Position numbers and translations under genes: made by a program
In this document: positions 1 through 64,000 of the stretch, piece by piece
Layout of the letters: the number at the start of each line of letters is the position of its first letter
Numbering within the stretch: the stretch's first letter is position 1
The notes under the pieces: generated by a model
The model's database searches: none
Told to the model about the DNA's origin: nothing
The model's input: the letters and a program-made list of their open reading frames with translations, nothing else
Sequence record: MH550421
Reading direction: 5' to 3' (one strand)
Source: Enterobacteria phage T6
DNA length: 64,000 bases

Positions 1-1
1 A

Positions 2-388
2 CAAAATGCCTACGGGTTCTTAGCTAATGGTTTACCGCTTTATTGCGATACCAACAGCCCATTAGATTATGTAATCGTTGGCGTAGTAGAAAATATCGGT
101 GAAAAAGAAATTGTTGGATCAATTTTCTATGCTCCGTATACAGAAGGTCTTGACTTAGATGACCCTGAACATGTAGGTGCATTTAAAGTTGTAGTTGATC
201 CAGAAAGTTTGCAGCCATCTATCGGTTTATTAGTTAGATATGCTTTATCTGCAAATCCTTACACTGTAGCAAAAGATGAAAAAGAAGCAAGAATAATTGA
301 TGGTGGAGACATGGATAAAATGGCGGGTCGTTCAGATTTGTCTGTTTTATTAGGTGTTAAGCTACCAAAAATTATCATTGATGAATAA
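2..388 (+). CDS. 24: Capsid vertex protein gp24, 3' portion (5' end upstream of window)
   Basis: Frame is open from window start to TAA at 386-388 (ends ...LPKIIIDE); lies immediately upstream of convergent rnlB as in T4; call rests on synteny. Confidence 0.45.
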   Translation, partial: QNAYGFLANGLPLYCDTNSPLDYVIVGVVENIGEKEIVGSIFYAPYTEGLDLDDPEHVGAFKVVVDPESLQPSIGLLVRYALSANPYTVAKDEKEARIIDGGDMDKMAGRSDLSVLLGVKLPKIIIDE

Positions 389-394
389 AACAAA

Positions 395-415
395 GGGACC
401 TTTCGGTCCCTTTTT
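395..415. terminator. Bidirectional rho-independent terminator between convergent genes 24 and rnlB
   Basis: GGGACC-TTTC-GGTCCC hairpin followed by TTTTT; T-rich on the other strand as well. Confidence 0.5.
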
Positions 416-417
416 AT

Positions 418-1422
418 TTAACTTACCAATTCAATCCAAGCCGGACGAAGTACATCTTGTACCATTTTAACTAATTCCTTCTTAATCAAAGACGGATTAT
501 CCGCTTGAGTTAGAGTAATACCTTCACGAGAAGTTTCTTCCAAAATATCTTGAACAGTTAGTCCCATCACCTTTCCAAAATCCTTTGGACCAATTTCGCC
601 AATTTTAGAAATAACGTTATTTACTCGGTTCAGTGTAACGTAACAAGCTAAAATTCCAACCAATTTGTTATCAGCTTCTGACAGTTCAACTTTAGCTTTA
701 ATAGGCTTATCAGACTTTTTCTTTTCACTAAATTTAGAGTTCTTGCATTTGATGGCTACACGATTGCGATTAGGCAGCCAAGAAGGATAACAAGGTTTCA
801 ATACATATCCTTCAGCGGTAAATACTTCGCCTTTTGCTTCAGCATTCCAAACGCATTTATTTGCATCAACTAATCCAGCATGGTCTACCGTAAAATTATA
901 ATCCTGTACGACAGAATCTAAATCATTTGGCAATTTAATCAGCTCTTCAAATTTACCGCGACCTAAAAGTGGAGCCATTTTAAATTTAAACGTATTACAG
1001 AATGATTCCATCATATAATCATCGACATAAGTTACATCACCACTTTCTGTAGTAACAATAATGTCAAATACATAAAAATCTTTATCACCATAATCGACAT
1101 TCTTCTGAATGCCAGGTCCAGCGAATTCGCCAAAGACTTGATAAGATACAACCGCTGAAGTTTCCATAATATCTTGTACTGCTTTAATGGAATCAGCGTA
1201 ATTCTTCAAAATAATTTCATACCCAAAGAAATCTTCAGCAGGAAGAATAGGACCAGTGCGTTTAGCACAAGTTACTTTATCACGCTCAATAATCAATGAG
1301 AAATTTGTGCCATGAATCTTTTCACGAGCTACCCATTCGCCGCCAGTCAATCCTAAACTGTAAAGTTTTTCAATAAATTTAGAGTTGTAATGATTTTCAA
1401 GACTGCTATACTTTTTAAACAT
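418..1422 (-). CDS. rnlB: RNA ligase 2 (Rnl2)
   Basis: 334-aa ORF with KIHGTN nucleotidyltransferase motif I; size and sequence match my recollection of T4 Rnl2. Confidence 0.9.
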
Positions 1423-1431
1423 AATTAATCC

Positions 1432-1710
1432 TCAAAATGTAATTTCTAACCAATCACCATCACGCTGATCACTATTAACTTTAAAGCTGAATCCTTCTTT
1501 TCTCAGCCAATCACCAATTTCTTCAGTAATCAATTTATCACGAGCAGTACAATAATAACTAAAATATGTTTTACCTTGTTCAGCTGCTTTATTAGCAAGT
1601 TCCGAAAAATCTTTAATAAAACACTCTAGCTTAAACTGTTTGCTTTTAAGTGCTTTTTCGCGTAATTGATTAGCAAAAGATTCATTTTCATAAAGATCAT
1701 ACTGTTCCAT
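1432..1710 (-). CDS. Hypothetical protein, 92 aa (position of T4 24.2)
   Basis: ORF directly downstream of rnlB on the same strand; no recognised motif. Confidence 0.5.
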   Translation of the reverse strand: MEQYDLYENESFANQLREKALKSKQFKLECFIKDFSELANKAAEQGKTYFSYYCTARDKLITEEIGDWLRKEGFSFKVNSDQRDGDWLEITF

Positions 1711-1912
1711 TTTTCACCTTTTTATTAATATGTCTTTTTCTATAGACAACTTTTTCTCGAGTTTCAAATTTATTCTTAGCAGTCATAGCTCGAGCCCATA
1801 ATACAGCCACTTCTTTTGCCTGTAAGTTTAATTCACGAGCAATTTCAATGAATGACTTTCCAGACTCATGAAGAGTAAACACCACAACCTCAGTTCTCAT
1901 AATCAATCTCAT
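1697..1912 (-). CDS. Small putative helix-turn-helix protein, 71 aa (position of T4 24.3)
   Basis: ORF with HTH-like segment GKSFIEIARELNLQAKEV; overlaps upstream ORF by 14 nt. Confidence 0.45.
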   Translation of the reverse strand: MRLIMRTEVVVFTLHESGKSFIEIARELNLQAKEVAVLWARAMTAKNKFETREKVVYRKRHINKKVKNGTV

Positions 1913-1981
1913 GTTATCGAGTTGGTGCCATTATATACATCATTTTCTGATTGTGTTTTACGTGCTTTCAAAATGAAGAAA

Positions 1982-1995
1982 GGGGCCGAAGCCCC
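1982..1995 (-). terminator. Terminator hairpin downstream of hoc
   Basis: GGGGC-CGAA-GCCCC hairpin; on the gene strand followed by T-rich TTTCTTCATTTT. Confidence 0.4.
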
Positions 1996-2001
1996 TTATG
2001 A

Positions 2002-3133
2002 TTATGGATAGGTATAGATGATACCAGTTTCTAAAGCAGTTTTATGAATGATGTATCCATTACGTGATTCTTGAACATCAACTTCTGGATAGTCTTTCAT
2101 CATCTTCTGAAGAGTGTAACGATGCAGGTAGTATTTACTATCTGGATCTTCAGTTTTCCAATCTTTACCTTCTTCAGTCATTTTTTGAATTTCATCCATA
2201 ACCCACCAACCGCACCAGATGTAAGCTGAAGTACGATGTGGAAGAGGATGAACATAAGGTAATTCACCTTCTGGTTCTGGAGCAACTTTATCAGTTACCT
2301 GAACTTGACCTTCTGCTGTAATAGTTTTGCTATCATAATCAGTAGCAGTAACGACGGCAGTCACTTCAATAGTTTGACTTCCAATAGATGAGGTATCAAC
2401 GGTATATACATTAGTTGACCCTTCTACAGGAGAAGAATCTTTCTTCCATGAATACGCAATTTGCGCTTCTTCTGGAGCATCAGTAACATTAGCAGTAAAT
2501 GTAGCCGAAGCATCTTGTTGAACGTTAATAGAAGGAGGAGTCAATGTAACCTGTGGATTCATTGTCTTCTTATTAACCGTTAATGATACTTCATTAGAAG
2601 TAACTTCCTTTTCATTGTAATTTTCTGCAGTTACTTGGGCTACGCATTTAATTCTTTTTAACTCCACTTGTAGTTGGAGTGTAATTGAATGTAGCGGAAG
2701 TTGCTTCGTCCACAGGAGAACCGTCAACGTACCACTGATATGTGGCGTTTGCGCCCGATGGCTGCGAAGCTAAAGTAGCGGTAAATTCAACAGCTGTTCC
2801 GATTACTCCAGCATCAGGGCTACCAGGAGTTACGGCTAAAGTAGTTGTTTGTGTCTTATTTTGAACTGTGATAGTTGTACTAATTTCAGCTGTTTCGGGA
2901 CTACTATCGGCAACTTGATTTGTTGCAACTACTTTAATAGTCTTTTGACCGGCAGGTCCTTTTAGTACATAACTAAAAGTTGCTGACGTTTCTTCCTGTG
3001 GAACATCGTCTACAGTCCAAGCATAGGTAATAGTTCCACCTCCAGTTTCACCACTGGGTGTAGCAGTAAACTGCTTAGTTTCATCAATAACCCCTGTTGG
3101 TGTTTTAGGAGTTATATCAACTGTAAAAGCCAT
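2002..3133 (-). pseudogene. hoc: Outer capsid protein Hoc, interrupted by a +1 frameshift (or sequencing error)
   Basis: Two overlapping ORFs (2648..3133 and 2002..2727) both encode Ig-like Hoc sequence; frame changes at an A5 run (plus-strand T run 2655-2659); 1132 nt total = 376 codons + stop + 1 extra nt. Confidence 0.8.
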
Positions 3134-3142
3134 AAGTTATCC

Positions 3143-3823
3143 TTATTTTAATGTTACGAAAGAAGAATTACGTGTTTCACGAATTAGAACTGATCCGTCG
3201 CGATTAATGTAATAAATTAAGCTAAATAAAGTTTGGTGTGCCGACGCATGTTCAAAACTAGTTGGTTGAGATTTCCAATCCGGAGTTTCAGCGATCCATT
3301 GATAAATCCACCAAGGAACAGTGCAGAATCCTGGATTTTTTCCAATCAGCTGAAGATTCGGACTAAAGTTTTCCGGAAGAGTAAATACAGACGGCTTTTC
3401 AGATTCAATAATCTCAGCTACAGCCTGTTCGAATTTTTCTTCAACAAAAGGAGTATCTTCAATCAAAACTGAGGTATTTTCAGGAATTTTATCAGTTTCT
3501 ACTACTTCAATTTTAATGTCAGATTTAATCGGAGAATCAATCAGAAGTGCTGCTTCTGGATTGACTTCTTCATCGTCATATTTTAATCCCTCTGCGGCAT
3601 CAGCAGCATCAATTAAGTCTTTAATAGATAACCCATCAGTCTCTGGCATAGGTTCACTAGCGAGCTTCTGGAGGGCTTCTTCAATATCATTAACGATATT
3701 ATCAAAAGATTTATTCTTTTTGACCTTTATACCAAACTGTTCAGCATATTCAGCTAATTTAGCTTTAGCTTCTTTGTTATCATCAAGAGCCTTCAGCTCT
3801 GCAATATAATCTTTATCTATCAT
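3143..3823 (-). CDS. inh: Inhibitor of prohead protease (Inh)
   Basis: 226-aa ORF immediately upstream of hoc; size and N-terminus MIDKDYIAELK consistent with T4 Inh. Confidence 0.75.
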   Translation of the reverse strand: MIDKDYIAELKALDDNKEAKAKLAEYAEQFGIKVKKNKSFDNIVNDIEEALQKLASEPMPETDGLSIKDLIDAADAAEGLKYDDEEVNPEAALLIDSPIKSDIKIEVVETDKIPENTSVLIEDTPFVEEKFEQAVAEIIESEKPSVFTLPENFSPNLQLIGKNPGFCTVPWWIYQWIAETPDWKSQPTSFEHASAHQTLFSLIYYINRDGSVLIRETRNSSFVTLK

Positions 3824-3836
3824 AATATTTCCTCAG

Positions 3837-3844
3837 TATAAATA
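3837..3844 (+). promoter_or_regulatory. Late promoter (TATAAATA) upstream of segE/uvsW
   Basis: Exact TATAAATA 29 nt upstream of the segE ATG; sits in a near-palindromic TATAAATATAGATATATTTATTA that also gives a late-promoter-like element for inh on the other strand. Confidence 0.45.
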
Positions 3845-3872
3845 TAGATATATTTATTACTCGGAAAATAGT

Positions 3873-4490
3873 ATGTACCACTTTGTATATGAAACAACAA
3901 ATCTAATAAATGGTAAAAAGTATATAGGAAAGCACTCTACTGATGACTTGAATGATGGTTACCTTGGTTCCGGTAAGGCAATTCAGCAGGCTATAAAGAA
4001 ATATGGTGAAAACAATTTCTCTAGAACAATACTAAAAGAGTTTAAAACTTCCGAAGAAGCGTACATGTATGAAGAAGAAATTATAACTCCTGAACTAATA
4101 AAAAGCAAAAATTATTATAATATGAAACCTGGCGGAATTGGTGGAATTGTTATGACTACAGAGGTTATAGCAAAGATGAAAGAATCTTCCGCTAAAAGAT
4201 TTGAAAACTCACCGGGCACGGTATTAGGTAAAACTTGTTATACTAATGGAACTAAAAATATTTTTATTAAACCTGGAGAACTTGTTCCAGAAGGATTTGT
4301 AAAAGGGATGGTTCATCCTAATAGAAAGTCCAGAAAAGGATGTAAAGTCAAACCGACTACCACAGGAACTTTTTGGGTCAATAATGGCGCAATAAATAAA
4401 TTAATACAACCAGACGGTATTATTCCCGACGGATTTATTAAAGGTCGTCTCATGAAAAGAGATTCTAAAGGCAAATTTAGTAAGGCATAA
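3873..4490 (+). CDS. segE: GIY-YIG homing endonuclease SegE
   Basis: 205-aa ORF with GIY-YIG motifs (KYIGKHS ... DGYLGSG); located between inh and uvsW as in T4. Confidence 0.8.
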   Translation: MYHFVYETTNLINGKKYIGKHSTDDLNDGYLGSGKAIQQAIKKYGENNFSRTILKEFKTSEEAYMYEEEIITPELIKSKNYYNMKPGGIGGIVMTTEVIAKMKESSAKRFENSPGTVLGKTCYTNGTKNIFIKPGELVPEGFVKGMVHPNRKSRKGCKVKPTTTGTFWVNNGAINKLIQPDGIIPDGFIKGRLMKRDSKGKFSKA

Positions 4491-4492
4491 TT

Positions 4493-6000
4493 ATGGATAT
4501 TAAAGTACATTTTCACGACTTCAGTCATGTACGCATCGATTGTGAAGAGAGCACGTTTCACGAATTAAGAGATTTCTTTTCGTTTGAGGCCGATGGATAT
4601 AGATTTAATCCTCGCTTCAGATGTGGCAACTGGGATGGACGAATCCGTCTTTTAGATTATAATCGACTTCTTCCATTCGGCTTAGTCGGGCAAATTAAAA
4701 AGTTCTGTGATAACTTTGGCTATAAAGCCTGGATTGACCCACAAATTAACGAAAAAGAAGAATTATCAAGAAAAGATTTTGATGAATGGCTTTCTAAATT
4801 AGAAATCTATTCAGGAAATAAAAGAATTGAACCACACTGGTATCAAAAAGATGCAGTGTTCGAAGGATTAGTTAATCGTCGTAGAATTCTTAATCTTCCA
4901 ACATCTGCAGGTAAATCTTTAATTCAAGCTTTGCTTGCGCGGTATTATTTGGAAAATTATGAAGGTAAAATTCTTATCATTGTTCCAACAACTGCTCTGA
5001 CAACTCAGATGGCTGATGACTTTGTTGACTATCGTTTATTCAGTCATGCAATGATAAAGAAAATCGGTGGCGGAGCATCAAAAGATGATAAATATAAAAA
5101 TGATGCACCAGTCGTTGTTGGTACATGGCAAACTGTAGTTAAACAACCGAAAGAATGGTTCTCACAGTTTGGAATGATGATGAATGATGAATGCCATCTT
5201 GCTACAGGAAAAAGTATTTCATCTATCATATCAGGATTAAATAATTGCATGTTTAAATTTGGTTTGTCTGGTTCATTACGTGATGGAAAAGCCAATATCA
5301 TGCAGTATGTTGGAATGTTTGGTGAAATATTTAAGCCAGTAACGACTTCTAAGTTAATGGAAGATGGACAAGTAACTGAGCTAAAAATTAATAGTATTTT
5401 TCTTCGCTATCCCGATGAGTTCACTACTAAATTAAAGGGAAAAACTTACCAAGAAGAAATAAAAATTATTACTGGGCTTAGTAAAAGAAATAAATGGATC
5501 GCTAAATTAGCTATTAAGCTTGCGCAAAAAGATGAAAACGCTTTTGTCATGTTTAACATGTATCGCATGGTAAAGCTATTTTCGATTTAATTAAAAATGA
5601 ATACGATAAAGTTTATTACGTATCAGGGGAAGTTGATACCGAAACCCGCAATATAATGAAAACCTTAGCTGAAAATGGTAAAGGAATAATTATAGTAGCT
5701 AGTTATGGTGTATTTTCTACTGGTATTTCAGTTAAAAATCTGCATCACGTTGTTTTAGCGCACGGTGTTAAATCAAAAATCATTGTATTACAAACAATCG
5801 GTCGTGTATTACGTAAGCATGGTTCTAAAACAATCGCAACAGTCTGGGACCTCATAGATGACGCGGGCGTAGTTTCTAAATCAAAAACATCTTCTAAAAA
5901 ATACTCGCATTTAAACTATCTTTTAAAACATGGAATTGATCGTATTCAGCGTTATGCTGATGAAAAGTTTAATTATGTGATGAAAGAGGTTAAACTTTGA
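4493..6000 (+). CDS. uvsW: UvsW SF2 helicase, reading frame broken by an apparent 1-nt deletion near 5552-5556
   Basis: ORF 4493..5590 carries Walker A (LPTSAGKS) and DECH; ORF 5656..6000 in another frame carries motif VI (QTIGRVLRK); restoring one A in TTTAACATG gives a continuous 502-codon gene. Confidence 0.85.
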
Positions 6001-6689
6001 ATTATAAATTAATATATGATAATTTAATTAATAGAGCCCAGAATCGGGCTCGCCTTAATGAATACACTGAAACACATCATATAATTCCTAGATGTATGGG
6101 TGGTACAAATGATAAGTGTAATTTAGTAGAACTAACGGCTGAAGAACATTTTATAGCCCATAAACTTTTAGCTAAAATTCATCCAAACCATTACGGTATA
6201 ATTAAAGCTGTTATATGTATGGGGATGAATTCAAATACTCATGAAAGACACGTCAATAAATCTTACGCATGGGAACGTCGTAAAATGGCAGAACTTCAAT
6301 CCGGCGAAGGTAATCCATTTTACGGAAAACACCATACGGAAGAACATAAACAATATATGTCAAAACTCATGAAAAGTCGTCCAATTACATGGGGAAATAA
6401 AATTAGTAAAACTAAAAGAATGAACCCAACGAAATGGACTGAAGAAGCTAAAAGATTACATTCAATCAATCAATCGGGTAAAAATAACGGCATGTATGGA
6501 AGGAAACATTCCGCTAAATCTATTCAGAAAATTAAAGATAACATGCCAGATAATTCAGGAGCTAATAACCCAGCTGCTAAACCTATAGAAGTAAATGGTG
6601 TTAAGTATAAATGTATGAAAGATGCTTCTAAAGCTACTGGATTATCAATGTACAAACTAAGAATACTTAGAAAAACAGTTAATTTATAA
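5997..6689 (+). CDS. HNH homing endonuclease, MobE-like, with NUMOD-type C-terminal DNA-binding modules
   Basis: 230-aa ORF; N-terminal HNH core (ETHHIIPRCMGG ... NLVELTAEEHFIAH) about 60 percent identical to MobE in this window; apparent TTG start overlapping the uvsW TGA stop. Confidence 0.8.
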   Translation: MNYKLIYDNLINRAQNRARLNEYTETHHIIPRCMGGTNDKCNLVELTAEEHFIAHKLLAKIHPNHYGIIKAVICMGMNSNTHERHVNKSYAWERRKMAELQSGEGNPFYGKHHTEEHKQYMSKLMKSRPITWGNKISKTKRMNPTKWTEEAKRLHSINQSGKNNGMYGRKHSAKSIQKIKDNMPDNSGANNPAAKPIEVNGVKYKCMKDASKATGLSMYKLRILRKTVNL

Positions 6690-6714
6690 GGGCTTCGGCC
6701 CTTTGGAGAAAAAG

Positions 6715-6945
6715 ATGTTACTAGAATTTAAACAATTTCTTTATGAAGCTTCTATTGATGAATTTATGGGTAAAATTGCCTCTTGTCAAACATTAGAAGG
6801 TTTAGAAGAACTTGAAGCTTATTATAAGAAAAGAGTCAAAGAAACTGAATTAAAAGATACTGATGACATCTCTGTGAGAGATGCTTTGGCAGGAAAAAGA
6901 GCTGAATTAGAAGATTCAGACGATGAAGTAGAAGAAAGCTTTTAA
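6715..6945 (+). CDS. uvsW.1: UvsW.1 (76 aa)
   Basis: ATG at 6715 preceded by GGGCTTCGGCCC hairpin and GGAGAAAAAG Shine-Dalgarno; 76-aa product matches the reported size of T4 UvsW.1. Confidence 0.65.
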   Translation: MLLEFKQFLYEASIDEFMGKIASCQTLEGLEELEAYYKKRVKETELKDTDDISVRDALAGKRAELEDSDDEVEESF

Positions 6946-7000
6946 ATTAAAAAAGGCCCAACCAAAAAGGAAGGGCCAAAACTATAGACTAAAGGTCACA

Positions 7001-7168
7001 CTATAGCAAAAGTTGCGTTTCATTTAATTGTTCTTCCGAACTTTCTGAAACTGGTAGTTCTTTAATGTAATTATAGCAAGGCCCAGGATGTACAGGACCT
7101 TTGTCTGTTTCAACAACCAATGCAGAATCGATTGGAGTTTTACAGACAACACAAATCTTATCTGACAT
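7001..7168 (-). CDS. Small Cys-containing protein, 55 aa (position of T4 uvsY.-2)
   Basis: ATG preceded by GAGGAGACAATC; encodes MSDKICVVCK...HPGPC; below the ORF-track size cutoff, found by reading. Confidence 0.4.
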   Translation of the reverse strand: MSDKICVVCKTPIDSALVVETDKGPVHPGPCYNYIKELPVSESSEEQLNETQLLL

Positions 7169-7196
7169 GATTGTCTCCTCTGAATTATATATCTAT

Positions 7197-7421
7197 TTAT
7201 ACAACTCTCATATGCATATCAATGCCCATATCTTTAGAATAAAAATATTCATCAAGATATCCGGCAAATTTTCCTTTAATATAAAGGACATCTTCACCAC
7301 ACGGGTGGTCGGCCAGGATACGAATATCCTGACGCTTAAGATTATGCTTTTTCATTAAGAATTGAATTTCCGTTTCAAATTCTTCTTCATAATTAAAAGC
7401 ATCATCAATACTATATTTCAT
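7197..7421 (-). CDS. Hypothetical protein, 74 aa (position of T4 uvsY.-1)
   Basis: ORF immediately downstream of uvsY; its start overlaps the uvsY stop. Confidence 0.5.
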   Translation of the reverse strand: MKYSIDDAFNYEEEFETEIQFLMKKHNLKRQDIRILADHPCGEDVLYIKGKFAGYLDEYFYSKDMGIDMHMRVV

Positions 7422-7834
7422 TATTTTCCAGCCTCAAATGCCCGCATGTCTTGAATATGCTTAATAGCAAATCCACGTGATTTAATAGCATCAAGAGCTC
7501 CGCTACAGAAATCTAATAAAATCCCCCAATACTGTAACGAGGTATCAACCTTTAAAACATCCTTATCAGCTGATAGAACTGTCTTCATTTCTGATTTCTC
7601 GTAACGATCCATACTAAATTCATCACCATCTCCTCGTCCCGAGTAGTAGTCTAATTTAGCTTTAAGAGCAACTTTTTTCTGTGCGTCAATTCTAAGCATT
7701 TCCTTTTTAATACTTGAATGCTTATTAAGCCATTTACTATATAACATCACATTATTAGCTGCTTCATACTGTAATTTAGTCGAATCTATAAACACATCTT
7801 TCTTCAATTCTTCTTGAAGATCTTCTAATCTCAT
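7421..7834 (-). CDS. uvsY: Recombination mediator protein UvsY
   Basis: 137-aa ORF MRLEDLQEELKKDVFID...; matches T4 UvsY in size and sequence as I recall it. Confidence 0.9.
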   Translation of the reverse strand: MRLEDLQEELKKDVFIDSTKLQYEAANNVMLYSKWLNKHSSIKKEMLRIDAQKKVALKAKLDYYSGRGDGDEFSMDRYEKSEMKTVLSADKDVLKVDTSLQYWGILLDFCSGALDAIKSRGFAIKHIQDMRAFEAGK

Positions 7835-7900
7835 ATTGTTCTCTATTCAATTGTTATTGGATGGACTTAGATTCATTATACCACGTTTTAACGTGAAGCA

Positions 7901-8299
7901 TTATACTCTATTACTGGAAGCCAGTTGCAGTTTTATCTGCTCAATATCATCGGGATTATCGATGACCGAAAAGCGTATTTCTACTATCAGAGTATAATCA
8001 TCATAAACGGGTATTACATTAACTGCTAATTTATCAATACGTGGCTCGTAGTTTCTTACTGCGCTTTCAATGTTACGCTCAACAGTATCAGCAGTAAGAG
8101 GAGTCATATTCTCAAAAAGTTGGTCAGATAAATCGCATCCAAATTCTGGGTCAAACGGCCTTGACCCTTTCCTGGTTGTAATAATTCCCAAAAGACTGTT
8201 TTTAATTGACCTTAATCCAAGTGATCTGGAAACATCTTTGTTCCAATCCATTTTCATTTCCGGGTCAATGTCAGAATAAAGCTTATTAATATTTGCCAT
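7901..8299 (-). CDS. 25: Baseplate wedge protein gp25
   Basis: 132-aa ORF; size, sequence and position next to gp26 match T4 gp25. Confidence 0.9.
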   Translation of the reverse strand: MANINKLYSDIDPEMKMDWNKDVSRSLGLRSIKNSLLGIITTRKGSRPFDPEFGCDLSDQLFENMTPLTADTVERNIESAVRNYEPRIDKLAVNVIPVYDDYTLIVEIRFSVIDNPDDIEQIKLQLASSNRV

Positions 8300-8925
8300 T
8301 ACAATAGCTCAAAGAATTCTTTGAGTCCTCTTATTACATGAGCGTGAGTTTTTCCACACTCTGGACACTTAATTGGAACAGCCAAATAAACAGTAGGCTT
8401 TAAAAGCATATCTTTTATAGCTACAATATCTGACTCTGTGATGATAGAGTATAAATCTTCCAATTCTTTTTCATTTAAGTCTTCAATTGGAATGCTTTCA
8501 CCGTTAGCATGAATCGTTTCTATACATGATACTATCATGTGGGCTATATTTTTATCATCAAAAATTTTAGGGTAATGGAACTTAATTTTAATGTCACCCA
8601 GTGTATACCAGAGGTCTTCTGGTGCATCTATTTGTGTATGTAATAGATTTATATGGGTTGGTATTTCAGTTCCACAGGTGCACTTCCAGGAGTTTTCGTG
8701 ATTAACTTCTCCAAGAGAATGCGCCCATAAATGAATCAACAGTAGTTCTGATTCTTGGCGGTTTAAATCTTTTGCATTTGTACAGTCTTTGATTAGCTTT
8801 TTAACGATCTCTTCTACTGAACCGTTCTTTTTAGCAGTAATAAGTTCTAGATATTCTTTAAGAGTAAATGCGCGGCAGTTGATTATTTTAGAACCAACTC
8901 TCACATCAAATTTGTATTCATACAT
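8299..8925 (-). CDS. 26: Baseplate hub protein gp26
   Basis: 208-aa ORF upstream of gene 25, divergent from gene 51 as in T4. Confidence 0.8.
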
Positions 8926-8946
8926 ATTTAGCTCCTTTATTTATCA

Positions 8947-8958
8947 TATTTATAAATA
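8947..8958. promoter_or_regulatory. Divergent overlapping late promoters for gene 26 (minus) and gene 51 (plus)
   Basis: Palindromic TATTTATAAATA: TATAAATA on plus at 8951-8958 and on minus at 8947-8954. Confidence 0.5.
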
Positions 8959-8975
8959 GAATAAAAGGAGCATCT

Positions 8976-9725
8976 ATGGCAAACATTATTCGTTGTAAAT
9001 TACCAGATGGTGTTCATCGTTTTAAACCATTTACGGTAGAAGATTATCGAGATTTTTTGTTAGTTCGAAACGATATAGAACATCGGTCACCACAAGAACA
9101 AAAAGAAATAATTGCTGATTTAATTGCCGATTATTTTGGAGACTATCCGAAGACTTGGCAACCATTTATATTTTTGCAGGTATTTGTAGGGTCAATAGGT
9201 AAAACTAAAGTACCTGTCACATTTGTATGTCCAAAATGTAAAAAAGAAAAGACAGTTCCATTTGAAATATATCAAAAAGAATTAAAGGAACCTGTTTTTG
9301 ATGTAGCTAATGTTAAAATTAAATTAAAGTTTCCTTCTGAGTTTTATGAAAATAAAGCAAAGATGATTACTGAAAATATTCATTCTGTTCAAGTAGATGA
9401 AATATGGTATGATTGGAAGGAAATTAGTGAATCAAGCCAAATAGAACTTGTTGATGCCATCGAGATAGAAACATTAGAAAAAATTCTCGATGCAATGAAT
9501 CCTATTAATTTAACATTGCATATGTCATGTTGTAATAAGTATGTAAAAAAATACACTGATATAGTAGATGTGTTTAAGCTATTAGTTAACCCAGATGAAA
9601 TATTTACTTTTTATCAAATCAATCACACGCTCGTAAAAAGTAATTATAGCTTAAATTCAATAATGAAAATGATTCCTGCTGAGCGCGGATTCGTATTAAA
9701 ACTGATTGAGAAGGATAAACAATAA
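8976..9725 (+). CDS. 51: Baseplate hub assembly protein gp51
   Basis: 249-aa ORF; size and position upstream of gene 27 match T4 gp51. Confidence 0.8.
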
Positions 9726-10897
9726 TGAGTATGTTGCAACGCCCAGGATATCCAAATCTCAGCGTTAAATTATTTGATAGCTACGACGCTTGGAGTAATA
9801 ATAGATTTGTTGAATTAGCTGCTACTATTACCACATTAACTATGCGGGATTCTCTTTATGGCCGAAATGAAGGAATGCTGCAGTTTTATGATTCTAAAAA
9901 TATCCATACAAAAATGGATGGAAATGAAATAATTCAGATTTCTGTAGCTAACGCAAACGATATTAATAATGTTAAAACACGAATTTATGGATGTAAGCAT
10001 TTTTCCGTGTCAGTAGATTCAAAGGGTGATAACATCATTGCTATTGAATTGGGAACTATTCATTCTATAGAAAATCTTAAATTTGGCAGACCATTTTTCC
10101 CTGATGCAGGTGAATCTATAAAAGAAATGCTTGGTGTCATTTATCAAGATCGCACATTATTAACTCCAGCAATAAATGCTATAAATGCTTATGTTCCTGA
10201 TATTCCATGGACTAGCACATTTGAAAACTATTTGTCATATGTAAGAGAAGTTGCTCTAGCTGTAGGAAGTGACAAATTTGTATTTGTATGGCAAGACATC
10301 ATGGGAGTTAACATGATGGACTATGATATGATGATAAATCAAGAACCATATCCAATGATTGTCGGTGAGCCATCTTTAATAGGTCAATTTGTCCAAGAAT
10401 TAAAATATCCATTAGCATATGATTTCGTTTGGTTGACTAAATCGAATCCTCACAAACGTGACCCAATGAAAAACGCTACTATCTATGCTCATTCATTTTT
10501 AGATTCTTCATTGCCAATGATTACTACAGGAAAGGGTGAAAACTCTATTGTAGTGTCAAGGTCAGGTGCTTATTCTGAAATGACTTATAGGAATGGATAT
10601 GAAGAAGCTATTCGTCTTCAAACTATGGCACAATATGACGGTTATGCTAAATGTTCTACTGTCGGTAATTTTAACTTGACTCCTGGTGTTAAAATTATTT
10701 TTAATGATAGTAAAAACCAATTTAAAACAGAATTTTACGTTGATGAAGTTATCCATGAATTATCCAATAATAATTCAGTAACTCATCTATATATGTTCAC
10801 TAATGCAACGAAACTGGAAACAATAGACCCAGTTAAGGTTAAAAATGAATTTAAATCTGATACTACCACTGAAGAAAGTAGTTCTTCCAATAAGTAA
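9725..10897 (+). CDS. 27: Baseplate hub protein gp27
   Basis: 390-aa ORF in the 51-27-28-29 block. Confidence 0.85.
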
Positions 10898-11378
10898 TAA
10901 AGAAGTTTCTATTCCTAAAATGGGTCTTAAACATTATAACATTTTAAAAGATGTTAAAGGTCCTGATGAAAATTTAAAACTTCTTATTGATTCTATTTGT
11001 CCGAATTTATCACCGGCAGAAGTTGATTTCGTTTCTATTCATTTATTGGAATTTAATGGAAAGATTAAATCTCGTAAAGAAATAGATGGCTATACTTATG
11101 ACATTAATGATGTTTATGTGTGCCAAAGATTAGAATTTCAATACCAAGGAAATACATTTTATTTTAGACCTCCTGGAAAATTTGAACAATTTTTAACGGT
11201 GAGCGATATGTTATCTAAATGCTTGCTTAAGGTCAACGATGAAGTTAAAGAAATTAATTTTCTTGAGATGCCAGCATTCGTTTTAAAATGGGCAAATGAT
11301 ATTTTTACAACTTTAGCAATTCCTGGCCCTAATGGTCCAATAACTGGAATTGGCAATATTATTGGATTATTTGAATGA
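10845..11378 (+). CDS. 28: Baseplate hub distal subunit gp28
   Basis: 177-aa ORF overlapping the end of gene 27. Confidence 0.8.
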
Positions 11379-13147
11379 AAAAGCCACAAGAAATGCAAAC
11401 GATGCGTAGAAAAGTTATTTCAGATAATAAACCAACACAGGAAGCGGCTAAATCCGCTTCTAACACTTTATCTGGACTTAACGATATATCTACGAAATTG
11501 GATGATGCTCAAGCTGCTTCTGAATTAATAGCTCAAACTGTCGAAGAAAAATCGAATGAAATAGTTGGAGCAATTGGTAACGTAGAAAGCGCAGTGAGTG
11601 ATACTACTGCCGGTTCTGAGTTAATTGCTGAAACTGTCGAAATTGGCAACAATATTAATAAAGAAATTGGTGAATCACTCGGAAGCAAATTAGATAAATT
11701 AACAAGTTTACTAGAGCAAAAAATTCAGACAGCTGGAATTCAACAGACTGGAACTAGTTTAGCCACAGTTGAAAGCGCTATTCCTGTTAAAGTCGTTGAG
11801 GATGATACTGCTGAATCTGTGGGTCCTTTATTACCGACTCCTGAAGCAGTTAATAATGATCCTGACGCTGATTTTTTCCCTACCCCTCAGCCAGTTGAGC
11901 CAAAGCAAGAATCACCAGAAGAAAAACAGAAAAAAGAAGCATTTAACTTAAAATTATCTCAAGCTTTAGATAAATTAACAAAGACAGTTGATTTTGGATT
12001 TAAGAAATCCATTTCAATTAGTGATAAAATATCAAGCATGTTATTTAAGTACACCATCAGTGCTGCTATTGAAGCTGCTAAAATGACTGCAATGATATTG
12101 GCTGTTGTTGTTGGAATAGATCTGCTGATGGTTCATTTTAAATACTGGTCAGATAAATTTTCAAAAGCCTGGGATTTGTTTAATACTGACTTTACTAAAT
12201 TCTCTAGCGAAACCGGAACATGGGGTCCTTTATTGCAGAGCATCTTTGATTCTATTGATAAAATTAAACAACTTTGGGAAGCGGGAGATTGGGGTGGATT
12301 GACAGCAGCTATTGTTGAAGGACTCGGAAGTGTTCTTTTTAATTTAGGTGAACTTATTCAATTAGGTATGGCTAAATTATCTGCAGCAATTCTTCGAGTC
12401 ATTCCTGGTATGAAGGATACTGCTGATGAAGTAGAAGGAAGAGCATTAGAAAATTTCCAAAATTCTACTGGAGCATCTCTCAATAAAGAAGACCAGGAAA
12501 AAGTTGCAAATTATCAAGATAAACGAATGAATGGAGACCTTGGTCCGATAGCAAAAGGATTAGATAAAATTGCTAATTGGAAAACTCGTGCATCTAATTG
12601 GATTCGTGGGGTTGATAATAAAGAAGCACTAACTACCGACGAAGAACGTGCAGCAGAAGAAGAAAAATTAAAGCAGCTTTCACCTGAAGAAAGAAAAAAT
12701 GCTTTAATGAAGGCTAATGAAGCCCGTGCCGCAATGATTCGCTTTGAAAAATATGCTGATTCAGCTGATATGAGTAAAGACTCAACGGTTAAATCAGTTG
12801 AAGCTGCCTATGAAGACCTTAAAAAACGGATGGATGACCCGGATTTAAATAATTCACCGGCAGTTAAAAAAGAACTTGCTGCTAGATTTTCTAAAATTGA
12901 TGCTACTTATCAAGAGCTCAAGAAAAATCAGCCTAATGCCAAACCTGAAACTTCTGCTAAATCACCAGAAGCAAAACAAGTCCAGGTAATAGAAAAGAAT
13001 AAAGCACAGCAAGCTCCTGTTCAACAAGCATCTCCTTCGATCAATAATACTAATAATGTTATTAAGAAAAATACTGTCGTTCATAATATGACACCCGTAA
13101 CGAGCACGACTGCTCCTGGTGTATTTGATGCGACTGGAGTTAATTAA
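11375..13147 (+). CDS. 29: Baseplate hub / tail-length determinator gp29
   Basis: 590-aa ORF with coiled-coil and transmembrane-like central segment; matches T4 gp29 in size. Confidence 0.85.
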   Translation: MKKPQEMQTMRRKVISDNKPTQEAAKSASNTLSGLNDISTKLDDAQAASELIAQTVEEKSNEIVGAIGNVESAVSDTTAGSELIAETVEIGNNINKEIGESLGSKLDKLTSLLEQKIQTAGIQQTGTSLATVESAIPVKVVEDDTAESVGPLLPTPEAVNNDPDADFFPTPQPVEPKQESPEEKQKKEAFNLKLSQALDKLTKTVDFGFKKSISISDKISSMLFKYTISAAIEAAKMTAMILAVVVGIDLLMVHFKYWSDKFSKAWDLFNTDFTKFSSETGTWGPLLQSIFDSIDKIKQLWEAGDWGGLTAAIVEGLGSVLFNLGELIQLGMAKLSAAILRVIPGMKDTADEVEGRALENFQNSTGASLNKEDQEKVANYQDKRMNGDLGPIAKGLDKIANWKTRASNWIRGVDNKEALTTDEERAAEEEKLKQLSPEERKNALMKANEARAAMIRFEKYADSADMSKDSTVKSVEAAYEDLKKRMDDPDLNNSPAVKKELAARFSKIDATYQELKKNQPNAKPETSAKSPEAKQVQVIEKNKAQQAPVQQASPSINNTNNVIKKNTVVHNMTPVTSTTAPGVFDATGVN

Positions 13148-13155
13148 GGAATAAT

Positions 13156-14250
13156 ATGGCAATTGTTAAAGAAATAACTGCTGATTTAATTAAAAAGTCC
13201 GGCGAGAAAATTTCAGCCGGACAGAGTACTAAATCAGAAGTAGGAACTAAAACATACACAGCCCAGTTTCCAACTGGGCGTGCTAGTGGTAATGACACTA
13301 CAGGGGACTTCCAGGTAACAGATCTGTATAAGAATGGATTATTATTTACTGCATACAATATGTCATCTAGGGATTCTGGAAGTCTTAGATCGATGAGATC
13401 TAACTACTCTTCTTCATCTTCGAGTATTTTACGTACAGCCAGAAACACTATTAGTAGTACAGTATCAAAACTATCAAATGGATTAATATCAAATAATAAT
13501 TCAGGAACAATAAGTAAAGCTCCTATCGCAAACATTCTTTTACCGAGATCTAAATCTGATGTTGATACATCATCACACAGATTTAATGATGTTCAAGAAA
13601 GCCTTATCAGTAGAGGCGGAGGTACTGCTACTGGTGTGCTAAGTAATATTGCTTCAACCGCAGTATTTGGGGCGCTGGAAAGTATAACACAAGGTATAAT
13701 GGCTGATAATAATGAACAGATTTATACGACAGCCAGAAGTATGTATGGTGGTGCTGAAAATAGAACTAAAGTGTTTACATGGGATTTGACTCCACGTTCA
13801 ACAGAAGATTTAATGGCTATTATTAATATCTATCAATATTTTAACTATTTTTCTTATGGTAAAACGGGTAAATCTCAATATGCTGCTGAAATAAAGGGGT
13901 ATTTAGATGATTGGTATCGTTCTACGTTAATTGAACCTTTATCTCCGGAAGACGCAGCTAAAAATAAAACACTATTTGAGAAAATGACATCGAGTTTAAC
14001 TAACGTTCTAGTAGTTTCAAACCCGACAGTTTGGATGGTGAAAAACTTTGGCGCAACATCTAAATTTGATGGAAAAACGGAAATATTTGGTCCATGTCAA
14101 ATACAGAGCATTAGATTTGATAAAACACCTAATGGTAACTTTAACGGATTAGCTATTGCTCCAAACCTCCCTAGTACATTTACTCTCGAGATTACTATGA
14201 GAGAAATTATCACGTTAAACCGTGCTTCTTTATATGCGGGGACTTTTTAA
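13156..14250 (+). CDS. 48: Baseplate tail-tube junction protein gp48
   Basis: 364-aa ORF; size and position match T4 gp48. Confidence 0.85.
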   Translation: MAIVKEITADLIKKSGEKISAGQSTKSEVGTKTYTAQFPTGRASGNDTTGDFQVTDLYKNGLLFTAYNMSSRDSGSLRSMRSNYSSSSSSILRTARNTISSTVSKLSNGLISNNNSGTISKAPIANILLPRSKSDVDTSSHRFNDVQESLISRGGGTATGVLSNIASTAVFGALESITQGIMADNNEQIYTTARSMYGGAENRTKVFTWDLTPRSTEDLMAIINIYQYFNYFSYGKTGKSQYAAEIKGYLDDWYRSTLIEPLSPEDAAKNKTLFEKMTSSLTNVLVVSNPTVWMVKNFGATSKFDGKTEIFGPCQIQSIRFDKTPNGNFNGLAIAPNLPSTFTLEITMREIITLNRASLYAGTF

Positions 14251-15215
14251 TGTATTCTTTAGAGGAATTTAATAATCAAGCAATAAACGCAGATTTTCAA
14301 CGTAATAATATGTTTAGCTGCGTTTTTGCAACAACTCCATCAACTAAAAGCTCTTCGTTGATAAGTTCAATTAGCAACTTTTCTTATAATAACTTGGGCC
14401 TAAATTCAGATTGGCTAGGATTAACTCAAGGTGATATTAATCAGGGAATTACCACGCTAATTACAGCTGGCACACAAAAACTGATAAGAAAATCAGGGGT
14501 TAGTAAATATCTTATTGGTGCCATGAGTCAACGTACAGTTCAAAGTTTATTAGGCTCATTTACAGTTGGTACATATTTAATTGACTTCTTTAACATGGCA
14601 TATAACTCATCTGGATTGATGATATACTCTGTAAAAATGCCAGAGAATAGATTATCCTATGAAACTGACTGGAACTATAATTCTCCTAATATTCGTATAA
14701 CTGGAAGAGAATTAGACCCTTTGGTTATTTCATTTAGAATGGATTCAGAAGCTTGTAACTATCGTGCAATGCAAGACTGGGTTAACTCTGTTCAAGACCC
14801 AGTAACTGGATTACGTGCTTTGCCACAAGATGTCGAGGCAGATATTCAGGTTAATCTTCATTCTCGTAATGGATTGCCTCATACTGCGGTGATGTTCACC
14901 GGATGCATTCCAGTGTCAGTGAGCGCTCCTGAGTTATCATATGATGGAGATAACCAAATAACTACATTTGATGTTACTTTTGCGTATAGAGTCATGCAGG
15001 CTGGAGCAGTTGATAGACAAGCTGCGCTTGAATGGCTTGAATCTGCTGCTATAAATGGTATTCAAAGCGTTCTCGGAAATAGTGGAGGTGTTACTGGACT
15101 ATCTAATTCGCTTTCACGACTTAGTAGACTAGGAGGAACCGCAGGAAGCATTTCAAACATTAATACTATGACAGGAATTGTCAATTCGCAGAGTAAAATA
15201 TTAGGAGCAATATAA
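14250..15215 (+). CDS. 54: Baseplate tail-tube initiator gp54
   Basis: 321-aa ORF ending the plus-strand baseplate operon. Confidence 0.85.
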   Translation: MYSLEEFNNQAINADFQRNNMFSCVFATTPSTKSSSLISSISNFSYNNLGLNSDWLGLTQGDINQGITTLITAGTQKLIRKSGVSKYLIGAMSQRTVQSLLGSFTVGTYLIDFFNMAYNSSGLMIYSVKMPENRLSYETDWNYNSPNIRITGRELDPLVISFRMDSEACNYRAMQDWVNSVQDPVTGLRALPQDVEADIQVNLHSRNGLPHTAVMFTGCIPVSVSAPELSYDGDNQITTFDVTFAYRVMQAGAVDRQAALEWLESAAINGIQSVLGNSGGVTGLSNSLSRLSRLGGTAGSISNINTMTGIVNSQSKILGAI

Positions 15216-15219
15216 CAAT

Positions 15220-15245
15220 GGGGACCGAAAGGTCCCCATATTTTT
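15220..15245. terminator. Bidirectional terminator between gene 54 and the convergent minus-strand ORF
   Basis: GGGGACC-GAAA-GGTCCCC hairpin followed by ATATTTTTATTT. Confidence 0.55.
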
Positions 15246-15534
15246 ATTTACGGAATGAAATGAAAGCAGAAACTGAAGCAACTAAACTGTCTTCAATATA
15301 AACTTCAATTTTTACCGGAGCTTCTGACTCAAATTTACCTGTTACTACACCCTGAAAAATACTTTCAGTTTGTTCTGGCTTTGAAAAATTTTCAGAAGGA
15401 AAAATTCCGAACTTTTTATCTGTTCCAAAAATTTTAATAAATTCATCGTAAACTGCTTCATTAAAAGCATTATCAGCAGGAATAACGCCTTCAACTACAA
15501 GTTCTTGACCTAAAAAGCGCAAAGAAGATTTCAT
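15244..15534 (-). CDS. Hypothetical protein, 96 aa, between gene 54 and the alt genes
   Basis: ORF with GAGGAA Shine-Dalgarno and its own early promoter. Confidence 0.5.
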   Translation of the reverse strand: MKSSLRFLGQELVVEGVIPADNAFNEAVYDEFIKIFGTDKKFGIFPSENFSKPEQTESIFQGVVTGKFESEAPVKIEVYIEDSLVASVSAFISFRK

Positions 15535-15565
15535 TTTGTGTTCCTCATGTTATGTCAGTAAGACT

Positions 15566-15595
15566 ATTATAACACAACATAAGGAACTTGTAAAC
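15566..15595 (-). promoter_or_regulatory. Early promoter (GTTTAC-N18-TATAAT)
   Basis: -35 GTTTAC at 15590-15595 and -10 TATAAT at 15566-15571 on the minus strand; leader is nearly identical to the alc promoter leader. Confidence 0.5.
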
Positions 15596-17652
15596 TACAT
15601 TTTGAACTTTTTAGACATTCCGTTGATGTTAACCAAAGAAGCTAAGATTTGAGAAACTTCGTTTTCCTCTTCTTTTGATTCTTCTACAAGGAATTGATTA
15701 AATCCAGTCATTGGACGAACTTCACCAGTTTCCATTAGATGGTCTCCATCATATACTGATTCTTCTAATTGTTCAGAAGGAGGAACGATTGTACCTTCGA
15801 TTAGATACTTGTTATAAGCAGTTTCTTTCATAAAGTACGTACTTACTTTATTAATCTTCAGTAAAATTCCACGCGGTAGAATAACTTCAGCTTCTGATGG
15901 AAATCCTGTTAAATGACCTGGAACGATAACTTTGATTCGCTCAGCTCCTTTAATTACCATACCCACGCTAGTTTCAGCATCTTCATTAGCATATGTAGAA
16001 TGACTACCCATATGCATCAAATCTTCTGCATCAACAGAACCTTCTCCTTCGCCAGAAAATACTTCACCGGAATCATCTAGAGCCATATAGTTTTTACCAT
16101 GCTCACCGAAGATATTCGGTTTAAGCGATGTAGATACGAAGTTCTTGAAATAGAACATTTTGTTTTCAATGTTATGACGCAAAGTTTTAAAGGTAACTTC
16201 TTGTCCACGATAAAGCGTAGTTCCTGGAGGAAGAACTGAACCTTTAGCGAATGCAGAATCCAACGTCTCGATGTGCTTAATGGCACGTTCCATATATTCT
16301 TCACGGGTAGAATCTGGTTTACCCAAAAGGAACGAGTTCATTTCAACATATGAATCTGCACAATAATCTTCAATTACATCAGATTCAGCTTGAGTTAATC
16401 CTTTTGGAGTTACTTCAGTACTTGCATATTCATACGCCTGAGCAGCAGATTCATTAATCAATTTATAAATGCCATTCATTACAAATTGAATAATAGCTGT
16501 CTTTTCATCTGGCGTGGCTTTAGAACCTTTAACTAAATCATTAATAATTTTCTTAATAACATCAAAGCTATTAGAAATATTAATGTCAGCAAGATCGCTT
16601 AAAATTTTATCAGTTTTATAATCAAAGAATTCTTTATTCTTTAAATATTCTTGAGAACCTTGATATGTTATATCGCTCTGCAGCTTGATAGATGGATCAC
16701 GTAAACGCGCATGGGCCAATGCGATATGATTTCGGAAGTTTTCTAGTTCATAATCGCTAGATTTAAAACGAGAAGCACTCCTCATACCACCGATAGCTCC
16801 TTTGCCGAAGTTTGAACCAATCTGGATAACGCCAGAGTTCATCGGACCTTCTGCTTTATATACCGGAACTTTAGATTCAAACTCTTGATATTTCTTGGCA
16901 GCGAAGCTATCACCCTGAAGTGAAGCATCAACAGTAGAATATTGAGCTTGTGCTGCTAATCGACGACTAATTTTAGTTTTCTGAATAACAGCTTGGTCCG
17001 TGCGCTTATCATTTTCTAAAGCAATAGAAGCAGCAACAGCGACAGCTTTAGGAACAGCATTACCTGTTTTAACGTCTACATAAACATCACCAACCTTTGA
17101 TTCAACTTTTGTGAATAACTCAGTTGAAATAGGAGGTACACCTGGAATGTCTTCTAAATTGGCATTTTTACGGTAAACCATAATATATGCGTACTTTTTA
17201 TCATAATCCCAGATTTCCTTTAAAAGAACATATCGACCTGCTCCTTTAATACGTACTAAACGGTCAGCAATAACTTGCATTTGACGAGCAGCGCCATTTG
17301 TTTTACTTTTTAGTACGCGGAATAAGCATGCGTCGATTTTATACTGTTTCATTGTTTGAAGAGCAGTATCAAAAACAGCATTAATGACGCCAATTGGATT
17401 TCCACCCAAGTTTTTAAGCTTGACTAACGATAATTTCTCGTTGACACCTATCATTACGATATGCATCATTTTATCGCCTGGCTTAACGTTTTTATTTGTA
17501 TCACCGCCAGAGGTGTATGTACAAAATCTAAATCCAGGAAGCACACTTTCTTCGCCGGCTTGAATAGCAAAAATTTGTGGTATTTTATGCTTAGGATTTA
17601 AGTTAACAACCGGCGCCGAAGCGCCGTCAAATAATTCTGTAATAAGTTCCAT
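15595..17652 (-). CDS. Alt-family mono-ADP-ribosyltransferase paralog, 685 aa
   Basis: Begins MELITELFD like the adjacent alt; conserved N-terminal ~230 aa and C-terminal ART core (YRGQ, FVSTSL, EAEVILPRG); start is 1 nt after the upstream alt stop. Confidence 0.75.
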   Translation of the reverse strand: MELITELFDGASAPVVNLNPKHKIPQIFAIQAGEESVLPGFRFCTYTSGGDTNKNVKPGDKMMHIVMIGVNEKLSLVKLKNLGGNPIGVINAVFDTALQTMKQYKIDACLFRVLKSKTNGAARQMQVIADRLVRIKGAGRYVLLKEIWDYDKKYAYIMVYRKNANLEDIPGVPPISTELFTKVESKVGDVYVDVKTGNAVPKAVAVAASIALENDKRTDQAVIQKTKISRRLAAQAQYSTVDASLQGDSFAAKKYQEFESKVPVYKAEGPMNSGVIQIGSNFGKGAIGGMRSASRFKSSDYELENFRNHIALAHARLRDPSIKLQSDITYQGSQEYLKNKEFFDYKTDKILSDLADINISNSFDVIKKIINDLVKGSKATPDEKTAIIQFVMNGIYKLINESAAQAYEYASTEVTPKGLTQAESDVIEDYCADSYVEMNSFLLGKPDSTREEYMERAIKHIETLDSAFAKGSVLPPGTTLYRGQEVTFKTLRHNIENKMFYFKNFVSTSLKPNIFGEHGKNYMALDDSGEVFSGEGEGSVDAEDLMHMGSHSTYANEDAETSVGMVIKGAERIKVIVPGHLTGFPSEAEVILPRGILLKINKVSTYFMKETAYNKYLIEGTIVPPSEQLEESVYDGDHLMETGEVRPMTGFNQFLVEESKEEENEVSQILASLVNINGMSKKFKM

Positions 17653-17655
17653 GAT

Positions 17656-19752
17656 TTATCCTTGAACGAACTTGTAAGGCATGTTTGTAATATCTATGCA
17701 AGACGCAATAATTCCAAGAGATGATTCTACTTTCTGTTTAACATTTGATGAAACAAATGATGCAAAGTCAACTCTGTCTTCTATTTCAATATCACCTGTC
17801 ATTGCAACTACTTCACCGGTTTCCATTAAACAGTCTCCGTCATAGATTACCGATTCGGTGAGTTCTTCTGTGGTCATAACTTCAGCTTGAATGAGTTTTG
17901 TATTGTTAGATGTTGTTCCATCATTATTAGAAGCATCAGTTATTTTATTAACTTTGACCATTAATCCGCGCGGTAGAATAACTTCAGCTTCTGTTGCTAT
18001 TCCGAGACTTCCTGGATATACAACATTAACTTTATGAGCTCCATCAATTGCCCATCCTATTTGAACTTTAACGTATTCAGGATTTTCTTTATACGCTCTT
18101 ATTTCGTTTGGATTAATAGTTATTCCTTCTTCATTTTTATCAACTGTTAATTCATTGCGAGCTTCTGGTTCTAAAAGACCAATACCAGCATGTGTAATTC
18201 CAAAACGTCCAAAAATGATAGGAGTTAAAGAAGTAGATACAAAATTTCTGAAATAGAATACTTTATTTTTAACTAGCGCTTCGTATATAGGAGCAGTCAT
18301 ACTTTGAGCACGATAAACTGTAATGCCTTCCGGTATGCGGTCACCATTTTCAAAAGCTGAATCTAAATTATTTATAGCAGATTCAATTTCTTTTTCACTC
18401 ATTACATCATATCGTTCTGGATTGTAACGACCTAAAAGAAGATTATTAATGTCTGTATATCCTGAACCACAATACTCTCTAATACCGCGCTTTTGCGATG
18501 GAGTATATTTAGAACCATCACGGGCAATAGTAATATCAATCATTGGGCCTGCACCAATTCCAGAAAAACTATAAATCATTCGTTTGAGGAATTTAGTTTT
18601 TGCTGCATTCCAGGCATTTTTAGTTATTTCTCCCCAGACTTCATCTGGTTGCCCTTTACGAGTTTTATTATGTTTATCAAGCCAATTATCTTTATATTCT
18701 TCAAAGAATTGATTGACAGCTGCTGCGTATTTCTCTAAACATTTTATTGAAGTAGTTGGTTCATTTTTGATCGCATTAAGAATTACATCTTTAATTTTTT
18801 CGGAAACTTCATTAACCTCACTTTTTGAAAAGAATTTATAGTCATAGTGAAGTTCATTCGCAGTTCCTTCGGCAATAATTTTTGCTGCCTTAGTTTTAGA
18901 AGCTAATGAATTAATTCCAAGCTTCATTTCTTCTGCTTCGGGAATTAAAGGAGCAGTAGCAGGTTTATTGAAATTAGCTGCGGTAGATTCATACTTCTGG
19001 AATAATTCACTTTCAAATCTAGAAGATTCCAATGACTGACTTTGTGCAATTGCTCTACGGGAAATTTTAACTTTAACGATTACAGCTTGGTCAGAACGTT
19101 TATCATTTTCTTGTGCAATAGATGCTGCAATTGCCTCATTTTTAGTTACTTGAGCTCCAGTATCTTTATTGATATAAACATCACCGACCTTCGATTCAAC
19201 CTTAGTAAAGAGCTCGGTACTAATTTCCGGAACTCCTGGAATGTCTTCTAGTGATACATTTTTGCGATGTATAAGAATATATGCATACTTTTTATCATAA
19301 TCCCAGAGTTCCTTAAGAAGGACGTATCTTCCACCTGAACGACTACGGATAAGTCTATCAGCAATAACTTGAATTTGTCGAGCTTGGCCAGCAGTTTTAG
19401 ACTTAAGAATACGAAGCATGCAGGCATCAATTTTATACTGACGCATTGTTTGCATTGCAACAGTAAAAACTGAATTGATATAATTAATTGGGCTTGGTCC
19501 AAGACCTTTTAATTTAGCAATTGAACCTTTAGCAGTTAATGTAAAAGGAACAATATGCATCATTTTATCGCCCATTTTTAAATCGCGATTAGTATCACCT
19601 CCGGATGTATAGGTACATAAACGAAAGCCTGGTTGTTCAATTGCATCATCAACATGAACTGAAAAAATTTGCGGTATTTTCTTCTTTGGATTTAAGTTTG
19701 TAATTGGAAGAGTAGTATCTTCGTCAAATAATTCTGTAATGAGTTCCATCAT
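17656..19752 (-). CDS. alt: ADP-ribosyltransferase Alt (packaged head protein)
   Basis: 698-aa ORF with R/S/ExE-type core (YRAQ, FVSTSL, EAEVILPRG); late promoter and position next to gene 30. Confidence 0.75.
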   Translation of the reverse strand: MMELITELFDEDTTLPITNLNPKKKIPQIFSVHVDDAIEQPGFRLCTYTSGGDTNRDLKMGDKMMHIVPFTLTAKGSIAKLKGLGPSPINYINSVFTVAMQTMRQYKIDACMLRILKSKTAGQARQIQVIADRLIRSRSGGRYVLLKELWDYDKKYAYILIHRKNVSLEDIPGVPEISTELFTKVESKVGDVYINKDTGAQVTKNEAIAASIAQENDKRSDQAVIVKVKISRRAIAQSQSLESSRFESELFQKYESTAANFNKPATAPLIPEAEEMKLGINSLASKTKAAKIIAEGTANELHYDYKFFSKSEVNEVSEKIKDVILNAIKNEPTTSIKCLEKYAAAVNQFFEEYKDNWLDKHNKTRKGQPDEVWGEITKNAWNAAKTKFLKRMIYSFSGIGAGPMIDITIARDGSKYTPSQKRGIREYCGSGYTDINNLLLGRYNPERYDVMSEKEIESAINNLDSAFENGDRIPEGITVYRAQSMTAPIYEALVKNKVFYFRNFVSTSLTPIIFGRFGITHAGIGLLEPEARNELTVDKNEEGITINPNEIRAYKENPEYVKVQIGWAIDGAHKVNVVYPGSLGIATEAEVILPRGLMVKVNKITDASNNDGTTSNNTKLIQAEVMTTEELTESVIYDGDCLMETGEVVAMTGDIEIEDRVDFASFVSSNVKQKVESSLGIIASCIDITNMPYKFVQG

Positions 19753-19772
19753 ATCCTCTCTAGTGTTTATTC

Positions 19773-19780
19773 TATTTATA
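19773..19780 (-). promoter_or_regulatory. Late promoter (TATAAATA) for alt
   Basis: Minus-strand TATAAATA about 20 nt upstream of the alt start. Confidence 0.5.
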
Positions 19781-19785
19781 AAATT

Positions 19786-19803
19786 AAAGGCCCGAAGGCC
19801 TTT
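19786..19803 (-). terminator. Hairpin terminator upstream of the alt late promoter
   Basis: AAAGGCC-CGAA-GGCCTTT stem-loop. Confidence 0.4.
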
Positions 19804-19990
19804 AATAATCTAGTGGTAAGAGAGTACGGTATATTTCAAACTTTGGACCTTTTTCATAGGCATCAAATGTTTCTGTAAATTTATTATAAGCATATGCATC
19901 TACAAATTCGAGAACGACTTGTGATACAGAAGTAGAAACATCTCCACCTTCTTTTTGAGCTACGACAACTGTTTCTAAGTAAGCTTTCAT
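19802..19990 (-). CDS. Hypothetical protein, 62 aa
   Basis: ORF overlapping the stop of gene 30; no motif recognised. Confidence 0.4.
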   Translation of the reverse strand: MKAYLETVVVAQKEGGDVSTSVSQVVLEFVDAYAYNKFTETFDAYEKGPKFEIYRTLLPLDY

Positions 19991-21450
19991 AGACCAGTTA
20001 CCTCATGAAAATCACCAAATACATCTTCGAATGTATTAGCTTTAGTTTTATCTTCACGCAAACGAATCGCAATTGGAAGAAATAATTTAACGTAATCAGT
20101 GCGGCCATCAGATTTTAACCAACCGTTGCATTCGCACTCTAGAATTTTTCCAATATAATAATTTTGGTTTTCCATAATGCGAGTACGGTCAAGTTCATGT
20201 GATTTTACGCCGGCTTTATCTTTTAAGCCTGAACCAGCATTTACCTTAATTTTTCCACACTCTGACTCAAGAATAAATCCACCTGCTTTAGTAGGGTCTT
20301 TACGGTGAGGATAAATTCCTACAATTTTTAAATCAACATCAATTACTTCTTTAAATTTATAGAGATTTTTCGAACGAGCATTTTCCCATAATCCATCGAT
20401 ATTTTTGAGAATAATACCTTCAAGACCTTGGTCAATATACTTTTTATAAATTACCTTAGCTTCATCTAGGTTATTTACTACCTGGTTTTCAATTAAAATT
20501 ACTTTATCATAGCCTGATGTCATTTGTTCTAATTTAGAAAAACGTACATCATATTTCAAGCGAAATGCTGGAAGACCGTATACTTCTACCAACGGGACAT
20601 AATCCCAGACCTGAAACTTCATGCATTGTGCTTCTTTTTCAGAAATGGTTCCCTTTAAAGATTTATTGGCGATGCCATTAGATGCAGTACGTGATTCAGC
20701 TACTTCTGTGAAGTCTTTAACTTTACTGTTTTCAGGATGAGCATCAAAAAGAAAATCTAGGCCTTCTGGCTCCTTTTTAACTTGCTCATGGTATACCAAT
20801 TCGCCATCAATTAACACGCCTTCTGGATGAATCTGGCGAGCTTCAGCGGTCATTTTGATTAACTCTTCTTTAAGAAGATCTAATCCTAGATATTCATTAC
20901 CAGCTCGTGATAAAAGACGAACATCATCTAATTCATCACCTCTGACTTCAGCAAAGCACCGAGCCCCATCAGCTTTTAACTGGGCAAAGGCTGGAAATTT
21001 AATATTCTTATTAATGCCTTTTTCATCATAAGAACTTGCAAGCATTTGAGGTTGTTCAGGAATTAAACCTGGCCAAACTTTGTTTGCAATAGATACCGAA
21101 GCACCGCATTCAAGGTCTCGCATCATCACTCGACGCAAAACTTCAACATCATCTTTTTTACCATCGGTGATGTATCCAGTTAATTCCTCAATTGCCGCAT
21201 TTCCAGTCAATTTCCGAGTAGCTAACGTGAATTCAATGAAGTCAAGCATATCAGTAAGAGTCAACATTCCAAAACTCTGGGTAGCAATACCAGGTTTAGG
21301 CCATTTCTTGATATAATACTGTAACCCACGAGAATAAGTCAGACGATATACCCGTTTAAGCAATTCATTATCTTTATTCTTTTCAAGAATTGCTTGTTTT
21401 TGTTTAGTTGAACCAATAGATGCTATTTCGTTCAGAATTTTAAGAATCAT
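19987..21450 (-). CDS. 30: ATP-dependent DNA ligase gp30
   Basis: 487-aa ORF MILKILNEIASIGSTKQKQAILEKN... with adenylation-site lysine motif (QLKADG); matches T4 DNA ligase. Confidence 0.95.
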   Translation of the reverse strand: MILKILNEIASIGSTKQKQAILEKNKDNELLKRVYRLTYSRGLQYYIKKWPKPGIATQSFGMLTLTDMLDFIEFTLATRKLTGNAAIEELTGYITDGKKDDVEVLRRVMMRDLECGASVSIANKVWPGLIPEQPQMLASSYDEKGINKNIKFPAFAQLKADGARCFAEVRGDELDDVRLLSRAGNEYLGLDLLKEELIKMTAEARQIHPEGVLIDGELVYHEQVKKEPEGLDFLFDAHPENSKVKDFTEVAESRTASNGIANKSLKGTISEKEAQCMKFQVWDYVPLVEVYGLPAFRLKYDVRFSKLEQMTSGYDKVILIENQVVNNLDEAKVIYKKYIDQGLEGIILKNIDGLWENARSKNLYKFKEVIDVDLKIVGIYPHRKDPTKAGGFILESECGKIKVNAGSGLKDKAGVKSHELDRTRIMENQNYYIGKILECECNGWLKSDGRTDYVKLFLPIAIRLREDKTKANTFEDVFGDFHEVTGL

Positions 21451-21716
21451 TATTCATCCTTTAGAGTTTGGTTTACAGCTCTATTATAAATCAATTCATC
21501 ATTAAGCTCAGTCAAAGACCTGTGGTACGTGGTTCTAACTTTATTTCCTTGCATCCAGTGCTTGACGTAAATGAAACCTTGCTCTACACATTTTTTAAAA
21601 ATTCGTTCGTCTTTTTGAGCTCGGAATTCTGGATTGCATCTAAAAAATTGATTTACGTGACCGTAATCACGTGTAGTATTACCTTCATTTTCATAAATAG
21701 TGTGAACGACAAACAT
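21450..21716 (-). CDS. Hypothetical protein, 88 aa
   Basis: ORF coupled to the gene 30 start. Confidence 0.45.
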   Translation of the reverse strand: MFVVHTIYENEGNTTRDYGHVNQFFRCNPEFRAQKDERIFKKCVEQGFIYVKHWMQGNKVRTTYHRSLTELNDELIYNRAVNQTLKDE

Positions 21717-22561
21717 TAGAATGCTCCTTGGAAAATATTATCACCACAAGTAGGTCTATTATACAAATACTCTATGCCACCGGGTTTAATATAGTTCCAT
21801 GTCTGAAACGGATGCGTCTGATATGGATGATATGGATGATATAGATTATAAGGATTAAATCCAGGAGTTCTCCAGGTAGTGTTCCAAGGAAAAGAATCGT
21901 TTTTAATCATCTTTTCAATTACATCTTTTATAGCTTTTTCACTATCAAAACTTTCTTTATTTTCCTTTGGTGAAAAAAGCTTATTCTCTACATCATTCCA
22001 TGTATAAACTCGCTGAGCAGTTTTTGGAATATTGTCACGCTCCCCTCGAGCCATCCAATAAACAGGAACACTTAATATTTCACTCGCATGATCGCAGTGG
22101 TGAGCGAGATCGTCGATATAACAAATTACGTTATATTTCTCTTTTGCCTTTTTGAACAACTCTTCTTTTGAAGAATCGTGACCACACATCATTACTTCTG
22201 AGAAGGCACCAGGAAAAAGAGCATTCAAATTAAATTGACGATTCAACAGAGCGTCAATAGAATCACCCAATGCTGTAACAGCTACAAAATTATAATATTC
22301 TTTTAATTTGTTAATTACACACAGAGCATCTTTGTATGGAGACAAGTAACGAATAAAATCTGAACGATTGTATTTTTCAATTAACTTGACGCCAAGTTCT
22401 TCATCACAATTAAAGAGTTTACCTGGAGAAATAAATTTCTCATCTTGGATCATTTTTAAAATATGTTCTAACGGAAGATTATATTTCTGAGCAAAATAAG
22501 GAAGGCCTGATTGCCAGCTTAAACATACTCCATCAATATCAGTTAAAATAGTAGGCTTCAT
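21716..22561 (-). CDS. HAD-like hydrolase, 281 aa
   Basis: N-terminal LTDIDGV motif (HAD motif I-like) and YIDD; C-terminal proline/tyrosine-rich repeats. Confidence 0.5.
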   Translation of the reverse strand: MKPTILTDIDGVCLSWQSGLPYFAQKYNLPLEHILKMIQDEKFISPGKLFNCDEELGVKLIEKYNRSDFIRYLSPYKDALCVINKLKEYYNFVAVTALGDSIDALLNRQFNLNALFPGAFSEVMMCGHDSSKEELFKKAKEKYNVICYIDDLAHHCDHASEILSVPVYWMARGERDNIPKTAQRVYTWNDVENKLFSPKENKESFDSEKAIKDVIEKMIKNDSFPWNTTWRTPGFNPYNLYHPYHPYQTHPFQTWNYIKPGGIEYLYNRPTCGDNIFQGAF

Positions 22562-23022
22562 AGAGAGTCTCTTAATAGGTTTAACACATCAATAAATTCA
22601 GCTTCGGTTAGTATTGTATCATCTTTTGTTAGACCACTAGCCATGCTGTGCTTCAAAACTTTTCCTTTCGAGGCTTGTAATGCATCACGAAAGCCCTTGT
22701 TTTGGATCGCTGCTTCAAAATATGCATTTGTGTATAATTCTTTCCACGCCGGGGAATATCTTGAAAATGGAACTCCAAGCCAGAAGAGGGTCCCACGGTC
22801 CTGAGCTCTAGCATAAGACCTTCCAGCTTGTTGAGCGGCAAGCCCGGATAACCCAAATATACGACGTTGTTGTTCAACATTTTTCACCTTGCACCCTTGA
22901 AGGAATCCTTCTAGACCTCCAAATTGAATACCATCCATAACGAAAGGCCAATGGGCGAAATTACTTAATGCACATGATGGCCACCTAAAATTACTTCTAA
23001 TCTCTAACTCAGACATTTTCAA
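22558..23022 (-). CDS. Hypothetical protein, 154 aa (possibly YbiA/DUF1768-like)
   Basis: ORF in the small-ORF block downstream of gene 30; domain call is a weak recollection. Confidence 0.4.
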   Translation of the reverse strand: MKMSELEIRSNFRWPSCALSNFAHWPFVMDGIQFGGLEGFLQGCKVKNVEQQRRIFGLSGLAAQQAGRSYARAQDRGTLFWLGVPFSRYSPAWKELYTNAYFEAAIQNKGFRDALQASKGKVLKHSMASGLTKDDTILTEAEFIDVLNLLRDSL

Positions 23023-23215
23023 TGCTTATAATTTCAACATCAGCCCAATGACCATAGCAAGGAAGACGAAATTCAACTGGCCAGTTAGGGTCCTTTTCTA
23101 ATATAATAGACTTAACTTGTGGTTCTTCGTGTTCATCAGTATATGGATTTTTATCTGTTACTTTATATGTGACCTTAATGTACTGAATTCCAAAAATCTT
23201 ATTAATTATATTCAT
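23009..23215 (-). CDS. Hypothetical protein, 68 aa
   Basis: ORF in the small-ORF block. Confidence 0.4.
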   Translation of the reverse strand: MNIINKIFGIQYIKVTYKVTDKNPYTDEHEEPQVKSIILEKDPNWPVEFRLPCYGHWADVEIISIENV

Positions 23216-23409
23216 ACTAATTCCTTTAATCCGTAAATAGGAGATAATTCATCACCCATACGAAGGTCTTCATTTCCATCTACCCAGGAAACAATATAAG
23301 CCTCTTTTACTTGAACATCTCCCAATTTAAATGCGGGTAAAACCTTAGAAATTAATCCAGGTATACCAACTCCCTTTAATTCAACAGTTTGGCCTAAAAA
23401 GAATTTCAT
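23212..23409 (-). CDS. Hypothetical protein, 65 aa
   Basis: ORF with ATGA-type overlap to its neighbours. Confidence 0.4.
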   Translation of the reverse strand: MKFFLGQTVELKGVGIPGLISKVLPAFKLGDVQVKEAYIVSWVDGNEDLRMGDELSPIYGLKELV

Positions 23410-23696
23410 TAAAACCTCATCTGAAAGCCGTGTGATTTAACATTACCACCGCCAATATCAGAAATGTTAATTTCACGCGCAATTGAAGGGTCAATGTCAA
23501 TTTCGCGATTGAGTTTAGTGATAGCTAAAGTATCGCGCCCATTTACAGTACGAAACTCTAAAGGACAAACCACATCAACGTAGTTTTTAATCGATTCGCT
23601 AGTAGGTTGCAAATGTGCAGGAAGGTCTTTAGGTGCCTTTGAGAAAACCACTTCACAAAAATTTTTGCGGGTATCAAAATAAGTAGTCATAAACAT
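23409..23696 (-). CDS. Hypothetical protein, about 95 aa
   Basis: Track ORF is 23409..23747; likely start is the ATG at 23696 after a GGGG/CCCC hairpin and GAGGAAAA Shine-Dalgarno. Confidence 0.4.
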   Translation of the reverse strand: MFMTTYFDTRKNFCEVVFSKAPKDLPAHLQPTSESIKNYVDVVCPLEFRTVNGRDTLAITKLNREIDIDPSIAREINISDIGGGNVKSHGFQMRF

Positions 23697-23736
23697 AATA
23701 TTTTCCTCAGTAAGGGGCCGAAACCCCTCATTTATT

Positions 23737-24114
23737 TTAAATATCAAATTCGTTAAGAACTACATCAAAGATTGCTTCCAAGTGCTCAGGTTTAGCTCTG
23801 TTACTCAGAATATGACGAATCCAAGTTTTAACTAAGAGTTTACGATTAGCACCATTCCAGCAAGGATGAGTCCCTAAATCGCGTTCACGAAAATCATCAT
23901 CCAGAGCGATTTTAAAGTTGGAACCTTCCATTGTGATTGAAACCGTGATACCGTTTTCAAATCGCATATAAACGTAGTTAGGAGTCATATACTGTTCAAT
24001 TTCGCATACTGATCCATTTTGATGTTTCCAAAGGCAGATGGTATCAATAGAACCTGCAATACCATTAGAAACATATTTACGTTCAAAGTTGATGTAGTTC
24101 ATTTTATTCTCCAA
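23737..24114 (-). CDS. Hypothetical protein, 125 aa
   Basis: ORF downstream of an early promoter. Confidence 0.45.
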   Translation of the reverse strand: MENKMNYINFERKYVSNGIAGSIDTICLWKHQNGSVCEIEQYMTPNYVYMRFENGITVSITMEGSNFKIALDDDFRERDLGTHPCWNGANRKLLVKTWIRHILSNRAKPEHLEAIFDVVLNEFDI

Positions 24115-24127
24115 GATGTTTAATTGC

Positions 24128-24167
24128 GGTACAGGTATATAATATCATGTCCTGTACCAAAGTAAAC
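24128..24167 (-). promoter_or_regulatory. Early promoter with 8-bp inverted repeat flanking the -10 element
   Basis: -35 GTTTAC (24162-24167), -10 TATTAT; GGTACAGG (24128-24135) and CCTGTACC (24151-24158) bracket the -10. Confidence 0.45.
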
Positions 24168-24169
24168 AA

Positions 24170-24502
24170 TTATTTTACTACTTTCCAATACTGCATGTCA
24201 AGTTTACCAACTTTTTTCATCTTCTCAATTAAGCGTTCGGCACGTTGGCGAGCTATAACATAACACCATTCACCTAATTCATTTTGTTCAATTTTTCCAA
24301 CGATTACTGTATTCAATTCATAAATCCAACCAGTAAAGAAATTATGAACTTGAATTGTAAAGGTGAAATCTGTTCCCATACCTTCTGTTGTTTCTACTTC
24401 AATAATATCACCTTCAACTGCCATTAAGAACCACATAGTTTCATTATATTTACCATTGAAGCATTTAGTTTTAACTGCAGCGTTCAGATTAATCGTTTTC
24501 AT
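24170..24502 (-). CDS. Hypothetical protein, 110 aa
   Basis: ORF in the small-ORF block. Confidence 0.45.
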   Translation of the reverse strand: MKTINLNAAVKTKCFNGKYNETMWFLMAVEGDIIEVETTEGMGTDFTFTIQVHNFFTGWIYELNTVIVGKIEQNELGEWCYVIARQRAERLIEKMKKVGKLDMQYWKVVK

Positions 24503-24614
24503 TTTATTCTCCTTTGTTTGTGTAAGATAATACTATCACAAAGGAACCGTACTGTAAACAAAACTTTATGCAATCTTTGGAAAATAAAAAAGGACTCCCG
24601 AAGGAGTCCTCAAC

Positions 24615-24791
24615 TTATGCTTTCTGCTTACCAAAACGAGAAGCATCATCTCGAAGAACCGCACGTGCTCGGCGCATGATCTTCTCAACAGTTTGATTGA
24701 TACGAGAGTTCGACCCACGCTTGTAGCCAGCGCGTTTAGAATCACCAACTTTCTTTTCAACTGCTTTCTTTGCTTTAGCTTGTTTTGCCAT
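24615..24791 (-). CDS. Small highly basic protein, 58 aa
   Basis: Track ORF extends to 24833 but the likely start is ATG at 24791 (MAKQAKAKKAVEKK...) preceded by AAGAGAATTTATA. Confidence 0.45.
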   Translation of the reverse strand: MAKQAKAKKAVEKKVGDSKRAGYKRGSNSRINQTVEKIMRRARAVLRDDASRFGKQKA

Positions 24792-25079
24792 TATAAATTC
24801 TCTTTTAAATGAAAATGCAGGACTTATTGGCATTGCCTGCGCAAGCCCTCAAGGGGAACATAGGTTTTTGGATATTTAACGACCAGGATAACCATAAACC
24901 CGTCATCATACCACCAAGACTTACACAGATAACACTTTTCTGACGCATGATAGTAACATTCAAGAGGTACACCGTAAAACTGCCGGGGTCTTAAAACTAT
25001 AATGATTCGCAAATCATTAATCAGACAGTTCGACGGCTCCTCGATTTAGCTCACACTAAGGCAGTGAATCTCCAATAAA

Positions 25080-25328
25080 TTACTTCAATGTTACCACAAA
25101 GTGACGAACTGCTTTTCGTGCAGCAGAAGCCAGAGGCTTAGCATACTTAAGTTCATCTTTTTCCTGAAGCTCAGCAGCTAATGCAGTTTGAGCAGGATTC
25201 AGATGTTTGAAATAACGCAGGATTTCAAGAGCTTCGGCTTCAACATCAATAGATGCGCCATAGTTTTCGTGACCATTATTCCATGCGTTTCGTTGCAGTT
25301 CAAGAGCGTGTTGTAATTGTTTAATCAT
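25080..25328 (-). CDS. rIII: rIII lysis-inhibition accessory protein (by size and position)
   Basis: 82-aa ORF immediately downstream of gene 31 as in T4; sequence itself not independently recognised. Confidence 0.55.
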   Translation of the reverse strand: MIKQLQHALELQRNAWNNGHENYGASIDVEAEALEILRYFKHLNPAQTALAAELQEKDELKYAKPLASAARKAVRHFVVTLK

Positions 25329-25454
25329 TTAAAAATTCTCGTTAGAGATTAAAACTCGGTAGTCACGTTCTTCTGAATTTCATCTTCTTTCGACAGATCT
25401 CTCAGTTGTAGACTACCACATAGAATTGAAACTCAATTCATATTATTATTTATA

Positions 25455-25790
25455 TCACTTATAAAGACACGGAATAGCTTTATAGTGACAGGTAACGAAT
25501 TTTTGTTTAATTTCTTTTGGCTGCTTAAGACCCAGAGCTACAAAAGGATGCGGAACATTTCGAATTTGACCAACTGGAAGAGAAGTCAAATCGCCAACTT
25601 CGCAGAAACCTTCAGGAACATCAGGACCAACAGAGTGAACTACACACAGTTCAGGAACTTCACCTTGGACACGTTTACCAATAATAAGTCCTGATTCTGT
25701 AACTTCTTCATCACCAGCTTGTGCAGGTTCAGAAACTAAAATAACATATTCACCGACAGCACGAATTGGTAGCTGTTGTACTTCAGACAT
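25455..25790 (-). CDS. 31: Co-chaperonin gp31 (GroES analogue)
   Basis: 111-aa [25 protein letters not shown]...; matches T4 gp31. Confidence 0.9.
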
Positions 25791-25846
25791 CGTTTTTCCT
25801 TTTTGTTAACAGATGAATTAATAATAACAAATAATTCTTAAAGCAT

Positions 25847-26155
25847 TTATTTACCAATAAATTGAAGCAAATGCTCAACTTTCATACCATTAACGGAAAT
25901 CAATTTGTCAATAGAAAAACCTCGCCATGCACCAAGCTCAACATCAAATACTGGAATCATGTCAGTAGATTCTTTCCGAGTAGATTCAGTCAATTTACCG
26001 GTTTGCATGGTTGGCATAAAGTCTGCATCACGAGTACCTTTCATAATACGAATAGTACCATCAGACTTTTCAAAAACTACGTTTGAAACACCCATGGACA
26101 ATTTAGTTTTCAAAATTTCACGAATTGCTACTTTTTGTTCAGTCGTCAGTTTCAT
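25847..26155 (-). CDS. Hypothetical protein, 102 aa
   Basis: ORF between cd and gene 31. Confidence 0.45.
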   Translation of the reverse strand: MKLTTEQKVAIREILKTKLSMGVSNVVFEKSDGTIRIMKGTRDADFMPTMQTGKLTESTRKESTDMIPVFDVELGAWRGFSIDKLISVNGMKVEHLLQFIGK

Positions 26156-26392
26156 TTATTTACCTATTACAGTTTTAATATGAGTTGTTCCACGTTCTTT
26201 AAGGGTGGAAAGTAATTTTTGGCATTTTTCTAAATCAGATTTCCAACTATACGGTCTATCAATACTAGTCCAATCAGTTTTATAATACTGTTTCCATTTA
26301 GAGAAAAAATATTTCTTATACTCTACAGCAAATGAGATGTTCTCGTTAGAATAAGAACTAATTGCTGTGAGCTTTACCAAACGAAATTTCAT
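26156..26392 (-). CDS. Hypothetical protein, 78 aa
   Basis: ORF between cd and gene 31. Confidence 0.45.
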   Translation of the reverse strand: MKFRLVKLTAISSYSNENISFAVEYKKYFFSKWKQYYKTDWTSIDRPYSWKSDLEKCQKLLSTLKERGTTHIKTVIGK

Positions 26393-26973
26393 TATTCACC
26401 ACAGAATTCGTTGATATTTTCCCAGTTTAACTTATTCAAGTTTTTCTTAGGAACATTAAACACTTCAATACCTGCATTTCGCAGAATATCATCCCAACCA
26501 GGTTTATTTTTATCGTATGTTTCGCAATAAACCAGTTTTTTAATTCCAGATTGAGCTATCGCTTTTGCGCAATCTGGACATGGAGAAAGTGTTACATACA
26601 TAGTAGCACCTTCAATAGAAGAACCATTTCGTGCAGCAAACAAAATTGCATTTAGTTCAGCATGAATTTCATTTTTAGATGACCATTCCGAGTGAGCACT
26701 ACGATGTTCTTTCGCCAAGACAAAGCGATCAGTTGAACCAAATGATACGCATTCAGACTTATGACCTTGAATGATAGTATGTTTAGGCTTATTCAACAAC
26801 CAACCTTGCTCAGCAGCATAATCACAACAGTTCACACCCCCTGCCGGAGAACCATTATATCCAGTAGAAATAATACGTCCATTCTTTTCAATTACTGCTC
26901 CTACCTTCCAGGAGCAACATTTTGATTCCTGCGATACTAAATATGCAATTTGAAGTACTGTACTCGCTTTCAT
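26392..26973 (-). CDS. cd: dCMP deaminase
   Basis: 193-aa ORF with cytidine/dCMP deaminase zinc motifs (HAELNAI ... PCPDCAKAI). Confidence 0.9.
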   Translation of the reverse strand: MKASTVLQIAYLVSQESKCCSWKVGAVIEKNGRIISTGYNGSPAGGVNCCDYAAEQGWLLNKPKHTIIQGHKSECVSFGSTDRFVLAKEHRSAHSEWSSKNEIHAELNAILFAARNGSSIEGATMYVTLSPCPDCAKAIAQSGIKKLVYCETYDKNKPGWDDILRNAGIEVFNVPKKNLNKLNWENINEFCGE

Positions 26974-27308
26974 TTCATAATCACCAGATAAGCAGATTTA
27001 GCGGTTTCAACACGATAAATTTCGTGACGAAGTTTAGTTATACTTTTAATAACAGAACTAATTATATTCTGCCCATCTTTAAAGCGGTTTTTCTTATCAA
27101 TAAAAACTGCGCCAGTCATCTTTTTGTGAAGCTCAACTGGATACTTCGTCACAATAATAGCATCATACACAGAAGGATGAATACTATTCACTAGAGTATC
27201 ATTCATTAAAGTTATTCTAATGAACTTTGCTGTTTCAGAATCAAGCGCTCTATGATCGCCAGTATCATTTTCAAGACAATTATCAATTATATCAGTTAAA
27301 TTCATCAT
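26970..27308 (-). CDS. Hypothetical protein, 112 aa
   Basis: ORF downstream of the cd block. Confidence 0.45.
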   Translation of the reverse strand: MMNLTDIIDNCLENDTGDHRALDSETAKFIRITLMNDTLVNSIHPSVYDAIIVTKYPVELHKKMTGAVFIDKKNRFKDGQNIISSVIKSITKLRHEIYRVETAKSAYLVIMK

Positions 27309-27541
27309 AGTACGCCATACACCCTTTGTGCTTCAACTAATCCATCAAAATCCAGTTTAAGATGCGATATTTGATCGCCATCACCTGGATTCACAATTAC
27401 TAATACTGAACGAGGAGTTTCAGTAATAACACGAACCGATGTTTCAGGAAATCGTTCAGAAACCTTATTTACTAATTCCTGTGCAAATAGTTTAACTTTT
27501 TCTTGGAATTCTTTAACAGTAATTGGTTTTTCACTTAGCAT
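27305..27541 (-). CDS. Hypothetical protein, 78 aa
   Basis: ORF, translationally coupled to neighbours. Confidence 0.45.
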   Translation of the reverse strand: MLSEKPITVKEFQEKVKLFAQELVNKVSERFPETSVRVITETPRSVLVIVNPGDGDQISHLKLDFDGLVEAQRVYGVL

Positions 27542-28062
27542 GTTGATCCCAGCTCCTTACTTTCAACGTTTTTAACTAATTTGACAGAAACTAATTCAGC
27601 ATCTTGAGTAATCATTACCGGACCTTCTTCATACTCTTCAAGATATTCTAGAGCTTTCTTTTTAGCTTCTTCCTTCGTATCAGTTTGAGCATAGATATAA
27701 AACATACAACCAGTAATACCTACTACTTTCCACTTAATTTCTTTATCAGTTTTAATTTCAAATTTACTGACAGAATCATCTTTTTGAACTTCTTCGAAAA
27801 AAGAATATTCTAACATATAAGCAATTGAAAATAACGGGCTAACTTTATAGGATTCGCCCATTACATCAACAGCTTTATACCAGCAGTCATCAATTTCGCG
27901 TTTAATGCTAATAACATTCTTTGCAGGGTCAATTTTTACTTTAAATGAATTTTCCCCAATAAACTGGGCAATTCGTTTATTAGCCCCGCAAGTTTCATTA
28001 AAAATATCTTTATAGCCAGTTTTAAAGCGATAAACCTTATCTTCTTCAAACCATTCGCTCAT
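27535..28062 (-). CDS. Hypothetical protein, 175 aa
   Basis: ORF downstream of an early promoter at about 28084-28122. Confidence 0.45.
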   Translation of the reverse strand: MSEWFEEDKVYRFKTGYKDIFNETCGANKRIAQFIGENSFKVKIDPAKNVISIKREIDDCWYKAVDVMGESYKVSPLFSIAYMLEYSFFEEVQKDDSVSKFEIKTDKEIKWKVVGITGCMFYIYAQTDTKEEAKKKALEYLEEYEEGPVMITQDAELVSVKLVKNVESKELGSTC

Positions 28063-28083
28063 TTCAATTTCCTCATTTGTTTT

Positions 28084-28122
28084 GGTAGAGCTATAATATC
28101 ACAACTCTACCGTAAAGTAAAC
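28084..28122 (-). promoter_or_regulatory. Early promoter with 7-bp inverted repeat flanking the -10 element
   Basis: -35 GTTTAC (28117-28122), -10 TATTAT; GGTAGAG (28084-28090) and CTCTACC (28105-28111) bracket the -10. Confidence 0.45.
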
Positions 28123-28124
28123 CA

Positions 28125-28400
28125 TTAAATCGCTTTGAATTCCGCAGTTTGAGATTCAAAGCGAATGTCGCCTTTGATAACTAGCTCAGCATCAAGACCG
28201 AATACAACAATGATATGCGCGGAACCTGGATACAACGTAATGGCAATAGAATCCACCTGGTCTGGAAGCAAAGTGTTCAATACATGAGTCACTTGAGCGT
28301 GGATTCGAAGCTCAGCTGCATTATCAAGTTTTTCAAACATATTATTAGCGATAATTTGGCTAAACACTACTTCTACGATTTTAGAGTAAGTCGGAAACAT
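28125..28400 (-). CDS. Hypothetical protein, 91 aa
   Basis: ORF between pseT and the cd block. Confidence 0.45.
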   Translation of the reverse strand: MFPTYSKIVEVVFSQIIANNMFEKLDNAAELRIHAQVTHVLNTLLPDQVDSIAITLYPGSAHIIVVFGLDAELVIKGDIRFESQTAEFKAI

Positions 28401-28464
28401 ATTTACCTCACATAATTTTCTTCAAGCCAATTAATAATATCCCAAGTTTCATGGTGCCAAGCCA

Positions 28465-29668
<1,204 letters not shown>

Positions 29669-29672
<4 letters not shown>

Positions 29673-29899
29673 TTATTTTTCTCAACTAATGATTGAATAT
29701 AATCATGCAGGTCTTTAGATGCTTTACCCCACTTATTTTGATATTCATTTTTGAGATTAGCACGTGATTGAGCTAATAAAACATCATTAGTTGGAGGTAA
29801 AGATTCCAACCGCTGAATCTGGCGTCCATAAATCATTGCAGCCATCTCGGATTCATAAATCAATCCTTTGAGATGCTCAAATTGATGCCATGAAATCAT
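29669..29899 (-). CDS. Hypothetical protein, 76 aa
   Basis: ORF between pseT and the spanin pair. Confidence 0.45.
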
Positions 29900-30195
29900 T
29901 TACATTTATCCTCTTTTAACTCTTGACGATAATAACATATCATAGTTTTCTGGTCATGTACATATCGTTTTACATCATTAAGCCAAATACGAAATTCCTG
30001 AGAATCTTCAAATGGCATACCGACCCAAGCTTTACCATCAATAACTTTAACTTGCCAAGATAGTTTAGCTTCATCATATGACTTTATCTGTACAGGCCAA
30101 TTAGGATGAACTGTTTCTTTCTTTACTTCTAGAGGCTTTGTCGAACAACCAACTAGAAGACCAATAGATAATATTACTGCTGATAGTTTAATCAT
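29896..30195 (-). CDS. Outer-membrane spanin (o-spanin lipoprotein)
   Basis: 99-aa ORF with signal peptide and lipobox LVGC; start overlaps the stop of the i-spanin gene. Confidence 0.7.
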   Translation of the reverse strand: MIKLSAVILSIGLLVGCSTKPLEVKKETVHPNWPVQIKSYDEAKLSWQVKVIDGKAWVGMPFEDSQEFRIWLNDVKRYVHDQKTMICYYRQELKEDKCK

Positions 30196-30545
30196 TTAGA
30201 AAGGTCCTGGATGTCTTCTGCGAACTTGTTGAAGGAGTTGTTGATTTGTTTTTCAACCAATCCTGGCTTATGAGCCACCACATCCGCCTTCTTTGCGTCT
30301 TTGCGCAGTTTTTCATTTTCACGCTCAATAGCAGCAATTGCCTCACGATTTTTATTATTCATCGCATCAATATAATTATACTGAATTCGCAAATTATTTA
30401 ATGCTAAAGCGTTTTCATTGGCTGTTTTTGTAATTTCAGTAACTGATGTTTCTAATCTTTCTACCTTATTTTTTAAAATAATAGATGTTCCGCCCAATGC
30501 TATTACAATTAATAGCAAACCTGCTGTCGTATTACTTAATTGCAT
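30192..30545 (-). CDS. Inner-membrane spanin (i-spanin)
   Basis: 117-aa ORF with N-terminal transmembrane helix and coiled-coil periplasmic domain, immediately upstream of the o-spanin. Confidence 0.7.
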   Translation of the reverse strand: MQLSNTTAGLLLIVIALGGTSIILKNKVERLETSVTEITKTANENALALNNLRIQYNYIDAMNNKNREAIAAIERENEKLRKDAKKADVVAHKPGLVEKQINNSFNKFAEDIQDLSK

Positions 30546-31042
30546 AAAGTTTTAATAACCTCTATAATATCGTCTTGAGAAAGACCGTTAATTAAAATAT
30601 GATGTTCAGCTGGAGATTTAGAAATTTTAAAGCATGCCTCAACATCTTCTGCCATATCTGATGCACTACGATTTGGATTACTAATTCCAAGACGATGCTT
30701 TCCAGTCAAAGGATTAACGATGATATAGCATTTACAACTATTGATATGAACATTAGGTTGAGTCTGATTAATAAATACATCACAATCATATTTCGCAAGC
30801 TGATTTTCTAAAAAGACTTTCATCTCTTCAACCGCATCAGGAAGCATATCACGGGCTTGCTCAAGACGACGATTTCGATATTCTTTAATGGTCGTTTTCC
30901 GCTTGACTTGCTTAGCTAAATCTTTCTTAAGATCGGTGATATATCCAACTCGACGGTTTCCTTTGAATACAGAAATCCCATCTGTAGTATCACCGTATGC
31001 TTCAACGACCATTTCAGTAGTAATAAGCTGCAAATCCATCAT
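30536..31042 (-). CDS. alc: Alc, inhibitor of host transcription
   Basis: ORF MMDLQLITTEMVVEAYGD...; 167 aa from the second Met, matching T4 Alc; upstream of pseT block and downstream of rnlA. Confidence 0.85.
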   Translation of the reverse strand: MMDLQLITTEMVVEAYGDTTDGISVFKGNRRVGYITDLKKDLAKQVKRKTTIKEYRNRRLEQARDMLPDAVEEMKVFLENQLAKYDCDVFINQTQPNVHINSCKCYIIVNPLTGKHRLGISNPNRSASDMAEDVEACFKISKSPAEHHILINGLSQDDIIEVIKTLCN

Positions 31043-31070
31043 AAAGTCCTCATGTTATGTCAGTAAGACT

Positions 31071-31100
31071 ACTGTAACACAACAAGAGGGACTTGTAAAC
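31071..31100 (-). promoter_or_regulatory. Early promoter for alc
   Basis: -35 GTTTAC (31095-31100) and -10 TTACAGT on the minus strand; leader shares about 24 nt with the promoter at 15566-15595. Confidence 0.45.
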
Positions 31101-31103
31101 AGC

Positions 31104-32691
<1,588 letters not shown>

Positions 32692-32718
32692 AATAAAATG
32701 GGCCTTGCGGCCCACTCC

Positions 32719-33885
32719 TTAAAAGTATTTTTTAAAACTCATCATAACTTTATCATCAACATCATTATCAATCTGTGCAACAAGGTAAGATGACAATTCT
32801 ACTTCTTGTGGCGCAGATTGAACATTATCAGAATTAAGATATTCACGAATCCAAGGATATGGATGTTTAACCGGAGCATCGGTAATTGGGCATGGAAGAC
32901 CACACTGTTTCATACGAGATACAGTTAAGTAATCAATAAAGCTCCACATGCTATTTGTATTTAATCCAGGAACATCGCCATCTTTAAATAAATGAACTGC
33001 CCAATCTTTTTCTTGGCGGTTAACTTCCATGAAAATATCAACTGCTTCTTGTTCACACTCTTGAGCAATTTTAACCCATTCATCGCCATCAGTGCCAAGT
33101 TGAAGTTGACGAATAATATATTGAGTGCCTTTAAGGTGAAGCTGTTCATCACGTGCAATGAACTTCATAATCTTAGCATTACCTTCCATAATTTCCATGT
33201 TCTTATGGAAGTTAAAGGTACAAGCAAAAGATACATAAAAACGAATAGCTTCCAATGCGTTGATTACATGGAGGCAGAGATAAAGAGATTTCATCAGATC
33301 TCGTTTAGCTCTTTGCTCAACGTCTTTATCGGCCAGAATTAGACCTTGGTCTTTATAATATTTAACCATGTCTTTGGCATTTTCCCAGGCACGGGTTTTA
33401 AGCAAGACATCATCATAATATTTACCAATGGATTCAGCACGTTTCATAATAGCTTCGTCCAACAGAATTTCATCAAATACTTTAGATGGGTCTGCGAACA
33501 GGTTACGCATAATATGAGTATAAGAACGTGAGTGAATTGTTTCACTAAAAGTCCATGTAGCAACCCATGTATCAAGACTTGGGTCTGAAATTAATGACAT
33601 AAGTACAGCAGATGGCGCACGACCCTGAATGCTATCCAAAAGTGATTGATACTTCAGGTTATTAGTAAAAATATTTTGCTGATACTGAGGAAGCTTATTA
33701 AACTGTGCAGCATCCATCATTAAGTTTACTTCTTCAGGACGCCAAAAAAATGATAAAGATTTCTCAATAAGTTCTTCAAATACTCTATGTCGTTGAATAT
33801 CATATCGAGCTAAACCCAATCCAGAACCAAAAAACATCGGCTCAGTCAAAATATTAACAGGGGATGTATTAAAAACTGTACTCAT
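32719..33885 (-). CDS. nrdB: Ribonucleotide reductase small subunit NrdB, uninterrupted (no intron)
   Basis: Continuous 388-aa ORF with the di-iron/tyrosyl-radical fold; no intervening sequence. Confidence 0.9.
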   Translation of the reverse strand: MSTVFNTSPVNILTEPMFFGSGLGLARYDIQRHRVFEELIEKSLSFFWRPEEVNLMMDAAQFNKLPQYQQNIFTNNLKYQSLLDSIQGRAPSAVLMSLISDPSLDTWVATWTFSETIHSRSYTHIMRNLFADPSKVFDEILLDEAIMKRAESIGKYYDDVLLKTRAWENAKDMVKYYKDQGLILADKDVEQRAKRDLMKSLYLCLHVINALEAIRFYVSFACTFNFHKNMEIMEGNAKIMKFIARDEQLHLKGTQYIIRQLQLGTDGDEWVKIAQECEQEAVDIFMEVNRQEKDWAVHLFKDGDVPGLNTNSMWSFIDYLTVSRMKQCGLPCPITDAPVKHPYPWIREYLNSDNVQSAPQEVELSSYLVAQIDNDVDDKVMMSFKKYF

Positions 33886-34523
33886 TTAGAATCCTTAAAT
33901 TTACATTTATCATAATGCCATCTTAAAGCATTGCCTTTATTAACTTTCTTGCCACAATGCGGACAAGGCGGATACTCTGTACCTTGCTTAGTTCTCAAAG
34001 AAATCAAATCACGGGTTTCTTTAGTATGAGGAACATCTCTTGTCGGAGAGATTGTACCATACATCGGATTAAGCACGCCGACTTTAGCAGCAGCTATATT
34101 CTTTTTAGCTTCTTCGGTTTTAGGTTTTCTCATGCGAGCTAAATGCTCTTTGGTAAATTTCCTTCCTTTAAGGGCTCTACTTATCTTTTCTCTGGTTTCC
34201 ATAGAAACTTCACGTCCTGTAGCAGCTTCAGATAAACGTCGTCTACCTAATTCGTACAGTTGAGAAGAAATTTTATATGAGCGATTTTTACCAGTCAAGC
34301 ACATTAAACCAAAAGCTTTCTTTAATCCTGGAGTGTCATATATTTTACATAAAAGCCAATGAGCTATAAAATGCTCTCTACCTGTTAATTCAACTAAATT
34401 TTCTTTATCATCAGAACCTCCCATACATCTAGGGATTATATGATGAGTCTCTTTATATTCGGATAAAGGTTCCCGAGCCTGAGCTCGGGAAATTAGGTCA
34501 TTATAGATTTTTTGATAATTCAT
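33882..34523 (-). CDS. mobE: HNH homing endonuclease MobE
   Basis: 213-aa ORF with HNH core (ETHHIIPRCMGG ... NLVELTGREHFIAH), between nrdB and nrdA as in T4. Confidence 0.8.
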   Translation of the reverse strand: MNYQKIYNDLISRAQAREPLSEYKETHHIIPRCMGGSDDKENLVELTGREHFIAHWLLCKIYDTPGLKKAFGLMCLTGKNRSYKISSQLYELGRRRLSEAATGREVSMETREKISRALKGRKFTKEHLARMRKPKTEEAKKNIAAAKVGVLNPMYGTISPTRDVPHTKETRDLISLRTKQGTEYPPCPHCGKKVNKGNALRWHYDKCKFKDSK

Positions 34524-36787
34524 TACAATTTACACGCTGCACAATCGTCGGCTTTAGGAGTTTCTATTTCATAATCATCAGTACCAGAACCATCACGGGT
34601 ATTATGATAATAGAAATTTTTAATGCCATAATACCATCCGTATAGCATGTCATCAATCATTATTGACATTGGAACCTTTCCCTTTGGAAAAATCTGCGGG
34701 TCATAGTATGTATTCGCTGAAGCTGATTGACATACCCATTTCAGCATAATAGCTACTTGCGTAAGATAAGGTTTATTACCTTTCTTAGCTAATTTCCATG
34801 TATAATCATAGAGGTCTATGTTATGCTCAATATTGGGCACGACTTGATTAAAGGAGCCCTCTTTTGATTCTTTAACAGAGACTGGTCCACGTGGAGGCTC
34901 GATACCGTTTGTACTGTTAGAAACTTGGGAAGATGACTCACATGGCATAAGTGCTGATAATGTGCTATTACGGATGCCAAAGAGCTTAAGGTCTTCCCGC
35001 AGCGACGACCAGTCACAAACGTATTTTGGAGCTGCGATTTGGTCAATCTTTTTATTGTACCAGTCGATAGGTAATTCGCCTCGAGACCAACGAGTGTCTG
35101 AATAATATTCGCAAGGTCCTTTTTCTTTGGCGAGCTTAATGGATGCTTTAATGAGTCCATACTGTAATCTCTCAAATAGTTCATGTGTTAAATCGTTAGC
35201 ATCTTCATAAGAAGCAAAGTTACTTGCCAGCCAAGCTGCATAGTTAGTAACACCTACACCAAGGTTACGACGCTTTTTAGCTTTTTCTGCTTCAGGAACT
35301 GGATATCCTTGGTAATCCAAAAGATTATCAAGAGCACGAACTTGAACTTCTGCCAATTCATTAATTTTATCTTGGTCTTGCCAGTCAAAATTATCCAACA
35401 CAAATGCAGATAACGTACACAATCCAATTTCAGCATCAGGGCTATTCACATCATTTGTTGGAATAGCAATTTCACAACACAAGTTACTCTGACGAATAGG
35501 TGCCTTTTCACGAATAAACGGAGTATAGTTATTAGTATTATCAATGAACTGTACATAAATCCTTGCTGTTCCTGAACGTTCAGTCATGAGCAATTCAAAT
35601 AGTTCACGGGCTTTAATACGCTTTTTACGAATATTAGGGTCTTTTTCTGCTGCTTCGTATAATTCACGGAAACGGTCTTGGTCTTTAAAATAAGAATAAT
35701 AAAGCTCTCCACCCATTTCATGCGGACTGAACAAAGTAATGTAATCGTTCTTTCCGAATCGTTCCATCATCAAATCATTCAGTTGAACACCATAATCCAT
35801 ATGACGAATGCGGTTTTCTTCTACGCCTTTGTTATTTTTCAAAACGAGAAGATTTTCAACTTCCAAATGCCAAATAGGATAATAAGCAGTAGCAGCGCCG
35901 CCACGAATTCCACCCTGTGAACATGATTTAACTGCAGTCTGAAAATGTTTCCAAAAAGGAATAACACCAGTATGGCGTACTTCACCCATGCCAATCTTAG
36001 AACCTTCAGCACGAATCATACCAACGTTAATACCAATTCCAGCGCGTTTAGAGATATATTCAACAATTGAAGCGGAAGCCTTATTGATAGACTTCAGCGA
36101 ATCACCTGCCTCAATAACAACGCATGAACTGAACTGTCGAGTCGGAGTACGACAACCAGCCATAATAGGAGTTGGCAGTGAAATCTGTCGAGTAGATACT
36201 GCTTCATAAAAACGGATAACATGTTTTAATCTATCAACAGGTTCATCTTGATGCAGTGCCATTCCAATAGTCATAAATGCAAACTGTGGAGTTTCATAAA
36301 TTTGACCAGTGGTTTTATCTTTAACTAAATATTTTTCTTTTAATTGCATCGCCCCGGAATAAGTAAATTCCATATCCCGCTCGTGCTTAATTTTTGATTC
36401 TAAAAATGTAATTTCTTCTGCTGAATATTTTGACAACAATTCAGGGTCATATTTACCTTCATTTACACAGTAAGAAATATGGTCAATAAATGAACGTGGT
36501 TCATACTGCCCATAAACATGCTTACGAAGAGCGAACATTAAACAGCGTGCAGCTACGTATTGATAATCCGGCTCTTCAACCGAAATAGAATTCGCAGCGG
36601 CCTTAATGACAATAGTCTGAATATCATCAGTTGTCATTCCATCACGGAGATAAGATTTAATATTTTCATATAATTCATAAGGATCTACTGATGTTCCTTC
36701 AGCTGCCCAAGATAAAACTTTAATAATTTTTTGCGGGTCAAAGCTCTGAGAAACACCACTACTTTTGATAACATTAATTAATTGCAT
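34523..36787 (-). CDS. nrdA: Ribonucleotide reductase large subunit NrdA
   Basis: 754-aa ORF with ATP-cone N-terminus and class I RNR catalytic core. Confidence 0.95.
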   Translation of the reverse strand: MQLINVIKSSGVSQSFDPQKIIKVLSWAAEGTSVDPYELYENIKSYLRDGMTTDDIQTIVIKAAANSISVEEPDYQYVAARCLMFALRKHVYGQYEPRSFIDHISYCVNEGKYDPELLSKYSAEEITFLESKIKHERDMEFTYSGAMQLKEKYLVKDKTTGQIYETPQFAFMTIGMALHQDEPVDRLKHVIRFYEAVSTRQISLPTPIMAGCRTPTRQFSSCVVIEAGDSLKSINKASASIVEYISKRAGIGINVGMIRAEGSKIGMGEVRHTGVIPFWKHFQTAVKSCSQGGIRGGAATAYYPIWHLEVENLLVLKNNKGVEENRIRHMDYGVQLNDLMMERFGKNDYITLFSPHEMGGELYYSYFKDQDRFRELYEAAEKDPNIRKKRIKARELFELLMTERSGTARIYVQFIDNTNNYTPFIREKAPIRQSNLCCEIAIPTNDVNSPDAEIGLCTLSAFVLDNFDWQDQDKINELAEVQVRALDNLLDYQGYPVPEAEKAKKRRNLGVGVTNYAAWLASNFASYEDANDLTHELFERLQYGLIKASIKLAKEKGPCEYYSDTRWSRGELPIDWYNKKIDQIAAPKYVCDWSSLREDLKLFGIRNSTLSALMPCESSSQVSNSTNGIEPPRGPVSVKESKEGSFNQVVPNIEHNIDLYDYTWKLAKKGNKPYLTQVAIMLKWVCQSASANTYYDPQIFPKGKVPMSIMIDDMLYGWYYGIKNFYYHNTRDGSGTDDYEIETPKADDCAACKL

Positions 36788-37104
36788 AAGTCCTCAACTT
36801 GAAAATCGTCTTTAAACAGTCGGTTAACTATATGAGCTATTATATCACCATGACACGGCTTTGGTTTACATGTGCATCCTAGCCTCATTCCACGTAAAGG
36901 CTCTAAATGTGCTTTAGTTATTTCTCCGGATTTAATTCGACGTATAAAATCTTTTTTGAATAATTCAATGGCAGCCTCCCGGCTGCCAGCATCTTTACCG
37001 ACGTAATTTCCCCAAAATGTACCGCGGTGAATATTAACATCAAAGTCGGATTTATATTTATTCACTACCCGACATAGACGGCCCGCGCGGTGATAATTCG
37101 GCAT
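36778..37104 (-). CDS. Hypothetical Cys-rich protein, 108 aa
   Basis: ORF overlapping the nrdA start. Confidence 0.45.
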
Positions 37105-37333
37105 ATTGTTTTTCCGTTAAAACAGTAATATCGTAGTAACAGTCAGAAGAAGTTTTAACTGTGGAAATTTTATTATCAAAATACTCACGAGTCATTTTAT
37201 GAGTATAATATTTTTTGCCATAAATGATAATAGGCTGATTTGGTCCTGGAACTTCTAACTCACTTGGGTTAGGAAGTGTAAAAAGAACTACACCAGAAGT
37301 ATCTTTAAATCGTAAAATCATATATCCTCGCAA
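37058..37333 (-). CDS. Hypothetical protein, 91 aa
   Basis: ORF between td and nrdA. Confidence 0.45.
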
Positions 37334-37344
37334 TTAAATTGAAA

Positions 37345-37656
37345 TTACACCGCCATCTTTCCTTTAATTGGCGGGTGAGATACATAGTTGTTAAGAACAA
37401 AATTATGCGGCTTTGCGAATTGACTCAACCAAAATACCTGCGATTCTGTGTTCCATTCATCAAATTCATCTGGAAATTTTAATTGTAATTCGCATAAATC
37501 CATAGGTTCACGACGTAAAATTTCTTTACATTGTTCTACGTGATTCATATAGATATGAGTATTACCACCAGAAAATATCAAATCTCCTGGAATAAGATTA
37601 CACATCTTAGCTGCAATATGAACTAACGCAGCGTATGATGCAATATTAAATGGTAG
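37345..37656 (-). CDS. td: Thymidylate synthase, exon 2
   Basis: Exon 2 begins CTACCATTTAATATTGCATCATAC directly after the intron terminal G; 103 codons. Confidence 0.9.
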   Translation of the reverse strand, partial: LPFNIASYAALVHIAAKMCNLIPGDLIFSGGNTHIYMNHVEQCKEILRREPMDLCELQLKFPDEFDEWNTESQVFWLSQFAKPHNFVLNNYVSHPPIKGKMAV

Positions 37657-38672
37657 CATTATGTTCAGATAAGGTCGTTAATCTTACCCCGGAATTATAT
37701 CCAGCTGCATGTCACCATGCAGATCAGACTATATCTCCAACTTGTTAAAGCAAGTTGTCTATCGTTTCGAGTCACTTGACCCTACTCCCCAAAGGGATAG
37801 TCGTTAGGCATTTATGTAGAACCAATTCCATTTATCAGATTTTACACGATAAGTAACTAATCCAGACGAAATTTTAAAATGTCTAGCTGCATCTGCTGCA
37901 CAATCAAAAATAACCCCATCACATGAAATCTTTTTAATATTACTAGGCTTTTTACCTTTCATCTTTTCTGATATTTTAGATTTAGTTATGTCTGAATGCT
38001 TATGATTAAAGAATGAATTATTTTCACCTGAACGATTTCTGCATTTACTACAAGTATAAGCAGAAGTTTGTATGCGAACACCGCACTTACAAAACTTATG
38101 GGTTTCTGGATTCCAACGCCCGTTTTTACTTCCGGGTTTACTGTAAAGAGCTTTCCGACCATCAGGTCCAAGTTTAAGCATCTTAGCTTTAACAGTTTCA
38201 GAACGTTTCTTAATAATTTCTTCTTTTAATGGATGCGTAGAACATGTATCACCAAACGTTGCATCAGCAATATTGTATCCATTAATTTTAGAATTAAGCT
38301 CTTTAATCCAAAAATTTTCTCGTTCAATAATCAAATCTTTCTCATATGGAATTTCTTCCAAAATAGAACATTCAAACACATTACCATGTTTGTTAAAAGA
38401 CCTCTGAAGTTTTATAGAAGAATGGCATCCTTTTTCTAAATCTTTAAAATGCCTCTTCCATCTCTTTTCAAAATCTTTAGCACTTCCTACATATACTTTA
38501 TTGTTTAAAGTATTTTTAATCTGATAAATTCCGCTTTTCATAAATACCTCTTTAAATATAGAAGTATTTATTAAAGGGCAGTCCTACAATTTAGCACGGG
38601 ATTGTCTACTAGAGAGGTTCCCCGTTTAGATAGATTACAAGTATAAGTCACCTTATACTCAGGCCTCAATTA
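37657..38672 (-). mobile_element. Group I self-splicing intron of td carrying the I-TevI gene
   Basis: Intron starts TAATTGAGGCCTGAGTATAAGGTGACTTATAC after exon-1 TTGGGT and ends ...GAACATAATG; 1016 nt, matching the T4 td intron. Confidence 0.9.
37804..38541 (-). CDS. I-TevI: GIY-YIG homing endonuclease I-TevI (intron-encoded)
   Basis: 245-aa ORF MKSGIYQIKNTLNNKVYVGSAKD... with GIY-YIG N-terminus and C-terminal zinc-finger/HTH DNA-binding region. Confidence 0.9.
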   Translation of the reverse strand: MKSGIYQIKNTLNNKVYVGSAKDFEKRWKRHFKDLEKGCHSSIKLQRSFNKHGNVFECSILEEIPYEKDLIIERENFWIKELNSKINGYNIADATFGDTCSTHPLKEEIIKKRSETVKAKMLKLGPDGRKALYSKPGSKNGRWNPETHKFCKCGVRIQTSAYTCSKCRNRSGENNSFFNHKHSDITKSKISEKMKGKKPSNIKKISCDGVIFDCAADAARHFKISSGLVTYRVKSDKWNWFYINA

Positions 38673-39221
38673 ACCCAAGAAAACATCTACTGATCGTTGA
38701 TACCACTGCAAATCCAAATAGCCGTTACGCACATTAAACTGATAGAACATATGACAAGGCGGTAATGCCATATATTTAAGTTCAGCTGGATTCCATGCAG
38801 AAACAATTTGACGCCTATCATTTGGCAATTTTTTAATACGATCAACAACTTCTATAATTTGGTCTACACCGCCAAAATCGCGCCATTGTTTTCCATAAAT
38901 TGGACCAAGTTCACCGCTATGGTATCCTAAATCTTTTGCTTGATTTTCGTAATTTTCATCCCAGACTGTTTTGCCTTGGATTAACGAATCATGCTGAATT
39001 AATCGTAAATCATTGACATTTGTGCTTCCTGATAAAAACCATATTAGCTCAGCAATGCAAGCTTTCCAGGCGAGCTTCTTAGTTGTTACCGCAGGAAAAC
39101 CTTTAGTTAAATCCCAACGTAATTTAGTACCGAACAAAGCAATTGTTCCTGTGCCTGTTCGGTCATCGGTTTCGTAGCCATTTTCAAAAATGTCTTTAAT
39201 TAAATCTTGGTATTGTTTCAT
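38673..39221 (-). CDS. td: Thymidylate synthase, exon 1
   Basis: 183 codons MKQYQDLIKDIFENGYE...; ends at TTGGGT; in-frame TAA is the first codon of the intron. Confidence 0.9.
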
Positions 39222-39265
39222 TTAGTACCTTATATAAATTATAATACATTTTATGAAGCTAATAA

Positions 39266-39613
39266 TTAATACGGTTTAGCATCAAATTTTCTCTCAATTT
39301 CAGGAGTGAAATATAATTCTTTACCGCGTTTGGAAAAGCGACCAATAATATGATAATTATTCTCATCAAACGTAATATTACCAATATCCATAGCTTTCAA
39401 CCAAATATCGATATTTCTATCCAGCTTTATGTCAAAATTCCAATACGGAGAACTATTACCGAAAATACTGCAAGCAGATTCAGTGAAACAACTGCTATAA
39501 ATCTTGTCTTTAGGAACTACTAATTGATAGACACCTTTAATAAACTGAGGACCCTGCCATTTAGGTTGTTTCGCGTCTTTTTCTAATAGAATAGGGTAAT
39601 AATTAAAATTCAT
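39266..39613 (-). CDS. Hypothetical protein, 115 aa (119 with upstream GTG), between frd and td
   Basis: ORF with GGCGGAAAAT Shine-Dalgarno before the ATG at 39613; no recognisable motif; sits where frd and td overlap in T4. Confidence 0.55.
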   Translation of the reverse strand: MNFNYYPILLEKDAKQPKWQGPQFIKGVYQLVVPKDKIYSSCFTESACSIFGNSSPYWNFDIKLDRNIDIWLKAMDIGNITFDENNYHIIGRFSKRGKELYFTPEIERKFDAKPY

Positions 39614-39633
39614 ATTTTCCGCCACGCGTTATT

Positions 39634-40456
<823 letters not shown>

Positions 40457-40472
<16 letters not shown>

Positions 40473-40816
40473 TGAAAAGAGTCATGAGCATATCCGCTAG
40501 CGTCAATCATTTTAACTAAAGTTACCATTCCTCTGTTAACTGCTTGCGCGATTTCATCAAAAACTTCATCAATATCACCATAAAGATCGCTAAAAAGTTC
40601 TAACACGTTCTTCTGAACTTTTAATTTACAGCCAACAATTTCGCCTACAGTAAATTCGTTTCCGCCAAATCCAGCGTAAAATGTAATTACACCCATTAAC
40701 TGGCTTTCACGGGAATCTATGTCGTGTGATAAATTAATATAAGCCGTCCCAGGCGCGGTTTTAAGTTGGCAACGAATACTTACTCGAGCAATTCCAGCTA
40801 CACGAATGTCAGACAT
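40457..40816 (-). CDS. Hypothetical protein, 119 aa
   Basis: ORF upstream of frd. Confidence 0.45.
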
Positions 40817-40826
40817 ATTATTTTCC

Positions 40827-41069
40827 TCAGACAGACTTTTTCACAATTTTCCAATCAGCTTTAAACTGATCAACATCAGAATGATAAATCCAGAATCCTG
40901 CGCTTTCTCCGTCTTCATAAAGAGGACATCCATCGCATTCATCTTCCCATCCCATATCACGTAAAAGATGTTCAGCTTTTTCAACAAGTTCAGAATCTTT
41001 ACCGATGATATTAAAATACCATTTACCTCTAACTTCCGAATCTTTAATGCTCTGACGTTGTAATCTCAT
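40827..41069 (-). CDS. Hypothetical protein, 80 aa
   Basis: ORF upstream of frd. Confidence 0.45.
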   Translation of the reverse strand: MRLQRQSIKDSEVRGKWYFNIIGKDSELVEKAEHLLRDMGWEDECDGCPLYEDGESAGFWIYHSDVDQFKADWKIVKKSV

Positions 41070-41207
41070 TTTATTCTCCTTAGCAAGCTTTAATCAAAAG
41101 ATATAAACAAACCAACATAACTGCTGCCATAATATAAGGTGCGAACATTTTCTTTTCTCCATTAGTTTTGATAGGGTAATAGTATCACACTACTACCCTG
41201 TTGTAAA

Positions 41208-41594
41208 CTACTTTTTGAAAGTTTTTCGCAAAAGTTCAATGATTTCATCTACATTGTTTTCATCTACAATGCAGTGAATTTTTGTTACACCAGAAACCTT
41301 GTCTTTAACTTCATCCTCTTCAGAAGTCGGTTCTTTATATTCGCGGAAACAATAAAACTCTTCTTCACTAAGTTCAAAATAATCATCACCCATACCATCA
41401 TCATTATAGATTTCACCATTAGCACAAATGATTTCGGTTACATAATCAAATCCATCTAAACTTGATATTGATTTAACTTCAAACCAACCACCATTTTCTT
41501 GAATGATGCCGACCATATTAGCATTTGATGAACTAATATCAATGAAAGATTTAATACGGTGTGGATTTAACTCGTATTTTTTGCCGATTTCCAT
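41208..41594 (-). CDS. Hypothetical acidic protein, about 128 aa
   Basis: Start taken at ATG 41594 (MEIGKKYELNPHR...) after AGGGGCT-TAAT-AGCCCCT hairpin and GAGGAAAA Shine-Dalgarno; track ORF extends to 41651. Confidence 0.45.
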   Translation of the reverse strand: MEIGKKYELNPHRIKSFIDISSSNANMVGIIQENGGWFEVKSISSLDGFDYVTEIICANGEIYNDDGMGDDYFELSEEEFYCFREYKEPTSEEDEVKDKVSGVTKIHCIVDENNVDEIIELLRKTFKK

Positions 41595-41640
41595 TTTGAT
41601 TTTCCTCATTTTTAATAGGGGCTTAATAGCCCCTTGATAA

Positions 41641-41868
41641 TTATTGTTCAATCAGTCCCATGTAAAATTCTGCGTCTTCAGCATCCATACCGTCGCAGTA
41701 TTCATTAGCCATAAAGCGGGTGAGGTCTTCAAGAGGACCTTCAATAACGATTTGAATACTCCAAAACTTAGAATCTTGTACGCTTGTGATACTAAGTTCA
41801 GGATAACGATTACGAATAATTTCTTCAATATATTCAAAATCAACGATGTCAATATCAACTTTAGCCAT
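41641..41868 (-). CDS. Hypothetical acidic protein, about 75 aa
   Basis: Start taken at ATG 41868 ([13 protein letters not shown]...) preceded by AGAGGAAAATAAT; first gene after the promoter downstream of gene 32. Confidence 0.45.
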
Positions 41869-41907
41869 ATTATTTTCCTCTTTAATTATCAACAGTATTG
41901 CCGATAG

Positions 41908-41941
41908 TTGTATAGTACCATGGAAGAACAAGGATGTAAAC
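41908..41941 (-). promoter_or_regulatory. Early promoter (GTTTAC-N18-TACTATACAACTATC family)
   Basis: -35 GTTTAC at 41936-41941; -10 region TGGTACTATACAACTATC shared with the promoters at about 58266 and 61910. Confidence 0.45.
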
Positions 41942-41971
41942 AGTTTTGTGAAAAAATTTTGAAATAAAAAA

Positions 41972-41990
41972 GGGGACCTCTAGGGTCCCC
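41972..41990 (-). terminator. Rho-independent terminator after gene 32
   Basis: GGGGACC-TCTAG-GGTCCCC hairpin followed by TTTTTT on the gene strand. Confidence 0.6.
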
Positions 41991-42012
41991 AATTAATTAG
42001 TAATATAATCTA

Positions 42013-42921
42013 TTAAAGATCATTCAAAAGGTCATCCAGGTCCGTGTCATCAGCACTAGATGAACTACCAGAGCTTGAGCTCATAAAATCATCTTCAGTT
42101 TTTGTATTGAAGTCATCAACATTGAATGCATCCAAATCATCAGCAACTTTATCAGCTTTCTTAGCAGCAGTCGCTGCGGCACCACCCATTGCAGCAGTTC
42201 CCATAACTTGACTGAACTTAGTGCTCAGTTCTTCAAACGATTTGAATTTATCTTTAGAAGTCATTTCAGAAAGATCAACCATTTGTTCGAACAGTTCTTT
42301 CTGGAAAGATTCATCGTCAATGTTTGGAATCGCAGATTGATTCAGGAATTTAGATTCGTCGTAGTTACTAAATCCAGAAACTTGTTTAACTTTCAGTACA
42401 AAGTTAGCACCTTCCCACGGGCAAGTTACATCAACCGGGGTTTCACCCATTTCGACATCAACTGCAATCATTGCATTGATTTTATCCCAGATTTTCTTAC
42501 CGAAACGGTATTTAAATACTTTACCTTCGTTTTCTGGAGCAGCTGGGTCTTTTACAACAAGAATATTAGCCCAGTAAGAAGTTTTACGTTTAACAAGACT
42601 GTACTCTTTATTGTCAGTGTTGTACAGATCATTTTTACTGATGTACTGACATACTGGGCAAGAATCGTAATCACCATGGGTAGATGAACATGTTTCAATA
42701 TACCATTTACCATTTTTCTTGAAACCGTGATTTACAAGAATTGCGAATGGTGCTTGTTCATCATTTTTAGACGGAAGAAAACGAATTACTGCTTGACCGT
42801 TACCCGCATTATCGAGTTTCAGTTTCCACTCGCCTTTATCTTCAGAAGAAAAACCACCTTTATTTCCAGCCAGTTTAGCCATTTGCGCAGCGAGTTCAGC
42901 AGTAGATTTACGTTTAAACAT
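42013..42921 (-). CDS. 32: Single-stranded DNA-binding protein gp32
   Basis: [20 protein letters not shown]... with zinc-binding Cys/His cluster and acidic C-terminus; matches T4 gp32. Confidence 0.95.
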
Positions 42922-42996
42922 TTTTATTTCCTTTTTAATTTAATTAACAGTTGGTGCTATGACGATGTATGACCTCATAGCTGGTCAGTGAGATAA

Positions 42997-43674
42997 TTAT
43001 AAGCTATTTATAGGAAGCAATTGATACTTGCAAGATTTCACAGATTCAATGAAAACATTTTTAGCTTTCGGAGAATCAATATTTAAAATTTTTCTATAAG
43101 CCTTTAACTTTATAGAATAATTATTCCAGACTAAATTATCAGTCTGTTCATCATGTTTATCAATTATATTTAAAAATGAATCAAGCAAGATAAACGTCTC
43201 AAACGAAATTATGTTCGATTGCAGAAGTTTAAAAATATAACTTGACTGAACCTTTGGATTATATTCAAAGATTTCTTTAAAAGCAGAAACTTCAACTTTT
43301 TTACTAAAATAATAAATATTGCGAATATCTTCTTCAAACTTAAATTTAATTTGCTTTAAGCGTCCGATATATTCACGATAAAACACAAGTGCATCAGCGT
43401 CAGAGATGTCACCAATCCAAGCATCTTGGTTAGCAACAAGATTGCTTATAAAGATTAAAGCAAGTTCCTTTAATTTATATTTTTCTGATAACTTCTGGAA
43501 AAAATACTTATCCCTTCGCTTTTGATAAGCGGCATCAGACACCCGCATGCACCAATTATACTTAATAACATCATACTTTCCATTCATATGTTGTTTTATC
43601 ATTAAGTATAATTTATAAACTGATTTACCATCAATGTATCTTTCACCACCAGCAGGCATGGCGGAGTTTAATCA
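42997..43674 (-). CDS. 59: Helicase loader gp59, with a frameshift after codon 5 and a C-terminal extension
   Basis: ATGATTAAACTCCGC (MIKLR) at 43674 is out of frame with the main ORF (42997..43659, MPAGGERY...) because of one extra G/C at 43660-43664; the ORF also runs 8 codons past the T4-like ...SCKY end. Confidence 0.8.
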
Positions 43675-44010
43675 TAGCAGAAAATCTAATGTATTAGTTT
43701 TTTCACAACGAACAACAGAAGGACGTAAAAGATTTTCGTCAATAGCTTCTGACTGAATTTTTTCAATTATACCCGAAGGAATAAATTTAGCAAATTGAGT
43801 TTCAGGAATAGAATTTTCTTCTAAGAATGCTGTTGTAGCTTCAAGATAACTCATTCCAAACTCTTCTACCATTTTTTCAATAATAAATCCATTTTCTTGA
43901 CGATCAAGAAGCTTTGCTATTTCATCCTTTTCTTTCTTGATTGAAAGTTCTTTTTCTGAAAGACCGGTCTCATCGACCGGACGAATGTCATTTAGAGAAA
44001 ACTGTGTCAT
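43672..44010 (-). CDS. 33: Late transcription co-activator gp33
   Basis: 112 aa from MTQFSLNDIRPVDE... (track ORF has a 3-codon extension). Confidence 0.85.
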   Translation of the reverse strand: MTQFSLNDIRPVDETGLSEKELSIKKEKDEIAKLLDRQENGFIIEKMVEEFGMSYLEATTAFLEENSIPETQFAKFIPSGIIEKIQSEAIDENLLRPSVVRCEKTNTLDFLL

Positions 44011-44257
44011 AAAGTTCAACTACCTCTTCAGTTTCAGCTTCAAACACATCACGGTTATCTTTATGATACAAAGCTAATAGACGATTAAACATCTTACCAT
44101 CAACGCCAAGTTCATCTTTAGCACGAATTCGAATATCTTTAATCAGTTCATTATAACCGGAAATTTTCAGTTTATGATCAGATGCTTCTTTAATAAATTT
44201 AGCCAAGTCTTCGCCATGGATAGCTTCATCAAATTCAACCATTTCTTTTTTAGCCAT
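43988..44257 (-). CDS. dsbA: Double-stranded DNA-binding protein DsbA
   Basis: 89-aa ORF MAKKEMVEFDEAIHGEDLAKF...; matches T4 DsbA in size and position. Confidence 0.8.
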   Translation of the reverse strand: MAKKEMVEFDEAIHGEDLAKFIKEASDHKLKISGYNELIKDIRIRAKDELGVDGKMFNRLLALYHKDNRDVFEAETEEVVELYDTVFSK

Positions 44258-44265
44258 TATTCACC

Positions 44266-45183
44266 TCAAAATTCATTAATGCTATTAGTTAATTTAGAAA
44301 GACCCGCTTTTACAAAATATGAATAAATTTTGCCACGCGGTGGTAATTTATATGAATTATAGTAATTCACAATGTTTGAAGCAATATTATCAGGAATATA
44401 ATCAAAATCAATTAGAACTAAATTTTCTTTATAACGATTATATTCAGATTCAGTGAGAAGCACCTTAGCTTGCTCACGGTCATTAGCAATAGCTTCAACG
44501 ATTGAAGTTTTCATTGAAGGAGTTCGTTCACCTTCAACTCTGGTAAACCAAAAGTCAGATCGTACTTTAACTGAAGCAACGTTATCCTTTTTGTCGCCTT
44601 TAAGGATTTTAGTCATACAGTCAATTTCAGCAGAACCGCTTTTAATTTTAACCCATTTCTTATGCATCGGAGACCATTGCTTAACATTTGGATATTTGTG
44701 AAGCTGTGTAAAGTCACCATCAGATGAAATGATCAAAATCTTATGTCCTTCTAAAGAGAACTTTTTAACAAGAACAGCAATATGGTCATCTGCTTCATAC
44801 TTATCAATATCCATAACAATATATGGCATATAAGCTTTCAATTCATCTATAACTTTATGGCTGGATTCAAAATAACCTTCCCAGTCCCAAGTAGATTCTT
44901 CTCGTGCTTTTCCACGGTTTTTCTTGTAATAATAAGCGAAATCACGACGCCAGTATCCAGATTTCGCGTTATCAATACACAGTACAATTTTAGTGTATCC
45001 AAGCGTTTTTGCTTTTTTGACATTAAACTTAATTGAGTTCAATATCAAATGACGAACCATCGATAAATTAATTTTTTCTTTATCTGGGAAGTTTACCAGA
45101 GCAGTTGAAAGAGCAATTTGACTAAAGTCAATAAAGCAAATTCCTTCTTTGTAATCTTCATCCAGCATCATTTCTAAATCCAT
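44266..45183 (-). CDS. rnh: RNase H (5'-3' exonuclease, FEN family)
   Basis: 305 aa from MDLEMMLDEDYKEG...; acidic active-site residues of the flap-endonuclease fold. Confidence 0.85.
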   Translation of the reverse strand: MDLEMMLDEDYKEGICFIDFSQIALSTALVNFPDKEKINLSMVRHLILNSIKFNVKKAKTLGYTKIVLCIDNAKSGYWRRDFAYYYKKNRGKAREESTWDWEGYFESSHKVIDELKAYMPYIVMDIDKYEADDHIAVLVKKFSLEGHKILIISSDGDFTQLHKYPNVKQWSPMHKKWVKIKSGSAEIDCMTKILKGDKKDNVASVKVRSDFWFTRVEGERTPSMKTSIVEAIANDREQAKVLLTESEYNRYKENLVLIDFDYIPDNIASNIVNYYNSYKLPPRGKIYSYFVKAGLSKLTNSINEF

Positions 45184-45245
45184 ATGAACCTCGTTCAATT
45201 AGTGAGATTTCTATTATATACTATCTAAATCTTAAAGTAAACAGG

Positions 45246-45253
45246 TATAAATA
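45246..45253 (+). promoter_or_regulatory. Late promoter (TATAAATA) for gene 34
   Basis: Exact TATAAATA 35 nt upstream of the gene 34 ATG. Confidence 0.55.
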
Positions 45254-45287
45254 CTTATTATTGAAAACACAATAGGAGCCCGGGAGA

Positions 45288-48200
45288 ATGGCCGAGATTA
45301 AAAGAAAGTTCAGAGCAGAAGATGGTCTGGACGCAGGTGGCGATAAAATAATCAACGTAGCTTTAGCTGATCGTACCGTAGGAACTGACGGTGTTAACGT
45401 TGATTACTTAATTCAAGAAAACACAGTTCAGCAATATGATCCAACTCGTGGATATTTAAAAGATTTTGTAATCATTTATAATAATCGTTTTTGGGCAGCA
45501 ACGGATAATATTCCAAAACCTGCTGGAAATTTTAATAGAATTCGTTGGAAAGCATTACGTACTGATGCCGTATATACAACCGTATCATCTGGACCATATC
45601 AATTAAAATCCGGAGAAGCAATTTCAGTAGATACATCAGTTGGCAATGACATTGAGTTTACTTTACCACCTTCTCCGCTTGATGGAGAAACCGTAATAAT
45701 TCAAGATATCGGTGGAAAACCTGGCATAAATCAGGTTAAAATAAATTCTTCAAATCAGAGTATTGTCAATTTTAGAGGTGAACAGGTACGTTCAGTTTTA
45801 ATGACTCATCCAAAGTCACAGATGGTATTCATTTTTAATAATCGTTTGTGGCAAATGTATATTGCTGATTATAGCAGAGAAGCTGCGATTGTTACTCCAT
45901 CGACTGCATATCAAGCACAATCTAATGATTTTATCGTACGTAGATTTACTTCTGCCGAACCGATTAATGTTAAACTTCCAAGATTTGCCAATCATGGAGA
46001 TATCATTAATTTCGTTGATTTAGATAAATTAAATCCACTTTATCATACAATTGTTACGACATATGATGAAACGACGTCAGTGCAAGAAGTTGGAACTCAT
46101 TCCATTGAAGGCCGTACATCGATTGACGGTTTCTTGATGTTTGATGATAATGAGAAATTGTGGAGATTGTTTGACGGGGATAGTAAAGCACGTTTACGCA
46201 TTATAACAACTAATTCTAATATTCGTCCAAATGAAGAAGTTATGGTATTTGGTGCGAATAACGGAACAACTCAGACAATTGAGCTTCAGCTTCCGACTGA
46301 TATTTCTGTTGGTGATACTGTTAAAATTTCCATGAATTACATGAGAAAAGGACAAACAGTTAAAATCAAAGCTGCCGGTGAAGATAAAATTGCTTCTTCA
46401 GTTCAATTGCTGCAATTCCCAAAACGTTCAGAATATCCGCCTGAAGCTGAATGGGTAACAGTTCAAGAATTAGTTTTTAACGGTGAAACTAATTATGTTC
46501 CAGTTTTACAACTTGCTTATATAGAAGATTCTGATGGAAAATACTGGGTTGTACAGCAAAACGTTCCAACTGTAGAAAGAGTAGACTCTTTAAATGCTTC
46601 TACTAGAGCAAGATTAGGCGTAATTGCTTTAGCTACGCAAGCTCAAGCAAATGCTGATTTAGAAAATTCTCCACAAAAAGAATTGGCAATTACTCCAGAA
46701 ACGTTAGCTAATCGTACTGCTACAGAAACTCGCAGAGGTATTGCAAGAATAGCAACTACTGCTCAAGTGAATCAGAACACCACATTCTCTTTTGCAGATG
46801 ACCTTATCATCACTCCTAAAAAGCTGAATGAAAGAACTGCTACAGAAACTCGCAGAGGCGTTGCTGAAATTGCTACGCAGCAGGAAACTAATACAGGTAC
46901 TGATGATACTACAATCATCACTCCTAAAAAGCTTCAAGCCCGTCAAGGTTCTGAATCATTATCTGGTATTGTAACTTTTGTATCTACCGCAGGTGCTACT
47001 CCAGCTTCTAGTCGTGAATTAAATGGTACGAATGTTTATAATAAAAACACTAATAATTTAGTTGTTTCACCTAAAGCTTTGGATCAGTATAAAGCTACTC
47101 CAACGCAACAAGGCGCAGTAATTTTAGCAGTTGAAAGTGAAGTAATTGCTGGACAAAGCCAAGAAGGATGGGCAAATGCGGTTGTAACGCCAGAAACGTT
47201 ACATAAAAAGACATCAACTGATGGAAGAATTGGTTTAATTGAAATTGCTACGCAAAGTGAAGTTAATACAGGAACTGACTATACTCGTGCAGTCACTCCT
47301 AAAACTTTAAATGACCGTAGAGCAACTGAAAGTTTAAGTGGTATAGCTGAAATTGCTACGCAAGTTGAATTCGACGCAGGCGTCGACGATACTCGTATCT
47401 CTACACCATTAAAAATTAAAACCAGATTTAATAGTACTGATCGTACTTCTGTTGTTGCTCTATCTGGATTAGTTGAATCAGGAACTCTCTGGGACCATTA
47501 TACCCTTAATATTCTTGAAGCAAATGAGACACAGCGTGGTACACTTCGTGTAGCTACACAAGTTGAAGCTGCTGCAGGAACATTAGATAATGTTTTAATA
47601 ACTCCTAAAAAGCTTTTAGGTACTAAATCTACTGAAGCGCAAGAAGGTGTTATTAAAGTTGCAACTCAGTCTGAAACTGTGACTGGAACGTCAGCAAATA
47701 CTGCTGTATCTCCAAAAAATTTAAAATGGATTGTGCAGAGTGAACCTACTTGGGCAGCAACTACTGCGATAAGGGGCTTTGTTAAAACTTCTTCTGGTTC
47801 ATTAACGTTTGTTGGTAATGATACGGTAGGTTCAACACAGCCATTAGAATCATATGAGAAAAATGGTTATGCAGTATCACCATATGAATTAAATCGCGTA
47901 TTAGCAAATTACTTGCCATTAAAAGCAAAAGCTGTAGATAGTAATTTATTAGATGGTCTAGATTCGCTCCAGTTCATTCGTAGGGACATTGCACAAACAG
48001 TTAATGGTTCACTAACCTTAACCCAACAAACGAATCTGAGTGCCCCTCTTGTATCATCTAGTACAGCTACATTCGGTGGATCAGTTTCAGCAAATAGTAC
48101 ATTAACTATTTCTAATACTGGAACGGCAACTCAATTGATTTTTGAGAAAGGACCTCAAACTGGAACAAACCCGGCTCAAACGATAACTGTCAGAGTGTGG

Positions 48201-49157
48201 GGAAATCAATTTAGTGGGGAATCAGACACAACACGTTCTACCGTATTTGAAGTTAGTGATGAAACGTCTAGTCATTTTTATTCTCAGCGTAATAAAGCTG
48301 GAAATATAACATTTAATATCAACGGTACAGTAACACCGATAAATGTTAATGCTTCAGGAACATTGAATGCAAATGGTGTAGCAACATTTGGTAATTCAGT
48401 CACTGCAACTGGTGAAATTATTTCTCGAAGCGCAAATGCTTTCCGTGCTATTAACGGAAATTATGGTTTCATTGTTCGCAATGATGGATCAGTAACGAAT
48501 TTTATGCTTACTGCATCGGGTGATCAAACTGGCGGATTTAATGGATTACGTCCTTTAGCTATTAATAATGCATCTGGTCAAGTAACAATTGGCGAAAGCT
48601 TAATCATTGCCAAAGGTGCTACTATAAATTCAGGTGGTTTGACTGTTAACTCGAGAATTCGTTCTCAAGGTACTAAAACTTCTGATTTATACACTCGCGC
48701 ACCAACATCTGATACAGTAGGATTCTGGTCAATTGATATTAACGATTCAGCCACTTATAATCAATTCCCTGGTTATTTTAAAATGGTTGAAAAAACTAAT
48801 GAAGTGACTGGACTTCCATATTTAGAACGTGGTGAAGAAGTTAAATCTCCTGGTACGCTGACTCAGTTTGGTAACACACTTGATTCGCTTTACCAAGATT
48901 GGATTACTTATCCAACAACTCCAGAAGCGCGTACCACTCGCTGGACGCGTACATGGCAGAAAACTAAAAATTCTTGGTCAAGTTTTGTTCAGGTATTTGA
49001 TGGAGGTAACCCTCCTCAACCTTCGGATATAGGAGCAATCCCATCTGATAATGGAATAATAGGTAATCTTACTATTCGTGATTTCTTGCGAATTGGTAAT
49101 GTTCGCATTATTCCTGACCCAGTGAATAAAACTGTTAAATTTGAATGGGTTGAATAA
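45288..49157 (+). CDS. 34: Long tail fibre proximal subunit gp34
   Basis: 1289-aa ORF with tandem phage-tail-fibre repeat units (ITPKKL ... ATETRRG ... IATQ); matches T4 gp34 in size. Confidence 0.9.
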   Translation: MAEIKRKFRAEDGLDAGGDKIINVALADRTVGTDGVNVDYLIQENTVQQYDPTRGYLKDFVIIYNNRFWAATDNIPKPAGNFNRIRWKALRTDAVYTTVSSGPYQLKSGEAISVDTSVGNDIEFTLPPSPLDGETVIIQDIGGKPGINQVKINSSNQSIVNFRGEQVRSVLMTHPKSQMVFIFNNRLWQMYIADYSREAAIVTPSTAYQAQSNDFIVRRFTSAEPINVKLPRFANHGDIINFVDLDKLNPLYHTIVTTYDETTSVQEVGTHSIEGRTSIDGFLMFDDNEKLWRLFDGDSKARLRIITTNSNIRPNEEVMVFGANNGTTQTIELQLPTDISVGDTVKISMNYMRKGQTVKIKAAGEDKIASSVQLLQFPKRSEYPPEAEWVTVQELVFNGETNYVPVLQLAYIEDSDGKYWVVQQNVPTVERVDSLNASTRARLGVIALATQAQANADLENSPQKELAITPETLANRTATETRRGIARIATTAQVNQNTTFSFADDLIITPKKLNERTATETRRGVAEIATQQETNTGTDDTTIITPKKLQARQGSESLSGIVTFVSTAGATPASSRELNGTNVYNKNTNNLVVSPKALDQYKATPTQQGAVILAVESEVIAGQSQEGWANAVVTPETLHKKTSTDGRIGLIEIATQSEVNTGTDYTRAVTPKTLNDRRATESLSGIAEIATQVEFDAGVDDTRISTPLKIKTRFNSTDRTSVVALSGLVESGTLWDHYTLNILEANETQRGTLRVATQVEAAAGTLDNVLITPKKLLGTKSTEAQEGVIKVATQSETVTGTSANTAVSPKNLKWIVQSEPTWAATTAIRGFVKTSSGSLTFVGNDTVGSTQPLESYEKNGYAVSPYELNRVLANYLPLKAKAVDSNLLDGLDSLQFIRRDIAQTVNGSLTLTQQTNLSAPLVSSSTATFGGSVSANSTLTISNTGTATQLIFEKGPQTGTNPAQTITVRVWGNQFSGESDTTRSTVFEVSDETSSHFYSQRNKAGNITFNINGTVTPINVNASGTLNANGVATFGNSVTATGEIISRSANAFRAINGNYGFIVRNDGSVTNFMLTASGDQTGGFNGLRPLAINNASGQVTIGESLIIAKGATINSGGLTVNSRIRSQGTKTSDLYTRAPTSDTVGFWSIDINDSATYNQFPGYFKMVEKTNEVTGLPYLERGEEVKSPGTLTQFGNTLDSLYQDWITYPTTPEARTTRWTRTWQKTKNSWSSFVQVFDGGNPPQPSDIGAIPSDNGIIGNLTIRDFLRIGNVRIIPDPVNKTVKFEWVE

Positions 49158-49165
49158 GAGGTATT

Positions 49166-50281
49166 ATGGAAAAATTTATGGCAGAGTTTGGACAAGGATA
49201 TGTCCAAACGCCATTTTTATCGGAAAGCAATTCAGTAAGATATAAAATAAGTATAGCGGGTTCTTGCCCGCTTTCTACAGCAGGTCCATATGTTAAATTT
49301 CAGGATAATCCCGTCGGAAGTCAAACATTTAGTGCAGGTCTTCATTTAAGAGTTTTTGATCCTTCTACGGGAGCATTAGTTGATAGTAAGTCATATGCTT
49401 TTTCTGCTTCAAACAATACAACATCTGCCGCTTTTGTCAGTTTCATGAATTCTTTGTCAAACAATAGACTTGTTGCTATATTAACTAATGGAAAGGTTAA
49501 TTTTCCTCCTGAAGTGGTATCTTGGCTAAGGAAAGCAGGAACTTCAGTTTTTCCATCAGATTCAGTATTGTCAAGATTTGATGTATCATATGCTGCTTTT
49601 TACACTTCTTCTAAAAGAGCTATCGCATTAGAGCATGTTAAACTAAGTAATAGAAAAAGCACAGATGACTATCAAACTATGTTAGATGTTGTATTTGATA
49701 GTTTAGAAGACGTCGGAGCTACAGGATTTCCTAAAAGAACATACGAAAGCGTTGAGCAATTTATGTCGGCAGTCGGTGGAACTAATAACGAAATTGCGCG
49801 ATTGCCAACTTCAGCTGCTATAAGTAAACTTTCTGACTACAATTTAATTCCTGGTGATGTTCTTTATCTTAAAGCACAACTATATGCTGATGCTGATTTA
49901 CTTGATCTTGGAACTACAAATATATCTATTCGTTTTTATGATGCATCAAATGGATATATTTCCTCGACCCAAGCTGAGTTTACTGGGCAAGCTGGGTCTT
50001 GGGAATTAAAAGAAGATTATGTAGTTGTTCCTGAAAATGCAGTAGGATTTACGATATATGCACAAAGAACTGCTCAAGCAGGTCAAGGCGGCATGAGAAA
50101 TTTAAGTTTTTCTGAAGTATCAAGAAATGGCGGAATTTCGAAACCTGCTGAATTTGGTGTCAATGGTATTCGTGTTAATTATATCGGTGAATCCTCTTCA
50201 CCTCCAGATATAATGGTACTTCCTACACAGGCATCGTCTAAAACTGGTAAAGTGTTTGGACAGGAATTTAGAGAAGTTTAA
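49166..50281 (+). CDS. 35: Long tail fibre hinge protein gp35
   Basis: 371-aa ORF directly after gene 34. Confidence 0.85.
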   Translation: MEKFMAEFGQGYVQTPFLSESNSVRYKISIAGSCPLSTAGPYVKFQDNPVGSQTFSAGLHLRVFDPSTGALVDSKSYAFSASNNTTSAAFVSFMNSLSNNRLVAILTNGKVNFPPEVVSWLRKAGTSVFPSDSVLSRFDVSYAAFYTSSKRAIALEHVKLSNRKSTDDYQTMLDVVFDSLEDVGATGFPKRTYESVEQFMSAVGGTNNEIARLPTSAAISKLSDYNLIPGDVLYLKAQLYADADLLDLGTTNISIRFYDASNGYISSTQAEFTGQAGSWELKEDYVVVPENAVGFTIYAQRTAQAGQGGMRNLSFSEVSRNGGISKPAEFGVNGIRVNYIGESSSPPDIMVLPTQASSKTGKVFGQEFREV

Positions 50282-50287
50282 ACTGAG

Positions 50288-50310
50288 GGAGCCTTCGGGT
50301 TCCTTTTTTT
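50288..50310 (+). terminator. Terminator hairpin after gene 35
   Basis: GGGAGCC-TTCG-GGTTCC (one G-U pair) followed by TTTTTTT. Confidence 0.5.
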
Positions 50311-50313
50311 CTT

Positions 50314-50321
50314 TATAAATA
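50314..50321 (+). promoter_or_regulatory. Late promoter (TATAAATA) for genes 36-37-38
   Basis: Exact TATAAATA 23 nt upstream of the gene 36 ATG. Confidence 0.55.
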
Positions 50322-50344
50322 ATATTAAAATAAAGGGGCATACA

Positions 50345-50995
50345 ATGGCTGATTTAAAAGTAGGTTCAACTGTAGGTGGATCTGTCATTTGGCATCAAGG
50401 AAATTTTCCGTTGAATTCAGCCGGTGACGATGTACTCTACAAATCATTTAAAATATATTCAGAATATAATAAACCACAGGCAGCTGATAATGATTTCGTT
50501 TCTAAATCTACTGGTGGTACTTACACAGGCCCAGTTACTATTAATTATGGTGTAAATAGTTATCTTCAATTAAGTAATAATGAAACCCCCATCCGAATTC
50601 GTTCTGGTGGCGGCACTGGTAATACTCTTGTAGTTGGTGGCTCTTCTGGCGGTATTAGTTTTAGACCAGCAGGTAGTGAAATCACTACTGGACAAATTAC
50701 TATTACGCCAGAAGGTTTGACAACATTTACCAAAGCTGTAACGGCTCCATCTGTAACTGTTACATCTACTCCTTCCGCAGCATCTGATGTTACTCGTAAA
50801 GATTATGTTGATGGAGCAATAAATACTGTTACAGCAAATGCAAACTCTAGGGTATTACGCTCTGGAGACACTATGACAGGAAATTTAACTGCGCCAAACC
50901 TTTTTTCACAGAATCCTGCATCTCAACCTTCACACGTTCCACGATTTGACCAAATCGTAATTAAGGATTCTGTTCAAGATTTCGGCTATTATTAA
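50345..50995 (+). CDS. 36: Long tail fibre distal connector gp36
   Basis: 216-aa [24 protein letters not shown]... ending ...QDFGYY; termini as in T4 gp36, central part differs. Confidence 0.85.
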
Positions 50996-51003
50996 GAGGA
51001 CTT

Positions 51004-53988
51004 ATGGCTACTTTAAAACAAATACAATTTAAAAGAAGCAAAACCGCAGGTCAACGTCCTGCTGCTTCAGTATTAGCCGAAGGTGAATTGGCTATAAACT
51101 TAAAAGATAAAACAATTTTCACAAAAGATGACTCAGGTAGTGTTATAGAATTAGGTTTAAAATATGGAGGAACAATTGATGGTTCTTTAACTGTTAATGG
51201 AAGCATAATTGGAAATTTAACAGGTAACGCTGCAACCGCAACGAAATTAAAAACAGCACGAAAGATTAATGGTATATCTTTTGATGGGTCAAAGGACATT
51301 ACCCTAACTCCATCTGACATAAATGTAAATAGTACAACATTTATAAAAAATAATGGTGAATTACCTACTGATGCTAATTTAGATACGTATGGGCCCATTG
51401 AAGAATATCTTGGTGTTTGGTCGAAATCTACTTCAACAAATGCGCAACCAGCAAATAAATTCCCAGAAGAAAATGCCGTAGGTGTACTAGAAGTATTTGT
51501 GGCCGGCCAATTTGCTGGCACTCAGCGTTATACTGTAAGATCTGGTAACGTCTATATTCGTTCCTTATCTGCTAAATGGAATGGTGTAGATGGTCCGTGG
51601 GGTGTGTGGCGTAATGTTCAAGCGTCAACTCGTCCACTTTCACAAACGATTGACCTTGATAGCTTGGGAGAATTAGAACATTGTGGCTTATGGCGAAACA
51701 GTTCAAGCGCAATCGCATCATTTGATCGCCATTATCCAGAAGAAGGATCATCCGCACAAGGATTTTTAGAAATATTTGAAGGTGGTTTATACACGAGAAC
51801 GCAGCGATATACTACCCGCATGGGTATGGTTTATACTCGTTGTCTCGCTGCTGCATGGGATGCTAGTGCACCTAAGTGGGAGGAATGGAAGCAGGTTGGT
51901 CATGGCACACCAGCGACTTTCTATGACGGAGATCTGAATGATTTTAAAACTCCTGGGTTATATAATATTTTAGGCACTGATGCCGTTATTAACTGTCCTA
52001 CCGGTGAAGGTTTGCCGACTGTTATTGTTGGTTTGCTGGAAGTTAAACAGCGTGCTTCTGGCGGTGCTATTTTCCAAAAATTTACTACTGCCGGAACGGG
52101 TGCAACTACTCGCGATCGTATTTTTGAGCGTGCATATACTGGTAGTGCGTGGGGGGCATGGAACGAAGTATATACATCTTATTCTCTGCCAATTACTTTG
52201 GGTATGGGTGGTATTAAAGCTCAATTAACGGAGTTAGATTGGCAAACCTTTGATTTTGTCCCTGGTAGTATGTTTAGCGTTCCTTTGAACAAAATAAAGA
52301 ACATGCCAGCAAATATGAATTGGGGTACGATTGACGGAAACTTGGTTATGTTTTCTGTCGGTCCTAGCGAACACACTAGCACAGGGCGTACTGTTCAGGT
52401 TTGGCGTGGTACTGTATCCCAGACAAACTACCGTTATTTTGTCGTTCGTGTGTTCGGTAATTCTGGAAATAGAACTTGCACAGTCCGCCGTGTTGTTCTT
52501 GAAGATGGTCGCCACACATGGACAGCTCAACAAGATTTTAATGGTGCTGTTAACTTCGGTGCTCCTACCAATTTTAACTCTACTGTTAACCTTAATAACA
52601 CTACCACATTTAAAACAGAAGTTAAATTCCGCTCGTTGAATGCATTCCGTATGTATGGCGGAAAATTTGGTACATTTTTACGTAATGATGGAGAGAGTCT
52701 TTATATTCTTTCCACCGACGAAGATGATCAAGATGGAAACTTTAATACAAATAGACCTTTCCGTTATGAATTAAGAACTGGTGATGTTACTTTAGGTGGT
52801 ACTAGTGGTGCTAACGTTTTAAAATTAAAACGCGATTCTCTCACCGCATTTTTTGGTGGTGATATTAATATAAAAGGCTTGATGACTTTTGATGCCGGAC
52901 GTTTAGGATCACGAGATTATTTTAAATTTAACCATTGGGGTGATAGTAATAATGCGCGCGATAACATTATTCAGTTAGAAGACAGCAAAGGCGTTCATTT
53001 TTCCACTGAACGCACTTTAGCGACAGGTGCAATTAAGACTAAATTTTTTGGTGAAGTTGAATCCGAAGGTAGATTGATTATTAAACGTCCGGGTGATTCT
53101 ATTGTATTATCAACAACTGCTAGTAATTCTTTGCATATTCGTGGTGACATAGACGGGACTGGTAACTGGTATATTGGTAAGGGTGGTGCTGATAATGGAT
53201 TAGCGTTCTATAGTTATGCTACTAATGCTGGTGTATACATTACAAACGCAGGAGATATCACGCTAAGTCCAAAAGGCGTCGAAATGGCTCATGTCAATAA
53301 CGTTCGATTATATGTTCATGGTGAACGTTGGACTGCTAGTCAACCAGGTGATTGGGGTAGTCAGTGGCAAGTAGAAGCTCCATTATTCGTTGATCATGGT
53401 TATGTTGGTCAAGATAGTTATTATCCTATTCTTAAAGCAAGAAGCGTTATAACCAATCAAGGATATAGCACCGCTGTTGACTTTGGTATGCGTCGTATTC
53501 CATCACAGTGGGGGCAAGCAATCATTCGCGTCGGATCCACGGAGGCTTCTCCTGATGCTGGACACCCACAAGCTATATTTGAATTCCATCATGATGGATT
53601 CTTTTATACACCAGGAAATGGTAGCTTTAGCGATGTGTATATTCGTTCTGACTCCCGTCTCAAGATTAATAAAGAAGAATTAGAATATGGAGCGGTCGAA
53701 AAAGTTTGCCGACTGAAAGTTTATATTTACGATAAAGTTAAGTCTATTAAAGACCGTAGTGTTATTAAACGTGAAGTTGGTATTATTGCTCAGGACCTTG
53801 AAAAGGAATTACCGGAAGCTGTATCTAAAGTTGAAGTTGATGGATCTGATGTTCTGACAATTTCTAACTCTGCTGTGAATGCTCTTTTAATTAAGGCTAT
53901 CCAAGAAATGAGCGAAGAAATTAAAGAATTAAAAACGCCTTTCTTCACTAAAATTGCTCGCAAAATTAGTAATTATTTTAAATTCTAA
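51004..53988 (+). CDS. 37: Long tail fibre distal subunit gp37 with C-terminal intramolecular chaperone domain
   Basis: 994-aa ORF; conserved N-terminus [16 protein letters not shown]; C-terminal 113 aa (53647..53985) carry the S74-type chaperone motifs SDSRLK ... [15 protein letters not shown] ... [13 protein letters not shown]. Confidence 0.85.
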
Positions 53989-54008
53989 CAACAAGGGGCT
54001 TTGCCCCT

Positions 54009-54806
54009 TTGGAGAAAATTATGGCAGTAGTTGGTGTTCCCGGTTGGATTGGAAGTTCATCCGTAAATGAAACAGGACAACGATGGATGAGTCAAGCGGC
54101 TGGTCAATTAAGATTGGGTGTTCCTTGCTGGATGAGCCAATTCGCCGGACGCTCAAGAGAGATTATTCATACTGTAAGTGCTAATCATAATTTTAATGGT
54201 CAGTGGTTCCGTGATAGATGCTTTGAAGCTGGCGGTGCACCCATTGTATTCAATATTGTTGGTGATATCGTTTCTTATTCTAAAGATGTGCCACTTTTCT
54301 TTATGTATGGGGATACGCCTAATGAATATGTTGTTCTTAATATTCATGGTGGTGTTCATATGTGGGGTCGTGGTGGTAATGGCGGTAGCAATAGTCCTGG
54401 CTCAGCTGGGGGTCATTGTATTCAAAACGATATTGGTGGGAGACTAAGAATTAATAATGGCGGAGCTATTGCAGGCGGTGGCGGCGGTGGCGGCGGCGGA
54501 TATTATTCTCCTTTTCCACAAATGAGATTGACCTTTGGCGGCGGGGGCGGTCGTCCTTTTGGTGCGCCAGGCGGATCTATTAATATGCAATCAGGCGCGA
54601 CTGGTGGTACTATTTCTTCACCTGGCTCAGGATCCGTGAATGGTATCTATAATGGTGGAAACGGTGGTGAAGTAGGTTCCGCGGGAGGTAGATGCAATAT
54701 TCGCGGTCAAGGATCTGAATATGATGGCGGTGCTGCTGGTTATGCTGTCATAGGGTCCGCTCCAACATGGCAAAATGTTGGAGCAATATATGGTCCAAGA
54801 GTATAA
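54009..54806 (+). CDS. 38: Tail fibre adhesin gp38 (T2-type, glycine-rich motifs)
   Basis: 265-aa ORF with conserved N-terminal attachment domain and multiple Gly-rich motifs including a G9 tract (54474..54500). Confidence 0.8.
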
Positions 54807-54836
54807 TGTGAATAAATACCCTTAAAAGGAGGGTCT

Positions 54837-55493
54837 ATGGCAGCACCTAGAATATCATTTTCGCCCTCTGATATTCTGTTGGGTGTTCTAGATCGCTTGT
54901 TCAAAGATAATGCTACCGGGAAAGTTCTTGCTTCCCGGGTAGCTGTCGTAATTCTTTTGTTTATAATGGCGATTGTATGGTATAGGGGAGATAGTTTCTT
55001 TGAGTACTATAAGCAATCAAAGTATGAAACATACAGTGAAATTATTGAAAAGGAAAGAAATGCACGCTTTGAATCTGTCGCCCTGGAACAACTCCAGATA
55101 GTTCATATATCATCTGAGGCAGACTTTAGTGCGGTGTATTCTTTCCGCCCTAAAAACTTAAACTATTTTGTTGATATTATAGCATATGAAGGAAGATTAC
55201 CTTCAACAATAACTGAAAAATCACTTGGAGGATATCCTGTTGATAAAACTATGGATGAATACACAGTTCATTTAAATGGACGTCATTATTATTCCAACTC
55301 AAAATTTGCTTTTTTACCAACTAAAAAGCCTACTCCCGAAATAAACTACATGTACAGTTGTCCATATTTTAATTTGGATAATATCTATGCTGGAACGATA
55401 ACCATGTACTGGTATAGAAATGATCATATAAGTAATGACCGCCTTGAATCAATATGTGCTCAGGCGGCCAGAATATTAGGAAGGGCTAAATAA
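54837..55493 (+). CDS. t: Holin T
   Basis: 218-aa ORF with a single N-proximal transmembrane helix (VAVVILLFIMAIVWY) and large periplasmic domain. Confidence 0.85.
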   Translation: MAAPRISFSPSDILLGVLDRLFKDNATGKVLASRVAVVILLFIMAIVWYRGDSFFEYYKQSKYETYSEIIEKERNARFESVALEQLQIVHISSEADFSAVYSFRPKNLNYFVDIIAYEGRLPSTITEKSLGGYPVDKTMDEYTVHLNGRHYYSNSKFAFLPTKKPTPEINYMYSCPYFNLDNIYAGTITMYWYRNDHISNDRLESICAQAARILGRAK

Positions 55494-55766
55494 TTATTTG
55501 TTTGCATACATCTCTAGATATCGATATACACCCTCAAAACCCTCGTTGAATTCGTCGATGAGGGTTTTCTTATCTTCTTGAGTTAATTCAGAAACAATTT
55601 TACGGAATGAATTCTGATTTAACTTTCTACCTTCATGCGTTACTCCAATCTCATTCAGAAATGCAATAAAATTAGCACGATTTTCAACAATATCTTCTCT
55701 GGAAAATTTAATCAAAATAGACGCAACAGTAATAATTTCACGAACTGTATCAATGTTTTTATTCAT
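55494..55766 (-). CDS. asiA: Anti-sigma70 factor AsiA
   Basis: 90-aa ORF MNKNIDTVREIITVASILIKF...; matches T4 AsiA. Confidence 0.9.
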   Translation of the reverse strand: MNKNIDTVREIITVASILIKFSREDIVENRANFIAFLNEIGVTHEGRKLNQNSFRKIVSELTQEDKKTLIDEFNEGFEGVYRYLEMYANK

Positions 55767-55778
55767 TAACTATACCAC

Positions 55779-55931
55779 TCAATTAGTTGACTTTGTTATA
55801 ATATCATCAGACACTTGATTTGTAAACTGGTCTGTGTTATTTTCTTCAAAAATTTTTTCTACGAATTCCTTGAACGACTCACGTTCCTGAGCTACATTAT
55901 GCTCGATTACCTTTTCAAGATTATGACTCAT
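55779..55931 (-). CDS. Hypothetical protein, 50 aa
   Basis: ORF whose ATG overlaps the arn TGA (ATGA); contains the asiA early promoter in its 3' part; below the track cutoff. Confidence 0.35.
   Translation of the reverse strand: MSHNLEKVIEHNVAQERESFKEFVEKIFEENNTDQFTNQVSDDIITKSTN
55798..55827 (-). promoter_or_regulatory. Early promoter for asiA
   Basis: -35 GTTTAC (55822-55827), 18-nt spacer, -10 TATTAT (55798-55803). Confidence 0.5.
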
Positions 55932-56206
55932 TCGAAATAATCTTCAATTTCGTAATCATGGACGTAAATCATTATAGTTTTTAATACATCATCAATACTT
56001 TTTCCTGGAGCTGGAATTACGTAAAAATATCCTGCTTTTGAGAGGTCTTTATAAGTTCCAACCAAGAAATCATTATTCTCGAGATGTAATTCTTCAACTA
56101 ATTCATTAACAATTGAATGGTATAAATTTGGTAGAAACTTATATAGCTTTTCTAGAATATCAATTTTGATTGTATATTGAACCACAGATTGAGAATCAAT
56201 AATCAT
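55928..56206 (-). CDS. arn: Anti-restriction nuclease Arn (by size, acidity and position)
   Basis: 92-aa acidic ORF immediately upstream of asiA as in T4. Confidence 0.6.
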   Translation of the reverse strand: MIIDSQSVVQYTIKIDILEKLYKFLPNLYHSIVNELVEELHLENNDFLVGTYKDLSKAGYFYVIPAPGKSIDDVLKTIMIYVHDYEIEDYFE

Positions 56207-56510
56207 AGACCTTCCCCTTATGTTTCTGTTTGCGATTAGATTCTTTAAACGCTTTCTTCTTATCTTTATGGACAGAAGCTTTATTAAAATTATGTTTTGC
56301 GACTAAATTGTTCTCATAATGCTGAATTACCTCTCTTAAACATTTGCATGTGAATGAAAACTTTTTAGCTACACCACATTCAAATATATGTTCTCTTAAA
56401 TCACGTGTGTCAGTATATCCCATCTCAACAATAAAATGCCGTATTAGATTTTTATCTTTATCATTGAGGGAATTAAAATAGTCAGATTTTGAATTAATTT
56501 CCCTGGCCAA
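56196..56510 (-). CDS. Hypothetical basic Cys-containing protein, 104 aa
   Basis: ORF in the arn-motA block. Confidence 0.45.
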   Translation of the reverse strand: MAREINSKSDYFNSLNDKDKNLIRHFIVEMGYTDTRDLREHIFECGVAKKFSFTCKCLREVIQHYENNLVAKHNFNKASVHKDKKKAFKESNRKQKHKGKVYDY

Positions 56511-56790
56511 ATTGAATCACCTTCAGTTGACGTTTTAGTTCTTTTATCATCTCTTCGTTCATTGCAATATAAAGATCGCGTAGAGCAGGTTTTAGCATTC
56601 CATTTACCGGAGAACTAAATGGGCATACATAATCTTTTCCTACGAGTTTTTTAGTGAATTCCATATCACAGAACTTAAATCCCGGTTCATTAGCATAAAT
56701 TCCCCAATTAGTTGACATCATTTTATTGGCATATTCCAGTGCCTGGATTTGATTCATAATTCCATCAATTTGAAACTTTTTAATATTCAT
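56494..56790 (-). CDS. Hypothetical protein, 98 aa
   Basis: ORF in the arn-motA block. Confidence 0.45.
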   Translation of the reverse strand: MNIKKFQIDGIMNQIQALEYANKMMSTNWGIYANEPGFKFCDMEFTKKLVGKDYVCPFSSPVNGMLKPALRDLYIAMNEEMIKELKRQLKVIQFGQGN

Positions 56791-57251
56791 TAGTAAAGGT
56801 CCTCAGAGTAAAGTTCTTTTTCACTACCGCCGCGTTCAATACGTACTTGTCCAGCATAAGTTGCAATAATCATTGCTTCTTCACGTGTCCAATAATTACT
56901 ATATTGGTCAATAAACCCTTGGTCATCATCACAAACTTGCTGAGTAACTAATTGAGGTTTAACTACATCTAAAACTTCTGCCATATCTTTAGAATAATGA
57001 CGAGCACCTGGAATAATAAGAATTCGTCCATCTTTTAATTTAAAACGATTAGCTGCGCAGACAATTCGTCGTTGATACTTTTGGTTTTCATCCCAGTACG
57101 CAGTCTGCCAACAGATTTCAGGAACTTCTTTCAGAATATCTTCTTCTGTGCATTTATAACCATGCGCTTTAAATTTTTGAACAAGACTCTCCGGAGTCTC
57201 ACGAGATAAAGGAACATTCAGCATTTTTAAACGATTGATAAATGGGTTCAT
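56790..57251 (-). CDS. Hypothetical protein, 153 aa
   Basis: ORF in the arn-motA block. Confidence 0.45.
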
Positions 57252-57577
57252 TTAAACCATCCTTTAATACGTTGCCACAAAGTTTTCTGCTGAGCTTTGT
57301 TAACACCAATTGAACGAATAACTGGTTGAGATTCCTGAAATTCTTTATAATCAGCAAGGTAAATTTCGTAAGCTGCATCTGTAAATGAACTTATCGCTGC
57401 CATAAAATTATTACGAATACCTACTGGAGCATCTTTACTTTCACGAATAATCATATATTTACCAGTCTTAATCTTTACAATAGTTCCAAGATAAGCTCCA
57501 TGGTACCAAATATCCCAACCCTCTTGAGTAGGTTCTGCACAACGACGAAGTTCATTAACAATTTCTAACTTGTTCAT
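57248..57577 (-). CDS. Hypothetical protein, 109 aa
   Basis: ORF in the arn-motA block. Confidence 0.45.
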
Positions 57578-57587
57578 TATTTATTCC

Positions 57588-58223
57588 TCACAGTTCAGAT
57601 GCTACAGTGATTACAGCTTCAATGTTTTCTGCCGAGCGTTTAATGTCAAGATACACATTACCGTTTTTAGCGATTTTACATGACATTCCGATGTCAGTAA
57701 ATTTCTGAATATGATGTTCCATCATTTTGTATCCAAAAATTCGCATATTTCCATTGTTGTTAATTTCAAAATTGCGAATTCCATGAGTACGTTTTTCTAA
57801 AATAGCGAGATAGTTACTACGATAAGTTTCAACCTTTTTAAGAACAAATCCATTTTCATCTAAAAGTTTTAACATGAAGTCTTTATCTTCTTCCATATCG
57901 GAAGTAATTTCGCGAGCTTTACGAGTTGCTCGTTTTTTCAGCAGTTCCGGAGCATTTTCTTGTGCGTATAAAGTTGCTGCATTTGAAATAATATCCTGAG
58001 CTTCGCCTGTAATGATTAATCCATCACCAGATTTCTCTACCAGGCCTTTTTTAATCAATACCCCAATATTACTATTAACTACTGCGTTACCTAAATCTGG
58101 ATGCACCTCACGAACTTCTGCAGCTGTAATGAAATCTTTCTTAGCAATAGTAATTAAAATCGCAGCAGTTTTTTCATTCAGAACATCGTTAGAAGCTTTG
58201 ATGATGTAAGTTACTTTAGACAT
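57588..58223 (-). CDS. motA: Middle-transcription activator MotA
   Basis: 211-aa ORF MSKVTYIIKASNDVLNEKTAAILITIAKKDF...; matches T4 MotA. Confidence 0.9.
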   Translation of the reverse strand: MSKVTYIIKASNDVLNEKTAAILITIAKKDFITAAEVREVHPDLGNAVVNSNIGVLIKKGLVEKSGDGLIITGEAQDIISNAATLYAQENAPELLKKRATRKAREITSDMEEDKDFMLKLLDENGFVLKKVETYRSNYLAILEKRTHGIRNFEINNNGNMRIFGYKMMEHHIQKFTDIGMSCKIAKNGNVYLDIKRSAENIEAVITVASEL

Positions 58224-58265
58224 TTTCTAATCTCCGTAATTCTGTATAAGTAGTTGATAGTTGTA

Positions 58266-58294
58266 TAGTACCACAGTATGCTTTGGTTGTAAAC
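58266..58294 (-). promoter_or_regulatory. Early promoter for motA
   Basis: -35 GTTTAC (58289-58294); -10 region TGGTACTATACAACTATC. Confidence 0.5.
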
Positions 58295-58324
58295 CATTTT
58301 GTGAAAAAATTTTTGAAATAAAAA

Positions 58325-58344
58325 AGGGAGAGCCGAGGCTCTCC
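58325..58344 (-). terminator. Terminator hairpin upstream of the motA promoter
   Basis: GGGAGAGCC-GA-GGCTCTCCC stem-loop followed by TTTTTTATTTC on the gene strand. Confidence 0.5.
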
Positions 58345-58350
58345 CTAAAA

Positions 58351-58500
58351 TTACTGCATGACTGTGATAACTATCATGATAACACGTTGAATTCCGAACG
58401 CAAGAAGACCTCCTGCTACGGCTGGAACAACACCTAACCCCGCAAGTAAAATGCTACCAAATACTAATGCAGCGCTTGTAATACCAATGAATGGACTCAT
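58351..58500 (-). CDS. Small hydrophobic membrane protein, 49 aa (position of T4 motA.1)
   Basis: ATG overlaps the TGA of the restored gene 52 frame; product is almost entirely hydrophobic; below the track cutoff. Confidence 0.4.
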   Translation of the reverse strand: MSPFIGITSAALVFGSILLAGLGVVPAVAGGLLAFGIQRVIMIVITVMQ

Positions 58501-59826
58501 TTGATTTCCTCTAAATCTTTGGTGTATTCTGTAACTACATCAGTAGTTTTCCAATATTCGTTTTCTTCTTTTTTAGCTTTAGCTTCTTCAGCAAGTTTCT
58601 TTGCTTCATCGGAAGTCATATGAAAAATATTCATTCCAACTAGTTTATCAACATAAGAAGAATACATATCAATTTTAGAAAGTTCTTCGGGTCAGTTCTT
58701 TACGAGTTTTACCCTGTACAACAATTTCACCCGAAATTACTTTCTTAATGAAATGCGCCTTGGCAAAGGCTAAACGAAAAGCTGACTCAGTTTCTTTAAT
58801 TTTGTTATCAATTCGTTTTTGGACATAAGTTTTACGAACTTCAACGAAGTCTTTGATTAAATCAACTACGTTATCGTAAACTTGTAGCTTTCCTTTCTCA
58901 TTAATAACCGTAATATTCTGAGAACGACGCTCAATCAGTCCGAAGTCTTTCATAATTTTTGCATGGCGTTCTTCTTCGTTATCGCTCAAAGAATATTCTT
59001 TACGGAATTTAACTTTGAATCCAAACCCGTGCTCACCGCAAGCATCATCCCATGTAATGAAGCCTTTATCTTCAAGCGAGTCTAAAATTTTACTCACATA
59101 AGTTTCACGATCATACTTATACGGAATCTCAGTGATATGCATTTGAGTTCGTGAAGTAAACTTATATGTTCCACGAATTTCATATTGACCATCAATCTCA
59201 ACGACTTCACCACGAAATTCTGGGAATTCTACCTTTGGTTTAGTTACTTTCTTTCCTTGAAGAGCTTGTAATACAGCTTTCTTAACAGAAGAAACACTAT
59301 GAGGAAGAATGTAAGTTGCATAACCAGTTGCAATACCGGAAACGCCATTAAGAAGAACAGTAGGAATAATAGGCAAATAGAAAGCAGGCGGAATGTGTTC
59401 TTTATCTTGATGTACCGGAGCATATTCAGTATCTTTATATACGTTATAGAAATTTTTACTTACACGAGCAAAAATATAACGACTTGCCGCTGCTTTTTGA
59501 ACAGTACGAGAACCAAAGTTTCCTTGACCATCTAACAGAGGAAAGTTATTATTCCAAGTGTTAGCCATCAAAGCACCTGCGTCTTGTGCAGAGTTTTCGC
59601 CATGGTGATATCCAAGGTCCGCTACACCACCTGCGATAGAAGCAAGTTTGTGAAACTTATCTTTATTTCCTCGTGCCAAATCAAGAGCTCGAGCAATAAC
59701 AAATCGTTGAACTGGCTTAAATCCATCAATCATATTTGGGATAGCACGATTTTCAACCGTGTACATAGCATAAGCCAATGCTTCATTATCAATGATACTT
59801 TTTAAATCGCGATTATTCAGTTGCAT
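58501..59826 (-). CDS. 52: DNA topoisomerase II medium subunit gp52, frame broken by an apparent 1-nt insertion near 58689-58691
   Basis: Track ORF 58675..59826 (383 aa) stops early; removing one C from ACCCGAAG continues the frame 59 more codons to a TGA at 58501 that overlaps the next ATG, giving about 442 aa. Confidence 0.8.
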
Positions 59827-59830
59827 AAAT

Positions 59831-59971
59831 TTACCATACTAGTGAATGTAGTGCCATAATAACATCAGAAATGAAAAGCACGACTTGAATCAATCCGAAC
59901 ATTACTCCATAATATAGTGCTATTAATAAAATAGCAAGGGCTAATGAATAGCCCAAGATTTTCTTAATCAT
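59831..59971 (-). CDS. Small hydrophobic protein, 46 aa
   Basis: ORF MIKKILGYSLALAILLIALYYGV... immediately upstream of gene 52; TAATG overlap with the preceding small ORF. Confidence 0.35.
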   Translation of the reverse strand: MIKKILGYSLALAILLIALYYGVMFGLIQVVLFISDVIMALHSLVW

Positions 59972-60120
59972 TAGATAACAACACAAATGTTAAATATGCA
60001 CCACATACCCTGGGCTAAAGCCTGCGAAAACACACTGCTGGCATCGATACAGATAGTTAAAACACATGCTACTATCCAACAAATAAATGAAATAACTCCT
60101 AATAATTTTGCGATATTCAT
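59971..60120 (-). CDS. Small hydrophobic membrane protein, 49 aa (possibly ac)
   Basis: ORF MNIAKLLGVISFICWIVACVLTICID... between ndd and gene 52, where T4 carries ac. Confidence 0.35.
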   Translation of the reverse strand: MNIAKLLGVISFICWIVACVLTICIDASSVFSQALAQGMWCIFNICVVI

Positions 60121-60216
60121 AGTATTCTCCTCAACTATTTTTAAAACCTAAAATACCAAAGTTTTTAAGATTGTTACGATAGAACTGCATCACATGTTCG
60201 TTATGGAAATTACTCA

Positions 60217-60672
60217 TTAATATGCCTGCAAAACAAATTTAAAGTTATCAGCCAACATACGATTCATTTCTTCAAGCGTTTGATACTCAGAATGATGGTT
60301 ACGAGTAAACGCCAAAGCTAACTGACCTTTTCCAAATCCTGTCGTCAGAGGTTTCATCTTAGAAGCAGGAAGATAAAATACTGTGTATGGAACATTGTTA
60401 TTTGCAATAGTACGTGCAAGCTGAGACCGACGTTGACGAATATGACTTAGAACTGCACTGAATCCTTGCTTAGAACGCTGATTACCTACATAAAATCGTG
60501 CAGATACGCATGGACTACTAAATGGACCACCGAGTTTACTCACTAAAAAGTAAAATCCAGGTTTAGACAAAATGTCTTTGTGCGGAGTTCCCAAAAACCA
60601 CTCACCACCCTTGATTGTACCAATAACAGTTGCGCCTGCATTATTCAGATCAGTAACAGTCATATATTTCAT
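60217..60672 (-). CDS. ndd: Nucleoid disruption protein Ndd
   Basis: 151 aa from [26 protein letters not shown]... (track ORF has a 16-codon extension). Confidence 0.85.
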
Positions 60673-60732
60673 ATTAATTTCCTCTAAATTATTTTCTACT
60701 CCAAGGCCGTATGAATACACACGGCCGATAAA

Positions 60733-60948
60733 TTAATCGTCGCAGTCGACGCTCAATTCCCAGAATTCTTCTACGGTATAAGTTTCAGTATCATTTTCAA
60801 TACAGAAACGTTCATTACTATTATTTTCTAAAGTAGCGTTAACTGTCATTTTCTCGCTAGTGCTCTTAAGAGGTGAAATACGAATTAACTGATCGCCGTT
60901 ATCTAAACAAAAAATTTCACCAACTTTTACATCTTTAAAAATTTTCAT
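60733..60948 (-). CDS. Hypothetical protein, 71 aa
   Basis: ORF between denB and ndd. Confidence 0.45.
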   Translation of the reverse strand: MKIFKDVKVGEIFCLDNGDQLIRISPLKSTSEKMTVNATLENNSNERFCIENDTETYTVEEFWELSVDCDD

Positions 60949-61063
60949 AATTCACCTCAAGGAGTATAAAATCCAAATGCAGTTGTTGACCATCCCATCC
61001 AATATGGGAAATTTGCACCAATGTAAAACATAAGAATATAAAACCAACCGCTCAGCAAATTCA

Positions 61064-61282
61064 TCATTTTACACCGTTCCAAATTGTTTCAACCACAGAT
61101 TTTAAACCATTTTGATGAATGTCCATTCCAACTACCGCCATCAAATAGATTCCAACTACAACTGAACCTAAGGCAAAAATCAGCATGAAAATGAATAAAG
61201 CCGGAAAAATATTATCGAAAAACCATTCAATAAATGTAAAAGCACTGCGTTTACGCTTCATATTTTCCTCACATAAATCCAA
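61064..61282 (-). CDS. Hypothetical membrane protein, 72 aa
   Basis: ORF with one hydrophobic helix (IFPALFIFMLIFALGSVVVGIYLMAVV). Confidence 0.45.
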   Translation of the reverse strand: MDLCEENMKRKRSAFTFIEWFFDNIFPALFIFMLIFALGSVVVGIYLMAVVGMDIHQNGLKSVVETIWNGVK

Positions 61283-61517
61283 AGTAAGCGTTTAATACAT
61301 CAATCATTAAAACGATTGGGAATATACTCAAAACTACTAGTATTATAACTACATTCCATATAGCTTTAATAATCTTTTTCATTTTCTGTTCCTCCGTAGT
61401 TGATAGGGTAATAATACCACAGAGGAACAGTCTTGTAAACAACTTTTTTAAAAATATTCGTAATAAATGTGAATACCAATCACTACTGCCGAAACTTGCG
61501 CAACCCACCACGCACAA
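61269..61517 (-). CDS. Hypothetical membrane protein, 82 aa
   Basis: ORF with C-terminal hydrophobic helix (VIILVVLSIFPIVLMIDVL). Confidence 0.4.
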   Translation of the reverse strand: MCVVGCASFGSSDWYSHLLRIFLKKLFTRLFLCGIITLSTTEEQKMKKIIKAIWNVVIILVVLSIFPIVLMIDVLNAYFGFM

Positions 61518-61625
61518 GCAATAAGTACAGAATTAAAAATTTTCATAATAACCTCATCACAAAAGTAAATGTTAAACAAATCAATGGAATACTAATTAAC
61601 CAAACAAAACACCACCACAGTGAAC

Positions 61626-61889
61626 TCATAGTTCAATCTCAGCGATTTTCATTTCATTACTATTAATAGCCGCTTTAAGACTATCTGAAAGAATTACATT
61701 CCAGTGATCATTCATATGACCATTAACTAAGCGTGTAATTTCTTCAGGAGTTGAAAAATAAGGCTGATCAGACTCCCAATGCGATAATCCTAAGCGAGTA
61801 TAAATCATACCTTCATCGTCGCTAGAATATTCAACTGACACAAACTCATCAGTTATTTTATGTTTAGCGTAATAAAATTTAAATTTCAT
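61626..61889 (-). CDS. Hypothetical protein, 87 aa
   Basis: ORF downstream of an early promoter at about 61905-61950. Confidence 0.45.
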   Translation of the reverse strand: MKFKFYYAKHKITDEFVSVEYSSDDEGMIYTRLGLSHWESDQPYFSTPEEITRLVNGHMNDHWNVILSDSLKAAINSNEMKIAEIEL

Positions 61890-61968
61890 TTATTCTCCAA
61901 ATCCGTATCAGTTGATAGTTGTATAGTACCACGGTCCTTGTGGTATGTAAACTGTTTTGTGAAATTTT

Positions 61969-62526
61969 TTAAATGGAAAGATACCATCCGTTGTAGTTGC
62001 TTTTTCTTACAACCTTACGAAGGTCTTCTCTATCACCAGTGAACTTCGGAGTGTACTGGATGACACCTGGATGAATTTCTTTAGTGTTGAATATAATTAT
62101 ACAGTCAGCGACTTGATGATTTAGAATGGGCCCTAGATTTATTCCAGAACCGTATGGATACTCTCCGCTGCATCCTGTTGTTACAGAAATCCAACGTGAG
62201 TCAGTTTGATGTGTCTTAACTTCTACACGAAGCCCACAGTATTTTGGATGTGCCAAAACATCCCATGCATATGTGTACGGATCATCGACATCTTCTTGGC
62301 CTTTATTGACATATCCGCTTAGCCAATCTGCCACAAAAAACTCTGCGTACACAGCGATACGACATCTTTCGATAACTTCTGCCTTATTCTGATTTGGATT
62401 TTGTTTTAAAGAGTATCTTGCAGTATCAGCAATTTTGACCTTCATTTCACTGGTTAAATCATTGTTCGATAGGGTAAATGTCGGAATCTGAAATAGTCTC
62501 TGTAACCCCGGATTCGTTTTCTGCAT
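61969..62526 (-). CDS. denB: Endonuclease IV (DenB)
   Basis: 185-aa ORF MQKTNPGLQRLFQIPTFTLSNND...; matches T4 DenB. Confidence 0.85.
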   Translation of the reverse strand: MQKTNPGLQRLFQIPTFTLSNNDLTSEMKVKIADTARYSLKQNPNQNKAEVIERCRIAVYAEFFVADWLSGYVNKGQEDVDDPYTYAWDVLAHPKYCGLRVEVKTHQTDSRWISVTTGCSGEYPYGSGINLGPILNHQVADCIIIFNTKEIHPGVIQYTPKFTGDREDLRKVVRKSNYNGWYLSI

Positions 62527-62788
62527 TTAAACTTTCCTTTTTACCACTAAGATAAGCGTTATACACTTTAAGAGTACCATAGTAAATTCGATCATTTTCA
62601 TCTAAAGAATTACGATCAAGTTCATCGAGATTCTTTTTGTCCATGACTATAACATCATTGCAATAAAGAACTCCAAGTTTTTCATGCCCAAACTCGAATT
62701 TATTGCAGTACACAATATTAGCGTAATGATTACCATGTAGAGAAATTTCTTTTATGTCGGAATCACCGATATTCATACAATAAATCAT
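62459..62788 (-). CDS. Hypothetical protein, 109 aa
   Basis: ORF upstream of denB, overlapping its start by 68 nt. Confidence 0.4.
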   Translation of the reverse strand: MIYCMNIGDSDIKEISLHGNHYANIVYCNKFEFGHEKLGVLYCNDVIVMDKKNLDELDRNSLDENDRIYYGTLKVYNAYLSGKKESLNAENESGVTETISDSDIYPIEQ

Positions 62789-62795
62789 AATTTAC

Positions 62796-62811
62796 CTTAA
62801 AACAAAAGGGC
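62796..62811 (-). terminator. Terminator hairpin
   Basis: AAGGGC-CGAA-GCCCTT stem-loop followed by TTTTGTTTT on the gene strand. Confidence 0.4.
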
Positions 62812-62823
62812 CGAAGCCCTTAT

Positions 62824-63018
62824 TTATTTGAATTGTGCAATTCTTTTCTCTAGACATTCAGCATAAGATTTCATTGAGATGAACTGTGAAAGCAGCAGTT
62901 CTTGCTCAACTGCACTAACTGTTAGAAACTTTGCGCTTTCTAAAAATTTACTCAGTGCATTAATTTTGAGCATTAATTGATCGTATTCTTCTTTTACTCG
63001 TGCTTGATAACCTAACAT
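62824..63018 (-). CDS. Hypothetical protein, 64 aa
   Basis: ORF between rIIB and denB. Confidence 0.4.
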   Translation of the reverse strand: MLGYQARVKEEYDQLMLKINALSKFLESAKFLTVSAVEQELLLSQFISMKSYAECLEKRIAQFK

Positions 63019-63050
63019 AATTTTCCTTAATGTGATAAGGGCCGGAGCCC

Positions 63051-63989
63051 TTATTTAAATTGTTCAGTAACGTCTTCAACTACTTCGTATTGGCAGGTAC
63101 GCATTTTAGCATCGTTGTAATCAATCGGAATTGATACTACATCACGCGGATGTACTTTAACTTTTACAACTCGGCTGGTTGAACTGCCAAAGTGACGAAT
63201 ATAAGATTTAGAACACACATGCAGACCACGAGAACAAGTTTGTGTATCATCGTCATTCACACGAGTACGTGGCATTTTAACTACTTTACCAGGACTGTTA
63301 TCAAAGGTGTTTGAGTGACAGTCAAAGTAATTGCTGCGAACTACTTTCCAAGCATAGAAGTAGCCATCTTCTGTAATTTCAATATCGTTTGCTACCAAGA
63401 AATCAAAGAGTCGAGATACCGCTTTTTGGCTTGGGTTTTCCAGCAGATTTTCCAAGAACGGAAAATAAAATTCAAAGTTTTCGCCTTTTTCCATCGAGTC
63501 AAGAATACGATCAACCAAACCAGACCGCAATTCAATATTTTGATAGAACAAGCTTCCACCTTCAATTCGAACATCGCCGGAAATATATTTTTCAACAGCG
63601 CGACGAACATTAATTTTTTGTGCAGCTTCTTCCAGCTTATCTGCTACGAGCAGATTAAGAATTTCCTGGAAGTTTGAATGAGTATTAGGAGTTGCGTTAT
63701 AAGTTACACCGTCAACAGTAATTGAAATGAATTTTTTAGATGCATTCCAAATAATGTCAGATTTAGCAACTGGAGCAATAACTGCATCGCTATTAACTTT
63801 AACTGTAATATCACCGCTAATAGTAACTTTAGAGCGTTTAGCTTCTTCAGCATTTTTCAAAACACGACGGATTGTGTCAACCGATACACCTTGCCAATCA
63901 GCCAATTCCTGTTGGGTGTAATTACCACTTGAATACAGTTTAACAATTTCAGCTTGTTCGTTTTTGGTCAGGCATTTAATATTGTACAT
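63051..63989 (-). CDS. rIIB: Rapid-lysis protein rIIB
   Basis: 312-aa ORF MYNIKCLTKNEQAEIVKLYSSGNYTQQELADW...; matches T4 rIIB. Confidence 0.9.
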   Translation of the reverse strand: MYNIKCLTKNEQAEIVKLYSSGNYTQQELADWQGVSVDTIRRVLKNAEEAKRSKVTISGDITVKVNSDAVIAPVAKSDIIWNASKKFISITVDGVTYNATPNTHSNFQEILNLLVADKLEEAAQKINVRRAVEKYISGDVRIEGGSLFYQNIELRSGLVDRILDSMEKGENFEFYFPFLENLLENPSQKAVSRLFDFLVANDIEITEDGYFYAWKVVRSNYFDCHSNTFDNSPGKVVKMPRTRVNDDDTQTCSRGLHVCSKSYIRHFGSSTSRVVKVKVHPRDVVSIPIDYNDAKMRTCQYEVVEDVTEQFK

Positions 63990-64000
63990 AATTTTCCTTA

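Follow-up and report, generated by a model that had tools for sequence, protein, structure and literature searches.

Phage T4 and its relatives are a model system for free-standing homing endonucleases. In the stretch analysed here (64,000 nucleotides of Enterobacteria phage T6, record MH550421; hereafter the window), an additional HNH-type open reading frame (ORF) separates the helicase gene uvsW from uvsW.1, raising the questions of what this gene is, how it entered the junction and what became of its neighbours. We consider it to be, probably, a free-standing homing-endonuclease gene of the Mob-type HNH class whose specific site is the uvsW/uvsW.1 junction of T4-like phages.

Anatomy of the insertion

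The ORF occupies 5997..6689 on the plus strand and encodes 230 aa. As a preliminary description of this DNA had proposed, it begins at a TTG (5997-5999) that overlaps the uvsW stop codon TGA (5998-6000). A start further upstream is excluded by an in-frame TAA at 5991-5993, and a start at the first in-frame ATG after the TTG, codon 34, would cost the protein the first two histidines of the HNH motif; the N-terminus read from the TTG, MNYKLIYDNLI, aligns with the N-termini of family members. The reading frame differs from that of uvsW.

Defined against the empty sites of T4 (OZ035787), RB14, wV7, ime09, OES_C-3 and T2, which read ...GTA ATG AAA|ACA GTT AAT TTA TAA GGGC, the inserted segment spans 689 nt (5986..6674, plus strand), with a 3-nt ambiguity (AAA) in the placement of the junction. 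Occupied and empty junctions were identical across seven insert-bearing and five insert-free Tequatrovirus genomes. The earlier placement of the gene between uvsW and uvsW.1 therefore holds for the junction but not as a simple intergenic position, because the insert entered the reading frame of uvsW itself, 15 nt upstream of its ancestral stop codon.

Two copies of the uvsW tail flank the insertion. The left, imported copy (5980..6000, plus strand; ATG AAA GAG GTT AAA CTT TGA, MKEVKL*) completes UvsW through EVKL* and houses the uvsW stop together with the start signals of the inserted gene, namely the TTG and a Shine-Dalgarno sequence (SD) AAGAGG at 5984-5989, 7 nt 5' of it. In the right, native copy (6675..6689, plus strand; ACA GTT AAT TTA TAA, TVNL*, in the original phase), the native last five uvsW codons and stop now close the HNH ORF. 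What had been taken for merely weak similarity between the 3' ends of the two genes thus represents a uvsW tail that was duplicated and has diverged. The left copy is closer to the tails of Dhakavirus PSD2002 (MKEVQI*) and contig L024 (MKEVII*) than to the T4-type tail. A microhomology origin of the right junction, through AATGAAAACA shared with L027-type donors, was rejected, as the predicted product mismatches the T6 sequence.

Downstream follows the native uvsW/uvsW.1 spacer (6690..6714, plus strand), with a UUCG-loop hairpin, GGGCTTCGGCCC, at 6690-6701 and the SD GGAG at 6705-6708. This spacer, estimated at about 27 nt for T4 in the preliminary description, measures 25 nt; it is identical with and without the insert and stands directly 3' of the uvsW stop in insert-free phages, so that the hairpin and SD expected after uvsW are now found, as had been noted, after the HNH stop. 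The uvsW.1 gene (6715..6945, plus strand; 76 aa; Pfam UvsW-1, E=1.5e-30) begins at the ATG at 6715. Since the insert supplies a new uvsW tail and leaves the uvsW.1 hairpin and SD untouched, it keeps both host genes intact.

The host gene uvsW (4493..6000, plus strand) appears in the window as two ORFs, 4493..5590 and 5656..6000, and is frameshifted by a 1-nt deletion near 5555, which the preliminary description does not mention. The UvsW C-terminus aligns to residues 433-502 of T4 UvsW (PDB 2OCA), and the crystallised T4 protein ends in MKTVNL. On the other side of uvsW, an ORF and sequence match identify segE (3873..4490, plus strand), a GIY-YIG homing-endonuclease gene listed for T4 with an insertion at inh/uvsW and uvsW as its target (PMC2988022). 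The distribution of segE is independent of the HNH gene; in SYGD1 the HNH gene is present and segE is absent.

Protein architecture, relatives and distribution

Alignment of 28 sequences located the HNH catalytic motif, H27-H28...N42...H51...H55, at 6075..6161 (plus strand). Its residues, T-H27-H28-IIPRCMGG...N42-LVELTAEE-H51-FIA-H55, show canonical spacing; H28, N42, H51 and H55, and with them the catalytic His/Asn/His, never vary, and H27 is conserved to at least 90%. An AF2 model of the region has two strands, residues 25-28 and 43-46, and one helix, residues 48-61, with pLDDT >90. The match to Pfam HNH (PF01844; E=0.0049, 17.4 bits) falls under the gathering score of 21.4; that model seems insensitive to the subfamily, because most relatives likewise carry no precomputed HNH match. 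The motif is followed by a NUMOD3 DNA-binding repeat region, best matched at residues 94-122 (6276..6362, plus strand; PF07460, 51.8 bits against a cut-off of 20.4), and by a C-terminal domain (residues 157-216; 6465..6644, plus strand) resembling the I-TevI DNA-binding domain (PDB 1i3j) in sequence (E=0.006) and by Foldseek (probability 1.00, E=0.06), with a weak match to Pfam I-TevI_DNA-bd.

Residues 1-217 matched phrog_655, 'homing endonuclease', with E=1.1e-59, in agreement with the earlier assignment of an extra Mob-like HNH gene that T4 lacks at this junction. The same family includes the paralogous Mob-type HNH gene of the window, which lies in the mobE position between nrdA and nrdB (33882..34523, minus strand) and encodes a protein with 39% aa identity to the HNH ORF. 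The first 150 nt of the two genes had been put at about 80% DNA identity and proposed as recombination substrates; we found 69% (73% over 183 nt by BLAST), distributed patchily and with a longest identical run of 14 nt, and mobE was rejected as a recombination partner on these grounds.

The insert is carried by 48 of approximately 500 Tequatrovirus records, with about 450 sites empty, among them those of T4, T2 and RB14. The presence-absence survey across T-even genomes suggested in the preliminary description thus confirmed that the locus is polymorphic. Occupied and empty alleles also coexist in Jiaodavirus and Gaprivervirus, and the gene is in the minority in the other genera too. The junction also houses orthologues with 54-69% aa identity in four further genera and seven metagenome contigs; this range covers P0001-P0013, excepting the truncated P0008, and past P0013 identity is at most 42%, a few partial matches excepted. 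All 12 lineages examined have the gene directly 3' of uvsW, and 5' of uvsW.1 wherever the contig is long enough. In each of these lineages the start overlaps the uvsW stop, by means of TTG in five, ATG in six and GTG in one; TTG is used by all seven Tequatrovirus alleles examined and by four other orthologue lineages. Duplication of the tail recurs: the empty Gaprivervirus site has a single copy of TAATTAAACAGGTGGAAAT and a perfect 19-nt repeat flanks the gene in SP18 and pEC-M719, and in Dhakavirus PSD2002 the left tail reads MKEVQI* and the right one MKQVDL*.

The ORF was intact in 14 of 14 alleles and lineages read. Estimates of dN/dS were 0.05-0.07 within Tequatrovirus, 0.03 between pEC and SP18 and 0.11 between pEC and PSD2002, and by this measure purifying selection on the gene is strong. 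Such low ratios would fit equally well a protein retained for a non-homing benefit.

The window matches phage T6 at 99.9% identity, and GenBank annotates the T6 protein as 'homing endonuclease' (BBF63601.1), as do many other records, and some label the gene 'group I intron endonuclease'. The SP18 and pEC-M719 records start it at an internal ATG, with loss of the nuclease motif, a miscall attributable to the TTG start. Our literature search returned no description of an endonuclease at the uvsW/uvsW.1 site; the published list of T4 endonucleases has no entry there (PMC2988022), and the UFV-AREG1 genome paper lists the flanking helicase genes as CDS 184 and 186 and skips the gene between them.

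Linked upstream tract, expression signals and predicted homing

The end of uvsW differs between occupied and empty alleles. A tract at 5913..5985 (plus strand) holds eight synonymous third-position differences (5913, 5931, 5934, 5952, 5958, 5967, 5976 and 5979) fixed between seven insert-bearing and six empty-site genomes; in the same genomes, the downstream flank is undifferentiated and has no fixed differences. Over 5900-5985, 48 records showed at least 95% identity, none 90-95% and 814 between 80 and 90%. All eight silent changes lie within the final 75 nt of uvsW and appear to be in complete linkage with the insert. At distances greater than about 150 nt on either side, the difference between the groups does not exceed that within them, and the insert is therefore found on many backgrounds, with freely recombined sequence further out. 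Outside the 48, no record was more than 89.5% identical to 5900-5985, so the donor of the T6-type left flank does not belong to a lineage in the collection. We infer from this linked polymorphism where the target may lie: the tract 5913-5985 would hold or adjoin the nuclease target or immunity determinants, although physical proximity alone could be a sufficient explanation of a 75-nt linkage.

No TATAAATA late promoter was found between 3844 and the HNH ORF, sigma-70-like sites near the gene were no more frequent than expected by chance and a terminator scan returned nothing specific to it. Within the ORF, a GC-rich hairpin (GAGCCC-AGAATC-GGGCTC; 6034..6051, plus strand) occupies the position of the internal terminator hairpin of mobE. 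Equivalent hairpins with different stem sequences were present in 13 of 13 lineages and were more stable than synonymous recodings, of which 0-27 per 500 were as stable. This comparison, based on per-sequence folding with a synonymous-recoding control, replaced RNAalifold on a MAFFT alignment, in which shifts of a few nucleotides between the hairpins prevented any pairing from being predicted. A terminator role for the T6 hairpin is doubtful, since it has no U-tract. A further T6 stem of 11 bp (5964-5974 with 5988-5998; z=-2.2) could cover part of the SD and the TTG. As a conserved control that sequesters the ribosome-binding site it was dropped, because this SD/TTG hairpin is not conserved in the other genera, whose lineages fold differently.

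Most probably the protein is an active Mob-type homing endonuclease, as yet uncharacterised, whose cleavage and target site are predicted from sequence. The gene would have no promoter of its own, be transcribed along with uvsW and be translated weakly, through coupling to uvsW termination. Its product, built of an N-terminal HNH nuclease, NUMOD3 repeats and an I-TevI-like C-terminal DNA-binding domain, would nick or cut insert-free uvsW alleles within their conserved last ~75 nt. In a mixed infection, repair from an insert-bearing genome would then copy the gene together with a short upstream tract, and the carrier would be shielded from its own enzyme by its eight silent changes in combination with the disruption of the tail. 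Such resistance, given the split target and the silent changes, is plausible.

More tentatively, and with the balance of our judgement somewhat against it, the endonuclease may travel as a cassette with a recoded host tail, which would complete UvsW, provide a ribosome-binding site and a stop-overlapping start and, with the silent changes, confer immunity; with each move into a new genus, the uvsW/uvsW.1 coupling junction would have been duplicated afresh.

Alternative explanations and related systems

The 'group I intron endonuclease' label of some records, and old T4 records that give uvsW and uvsW.1 as one gene, would suit an ORF carried by a self-splicing intron or intein that interrupts a single uvsW gene. 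We give this almost no credence, as the sequence itself refutes the reading: all modern sequences show uvsW and uvsW.1 as separate genes (PMC1524935), the crystallised UvsW stops at its own MKTVNL terminus, the ORF possesses an SD and a start codon of its own in a frame other than that of uvsW and a search of 5700-7000 against Rfam gave no intron family at E <=1 and no other RNA family. A defunct remnant, in which an ATG decayed to TTG and a protein that is unmade or inactive persists through linkage to uvsW, is also improbable, if less remote. It would account for the weak start codon, the failure of the late-promoter and sigma-70-like scans to find a promoter and the sub-threshold Pfam HNH score, and T4 does have defunct endonuclease genes, such as I-TevIII (PMC2790892). 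Against decay stand an ORF intact in every allele and lineage read, dN/dS of 0.03-0.11, invariant catalytic residues and an internal hairpin kept against synonymous drift. The TTG itself was rejected as a sign of decay: it is common to five diverged lineages with a good SD at 7-nt spacing, and its recurrence across Tequatrovirus alleles and four orthologue lineages goes with strong purifying selection.

Rather less improbable, though still unlikely in our judgement, is a domesticated nuclease that no longer homes and benefits the phage, by excluding co-infecting relatives or by aiding UvsW/UvsW.1 repair and recombination. Strong purifying selection is compatible with this, as are the long association of the clade with one junction in five genera and a placement of the insertion that always spares both neighbouring genes. 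However, occurrence in roughly 10% of Tequatrovirus records and in minorities elsewhere is patchy, as for a selfish element and unlike a useful gene, and nothing functional ties the protein to UvsW. The distinction is a partial one, as domestication overlaps with homing by a free-standing endonuclease, the reading we prefer: homing in phage crosses shows up as exclusion of the competitor.

Among the closest known systems is MobE of T4. Its gene, which is promoterless and shares the transcript of the gene before it, contains a hairpin that is a weak intrinsic terminator, and the enzyme nicks a specific strand of the adjacent gene in phage without the insert (PMC2790892). Both proteins belong to phrog_655 and share a MNYxKIY N-terminus, the HNH motif and NUMOD3 repeats; both genes start where the preceding gene has its stop codon, lack an evident promoter of their own and contain a GC-rich hairpin some 30-40 nt into the ORF. 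The uvsW-site gene differs in its modest aa identity to MobE (39%), its site (uvsW/uvsW.1 instead of nrdA/nrdB), its TTG start, a hairpin without a U-tract and flanks formed by a duplicated host-gene tail. Its C-terminal module is I-TevI-like, whereas the mobE product of the window has a CxxC...C zinc-type tail. I-HmuI of Bacillus phage SPO1 (PDB 1U3E) is likewise an HNH homing endonuclease, a nickase, but it is intron-encoded; its structural match was too weak to tell from noise, and the PDB search gave no significant sequence match.

Other Mob-type genes have entered host coding regions. At T4 mobA/gene 60, Bonocora et al. in 2011 reportedly described a Mob-type gene within a host topoisomerase gene, which is split and contains a 50-nt translational bypass; the extra sequence of that cassette is said to keep the host gene working while disrupting the enzyme's own target. 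The uvsW site resembles it in combining a Mob-type gene in a host gene with extra sequence that preserves host function, but only replaces and duplicates the last five codons, and no recoding is needed. In phage Aeh1, mobE lies inside nrdA, which is split into two polypeptides that reassemble (PMC3045599); here, too, a Mob-type gene resides within a host coding region and host function is kept, whereas UvsW remains one full-length protein in which two residues of the tail are changed. T4 SegE, free-standing like the proposed uvsW-site enzyme, is likewise present or absent among relatives and has uvsW as its target (PMC2988022), but belongs to a different nuclease family (GIY-YIG) and sits at the opposite end of uvsW. 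The uvsW-site gene lies on the same strand as uvsW and uvsW.1, with its own SD and start.

Part of this picture was already available in the homing-endonuclease labels of many records and, with a mechanism that is most likely conventional, the advance is incremental. The clade is apparently unstudied: it is tied to one target junction in five genera, with occupied and empty alleles in three of them, and its predicted cut region, the last ~75 nt of uvsW, is testable. Its members illustrate three ways into a coupling junction, through tail duplication, start/stop duplication and TTG, ATG or GTG starts, and provide an example of a selfish gene within a coding region whose host gene is unharmed. 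If the cassette reading is true, the clade would constitute a natural series in which a free-standing endonuclease gene enters a coding region without cost to its host.

The HNH gene at the uvsW/uvsW.1 junction

The 5400-7000 stretch of the window is 99.9% identical to T6 AP018814.1 and is matched by 502 phage records. The preliminary description had proposed an extra MobE-like HNH gene between uvsW and uvsW.1, and this ORF is real: it spans 230 codons at 5997..6689 (+) and begins at a TTG (5997-5999) overlapping the uvsW stop TGA (5998-6000), with an AAGAGG Shine-Dalgarno (SD) 7 nt 5' of the start, any earlier start being ruled out by an in-frame TAA at 5991-5993. As it had also stated, the hairpin and SD now stand 3' of the HNH stop, with GGGCTTCGGCCC directly after the stop at 6690-6701 (+) and GGAG at 6705-6708 (+), between the hairpin and the uvsW.1 ATG at 6715 (+). 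T4 lacks the gene at this junction, where its spacer measures 25 nt rather than the proposed ~27 nt. Although the observation is confirmed, databases already contain the gene: the T6 record labels the identical coordinates "homing endonuclease", and the phage PST record names the gene mobD/MobE.

Identity of its 5' end to the paralogous mobE of the window (33882..34523, -), put at ~80%, measured 69% across the first 150 nt and 73% across 183 nt, and no exact match exceeds 14 nt, so the mobE-like end makes a poor recombination substrate, contrary to what had been suggested.

Several features of neighbouring genes were recorded alongside. At 5550-5560 one nucleotide is missing from an A run of the window uvsW (TTTAAAC in T6 AP018814.1, TTTAAC here), a frameshift that leaves ORFs of 365 (4493..5590) and 114 codons (5656..6000) in place of the 502-codon gene; the phage may be a genuine uvsW mutant, or the base may have been lost through a sequencing error. 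On its upstream side T6 uvsW is flanked by segE (GIY-YIG, 3873..4490, +) and on its downstream side by the HNH gene, two unrelated endonuclease genes that occur independently, as SYGD1 carries the HNH gene without segE. T6 AP018814.1 mislabels segE as 'tail tape measure protein' and uvsY as 'ribonucleotide reductase large subunit', and T4 RefSeq NC_000866.4 still joins uvsW and uvsW.1 into one fused 587-codon gene, the hairpin GG being absent from its sequence. The td region (37345..39221, -) comprises two ORFs with a 245-codon ORF between them, presumably I-TevI. The window nrdB (32719..33885, -) is a single uninterrupted 388-codon ORF; T4 nrdB is interrupted by a group I intron carrying defunct I-TevIII (PMC2790892).

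Duplication of the uvsW tail across genera

Junctions were compared between seven insert-bearing Tequatrovirus sequences and six with an empty site (T4 OZ035787, T2, RB14, wV7, ime09 and OES_C-3; T2 is included in the alignment and absent from the junction table). The empty site reads ...GTA ATG AAA / ACA GTT AAT TTA TAA GGGCTTCGGCCC and the occupied site ...GTG ATG AAA (GAG GTT AAA CTT TGA ... AGA AAA) ACA GTT AAT TTA TAA GGGC, which defines an insert of 689 nt (5986..6674) with a junction ambiguous by 3 nt. The insert lies within uvsW, whose native stop is 15 nt further on. The last five codons and stop of native uvsW (TVNL*) form the end of the HNH protein in their original phase, MKTVNL being the C-terminal end of T4 UvsW in PDB 2OCA. 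A replacement tail, EVKL*, comes with the insert, and its codons hold the SD (GAG G..) and start codon (..C TTT GA) of the HNH gene. The weak similarity noticed earlier between the uvsW and HNH 3' ends represents this diverged duplication of the uvsW tail.

In the protein search, P0001-P0013 formed a distinct group of 54-69% identity and 224-233 aa, truncated P0008 excepted, below which identity falls to ≤42% apart from a few partial matches. DNA was read for 12 lineages: T6-type, Klebsiella Jiaodavirus (Roth77), Gaprivervirus (SP18 and pEC-M719-6WT.2), Dhakavirus (PSD2002), Morganella Gualtarvirus (Rgz1) and seven metagenome contigs. The gene lies directly 3' of uvsW in 12/12, followed by uvsW.1 wherever the contig continues, and in every case its start codon and the uvsW stop overlap; the start is TTG in five lineages, ATG in six and GTG in one. 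TTG is thus a state that recurs and persists rather than a product of decay. The GTG, a third start-codon variant overlapping the uvsW stop, occurs at position 1501 (AAATTGTGAATTAT) of the L025 locus from metagenome contig ERR14149429_287207. The SP18 (L022 1198..1797) and pEC-M719-6WT.2 (L016 2597..3196) records annotate the orthologue from an internal ATG as 199 aa, losing the N-terminal helix and two HNH-motif His; this is a miscall, because the real start is TTG and the full ORFs have 231 codons.

The mode of fit at the junction differs between genera. The Gaprivervirus empty site has a single TAATTAAACAGGTGGAAAT, encoding the uvsW tail IKQVEI* and also containing the uvsW.1 SD, and the occupied site has the gene flanked at both ends by a perfect 19-nt repeat. 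Occupied Dhakavirus PSD2002 has MKEVQI* on the left and MKQVDL* on the right. In Jiaodavirus, the empty site is a CTATGA overlap of uvsW stop and uvsW.1 start, and duplication at the occupied site is limited to this ~9-nt junction, the left ATG serving the HNH gene and the right ATG uvsW.1. The T6 left tail (ATGAAAGAGGTTA...) is closer to the uvsW tails of PSD2002 and the metagenome contig L024 than to the T4-type tail, as would be expected had it been imported from a foreign donor; a search of the record collection with 5900-5985 found no donor.

Distribution and the linked upstream tract

The full region occurs in 48 records, as does a protein at least 95% identical, and the empty site in ~450 Tequatrovirus records. 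More than ~150 nt away from the insert in either direction, insert-bearing and empty-site genomes diverge from each other to the same extent as members of one group do, indicating that the insert is present on many genetic backgrounds. Just 5' of the insert lie eight fixed differences (5913, 5931, 5934, 5952, 5958, 5967, 5976 and 5979), all synonymous third positions; 3' of it there are none among the seven insert-bearing and six empty-site genomes. Identity to 5900-5985 is at least 95% in exactly 48 records, 90-95% in 0 and 80-90% in 814. The association of insert and tract is perfect in the 13 genomes read, the two sets of 48 being matched by count alone.

We read this one-sided, fully linked tract as the pattern that cutting by the enzyme inside the tract, or immediately to its left, would leave: the stretch from cut to gene would always be co-converted, and the same stretch would have to be resistant too. 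Alternatively, tight physical linkage over 75 nt could explain the tract. Insert-free OES_C-3, aligned to 5860-5985, carries the T6-type uvsW allele (VVSKSKTSSKKYS) to ~5912 and the T4-type from there on, which identifies it as a recombinant that crossed over at the border of the tract linked to the insert.

Expression, protein architecture and selection

No occurrence of TATAAATA was found from 3844 to the HNH ORF, and sigma-70-like sites for the gene showed no excess. The gene thus looks promoterless, as is mobE, transcribed together with nrdA (PMC2790892). Inside the ORF, at 6034-6051 (+), is a GC-rich hairpin of 18 nt, with a counterpart in the window's mobE at 34474-34493 (-). Comparison of the window with loci L015-L017, L021 and L023-L029 showed that its position, ~30-40 nt into the ORF, is kept with different stem sequences in all 12 uvsW-site lineages and mobE, and that in 13/13 cases its stability exceeds that of synonymous recodings of the peptide. 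The T4 mobE hairpin is a weak intrinsic terminator (PMC2790892); the T6 hairpin has no U-tract, nor do most copies. A second T6 stem that could mask the HNH SD and TTG is not conserved in other lineages.

Both the HNH protein and the window's mobE belong to phrog_655 (PHROGs). Pfam places NUMOD3 above threshold and HNH just below, with a weak I-TevI DNA-binding match; H28, N42, H51 and H55 of the catalytic motif are invariant across 28 sequences. The AlphaFold model has a mean pLDDT of 80, exceeding 90 over the N-terminal 70 residues, where two strands and a helix surround the HNH motif; fold searches support an I-TevI-like C-terminal domain and, weakly, the nuclease fold. We class the gene as an uncharacterised Mob-type HNH homing endonuclease, a label it already carries in the records, and infer its cleavage activity, target and immunity. 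A literature search found no description of this site-specific clade or of its host-gene-tail duplication. The protein is under purifying selection, with dN/dS of 0.05-0.07 among Tequatrovirus alleles (T6 and HY03, for example, differ by 19 synonymous and 5 non-synonymous changes), 0.03 between pEC-M719-6WT.2 and SP18 and 0.11 between pEC-M719-6WT.2 and PSD2002, which suggests that it is made and matters.

Follow-up and report, generated by a model that had tools for sequence, protein, structure and literature searches.

A one-base deletion splits the uvsW gene of bacteriophage T6 in sequence record MH550421 and is absent from other T6 genomes

The uvsW gene of Enterobacteria phage T6 is broken in sequence record MH550421 by the loss of a single A, such that the repair and recombination helicase it encodes is written as two pieces in different reading frames. 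The identity of the gene is clear and the frame break deterministic, and a chance pattern is excluded. Judged from the sequences compared here, it is either an error of the record or a mutation of one laboratory stock and is no trait of T6; one T6 record is broken, two T6 genomes and 489 relatives are intact, and the break is therefore not a T6 property. It most likely reflects an error in the MH550421 consensus, a reading that we favor modestly and whose technical cause we infer. The first-pass annotation of this DNA had attributed the interruption to a sequencing error or, alternatively, to a strain defective in uvsW, and the evidence narrows to the same two explanations, with the lesion now seen to be private to MH550421. 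The discrepancy itself is already known, in that it is tabulated without discussion in the supplement of PMC8573959, and MH550421 itself annotates the two pieces; that one uncommented line is all that we found in print about the uvsW defect of this T6 record.

The stretch of DNA analyzed, referred to here as the window, is 64 kb of phage T6 corresponding to bases 104707-168706 of MH550421, with a window-to-record offset of 104706; all 11 of the MH550421 reference alleles listed beyond 104,706 in Data Set S1 of PMC8573959 fit the window at this offset. MH550421 was reportedly assembled from Illumina reads (PMC8573959; Subedi and Barr, mSystems 2021). The comparison set comprised two further T6 sequences (AP018814 and T6-Hancock), T4/T4T, and PST. 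T6-Hancock is a 1972 stock sequenced by Illumina HiSeq, and its variants relative to MH550421 are tabulated in sheet 5 of Data Set S1 (PMC8573959). The alignment of the window with AP018814 covers 1..11000 and 13996-64000; for 11001-13995, the comparison is through the T6-Hancock table, which has no variant there. Positions are those of the window unless given as record positions. As written in MH550421, uvsW has the following parts:

4493..5590, + strand: uvsW 5′ piece, 365 aa, deposited as AXN58216.1 'helicase'
5554..5556, + strand: uvsW lesion site, T-AA here vs T-AAA in AP018814, T6-Hancock, T4T, and PST
5557..6000, + strand: 3′ portion of uvsW, read in the −1 frame and encoding UvsW residues 356-502, with RecA-like motor domain 2 and motifs IV-VI
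5656..6000, + strand: annotated uvsW 3′ ORF, 114 aa, AXN58217.1, starting at the first ATG (5656)

Codons 1-354 of the 5′ piece are authentic UvsW, with the N-terminal domain and RecA-like motor domain 1; the next 11 are out of frame (NMYRMVKLFSI) and end at a TAA. The authentic sequence is lost after ...DENAFVMF, and the premature stop is at 5588-5590. The missing base, at position 5555, is an A from Lys codon 355, where AAA is reduced to AA and the run TTTAAACAT is written as TTTAACAT. Bases 5554-5556 read TAA in the downstream frame, and the −1 frame is open from 5557, directly after this TAA, beginning HVSHGKAIFDLIKNEYDKVYYVSGEVDTETRNIM. When one A is put back in TTTAACATG, a single 502-aa ORF results. 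The first-pass annotation, made from the letters of this DNA, had placed a 1-nt deletion that changes TTTAAACATG to TTTAACATG within 5540-5660 and had predicted how the gene would read with one more A. The alignment with AP018814 confirms the deletion and its exact base, the restored frame reads as foreseen and aligns with the T4 UvsW structure 2OCA, and the interval encloses the lesion at 5555, the stop at 5588-5590, and the downstream ATG at 5656.

The break divides the helicase core. Motifs I (PTSAGKS, 4898-4918), II (DECH, 5186-5197), and III (SGS, 5267-5275) are in the 5′ ORF, and motif VI (QTIGRVLR, 5791-5814) is in the other (−1) frame after the stop; the two ORFs and their different frames, with motifs I and II in the first and motif VI in the second, were found where the first-pass annotation had described them. 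Pfam searches of ORF 4493..5590 identify UvsW_N (7.8e-43), ResIII (8.7e-17), and DEAD (7.7e-13), and the 3′ piece matches the tail of Helicase_C alone, over the last 47 model positions and below the Pfam threshold. The intact T6 allele carries all four Pfam domains, with Helicase_C at residues 338-442, and codon 355 corresponds to the first strand of RecA-like domain 2. Motor domain 2 (Helicase_C and motif VI) is thus not on the same polypeptide as motor domain 1 in the window sequence.

The identity of the gene is evident both from the protein and from its surroundings. Intact T6 UvsW (BBF63600.1, encoded in AP018814, where a 502-aa uvsW coding sequence is annotated) aligns over residues 1-502 with the T4 UvsW crystal structure 2OCA at near identity, and the gene order (inh, segE, uvsW, uvsW.1, uvsY.-2, uvsY.-1, uvsY) is as in T4. 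The neighbors of uvsW are as follows:

3873..4490, + strand: segE, GIY-YIG homing endonuclease, directly upstream of uvsW, same in T4
5997..6689, + strand: HNH/NUMOD3 homing endonuclease, mob-type, between uvsW and uvsW.1, away from the break
6703..6945, + strand: uvsW.1, 80 aa, Pfam UvsW-1, a normal separate small gene

The HNH/NUMOD3 gene has a TTG start that overlaps the uvsW stop and is present in PST and AP018814, but not in T4; the UvsW C-terminal residues beside this insertion are ...MKEVKL in T6 and ...MKTVNL in T4. The T6 uvsW.1 gene is called at 80 aa from a TTG, in comparison to 76 aa in T4 and PST, a difference that is probably only one of start-codon choice. We considered whether the homing endonucleases segE and HNH caused the break and rejected this, as there is no conversion tract or insertion there; apart from the missing A, the locus matches AP018814 at every base, and the flanking homing endonucleases are therefore not involved.

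The deletion is confined to one record. T6 record AP018814.1, from Japan, matches the window at 99.9% in the uvsW region, and between positions 1 and 11000, the sole difference from it is the missing A at 5555. T6-Hancock has the intact allele, recorded at position 110260 of MH550421 as T>TA and described as 'frameshift_variant c.1064dupA p.Asn355fs uvsW', and T4T and PST both have AAA at the site and an intact uvsW. Reads with an intact frame had been named in the first-pass annotation as evidence against an interrupted gene; an intact frame is what is found in the T6 stocks other than that of MH550421, and the interruption stands for the MH550421 sequence itself. More broadly, an 81-nt query spanning the deletion has no gap-free match in any of 489 related phage records, with the best match at 98.8%. 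IMG/VR, the JGI metagenome contigs, and the GTDB genomes contain no copy of a 37-mer with the deletion, but this is a weak negative because these collections hold few close relatives, the wild-type 38-mer at the site occurring just once in IMG/VR. The exact products AXN58216.1 and AXN58217.1 are found on one contig alone among approximately 15 billion proteins. Logan contigs running through the neighboring HNH gene were also sought, and the two found are PST-like and end before the uvsW site.

The uvsW deletion is not the only change private to MH550421. Between positions 13996 and 64000, the window and AP018814 differ at 16 positions, of which 46177, 46186, and 54640 are single-base substitutions private to AP018814; they are assigned to AP018814 because T6-Hancock shows no variant there, and at 46177 and 46186 PST and T4T side with the window. 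The remaining differences are private to the window, with T6-Hancock agreeing with AP018814 at every one, and T4T likewise wherever it is aligned. The one outlier is position 43678, a silent change in gene 33 at which PST has the window's C. Twelve of the 13 window-private changes fall within record positions 147.7-164.7 kb, and besides the uvsW deletion there are four private frame-shifting insertions in the 64 kb, in gene 59, arn.1, gene 52, and ac. The changes that affect coding are as follows:

43003..43072, − strand: 3′ end of gene 59, seven substitutions; Gln to Pro, Thr to Ser, and stop to Gln, adding 8 aa
43660, − strand: gene 59 (helicase loader), extra G in codon 6; product MIKLR followed by HACWW and a stop
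56312..56313, − strand: arn.1, extra TC; frame shift, creating a 104-aa ORF (AXN58289.1)
58689, − strand: gene 52 (topoisomerase II medium subunit), extra G; split into 383-aa and 56-aa ORFs
60001, − strand: ac (acridine resistance gene), extra C; frame shift at codon 40

The inserted bases in gene 52, ac, and arn.1 all duplicate the adjacent base or bases. All five private indels are at sites where they are possibly tolerated, three of them being in nonessential genes and the others in codon 6 of gene 59 and in gene 52; the gene 59 insertion is just ahead of an in-frame ATG, and the gene 52 insertion is within the last 14% of the gene. In gene 59, whose product is described as essential in T4 (PMC3016281), the ORF from Met6 survives and encodes 220 aa (AXN58277.1). 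The extra base of gene 59 is present in none of 498 related records, and the seven-substitution patch at its 3′ end in none of 465 relatives. This patch has seven substitutions within 70 nt, including five transversions and, on the + strand, five changes to G, a pattern that natural mutation rarely yields, and it is separated by 610-675 nt from the indel and substitution at the other end of the gene. This distance is about what one Sanger read covers, and we infer that the gene 59 defects at both ends may reflect the poor ends of one Sanger gap-closing read.

Other sources of the gene 59 patch were considered. A recombination tract acquired from another T-even phage was rejected, as its alleles are found in 0 of the 465 relatives, and T4 and PST are the same as AP018814 where aligned; templating from a repeat elsewhere was also rejected, the window containing no donor and only scattered 10- to 12-mers. 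We note that segG, which is present in T4 and PST, is absent from T6 between genes 32 and 59 (window 42922..42996), and that the patch adjoins this empty segG site, with alleles that differ from those of the segG-carrying phages.

These observations bear on the cause of the uvsW break, for which the most likely account is as follows. In MH550421 alone, codon 355 has lost one base, A3 becoming A2, and T6 as such has an intact 502-aa UvsW encoded by an ordinary T4-type SF2 helicase gene that is here read as two ORFs. The cause is most likely an error in the deposited consensus, in which case the phage would make normal UvsW and nothing would work differently. In favor of an error, the lesion is absent from the independent T6 sequences AP018814 and T6-Hancock, and AP018814, T6-Hancock, and T4 agree against the window at the other private frame breaks and at the gene 59 patch. 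There is also a precedent in the same gene, the frame error in uvsW of the T4 reference record. Against it, the deletion is in a run of just three A residues, in a gene that has 15 runs of at least five A or T. Moreover, single-base consensus indels are uncommon in Illumina assemblies.

Alternatively, the deletion is real, and MH550421 comes from a T6 stock that had lost uvsW function by spontaneous mutation, which we regard as a serious possibility. The written sequence does have, at the sequence level, a frameshift removing helicase motifs, as in the uvsW loss-of-function class that includes the dar and Shedu-escape mutants. The product would have 354 authentic and 11 foreign residues, and the N-terminal DNA-binding domain and motor domain 1 would be kept; because motor domain 2 (motifs IV-VI) would be lost, with no productive ATP hydrolysis or translocation, the truncated UvsW could not act as a helicase. 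By analogy with T4, such a phage would be viable but UV and hydroxyurea sensitive, would recombine less, and would continue R-loop-primed origin replication late in infection. Drift, selection on a Shedu host, or dar-type suppression of the gene 59 defect could each account for fixation of the lesion.

The gene is dispensable: T4 uvsW knockouts are viable, although hypersensitive to hydroxyurea and less recombination proficient, and relieve the DNA arrest seen in recombination mutants (PMC3016281). In T6, uvsW mutants arise readily and are viable; seven T6 escapers of the E. coli Shedu defense system had frameshift or stop mutations in uvsW, together with other unrelated mutations and deletions (bioRxiv 10.1101/2023.08.10.552762). 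A real mutation is also consistent with the reported Illumina basis of MH550421 and with what is seen between real T4 sublines, where the differences are about as many and frame-shifting duplications of one base occur (PMC8573959), as well as with the positions of the five private indels, all of which the phage might tolerate. The same genome also has the lesion in codon 6 of gene 59, a classical partner of dar/uvsW suppressors. What argues against a mutant stock is that the uvsW lesion is in one record alone, with the two other T6 sequences intact; that it is accompanied by frameshifts in genes 59 and 52 and by an unnatural-looking cluster of seven substitutions, which are more easily explained as consensus errors; and that the truncated product is on that single contig. 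It is improbable, in our estimation, that a uvsW-null lineage was co-selected with the gene 59 start lesion as a natural dar-type pair or was selected on a Shedu host, with loss of UvsW contributing to the excess of private mutations at 147.7-164.7 kb; users of the stock would then have a T6 defective in recombination repair, and their defense-system assays would give altered results, for instance through insensitivity to Shedu.

It is very improbable that the helicase works as two separately translated polypeptides, with motor domains 1 and 2 reassembling. Both halves do remain open reading frames, and both are annotated in MH550421, but the first ATG of the 3′ piece (5656) is 33 codons into domain 2, with the first strand and motif IV region gone; it has no Shine-Dalgarno sequence (GAAACCCGCAATATAATG), and, as noted above, the piece gives only a subthreshold match to Helicase_C. 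A functional two-piece helicase is rejected because the second ORF starts so far into domain 2 and lacks a ribosome-binding site. Furthermore, the two-piece arrangement is present in none of the 489 relatives, and the AP018814 alignment reveals no mobile element or intein at the break. Finally, programmed −1 ribosomal frameshifting or transcriptional slippage could in principle join the frames to make full-length UvsW, as the step from the first frame to the second is −1 and the two share a 34-nt overlap, but recoding is ruled out for practical purposes, as there is no slippery site (G TTT AAC at the zero-frame junction does not fit the X XXY YYZ heptamer), no A or T run at the junction sufficient for polymerase slippage, no downstream structure (minimum free energy of the 112 nt downstream, −16.7 kcal/mol, vs a shuffle mean of −16.3; z = −0.14), and no conservation, the two-frame layout being found in 0 of 489 relatives and AP018814, T6-Hancock, T4T, and PST all having a single frame.

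A second broken gene in the window behaves differently from uvsW:

2002..3133, − strand: hoc (head outer capsid protein), frame-broken, with an extra base just upstream of a stop at 2648-2650

The hoc sequence is GGAGTTAAAAAGAATTAAATGC in T6, compared with GGAGTAAAAAGAATTAAATGC in T4 and GGAGTTAAAAAAATTAAATGC in PST, and the break gives a 161-aa N-terminal ORF that ends ...SGVKKN before its stop and a second ORF with the remainder. In AP018814, hoc is identical to the window and annotated as two coding sequences, and the T6-Hancock table has no variant there. Because it is common to both T6 records, with no variant listed for T6-Hancock, the hoc break looks like a genuine inherited trait of T6, which from these sequences would be a Hoc-truncated phage. 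The hoc and uvsW breaks are alike in that both are one-base changes and both are in dispensable T-even genes, but that in hoc is not private to a record.

The finding adds nothing on the mechanism of UvsW, and its use is mostly practical, as a caution to those who work with MH550421, which has served as a T6 mapping reference and is cited in strain tables by several laboratories. Mapping or annotating against this record inherits the split uvsW and the broken genes 59, 52, arn.1, and ac; AP018814/NC_054907 is the safer reference for these five genes. For uvsW, 59, and 52, AP018814 is preferable as a T6 reference in its sequence, though not in its annotation. We note that the product names in AP018814 are often wrong transfers, with segE named 'tail tape measure protein' and uvsY 'ribonucleotide reductase large subunit', and gp24 is also labeled 'baseplate hub subunit and tail lysozyme'. 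Were the lesion real, the phage stock would lack uvsW function, which would be relevant to studies of recombination and repair, and also to defense-system assays because loss of uvsW lets T6 escape Shedu.

The closest known system is T4 UvsW (2OCA, 1RIF), together with its T6 orthologue (BBF63600.1/YP_010067329.1), and the window encodes the T6 protein exactly once the A is restored. T4 UvsW has the same domain set (UvsW_N, ResIII/DEAD, and Helicase_C) and the same neighborhood; the window differs from T4 in having the gene in two frames, and T6 and PST differ from it in having the extra HNH gene before uvsW.1. In T4, dar mutants, which are uvsW mutants, suppress the DNA arrest of gene 59, 46/47, uvsX, and uvsY mutants (PMC3016281). 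Like the dar pairs, MH550421 combines lesions in uvsW and gene 59, a link that is a lead from the literature, but unlike in those pairs, the gene 59 lesion may itself be an error or be bypassed from Met6. The Shedu-escaper mutants of T6 (Loeff et al., bioRxiv 10.1101/2023.08.10.552762) involve the same phage, the same gene, and the same class of lesion, and illustrate that uvsW-null T6 is viable; those mutants arose under selection and were checked against a parent that had been resequenced, whereas the MH550421 deletion is known from the record sequence alone. The T4 reference record is likewise wrong in frame at the 3′ end of uvsW, where the 587-aa NP_049796.1 is a fusion of uvsW and uvsW.1; this fusion is ascribed to a sequencing error that was fixed by resequencing (Kerr et al. 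2007, cited in PMC6486255). The T4 error fuses two genes at the 3′ end, whereas the MH550421 deletion splits uvsW in the middle of the helicase core.

Follow-up and report, generated by a model that had tools for sequence, protein, structure and literature searches.

Organization of the alt locus

The window analysed here, a 64,000-nucleotide stretch of Enterobacteria phage T6 (MH550421), carries two intact open reading frames in tandem on the minus strand, here called altA and altB (Table 1). The earlier note had read them as adjacent Alt-family genes, and both the reading frames and matches to PF03496 and phrog_802 bear this out. They lie between DNA ligase (gene 30)/alt.1 on one side and alt.-3/gene 54 on the other, a position that is the same in T4, T2, RB32, AR1, SHFML-26 and JS98. 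From its first ATG altA encodes 698 aa, whereas RefSeq starts the gene at the ATG at 19749 (697 aa); GenBank X69894 ('T6 alt') is 100% identical to altA. The two genes are separated by 3 nt, rather than by the single nucleotide claimed before, and the Shine-Dalgarno sequence of altB is contained in altA.

A T4-type late promoter box (TATAAATA) precedes altA. The motif scan of the window found no such box directly upstream of altB, in keeping with the suggestion that only the upstream copy has a late promoter, but an extra box lies inside altA and could also serve altB. Boxes of this sequence occur 11 times in the window where 9.4 are expected, which is no enrichment. Since altB lacks its own promoter, altA and altB are assumed to be co-transcribed. 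A GC-rich hairpin upstream of altA, absent from the consensus scan output and found by direct reading of the sequence, resembles an intrinsic terminator after alt.1; the T-run of this putative terminator abuts the altA late promoter, and a conserved terminator upstream of alt has been reported (PMC1524935). At the other end of the locus, the early-type promoter past the altB stop is read as driving alt.-3 and showing where the alt late unit ends on its 3' side.

Table 1. Features of the altA/altB locus, in minus-strand order; positions are those of the window and altA domains follow the 697-aa numbering.
Feature	Position	Strand	Details
GC-rich hairpin	19786-19803	-	AAAGGCC-TTCG-GGCCTTT + AATTTT
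Late promoter box TATAAATA	19773-19780	-	T4-type; upstream of altA
altA	17656-19752	-	T4 alt orthologue; 698 aa from first ATG (MMELITELFD...)
altA N-terminal domain	19036-19749	-	residues 1-238
AltA N-terminal gp21 protease motif	19732-19740	-	I-T-E(6)
altA central domain	18517-19035	-	residues 239-411
altA ART domain	17854-18516	-	residues 412-632
Second TATAAATA box	18369-18376	-	internal to altA
AltA Arg480	18310-18312	-	YRAQ; checked codon by codon
AltA S505-T-S507	18229-18237	-	FVSTSL; checked codon by codon
AltA E587-A-E589	17983-17991	-	EAEVILPRG; checked codon by codon
AltA C-terminal gp21 motif	17854-17862	-	L-T-E(632)
altA C-terminal propeptide	17659-17853	-	residues 633-697
altB Shine-Dalgarno	17659-17663	-	AAGGA; within altA final codons, 6 nt before altB ATG
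Stop-to-start spacer	17653-17655	-	3 nt (atc), after altA TAA
altB	15595-17652	-	second Alt paralogue; 685 aa, N-terminus MELITELFD
altB N-terminal domain	16942-17652	-	residues 1-237
AltB N-terminal gp21 protease motif	17635-17643	-	I-T-E(6)
A5 run in altB	17489-17493	-	T4 has A4
9-bp direct repeat CTAAAAAGT, upstream copy	17305-17313	-	within altB
altB central helical domain	16411-16941	-	residues 238-414
altB ART domain	15760-16410	-	residues 415-631
AltB Arg482	16207-16209	-	YRGQ; checked codon by codon
AltB S507-T-S509	16126-16134	-	checked codon by codon
AltB E587-A-E589	15886-15894	-	checked codon by codon
AltB C-terminal gp21 motif	15760-15768	-	L-E-E(631)
altB C-terminal tail	15598-15759	-	residues 632-685
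9-bp direct repeat CTAAAAAGT, downstream copy	15606-15614		1,699 bp between the two copies deleted in T4
Early-type sigma-70 promoter	15566-15594	-	TTTACA-17-TATAAT; 11/12 matches, with TG; directly past altB stop

Family membership and fold

Judged by their sequences, altA and altB are tandem paralogues that encode arginine-type (R-S-E) mono-ADP-ribosyltransferases. Both proteins exceed the curated cut-off of 23.4 bits for Pfam PF03496 (ADPrib_exo_Tox), AltA with 129.1 bits (E 1.7e-37) and AltB with 70.4 bits (E 1.6e-19), and phrog_802 spans each at full length (E 4e-272 and 3e-255, respectively). The R, S-T-S and E-x-E residues that had been noticed in both copies align and were verified codon by codon, so that neither copy lacks catalytic residues; they are invariant in 11 Alt paralogues from Tequatrovirus, Dhakavirus, Biquartavirus and Krischvirus. 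The equivalent catalytic glutamate of T4 Alt is essential for activity, as the E577A substitution shows (PMC11404850). NAD-dependent ADP-ribosyl transfer to protein arginine has been shown in the literature for T4 Alt only (PMC5512222, PMC11404850).

No NCBIfam model matched AltA or AltB, and a Pfam search of the N-terminal and central fragments gave nothing significant; PF26846 is listed (precomputed) for the homologues. No solved Alt structure was found, with AltA giving only weak matches to CDTa/iota Ia and AltB giving none. An AltB model of moderate confidence (pLDDT 74, from 22 sequences) was compared by Foldseek, and its ART domain resembles those of Vis, C3, CDTa, VIP2 and iota Ia, with E-values between 1.5e-6 and 1e-3. 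Members of this R-S-E clade (Vis, C3bot, CDTa, VIP2, iota Ia) share with AltA and AltB both the ART fold and an active site made up of R, S-T-S and E-x-E, but the N-terminal inactive ART-fold adaptor domain of VIP2, iota Ia and CDTa was not recognized here. T4 ModA and ModB, which are phage-encoded host-takeover enzymes, fall in the Alt/VIP2 ART clade as well (PMC5512222); unlike Alt, they are short, early and unpackaged, with no N-terminal or central domain and no gp21 propeptides.

Divergence and age of the pair

AltA and AltB are 40% identical over their full length (BLASTP, E 3e-157), which is far beyond chance and upholds the view of a duplicated and diverged tandem pair. Identity is 68% in N-terminal residues 1-238, which agrees with the shared segment of ~230 aa described earlier, 32% in the ART region (412-600), 33% in the tail and only 15% in central residues 239-411. 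Divergence of the centre is real, as had been proposed, but the almost unalignable part is ~175 aa, with a further variable insert within the ART domain, rather than ~250 aa. The possibility that altA and altB had recently undergone gene conversion was considered and rejected because their N-terminal DNA is just 65% identical, with a longest identical run of 22 nt. Alt N-domains nevertheless cluster by genus in trees, which, with recent conversion rejected, has to come from older homogenization or from co-evolution with the head core.

T4 Alt (gpAlt, 682 aa) is an NAD+:arginine mono-ADP-ribosyltransferase packaged in the phage head, and AltA is its positional orthologue. Both have a late promoter box, a putative upstream terminator, the R/STS/ExE residues, and gp21 sites at ITE-6 and LTE. 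T6 AltA is 99.6% identical to T4 Alt in the N-terminal 238 aa and 89% in the C-tail, but 72% overall; its central-plus-ART cassette is a different allele from that of T4 (31% identity in the central part and 59% in the ART part), and dS between the T6 and T4 altA genes is >1.1 in this cassette versus ~0.1 in the flanks. AltB shares the whole T4 Alt architecture at 40-43% identity and represents a separate paralogue lineage. Three diverged ART cassettes (T4-type altA, T6-type altA and altB) occur in otherwise near-identical genomes. Transfer of cassettes between genera is also seen at the alt locus, together with a genus-specific N-terminal domain.

The novelty that the earlier note implied for this pair does not hold: it is already known, its paralogy having been in print since 2006-2007 and remarked on in PMC1524935 and PMC13600099, and its genes are in reference annotations. 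RefSeq T6, which is 100% identical to the window, annotates both genes as Alt-like ADP-ribosyltransferases, and both are also annotated in T2, RB32 (where altB is "alt.-2"), RB27, AR1, SHFML-26 and others. The second copy of T2, T6 and RB27 is annotated 'Alt-like RNA polymerase ADP-ribosyltransferase', and neither it nor RB32 alt.-2 differs substantially from AltB; with pairwise dN <=0.009, the copies in RB32, T2, AR1 and SHFML-26 and altB are one and the same gene. AltB occurs at >=95% identity in about 400 phage records (~396). The JS98 pair is named alta/altb, and Dhakavirus altb (JS98/IME08) is orthologous to AltB: their central, ART and tail regions are 44-59% identical, and the tandem position is the same. 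In trees of these three regions, T6 AltB clusters with altb of JS98/IME08, and AltA clusters with alta. Given this orthology, the duplication predates the split between Tequatrovirus and Dhakavirus.

Strong purifying selection acts on AltB. Across five phages, each region of the gene has a dN/dS of 0.03-0.06, with dS of 0.10-0.19. Shigella phage sb4, whose genes are broken up, apparently through faulty assembly, was left out of this analysis. These values bear on whether AltB might be a decaying pseudogene on the path that T4 alt.-1/alt.-2 has taken, which the deleted, frameshifted remnant held by T4 and 90 other records would suggest. With all 685 codons intact in 5/5 phages, the catalytic triad complete and the full gene present in ~400 records, such decay of AltB is highly improbable, and an inactive-copy reading was rejected. 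AltA and AltB are probably both functional.

T4 as the derived state

The single 682-aa alt gene that the earlier note gives for T4 is indeed its one intact copy, but T4 also keeps alt.-1 and alt.-2, which encode hypothetical proteins of 61 and 67 aa and which its annotation explains as a 'partial duplication' covering the beginning of alt. These two frames align base for base, with scattered substitutions, to the opening 348 nt of altB. T4 lacks the 1,699 bp that lie between the two copies of the 9-bp direct repeat CTAAAAAGT, and a 1-nt loss (A5 to A4) frameshifts what is left, splitting alt.-1 from alt.-2. The alignment identifies alt.-1/alt.-2 as a decayed altB remnant rather than a partial duplication of alt. 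The T4 deletion junction is found in 91 records, compared with ~400 that have intact altB. From these comparisons the two-gene state is ancestral and by far the commoner, and T4 is derived by a simple repeat-mediated deletion. T4-type phages thrive without AltB, which implies that AltB is dispensable on laboratory hosts.

Predicted head packaging and proteolytic processing

T4 Alt is present at ~40 copies per head (PMC9958956, PMC5694885) and is cleaved at ITE-6 and LTE-619 (PMC5694885). AltA and AltB have corresponding motifs for the gp21 protease at both ends, with the L-x-E motif at the far end located ~55-65 residues from the C-terminus. All 11 Alt paralogues have E6 and L-x-E-S without variation, and the AltB tail beyond residue 629 is predicted to be disordered. 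Trimming by gp21 at both ends would give mature proteins of ~70 kDa for AltA (7-632) and ~69 kDa for AltB (7-631).

AltB could instead not be an injected effector, and act late in the producing cell or be a purely structural, non-enzymatic component of the core. A core-protein function alongside the enzymatic one has been described for Alt (PMC11404850), and the literature searched yielded no virion proteomics, target or knock-out work for the second Alt paralogue, including proteomic evidence for AltB in virions. Counting against this alternative is the conservation of the N-terminal domain, of the propeptide ending in I-T-E(6) and of the L-x-E-S cleavage motif near the C-terminus, and a purely structural role fits poorly with catalytic residues conserved under purifying selection; we consider a non-injected or structural AltB quite unlikely.

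Two enzymes with probably different targets

The reading that we favour, with a probability of roughly 0.75, is that T6 carries the alt locus in its ancestral two-gene form, in which both proteins are made late, packaged, trimmed, injected and act on different host proteins. The TATAAATA box upstream of altA would drive late transcription of altA and altB as a single unit, and their products would enter the prohead core via the shared N-terminal domain. After gp21 processing, both would be injected with the DNA and would ADP-ribosylate host proteins using host NAD+ in the first seconds of infection. AltA would modify the proteins classically known as Alt targets, among them the alpha subunit of RNA polymerase, and targets of AltB may include defence proteins.

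Division of targets, as the earlier note had suggested, is plausible and most likely given that the central (15%) and ART (32%) domains have long been kept distinct. AltB might otherwise be a redundant spare that is packaged and active on the same targets as AltA, so that the pair merely raises the dose of injected enzyme. The shared N-terminal domain (68%), identical catalytic motifs and loss of AltB in T4-type phages without obvious cost would fit such a role. It is harder to reconcile with the divergence of the central and ART domains, or with A and B lineages kept apart in two genera under strong purifying selection, which is unexpected for purely redundant copies. Alt variants are also not interchangeable against Mokosh: the T4 protein rescues infection in the face of Mokosh type I, and the Bas37 version does not (bioRxiv 10.1101/2025.11.20.689424). 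Redundancy is accordingly an unlikely account of the pair, though less so than a structural AltB. The more specific proposal, that AltB is a second injected ADP-ribosyltransferase with host targets of its own, perhaps a protein of bacterial defence or stress response, is tentative and we place it slightly below even odds.

Implications

The discovery value of the pair itself is small; the memorable point is the direction of change, with T4 having lost a second enzyme. Classical Alt biology was all done in T4, a lineage in which AltB is deleted, and what is known of injected ADP-ribosylation likewise comes entirely from T4. If two distinct enzymes are delivered, T2, T6 and most wild Tequatroviruses would inject both with their DNA, and the absence of AltB in T4 could account for part of the variation in sensitivity to defence systems seen among T-even phages. 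Links are now emerging between Alt and counter-defence (MazF, Mokosh type I), and Alt variants have proved not to be interchangeable, which makes AltB a cheap and well-defined candidate for target profiling in T2/T6. More broadly, diverged cassettes, inter-genus transfer and a genus-specific N-domain would, if this reading is right, mean that the phage head has a modular 'effector slot' in the alt locus.

Two Alt-family genes in tandem

The two adjacent Alt-type genes of T6 are termed altA (the orthologue of T4 alt) and altB (the downstream paralogue). Their products are 40% identical over their full length (BLASTP, E 3e-157), both match Pfam family PF03496 (ADP-ribosyltransferase exoenzyme) well over cut-off, and the PHROG family of Alt-like RNA polymerase ADP-ribosyltransferases covers the whole length of each. 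Catalytic residues were placed by three-way alignment of AltA, AltB and T4 Alt, followed by a codon-by-codon check. The second Glu of the E-A-E motif is the counterpart of the T4 residue mutated in E577A, which abolishes activity (PMC11404850; residue numbers there are shifted by one relative to the 682-aa T4 Alt numbering used here). The tandem Alt-family pair described in the earlier note is confirmed apart from small details, among them the spacer: the altA stop TAA is separated from the altB ATG by 3 nt, not 1 nt.

Features of the alt locus (window positions) and of its protein products (residues)
Feature	Position	Strand	Description
alt.-3	15244-15534	-	96-aa DUF5498 protein; own early-type promoter
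Early-type promoter TTTACA-17-TATAAT	15566-15594		Directly after altB stop; serves alt.-3
altB ORF	15595-17652	-	685 aa
altA ORF	17656-19752	-	698 aa from first ATG; 697 aa from RefSeq ATG at 19749
altA cassette (nt 742-1860)	about 17890-19008		T6/T2/RB32 vs T4/AR1/SHFML-26: dS >1.1, dN 0.45
altA N-terminal flank			Same comparison: dS 0.07-0.14
altA C-terminal flank			Same comparison: dS 0.08-0.20
Second exact TATAAATA	18369-18376	-	Within altA, ~720 nt upstream of altB start
Late-promoter box TATAAATA	19773-19780	-	Upstream of altA
alt.1	19802-19990	-	62-aa ORF; RefSeq T6 name 'siderophore-interacting protein'
AltA catalytic residues	Arg480, S505-T-S507, E587-A-E589
AltB catalytic residues	Arg482, S507-T-S509, E587-A-E589
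N-terminal region	1-238 (AltA numbering)		AltA vs AltB 68% identity
Central region	239-411 (AltA numbering)		AltA vs AltB 15% identity
ART region	412-600 (AltA numbering)		AltA vs AltB 32% identity
C-terminal tail			AltA vs AltB 33% identity
AltB model, N-terminal domain	12-226		Alpha/beta
AltB model, central domain	240-415		All-helical
AltB model, ART domain	420-625
AltB model, tail	from 629		Disordered

Distribution of the pair and its remnant in T4

The tandem arrangement is the ancestral, majority state and has already been annotated and described. The 5.5 kb around the locus are 100% identical to phage T6 (AP018814/NC_054907) and 97-98% identical to T2, RB32, RB33, RB27 and several hundred other Tequatroviruses, with at least 80% of the query covered in 393 records; AltB occurs at at least 95% identity in ~396 records (tblastn). 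Both genes are named 'Alt-like RNA polymerase ADP-ribosyltransferase' in RefSeq T6, the second is alt.-2 ('similar to alt') in RB32, AR1 uses alt for both, the pair is also present in T2 and SHFML-26, and T6 alt has a stand-alone GenBank entry (X69894). The tandem genes of Dhakavirus JS98 and IME08 are named alta and altb. Nolan et al. (2006) listed T4 alt.-1/alt.-2, RB49 ORF183c and 44RR ORF187c/188c as paralogous alt duplications (PMC1524935). A 2026 paper reports that 6phi13 and SHFML-11 have two Alt-like paralogues with 43% identity and raises the same speculation about an expanded target range as the earlier note (PMC13600099). The novelty implied by that note therefore falls away, because reference T-even genomes contain the same two genes.

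Aeromonas phage 31 has two full Alt copies and one partial copy; these three Alt-like genes (319, 639 and 642 aa) lie one after another at the same locus (58-4926 of its locus record). Straboviridae thus differ in Alt copy number at this locus. In Krischvirus GEC-3S, a single full alt is followed by a 274-aa ORF. In Shigella phage sb4 (PQ666542), both alt genes and gp48 are broken into several short CDSs (alt pieces alt_1 to alt_4), which most likely reflects sequencing or assembly indels, not biology.

Besides a single intact alt, T4 has alt.-1 (61 aa) and alt.-2 (67 aa), a pair of short ORFs whose annotation reads 'an old duplication of the first part of gene alt'. Alignment of T6 with T4 points to a different history. 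The first 348 nt of altB match the T4 segment base for base, except for scattered substitutions and two lesions. In one, an A5 run (window 17489-17493) is short by one A, which causes a frameshift that splits the reading frame; in the other, T4 jumps from the first to the second copy of CTAAAAAGT, a 9-bp direct repeat (17305-17313 and 15606-15614), which removes 1,699 bp. T4 is thus the derived state: its two small ORFs are what a deletion between repeats has left of a formerly complete altB, and do not stem from a partial duplication. The exact T4 junction is common to 91 records, including T4 strains, RB55, RB59 and HY03, compared to ~400 with intact altB.

Selection, duplication and cassette exchange

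The altB ORF is intact in all five genomes compared (T6, RB32, AR1, T2 and SHFML-26), with pairwise dN/dS of 0.026-0.057 (dS 0.10-0.19) that is equally low across the N-terminal, central, ART and tail regions. The whole AltB protein is under strong purifying selection.

Domain-wise neighbour-joining trees (distance trees of 11 sequences, without bootstrap support) group T6 AltB with JS98/IME08 altb (44-59% identity) and AltA with alta for the central, ART and tail regions, which places the duplication before the Tequatrovirus/Dhakavirus split. In the N-terminal domain tree (window 19036-19749 and 16942-17652), paralogues cluster by genus instead: N-terminal identity is 68% between T6 AltA and AltB and 65% between the JS98 pair, versus 42-47% across genera. 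This pattern suggests either old homogenization or co-evolution with a genus-specific head core. Recent gene conversion is ruled out because the DNA is merely 65% identical.

The altA central-plus-ART cassette has two deeply diverged alleles, T6/T2/RB32 versus T4/AR1/SHFML-26, in genomes that are otherwise 97-98% identical; T6 and T4 Alt share about 46% identity over it. IME08 AltA (2989-5079 of its locus record) and T6 AltA have 95% protein identity in the ART region (window 17854-18516) and only 46% in their N-domains, which suggests ART cassette exchange between genera; JS98 AltA is 61% identical to T6 AltA in the ART region. Three distinct ART cassettes circulate in near-identical Tequatrovirus backbones. 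T6 has two, and T4 has one that is unlike either.

Packaging and expression signals

T4 Alt is a prohead core component with ~40 copies per head (PMC9958956). The gp21 head protease cleaves it at ITE-6 and LTE-619, with loss of 63 C-terminal residues (PMC5694885). Across 11 aligned Alt paralogues of the genera Tequatrovirus, Dhakavirus, Biquartavirus and Krischvirus, the invariant positions include Glu6, catalytic R/S/S/E/E and C-terminal L-x-E-S, then D-G-D; because Glu6 and L-x-E-S are invariant, ITE-6 and LEE-631 are kept in AltB. Predicted mature proteins are 7-632 (70.1 kDa) for AltA and 7-631 (69.2 kDa) for AltB. In an AlphaFold2 model of AltB (pLDDT 74), the disordered tail starts exactly at the expected propeptide boundary.

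The earlier note assigned a late promoter to the upstream copy only. To the late-promoter box TATAAATA upstream of altA must be added a second exact copy within altA. This second copy could be either a chance match, because the motif is not enriched across the window, or an internal late promoter for altB. A good altB Shine-Dalgarno sequence (AAGGA) lies 6 nt 5' of the ATG, inside the final altA codons. A hairpin terminator lies 5' of the altA late promoter, and alt.-3 is followed by a bidirectional terminator. The simplest reading is that altA-altB would form a single late transcription unit. C-terminal extension mutants of T4 Alt.-3 escape CmdTAC defence by blocking CmdA degradation (PMC11618068). 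The alt.1 product matches PF24647 ('Phage blade protein', E 2.4e-29); the name given in RefSeq seems to be an error of annotation transfer.

Implications

Judged from sequence, both Alt-family genes of T6 are intact, conserved and catalytically complete, carry packaging and processing motifs and share a late-type upstream signal. AltA and AltB would be made late, built into the prohead core by their common N-terminal domain, trimmed by gp21 and ejected together with the DNA, and they may then ADP-ribosylate host proteins with host NAD+. The central and ART domains have remained divergent over a long period, which speaks for different substrates. A preprint in which T4 Alt, and not Bas37 Alt, aids evasion of Mokosh type I supports functional non-equivalence of Alt variants (bioRxiv 10.1101/2025.11.20.689424). 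Literature searches on the second paralogue turned up no virion proteomics, knock-outs or targets. The residual interest of the pair is modest: AltB is without a known target because altB was lost from T4, the phage that serves as the model, and the locus is a clear instance of modular effector-cassette exchange.

Follow-up and report, generated by a model that had tools for sequence, protein, structure and literature searches.

A predicted self-cleaving chaperone on gp37 and a glycine-rich gp38 adhesin at the receptor-binding tip of the T6 long tail fibre

Introduction

How is the receptor-binding end of the T6 long tail fibre laid out in the DNA, and which of its two proteins, gp37 or gp38, determines the host? 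The gp37/gp38 module decides which bacteria T6-like phages infect and is a standard point of attack when T-even phages are to be re-targeted. Genetic work on it goes back to the 1980s-90s and structural work to 2018. We analysed this module in a window of 64,000 nucleotides of Enterobacteria phage T6 (sequence record MH550421; the window is the whole stretch of DNA considered here). A first-pass annotation, made from the letters alone, had proposed that gp37 ends in a self-cleaving chaperone domain of the S74 type, that gp38 is a glycine-rich adhesin that sets the host range, and that the two genes are joined by a hairpin and Shine-Dalgarno cassette with a close counterpart elsewhere in the window.

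The module is already known: its sequence, domains, processing model, adhesin role and receptor are all in the literature on T6 or on its closest relatives. Because the window is T6 itself, the S74 and adhesin prediction restates published results, and the locus serves as a positive control in which protein-level signatures are recognisable from raw DNA.

Results

To place the module, we searched nucleotide records with positions 53000-55500 of the window by megablast. The best match was the T6 genome record AP018814/NC_054907 (record positions 157701-160201), which is 100% identical over the full length and without gaps; hundreds of T-even relatives rank below the T6 records, at 90-95%. A 241-nt probe from the junction of genes 37 and 38 is likewise a 100% match to AF052605, a T6 deposit of 1998. 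The surrounding block has the classical long-tail-fibre arrangement, with open reading frames for gp34 (1289 aa), gp35 (371 aa), gp36 (216 aa), gp37 (994 aa), gp38 and the holin t (218 aa). The first of the two genes of interest is the following.

51004-53988, plus strand: gene 37, long tail fibre distal subunit (994-aa precursor), identified from the open reading frame, phrog_1699 and the T6 records

Residues 1-989 of gp37 match phrog_1699, "long tail fiber protein distal subunit" (E = 1.2e-230), and the part of the gene that was compared (53000-53988) is 100% identical to the T6 records, where it is annotated as long tail fiber distal subunit. The stop codon occupies 53986-53988. The first-pass annotation had set the limits of the module at 53647 and 54806, and both are exact: codon 882 of the 994 codons of gene 37 starts at the former, and the stop of gene 38 ends at the latter.

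The final 113 residues of gp37, at the extreme C terminus of the distal subunit, form the second feature.

53647-53985, plus strand: intramolecular chaperone/self-cleaving domain, gp37 residues 882-994, identified from Pfam Peptidase_S74 and the alignment with phage S16

All three motifs that had been quoted as an S74-type signature are present in these 113 codons. The proposed profile check against Peptidase_S74 (PF13884) gave a match over residues 882-940 with 39.6 bits (E = 6.6e-10), well above the curated gathering score of 22 bits; it covers model positions 1-57 of 58 and begins exactly at Ser882. The domain opens with SDSRLK, in which Ser882 and Lys887 have the spacing of the family's Ser-Lys(+5) dyad. 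When gp37 was compared with PDB sequences by phmmer, this motif aligned on the SDRRIK of the S16 gp37 fragment 6f45_A, and the alignment extends through the terminal helix; the S16 chaperone scores modestly in this pairwise comparison (E about 1e-3), and the Pfam profile match is solid. A tblastn search with the domain returned 1534 phage records; T5-like tail fibres are among them, as are streptococcal PblB-type proteins annotated "peptidase_S74 domain protein." These sequence matches support the assignment of the gp37 C terminus as an S74-type intramolecular chaperone.

Members of the S74 family have a trimeric fold of coiled coil and tentacles and carry a Ser-Lys dyad in which the lysine lies five residues after the serine; they cut just N-terminal to the serine after the trimer has folded. 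In T5 pb1, the Thr1263-Ser1264 bond is cut with Lys1269 as activator and an arginine of the neighbouring chain as folding sensor (PMC4690869), and the S/K(+5) pair is invariant even in eukaryotic MYRF (S578/K583; PMC3742443). The last 113 residues of S16 gp37 are its chaperone, and cleavage at DLNVS^SDRRIKK uncovers the docking surface for gp38; in T6-like fPS phages the junction reads DVYIR^SDGRLKI (PMC7917993). Because the T6 sequence DVYIR^SDSRLKI corresponds to the cleaved S16 site, the predicted cut in T6 gp37 lies between Arg881 and Ser882, with Lys887 as the general base, and the predicted products are an 881-residue mature gp37 and a freed fragment of 113 residues. For both T6 and T2, the gp37 C terminus is stated to be cleaved and then capped by gp38 (PMC3157838), and, as that paper cites, Drexler et al. 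(1986) showed C-terminal processing of T2 gp37. Direct evidence of gp37 cleavage appears to come from T2 and S16 only; for T6 we infer it by homology.

One record invites a different interpretation. AF052605 reads Asn at the catalytic Lys887, as might be the case if the C-terminal domain were a degenerate S74 relic that aids folding, stays uncleaved and leaves gp38 to bind uncleaved gp37. The gp37 of this record differs from that of the window at 17 positions, with K887N, an X and a short run out of frame among them; because of its X and its local frameshift the record looks error-prone, and the differences are probably old sequencing errors. Lys887 is present in the window and in the T6 genome records, the pattern S-D-x-R-x-K is retained in T2, S16 and the fPS phages, and the T6 profile match runs through positions 1-57 of the 58-position model. 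With T6 gp37 described as cleaved and the S16 docking face exposed by cleavage in the papers cited above, we regard an uncleaved relic as very improbable and favour a functional, self-cleaving domain.

Gene 38 lies directly downstream of the S74-ending gene 37, with 32 nt between the stop codon of the one and the ATG of the other.

54021-54806, plus strand: gene 38, tail-fibre adhesin (261 aa), identified from Pfam, phrog_2056, PDB matches and AF052605
54021-54146, plus strand: gp38 N-terminal attachment domain, residues 1-42 (Trp9, Trp22, Trp37), identified from Gp38_N
54366-54743, plus strand: gp38 specificity domain, about residues 116-241, with glycine-rich motifs and variable segments, identified from the glycine runs

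Two Pfam families match gp38, each with a cut-off of 25 bits: Gp38_N (PF21721) matches residues 1-42 (E = 1.4e-19, 70.3 bits), and GP38 (PF05268) matches residues 47-261 (E = 3e-71, 240.2 bits). The protein also matches phrog_2056, "tail fiber protein; host specificity" (E = 5.7e-111), and, in the PDB, the GFP-gp38 fusion structure 9v85_A (E = 4.9e-71). Comparison with the S16 gp38 structure had been suggested as a check, and residues 5-258 match it (6f45_D, E = 3.1e-49). The protein is identical to the product of gene 38 in AF052605, which was labelled "tail fiber adhesin" in 1998.

The two domains of gp38 carry different signatures. All three N-terminal tryptophans of T6 gp38 (Trp9, Trp22 and Trp37) align with tryptophans of S16 gp38, and the N-terminal gp38 tryptophans are described as prongs inserted into the gp37 tip (PMC7917993). 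Farther along, residues 110-261 are 34% glycine, with runs at residues 116-122, 152-160, 173-177 and 212-223 that include GRGGNGG, G9 and G5. These runs align with polyglycine stretches of S16 gp38 and 9v85; in the comparison with T2, S16 and 9v85 the glycine runs are conserved and the intervening segments diverge. Trojet et al. described five glycine-rich motifs and four hypervariable segments in T6 gp38 (PMC3157838).

In T4, gp38 is an assembly chaperone, and the T6 protein might be supposed to act mainly in the same way, with receptor specificity carried by the gp37 tip. The two proteins share a gene name and a position between gene 37 and t, and this is all that speaks for such a role. In a BLASTP comparison, T6 gp38 and T4 gp38 gave no meaningful alignment (E = 1.6), and the T6 protein is strongly similar to the solved S16 adhesin. 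Genetics points the same way: T6 gene 38 amber phages have normal morphology and do not adsorb, exchanges of gene 38 between T6 and PST shift the host range, and Tsx is listed as the receptor for T6-like adhesins (PMC3157838). We therefore give almost no credence to a T4-like chaperone role. The earlier proposal that gp38 belongs to the glycine-rich T2/T6/S16 type and not to the T4 type is borne out by the GP38, Gp38_N and 6f45_D matches, and the proposal that it sets the host range agrees with the published T6 genetics.

As a coding unit, gene 38 keeps the end first assigned to it, at 54806, and its start has to be corrected to the ATG at 54021, as in AF052605. The first start in the list of open reading frames, TTG at 54009, was rejected: it overlaps a hairpin and is without a Shine-Dalgarno sequence, the Gp38_N match begins at the first residue of the protein read from the ATG, and MAVVG or MAIVG opens the protein in AF052605 and in all relatives. 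The genome record AP018814 annotates gene 38 four codons too early, at this TTG inside the hairpin. The elements of the junction, and one used for comparison, are as follows.

53993-54009, plus strand: intercistronic RNA hairpin (AAGGGGC-TTT-GCCCCTT), after the stop of gene 37 and before the ribosome-binding site of gene 38
54011-54014, plus strand: Shine-Dalgarno sequence GGAG, with a 6-nt spacer to the gene 38 ATG at 54021
6688-6717, plus strand: look-alike hairpin, Shine-Dalgarno sequence and ATG before uvsW.1 (comparison element, outside the module), AAGGGC-TTCG-GCCCTT TGGAGAAAAAGATG

The gene 38 hairpin alone has a predicted fold of -10.4 kcal/mol; in its 61-nt junction context the fold is no better than that of shuffled sequences (z = -0.77), a score that this length makes uninformative. 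We aligned the junctions of JB75, RB9, SCS4, IME340, OES_C-2, VR20 (Gaprivervirus) and CHI14 (Winklervirus) and read that of T2 separately. A hairpin is present at the junction of genes 37 and 38 in all eight of these phages, which belong to three genera, and its stems and loops differ (GGGG-CAAC-, GGGGG-AAAT-, GAGGGC-TTCG-GCCCTC and GGGGC-TTCG-GCCCC among them). A kept position with varying stems and loops is what one expects if an RNA structure is under selection. A search of Rfam with the gene 38 hairpin gave no family match at E values up to 1.

Two other roles for the junction were considered and set aside. As a transcription terminator the hairpin is unlisted in a terminator scan, and only three T residues follow its stem. 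Nor does gene 38 have a late promoter of its own: no TATAAATA occurs between 50314 and 54021. The only canonical late promoter is the one at 50314, upstream of gene 36. Since no late promoter lies between it and gene 38, gene 38 would be translated from a late transcript of genes 36, 37 and 38, and these three genes are probably read from a single message.

T-even mRNAs are known for stable intercistronic hairpins, and the gene 38 hairpin is probably one of them; its role is most likely to stabilise or protect the downstream cistron or to insulate it. A more specific proposal is that the hairpin is a dedicated post-transcriptional device, an RNase barrier or translational insulator that sets the amounts of gp38 relative to gp37 from their shared late transcript. 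Its position is kept across Tequatrovirus, Gaprivervirus and Winklervirus while stem and loop change, and we consider so specialised a function possible and on balance unlikely.

The resemblance of this junction to the one before uvsW.1 is real. The string TTTGGAGAAAA around the gene 38 Shine-Dalgarno sequence recurs before uvsW.1 at 6702-6712, the two cassettes are identical at 26 of 31 positions, and a 20-mer match between them with up to three mismatches would be expected 0.01 times by chance. "Nearly identical," as the likeness had been described, slightly overstates it: the stems are of unequal length and the loops are not the same (GGGGC/TTT versus GGGC/TTCG). The uvsW.1 cassette directly precedes an 80-codon open reading frame annotated "similar to T4 UvsW helicase." In the T4 reference, the uvsW.1 hairpin has two G fewer. 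A separate observation concerns uvsW itself: compared with the T6 reference records, the gene has lost one base in the window and is split as a result.

Could the cassette be a mobile or duplicated element specific to these two junctions, spread for example by recombination or by a homing endonuclease? Besides their identity at 26 of 31 positions, the two cassettes have the string CCCTTTGGAGAAAA in common, and a homing-endonuclease open reading frame adjoins the uvsW.1 cassette in T6. We reject carriage by the endonuclease, since in T4 the uvsW.1 cassette occurs and the endonuclease does not. Nor is the design private to this pair. A search of the window for perfect GC-rich hairpins that lead, within 8 nt, into a Shine-Dalgarno sequence and a start codon found five such cassettes, and among relatives the gene 38 hairpin keeps its place while stem and loop vary. 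A mobile element therefore seems improbable, and convergence on a generic, stable hairpin with a strong Shine-Dalgarno sequence would account for the pattern.

Discussion

We put at about 95% the probability that this locus encodes the receptor-binding end of the T6 long tail fibre, in which a self-cleaving gp37 chaperone is followed by a gp38 cap that recognises Tsx. According to this model, gp37 would be made as a 994-residue precursor whose last 113 residues aid the trimerisation and folding of the three chains. Once the fibre is correctly folded, Lys887 would activate Ser882, the Arg881-Ser882 bond would be cut, and the chaperone would be freed. The exposed gp37 tip, ending in DVYIR, would then be capped by gp38, which would dock through its Trp-bearing N-terminal domain (residues 1-42), while its polyglycine core of glycine-rich motifs would hold the variable loops out to the outer-membrane protein Tsx. 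Because it is the gp38 loops that would face Tsx on the capped tip, gp38 and not gp37 would set the host range, in contrast to T4.

In T4 the genes stand in the same order as in T6, 36-37-38-t, and the N-terminal shaft of gp37 is homologous. A Pfam search of T4 gp37 found Collar and Phage_fiber repeats and no S74 match. T4 gp38, which has no Pfam match, is an unrelated assembly factor of 183 aa, unlike the T6 adhesin.

T2 is built like T6. Its gp37 ends in Peptidase_S74 (residues 1243-1300), its gene 38 lies directly downstream of the S74-ending gp37 with a hairpin before it, and its gp38 contains GP38 and Gp38_N. The two phages also share the junction VYIRSD-x-RLK, which in T2 reads SDIRLK. 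They differ in the length of gp37 (1341 aa in T2 versus 994 aa in T6), their chaperone regions are 41% identical and their gp38 proteins 46% identical, and the T2 receptor is FadL, not Tsx as in T6 (PMC3157838).

S16 provides the structural counterpart (PDB 6f45; Dunne et al. 2018). As in T6, its gp38 has three N-terminal tryptophans and polyglycine stretches, and its gp37 chaperone is 113 residues long; the cut in S16 lies just before SDRRIK. The gp37 sequence ahead of the cleavage site and the variable loops of gp38 are unlike those of T6; because these loops differ, the receptor differs.

Farther afield, the S74 domains of the K1F endosialidase and of pb1, the L-shaped fibre of T5, have the same position at the C terminus of a trimeric fibre or spike, the same Ser-Lys(+5) pair and the release after folding that is predicted for T6. 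The mature tip of T5 and K1F binds the receptor itself, whereas in T6 the cleaved tip would be the docking site for a separate adhesin.

Gene 37 and gene 38 in earlier T6 records

The 1998 T6 gene 37/38 deposit (AF052605) encodes a gp38 identical to that of the window and a gp37 that differs from it at 17 protein positions. These include K887N, at the predicted catalytic lysine (window 53662-53664), as well as E891Q, E892Q, V912L, an X, and, at 344-350, a frameshifted stretch of 7 residues. Because the lysine is retained in T2, S16, and fPS phages, the gp37 differences are probably errors of the older sequence.

The T6 genome record AP018814 starts gene 38 at a TTG at position 54009, four codons 5' of the ATG at 54021. 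We rejected this TTG, which lies within the hairpin and lacks a Shine-Dalgarno sequence; the ATG agrees with the Pfam Gp38_N alignment and with the gene 38 start in AF052605 and in all relatives. AP018814 also labels the holin a "hypothetical protein" and asiA a "DNA polymerase."

Transcription signals and recurrent cassettes

Within the tail-fiber block, a hairpin followed directly by a late promoter (50285-50321) marks a transcription-unit boundary between genes 35 and 36:

50285-50306, terminator-like hairpin with TTCG loop and T-run, 3' of gene 35
50314-50321, late-promoter consensus TATAAATA, directly 3' of the terminator-like hairpin and upstream of gene 36

Three additional GC-rich hairpin, Shine-Dalgarno, and ATG cassettes share the design of those preceding gene 38 and uvsW.1, which suggests an intercistronic motif that recurs in the T6 genome:

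23713-23728, minus strand, cassette
62806-62821, minus strand, cassette
63036-63053, minus strand, cassette

Stems of the form (A)AGGGC-TTCG/TCCG-GCCCTT are present in two of the three.

The uvsW region in T6 and T4

In the window, uvsW (4493-6000) is represented by two ORFs, 4493..5590 (365 amino acids) and 5656..6000 (114 amino acids); the T6 records AP018814 and NC_054907 carry a single 502-amino-acid ORF. The split results from a 1-base deletion near 5555-5557 (TTTAAC in the window versus TTTAAC with a third A, TTTAAAC, in both records) and reflects either a frameshifted gene in this T6 copy or a sequencing or assembly difference. The offset between window and T6 record is restored by 53000, and a compensating +1 must therefore lie somewhere within 7000-53000.

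Between uvsW and uvsW.1, the window carries a 230-amino-acid homing-endonuclease ORF (5997-6689), annotated as mobD in phage PST. T4 lacks this insert, and its uvsW leads directly into the hairpin/Shine-Dalgarno cassette. There the T4 reference reads AAGCTTCGGCCCTT (1686-1713 of L012, the NC_000866 stretch compared with the window; about 114185-114212 of NC_000866), while T6 reads AAGGGCTTCGGCCCTT (window 6688-6717), so that the T4 stem is short of two G compared with T6. The T4 record, which flags "sequence discrepancies," annotates uvsW and uvsW.1 as one 587-codon ORF, uvsW; a compression error at the GC hairpin would explain this fused T4 ORF.

Follow-up and report, generated by a model that had tools for sequence, protein, structure and literature searches.

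Gene 52 of Enterobacteria phage T6, the topoisomerase II medium subunit gene, ends early in the deposited record MH550421. Does the phage really carry a truncated gene, can a gene broken in this way still work, or is the deposited sequence wrong? We analyzed the 64-kb stretch MH550421.1:104707-168706, which is called the window below. An offset of 104706 converts record positions to window positions, and window positions are used unless the record is named. Coordinates of the features are collected in Table 1.

Gene 52 as written and after removal of one C

The gene 52 ORF starts with the ATG at 59826 and stops at the TAA at 58675-58677, and its C-terminal residues are KTRKELTRRTF. The initial annotation had read this early stop as the result of an inserted C, and the stop is plainly seen in the sequence. 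The gene strand ends with CTG ACC CGA AGA ACT TTC TAA, and CTGACCCGAAG occurs a single time on the gene strand of gene 52. At the frameshift site, T6 AP018814/NC_054907 and T4 NC_000866 both have ACCG. There is one extra C, as annotated, whereas the C run said to contain it is merely CC that became CCC.

One C was removed from the gene in silico. The repaired gene was 1329 nt long, encoded the 442 aa that had been expected for gp52, and was 100% identical to AP018814 gene 52 in both DNA and protein. A compensating second indel within gene 52 was ruled out, because the repaired gene was base-for-base identical to AP018814. Alignment of the repaired 442-aa protein to T4 gp52 revealed differences only at P250S and N253D, which are the same two gp52 differences given by the authors of the T4 and T6 topoisomerase structures (PMC11461880). 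The gene 52 region had 99.9% identity to T6 and ~97% identity to T4, T2, and RB phages.

As written, gene 52 lacks 63 native residues (380-442) and keeps 86% of the protein. A second ORF begins 7 nt past the premature TAA in a different frame, and its ATG at 58667 corresponds to Met387. Because this downstream, out-of-frame ORF of 56 codons equals exactly gp52 residues 387-442, the truncation of gene 52 is not a matter of chance. The native stop codon, TGA at 58497-58499, overlaps the motA.1 ATG at 58498-58500 as ATGA. The overlap with the next gene had been correctly proposed, whereas its TGA had been misplaced at 58501.

Table 1. Features of the window, with the matching T6-Hancock entries against MH550421
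Feature	Window position	Strand	Description	T6-Hancock entry: MH550421 position (window position)
uvsW indel	5554..5555	+	One A missing, TTTAAAC to TTTAAC; ORFs of 365 aa and 114 aa	insA: 110260 (5554)
Gene 59 3'-end cluster	43003..43072	.	7 private substitutions in 70 nt; stop TAA to CAA	substitutions: 147709-147776 (43003-43072)
Gene 59 5' lesion	43660..43678	-	Private +G in codon 6 (MIKLR/MPAGG); ORF opens only at Met6	delG: 148365 (43660); C>T: 148384 (43678)
arn.1 insertion	56312..56313	-	Private +TC; arn.1 (Y16B) fused to next small ORF (DUF7230), 104 aa	delTC: 161017 (56312-13)
motA.1, next gene	58351..58500	-	49 aa; ATGA overlap with native gene 52 end; own GAGG 8 nt upstream	
Downstream ORF in native gene 52 frame	58497..58667	-	56 codons, MYSSYVDKLVG...LEEIK, gp52 residues 387-442	
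Gene 52 (topoisomerase II medium subunit), as written	58675..59826	-	383 codons: 379 native residues + RRTF, then TAA	
Frameshift site	58689..58691	-	CCC (GGG on + strand), codons 379/380; one C surplus against all other sequences	del CG>C: 163394 (58688-89)
ac (acridine resistance) insertion	60001..60001	-	Private +1 base; last 11 residues replaced, 51 aa to 49 aa	delC: 164706 (60001)

The 383-aa product matched T6 and T4 gp52 (PDB 8yo3/8ylu) with E = 2e-296, and eukaryotic topoisomerase II and GyrA/ParC with E values of 1e-42 to 1e-21. Sequence homology to the GyrA-ParC-like breakage-reunion subunit (PF00521) was present. Up to residue 379 the product does not differ from T6 gp52, and this part includes the catalytic Arg-Tyr segment AASRYIF. 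AAASRYIFARV is retained in the 383-aa ORF, and this 'RY' catalytic center of gp52 is named in the structural study (PMC11461880). The same study gives the domain layout of gp52 as WHD, Tower, and Coiled-coil (PMC11461880). As these three make up gp52, residues 380-442 would form the end of the coiled-coil region. A complete WHD-Tower-Coiled-coil subunit of 442 aa was obtained in one frame only after the one-C deletion. An AlphaFold2 model of gp52, built from the single sequence to place the lost residues, reached a pLDDT of only 36 and was discarded.

The extra C in other T6 data and in relatives

The extra C was found neither in T6 AP018814/NC_054907 nor in T4. Data Set S1, sheet 5, of Subedi and Barr 2021 lists the differences between the 1972 stock T6-Hancock and MH550421 (PMC8573959). 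The T6-Hancock stock lacks the extra C, which appears in this table as a CG>C deletion at MH550421:163394. The variant was already present in a published supplementary table, where it stands without comment (PMC8573959). The independent Logan assembly SRR24085887_24 did not have it either; this assembly matched AP018814 at 100% identity across 5809 nt and encoded a 442-aa gp52. The run SRR24085887 is not merely the Japanese T6 stock again, because it has the window's gp38 allele at 54640. Neither this run nor SRR12606221 was mentioned in the literature searched; SRR12606221 may belong to PRJNA662192 (T6-Hancock).

A 71-nt site carrying the extra C was searched against phage records. It was present in 0 of 370 matching records, and the best identity, 98.6%, corresponded to the single gap. 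Searches of IMG/VR and of GTDB genomes found no match to the extra C; the sequence lacking it, used as a positive control, matched five IMG/VR contigs. One metagenome match to a 21-mer with the extra C was rejected as a chance 24-nt match in an unrelated contig of 62% GC. The exact 383-aa product was not present among 15 billion proteins. Depositors apparently left gene 52 unannotated, because the variant table gives no CDS at 163394 and the 383-aa product is absent from the proteins.

A short form of gene 52 shared by relatives would have spoken for a natural truncation. None of the relatives had one, neither the 370 site-matching records nor the 10 diverse relatives with an identical MotA, in all of which gp52 was 442 aa. 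Each listed member of the gp52 cluster was also 442 aa. Judged from these sequence comparisons, the extra C in gene 52 is private to record MH550421. The anatomy of the gene had been described correctly, whereas a biologically truncated topoisomerase subunit is not borne out by a base found in this record only.

The window aligned end to end with AP018814 104702-168697 at 99.973% identity, with 11 mismatches and 5 indel sites. MH550421 and T6-Hancock differ at 16 listed sites, and each entry downstream of 104706 coincided with a difference found in the window. AP018814 differed from the other T6 stocks at just 3 positions in 64 kb (46177, 46186, and 54640). The window differs from AP018814 by substitutions at 46177 and 46186 (gene 34) and at 54640 (gene 38), and none of them is listed against T6-Hancock. 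The gene 38 allele of the window was also present in two Logan T6 assemblies. These three sites look like genuine polymorphisms between T6 stocks in tail-fiber and adhesin genes.

Other private changes in MH550421

MH550421 contained 5 private indels and 8 private substitutions in this 64 kb, 13 private changes in all. The indels affect uvsW, gene 59, arn.1, gene 52, and ac, and each of them breaks or alters a conserved ORF. Four of the indel sites (all but uvsW) were aligned to T4, which agreed with AP018814 at each of them. Three of the 8 substitutions were transitions, and 6 of 8 were AT>GC changes in a genome of 35.6% GC. The private products were found in no Logan or ENA assembly, and each was known from a single NCBI contig, under MH550421 accessions.

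At the uvsW site, AP018814 and T6-Hancock agree with each other, and UvsW in relatives is one 503-aa helicase. The pieces of the split gene (4493-6000) are annotated separately in GenBank as AXN58216.1 and AXN58217.1. An ORF of 230 aa for an HNH-type homing endonuclease (5997-6689) lies between uvsW and a uvsW.1-like ORF (6703-6945); it is annotated as a homing endonuclease in AP018814.

Gene 59 (42997-43678) was changed from 217 aa to 220 aa as annotated. The cluster at its 3' end caused two amino-acid changes and added 8 residues through the lost stop, and 5 of the 7 new bases were G on the + strand. This 7-substitution version of the gene end had no match among 491 phage records. Recombination was considered as the source of the cluster and rejected, as no donor was present among the 491 records. 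At the other end of the gene, a private T>C at 43678 lies 18 nt from the +G.

The arn.1 fusion (56196-56510) is annotated as the hypothetical protein AXN58289.1. Its +TC was not found in two independent T6 read assemblies, AP018814, or T4. The ac gene is located at 59971-60120. Both ac and gene 52, the latter for a subunit of the topoisomerase targeted by aminoacridines, were struck, and nothing shows that this is more than coincidence.

Origin of the extra C and its consequences

The extra C is probably an error of the deposited MH550421.1 sequence, most likely of sequencing or assembly; a technical cause, and not a mutation, is what we infer. It would have been introduced in sequencing, assembly, or consensus calling, and gene 52 in the phage itself would be intact and encode 442 aa. 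Artefacts of the same type would then account for the truncation of gene 52, for the 56-codon ORF left behind, and for the lesions in uvsW, gene 59, arn.1, and ac. A record error is favored because the private changes are many in comparison with the real divergence of T6 stocks, are clustered, are rich in indels and transversions, damage ORFs, and were never reproduced. As expected of a database error, the extra C is absent from independent sequencing of the strain (AP018814, T6-Hancock, and SRR24085887). Such errors have a precedent in T4. Three resequenced T4 stocks had 172-175 variations, including 73-75 indels, against the T4 reference AF158101, and the quality of the NCBI RefSeq records was cited as the main reason why T2 and T6 were less variable than T4 (PMC8573959). 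The AF158101 errors are alike: they, too, are private indels by which small ORFs are broken or fused, and they are gone on resequencing. The difference is that MH550421 is a 2018 record of the Illumina era, when errors of this sort should be less frequent.

The leading alternative is a genuine mutation private to the sequenced stock, a C duplication by replication slippage; it is unlikely, yet some points speak for it. It holds this rank because the record is reported to be Illumina-based and because the indels are confined to dispensable or conditionally needed genes. According to Subedi and Barr, MH550421 was produced with Illumina (PMC8573959), a report that favors a real mutation, and this technology would not usually leave ~13 errors in a 64-kb consensus, one of them a CC>CCC insertion. 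The extra C is a simple one-base duplication, and the other private indels are likewise simple. All five indels lie in genes that are non-essential or conditionally essential in T4 (uvsW, 59, arn.1, 52, and ac), as real mutations of a viable stock would, which speaks against record error. We estimate the probability that random errors would spare essential genes at roughly 0.1, a value that follows from a guess that ~40% of the window is essential. [quoted passage not shown] Should the C be real, gp52 would be without its final 63 residues, which should inactivate the phage topoisomerase, and the stock would most likely be a mutant of the DNA-delay type, with late DNA synthesis, cold sensitivity, and reliance on host gyrase. 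The combination of uvsW and gene 59 also recalls a suppression reported earlier: mutants in recombination proteins are relieved of DNA arrest when UvsW is lost (PMC3016281).

Against a real mutation, 0 of 13 private changes appeared in any other T6 data set. The cluster of seven substitutions within 70 nt, for which none of 491 records offers a donor, does not resemble spontaneous mutation. The private branch of MH550421, with frameshifts making up 5 of 13 changes, would be several times longer than the whole divergence among the other T6 stocks. Simultaneous null alleles of 52, 59, and uvsW should also be very costly: without its topoisomerase, T4 relies on recombination-dependent replication (PMC4396842), and this mode of replication requires gp59 and UvsW (PMC3016281). 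A special form of the mutational reading takes all five frameshifts as real. The sequenced phage would then be a T6 that had been exposed to acridine or selected with it, lacks a working topoisomerase, and initiates replication from R-loops in the absence of UvsW. Part of this reading is that ac, gene 52, and the suppressor pair gene 59 and uvsW were all struck. Short duplication or deletion frameshifts are the type induced by acridines in T-even phages, and the phage topoisomerase is the target of the aminoacridine m-AMSA. We consider such an acridine history very improbable.

A frameshift that is real in a gene that still works is very unlikely. Reinitiation would yield gp52 in two pieces (residues 1-383 and 387-442), or the ribosome would occasionally slip by +1 somewhere from codon 380 to codon 384 and so produce some full-length protein. 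Translation is known to restart after premature stop codons in T4 rIIB, and in the window the native-frame ATG of Met387 follows the TAA by 7 nt. In addition, the large subunit of the T4 topoisomerase tolerates a natural split (PMC11461880). However, no Shine-Dalgarno-like motif was present in the 18 nt before the ATG of the 56-codon ORF at 58667. For +1 recoding, inspection by eye of ACC CGA AGA ACU UUC UAA revealed no recognizable slippery motif or upstream Shine-Dalgarno. The frameshifted arrangement was not conserved either: none of 370 records, no IMG/VR contig, and no GTDB genome had it, and in all 10 diverse relatives the gene was fused and encoded 442 aa. The 56-aa products that are called separately in public data were contig-edge or error cases, and none was accompanied by the extra C. 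The exact product was called separately in 5 contigs, 0 of 5 with the extra C, and the SRR547740 contig with such a product had other local errors; a further one was chimeric upstream. Nothing in these data pointed to recoding or to a naturally short gene 52.

Two apparent leads around the 56-aa product were dropped. Three of the 5 contigs, from T4-like phages, begin exactly at the ATG, which would suggest a natural break at gp52 Met387; this was attributed to selection by the exact-product look-up. The '90% cluster' of the 56-aa ORF was a spurious grouping with protein kinases. As a separate observation, the short metagenome contig ENA ERZ27280646 k141_273554 (1-130) has unrelated sequence joined to approximately the last 320 nt of gene 52, which reflects either chimeric assembly or a mosaic junction within gene 52 of an uncultured T4-like phage.

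The T4 gp39/gp60 split resembles the present case in that a topoisomerase subunit is encoded in two consecutive ORFs. That split is tied to an inserted segment and is fixed and functional in T4. The 'split' of gene 52, in contrast, consists of one extra base in a single record, and its second piece has no ribosome-binding site. The DNA-delay amber mutants of T4 gene 52 are alike in that a real C would make the gene 52 of the window, too, an allele with a premature stop; these mutants synthesize DNA late and depend on host gyrase (PMC4396842). The window differs from them in being T6, in having a late frameshift that keeps 86% of the protein, and in being known from sequence alone.

Whether an error or a stock mutation, the extra C is nothing of a new feature kind. 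If real, it would be just another loss-of-function allele of gene 52, a class known since the 1960s. With record error as the preferred reading, the finding matters for the use of MH550421, a widely used T6 reference in whose last 64 kb at least five genes are given incorrectly (uvsW, 59, arn.1, 52, and ac). Protein databases now contain its aberrant products. When variants of T6 escape mutants are called against it, the private sites will be reported as mutations in every sample. For the last 64 kb of the T6 genome, AP018814/NC_054907 is the better reference.
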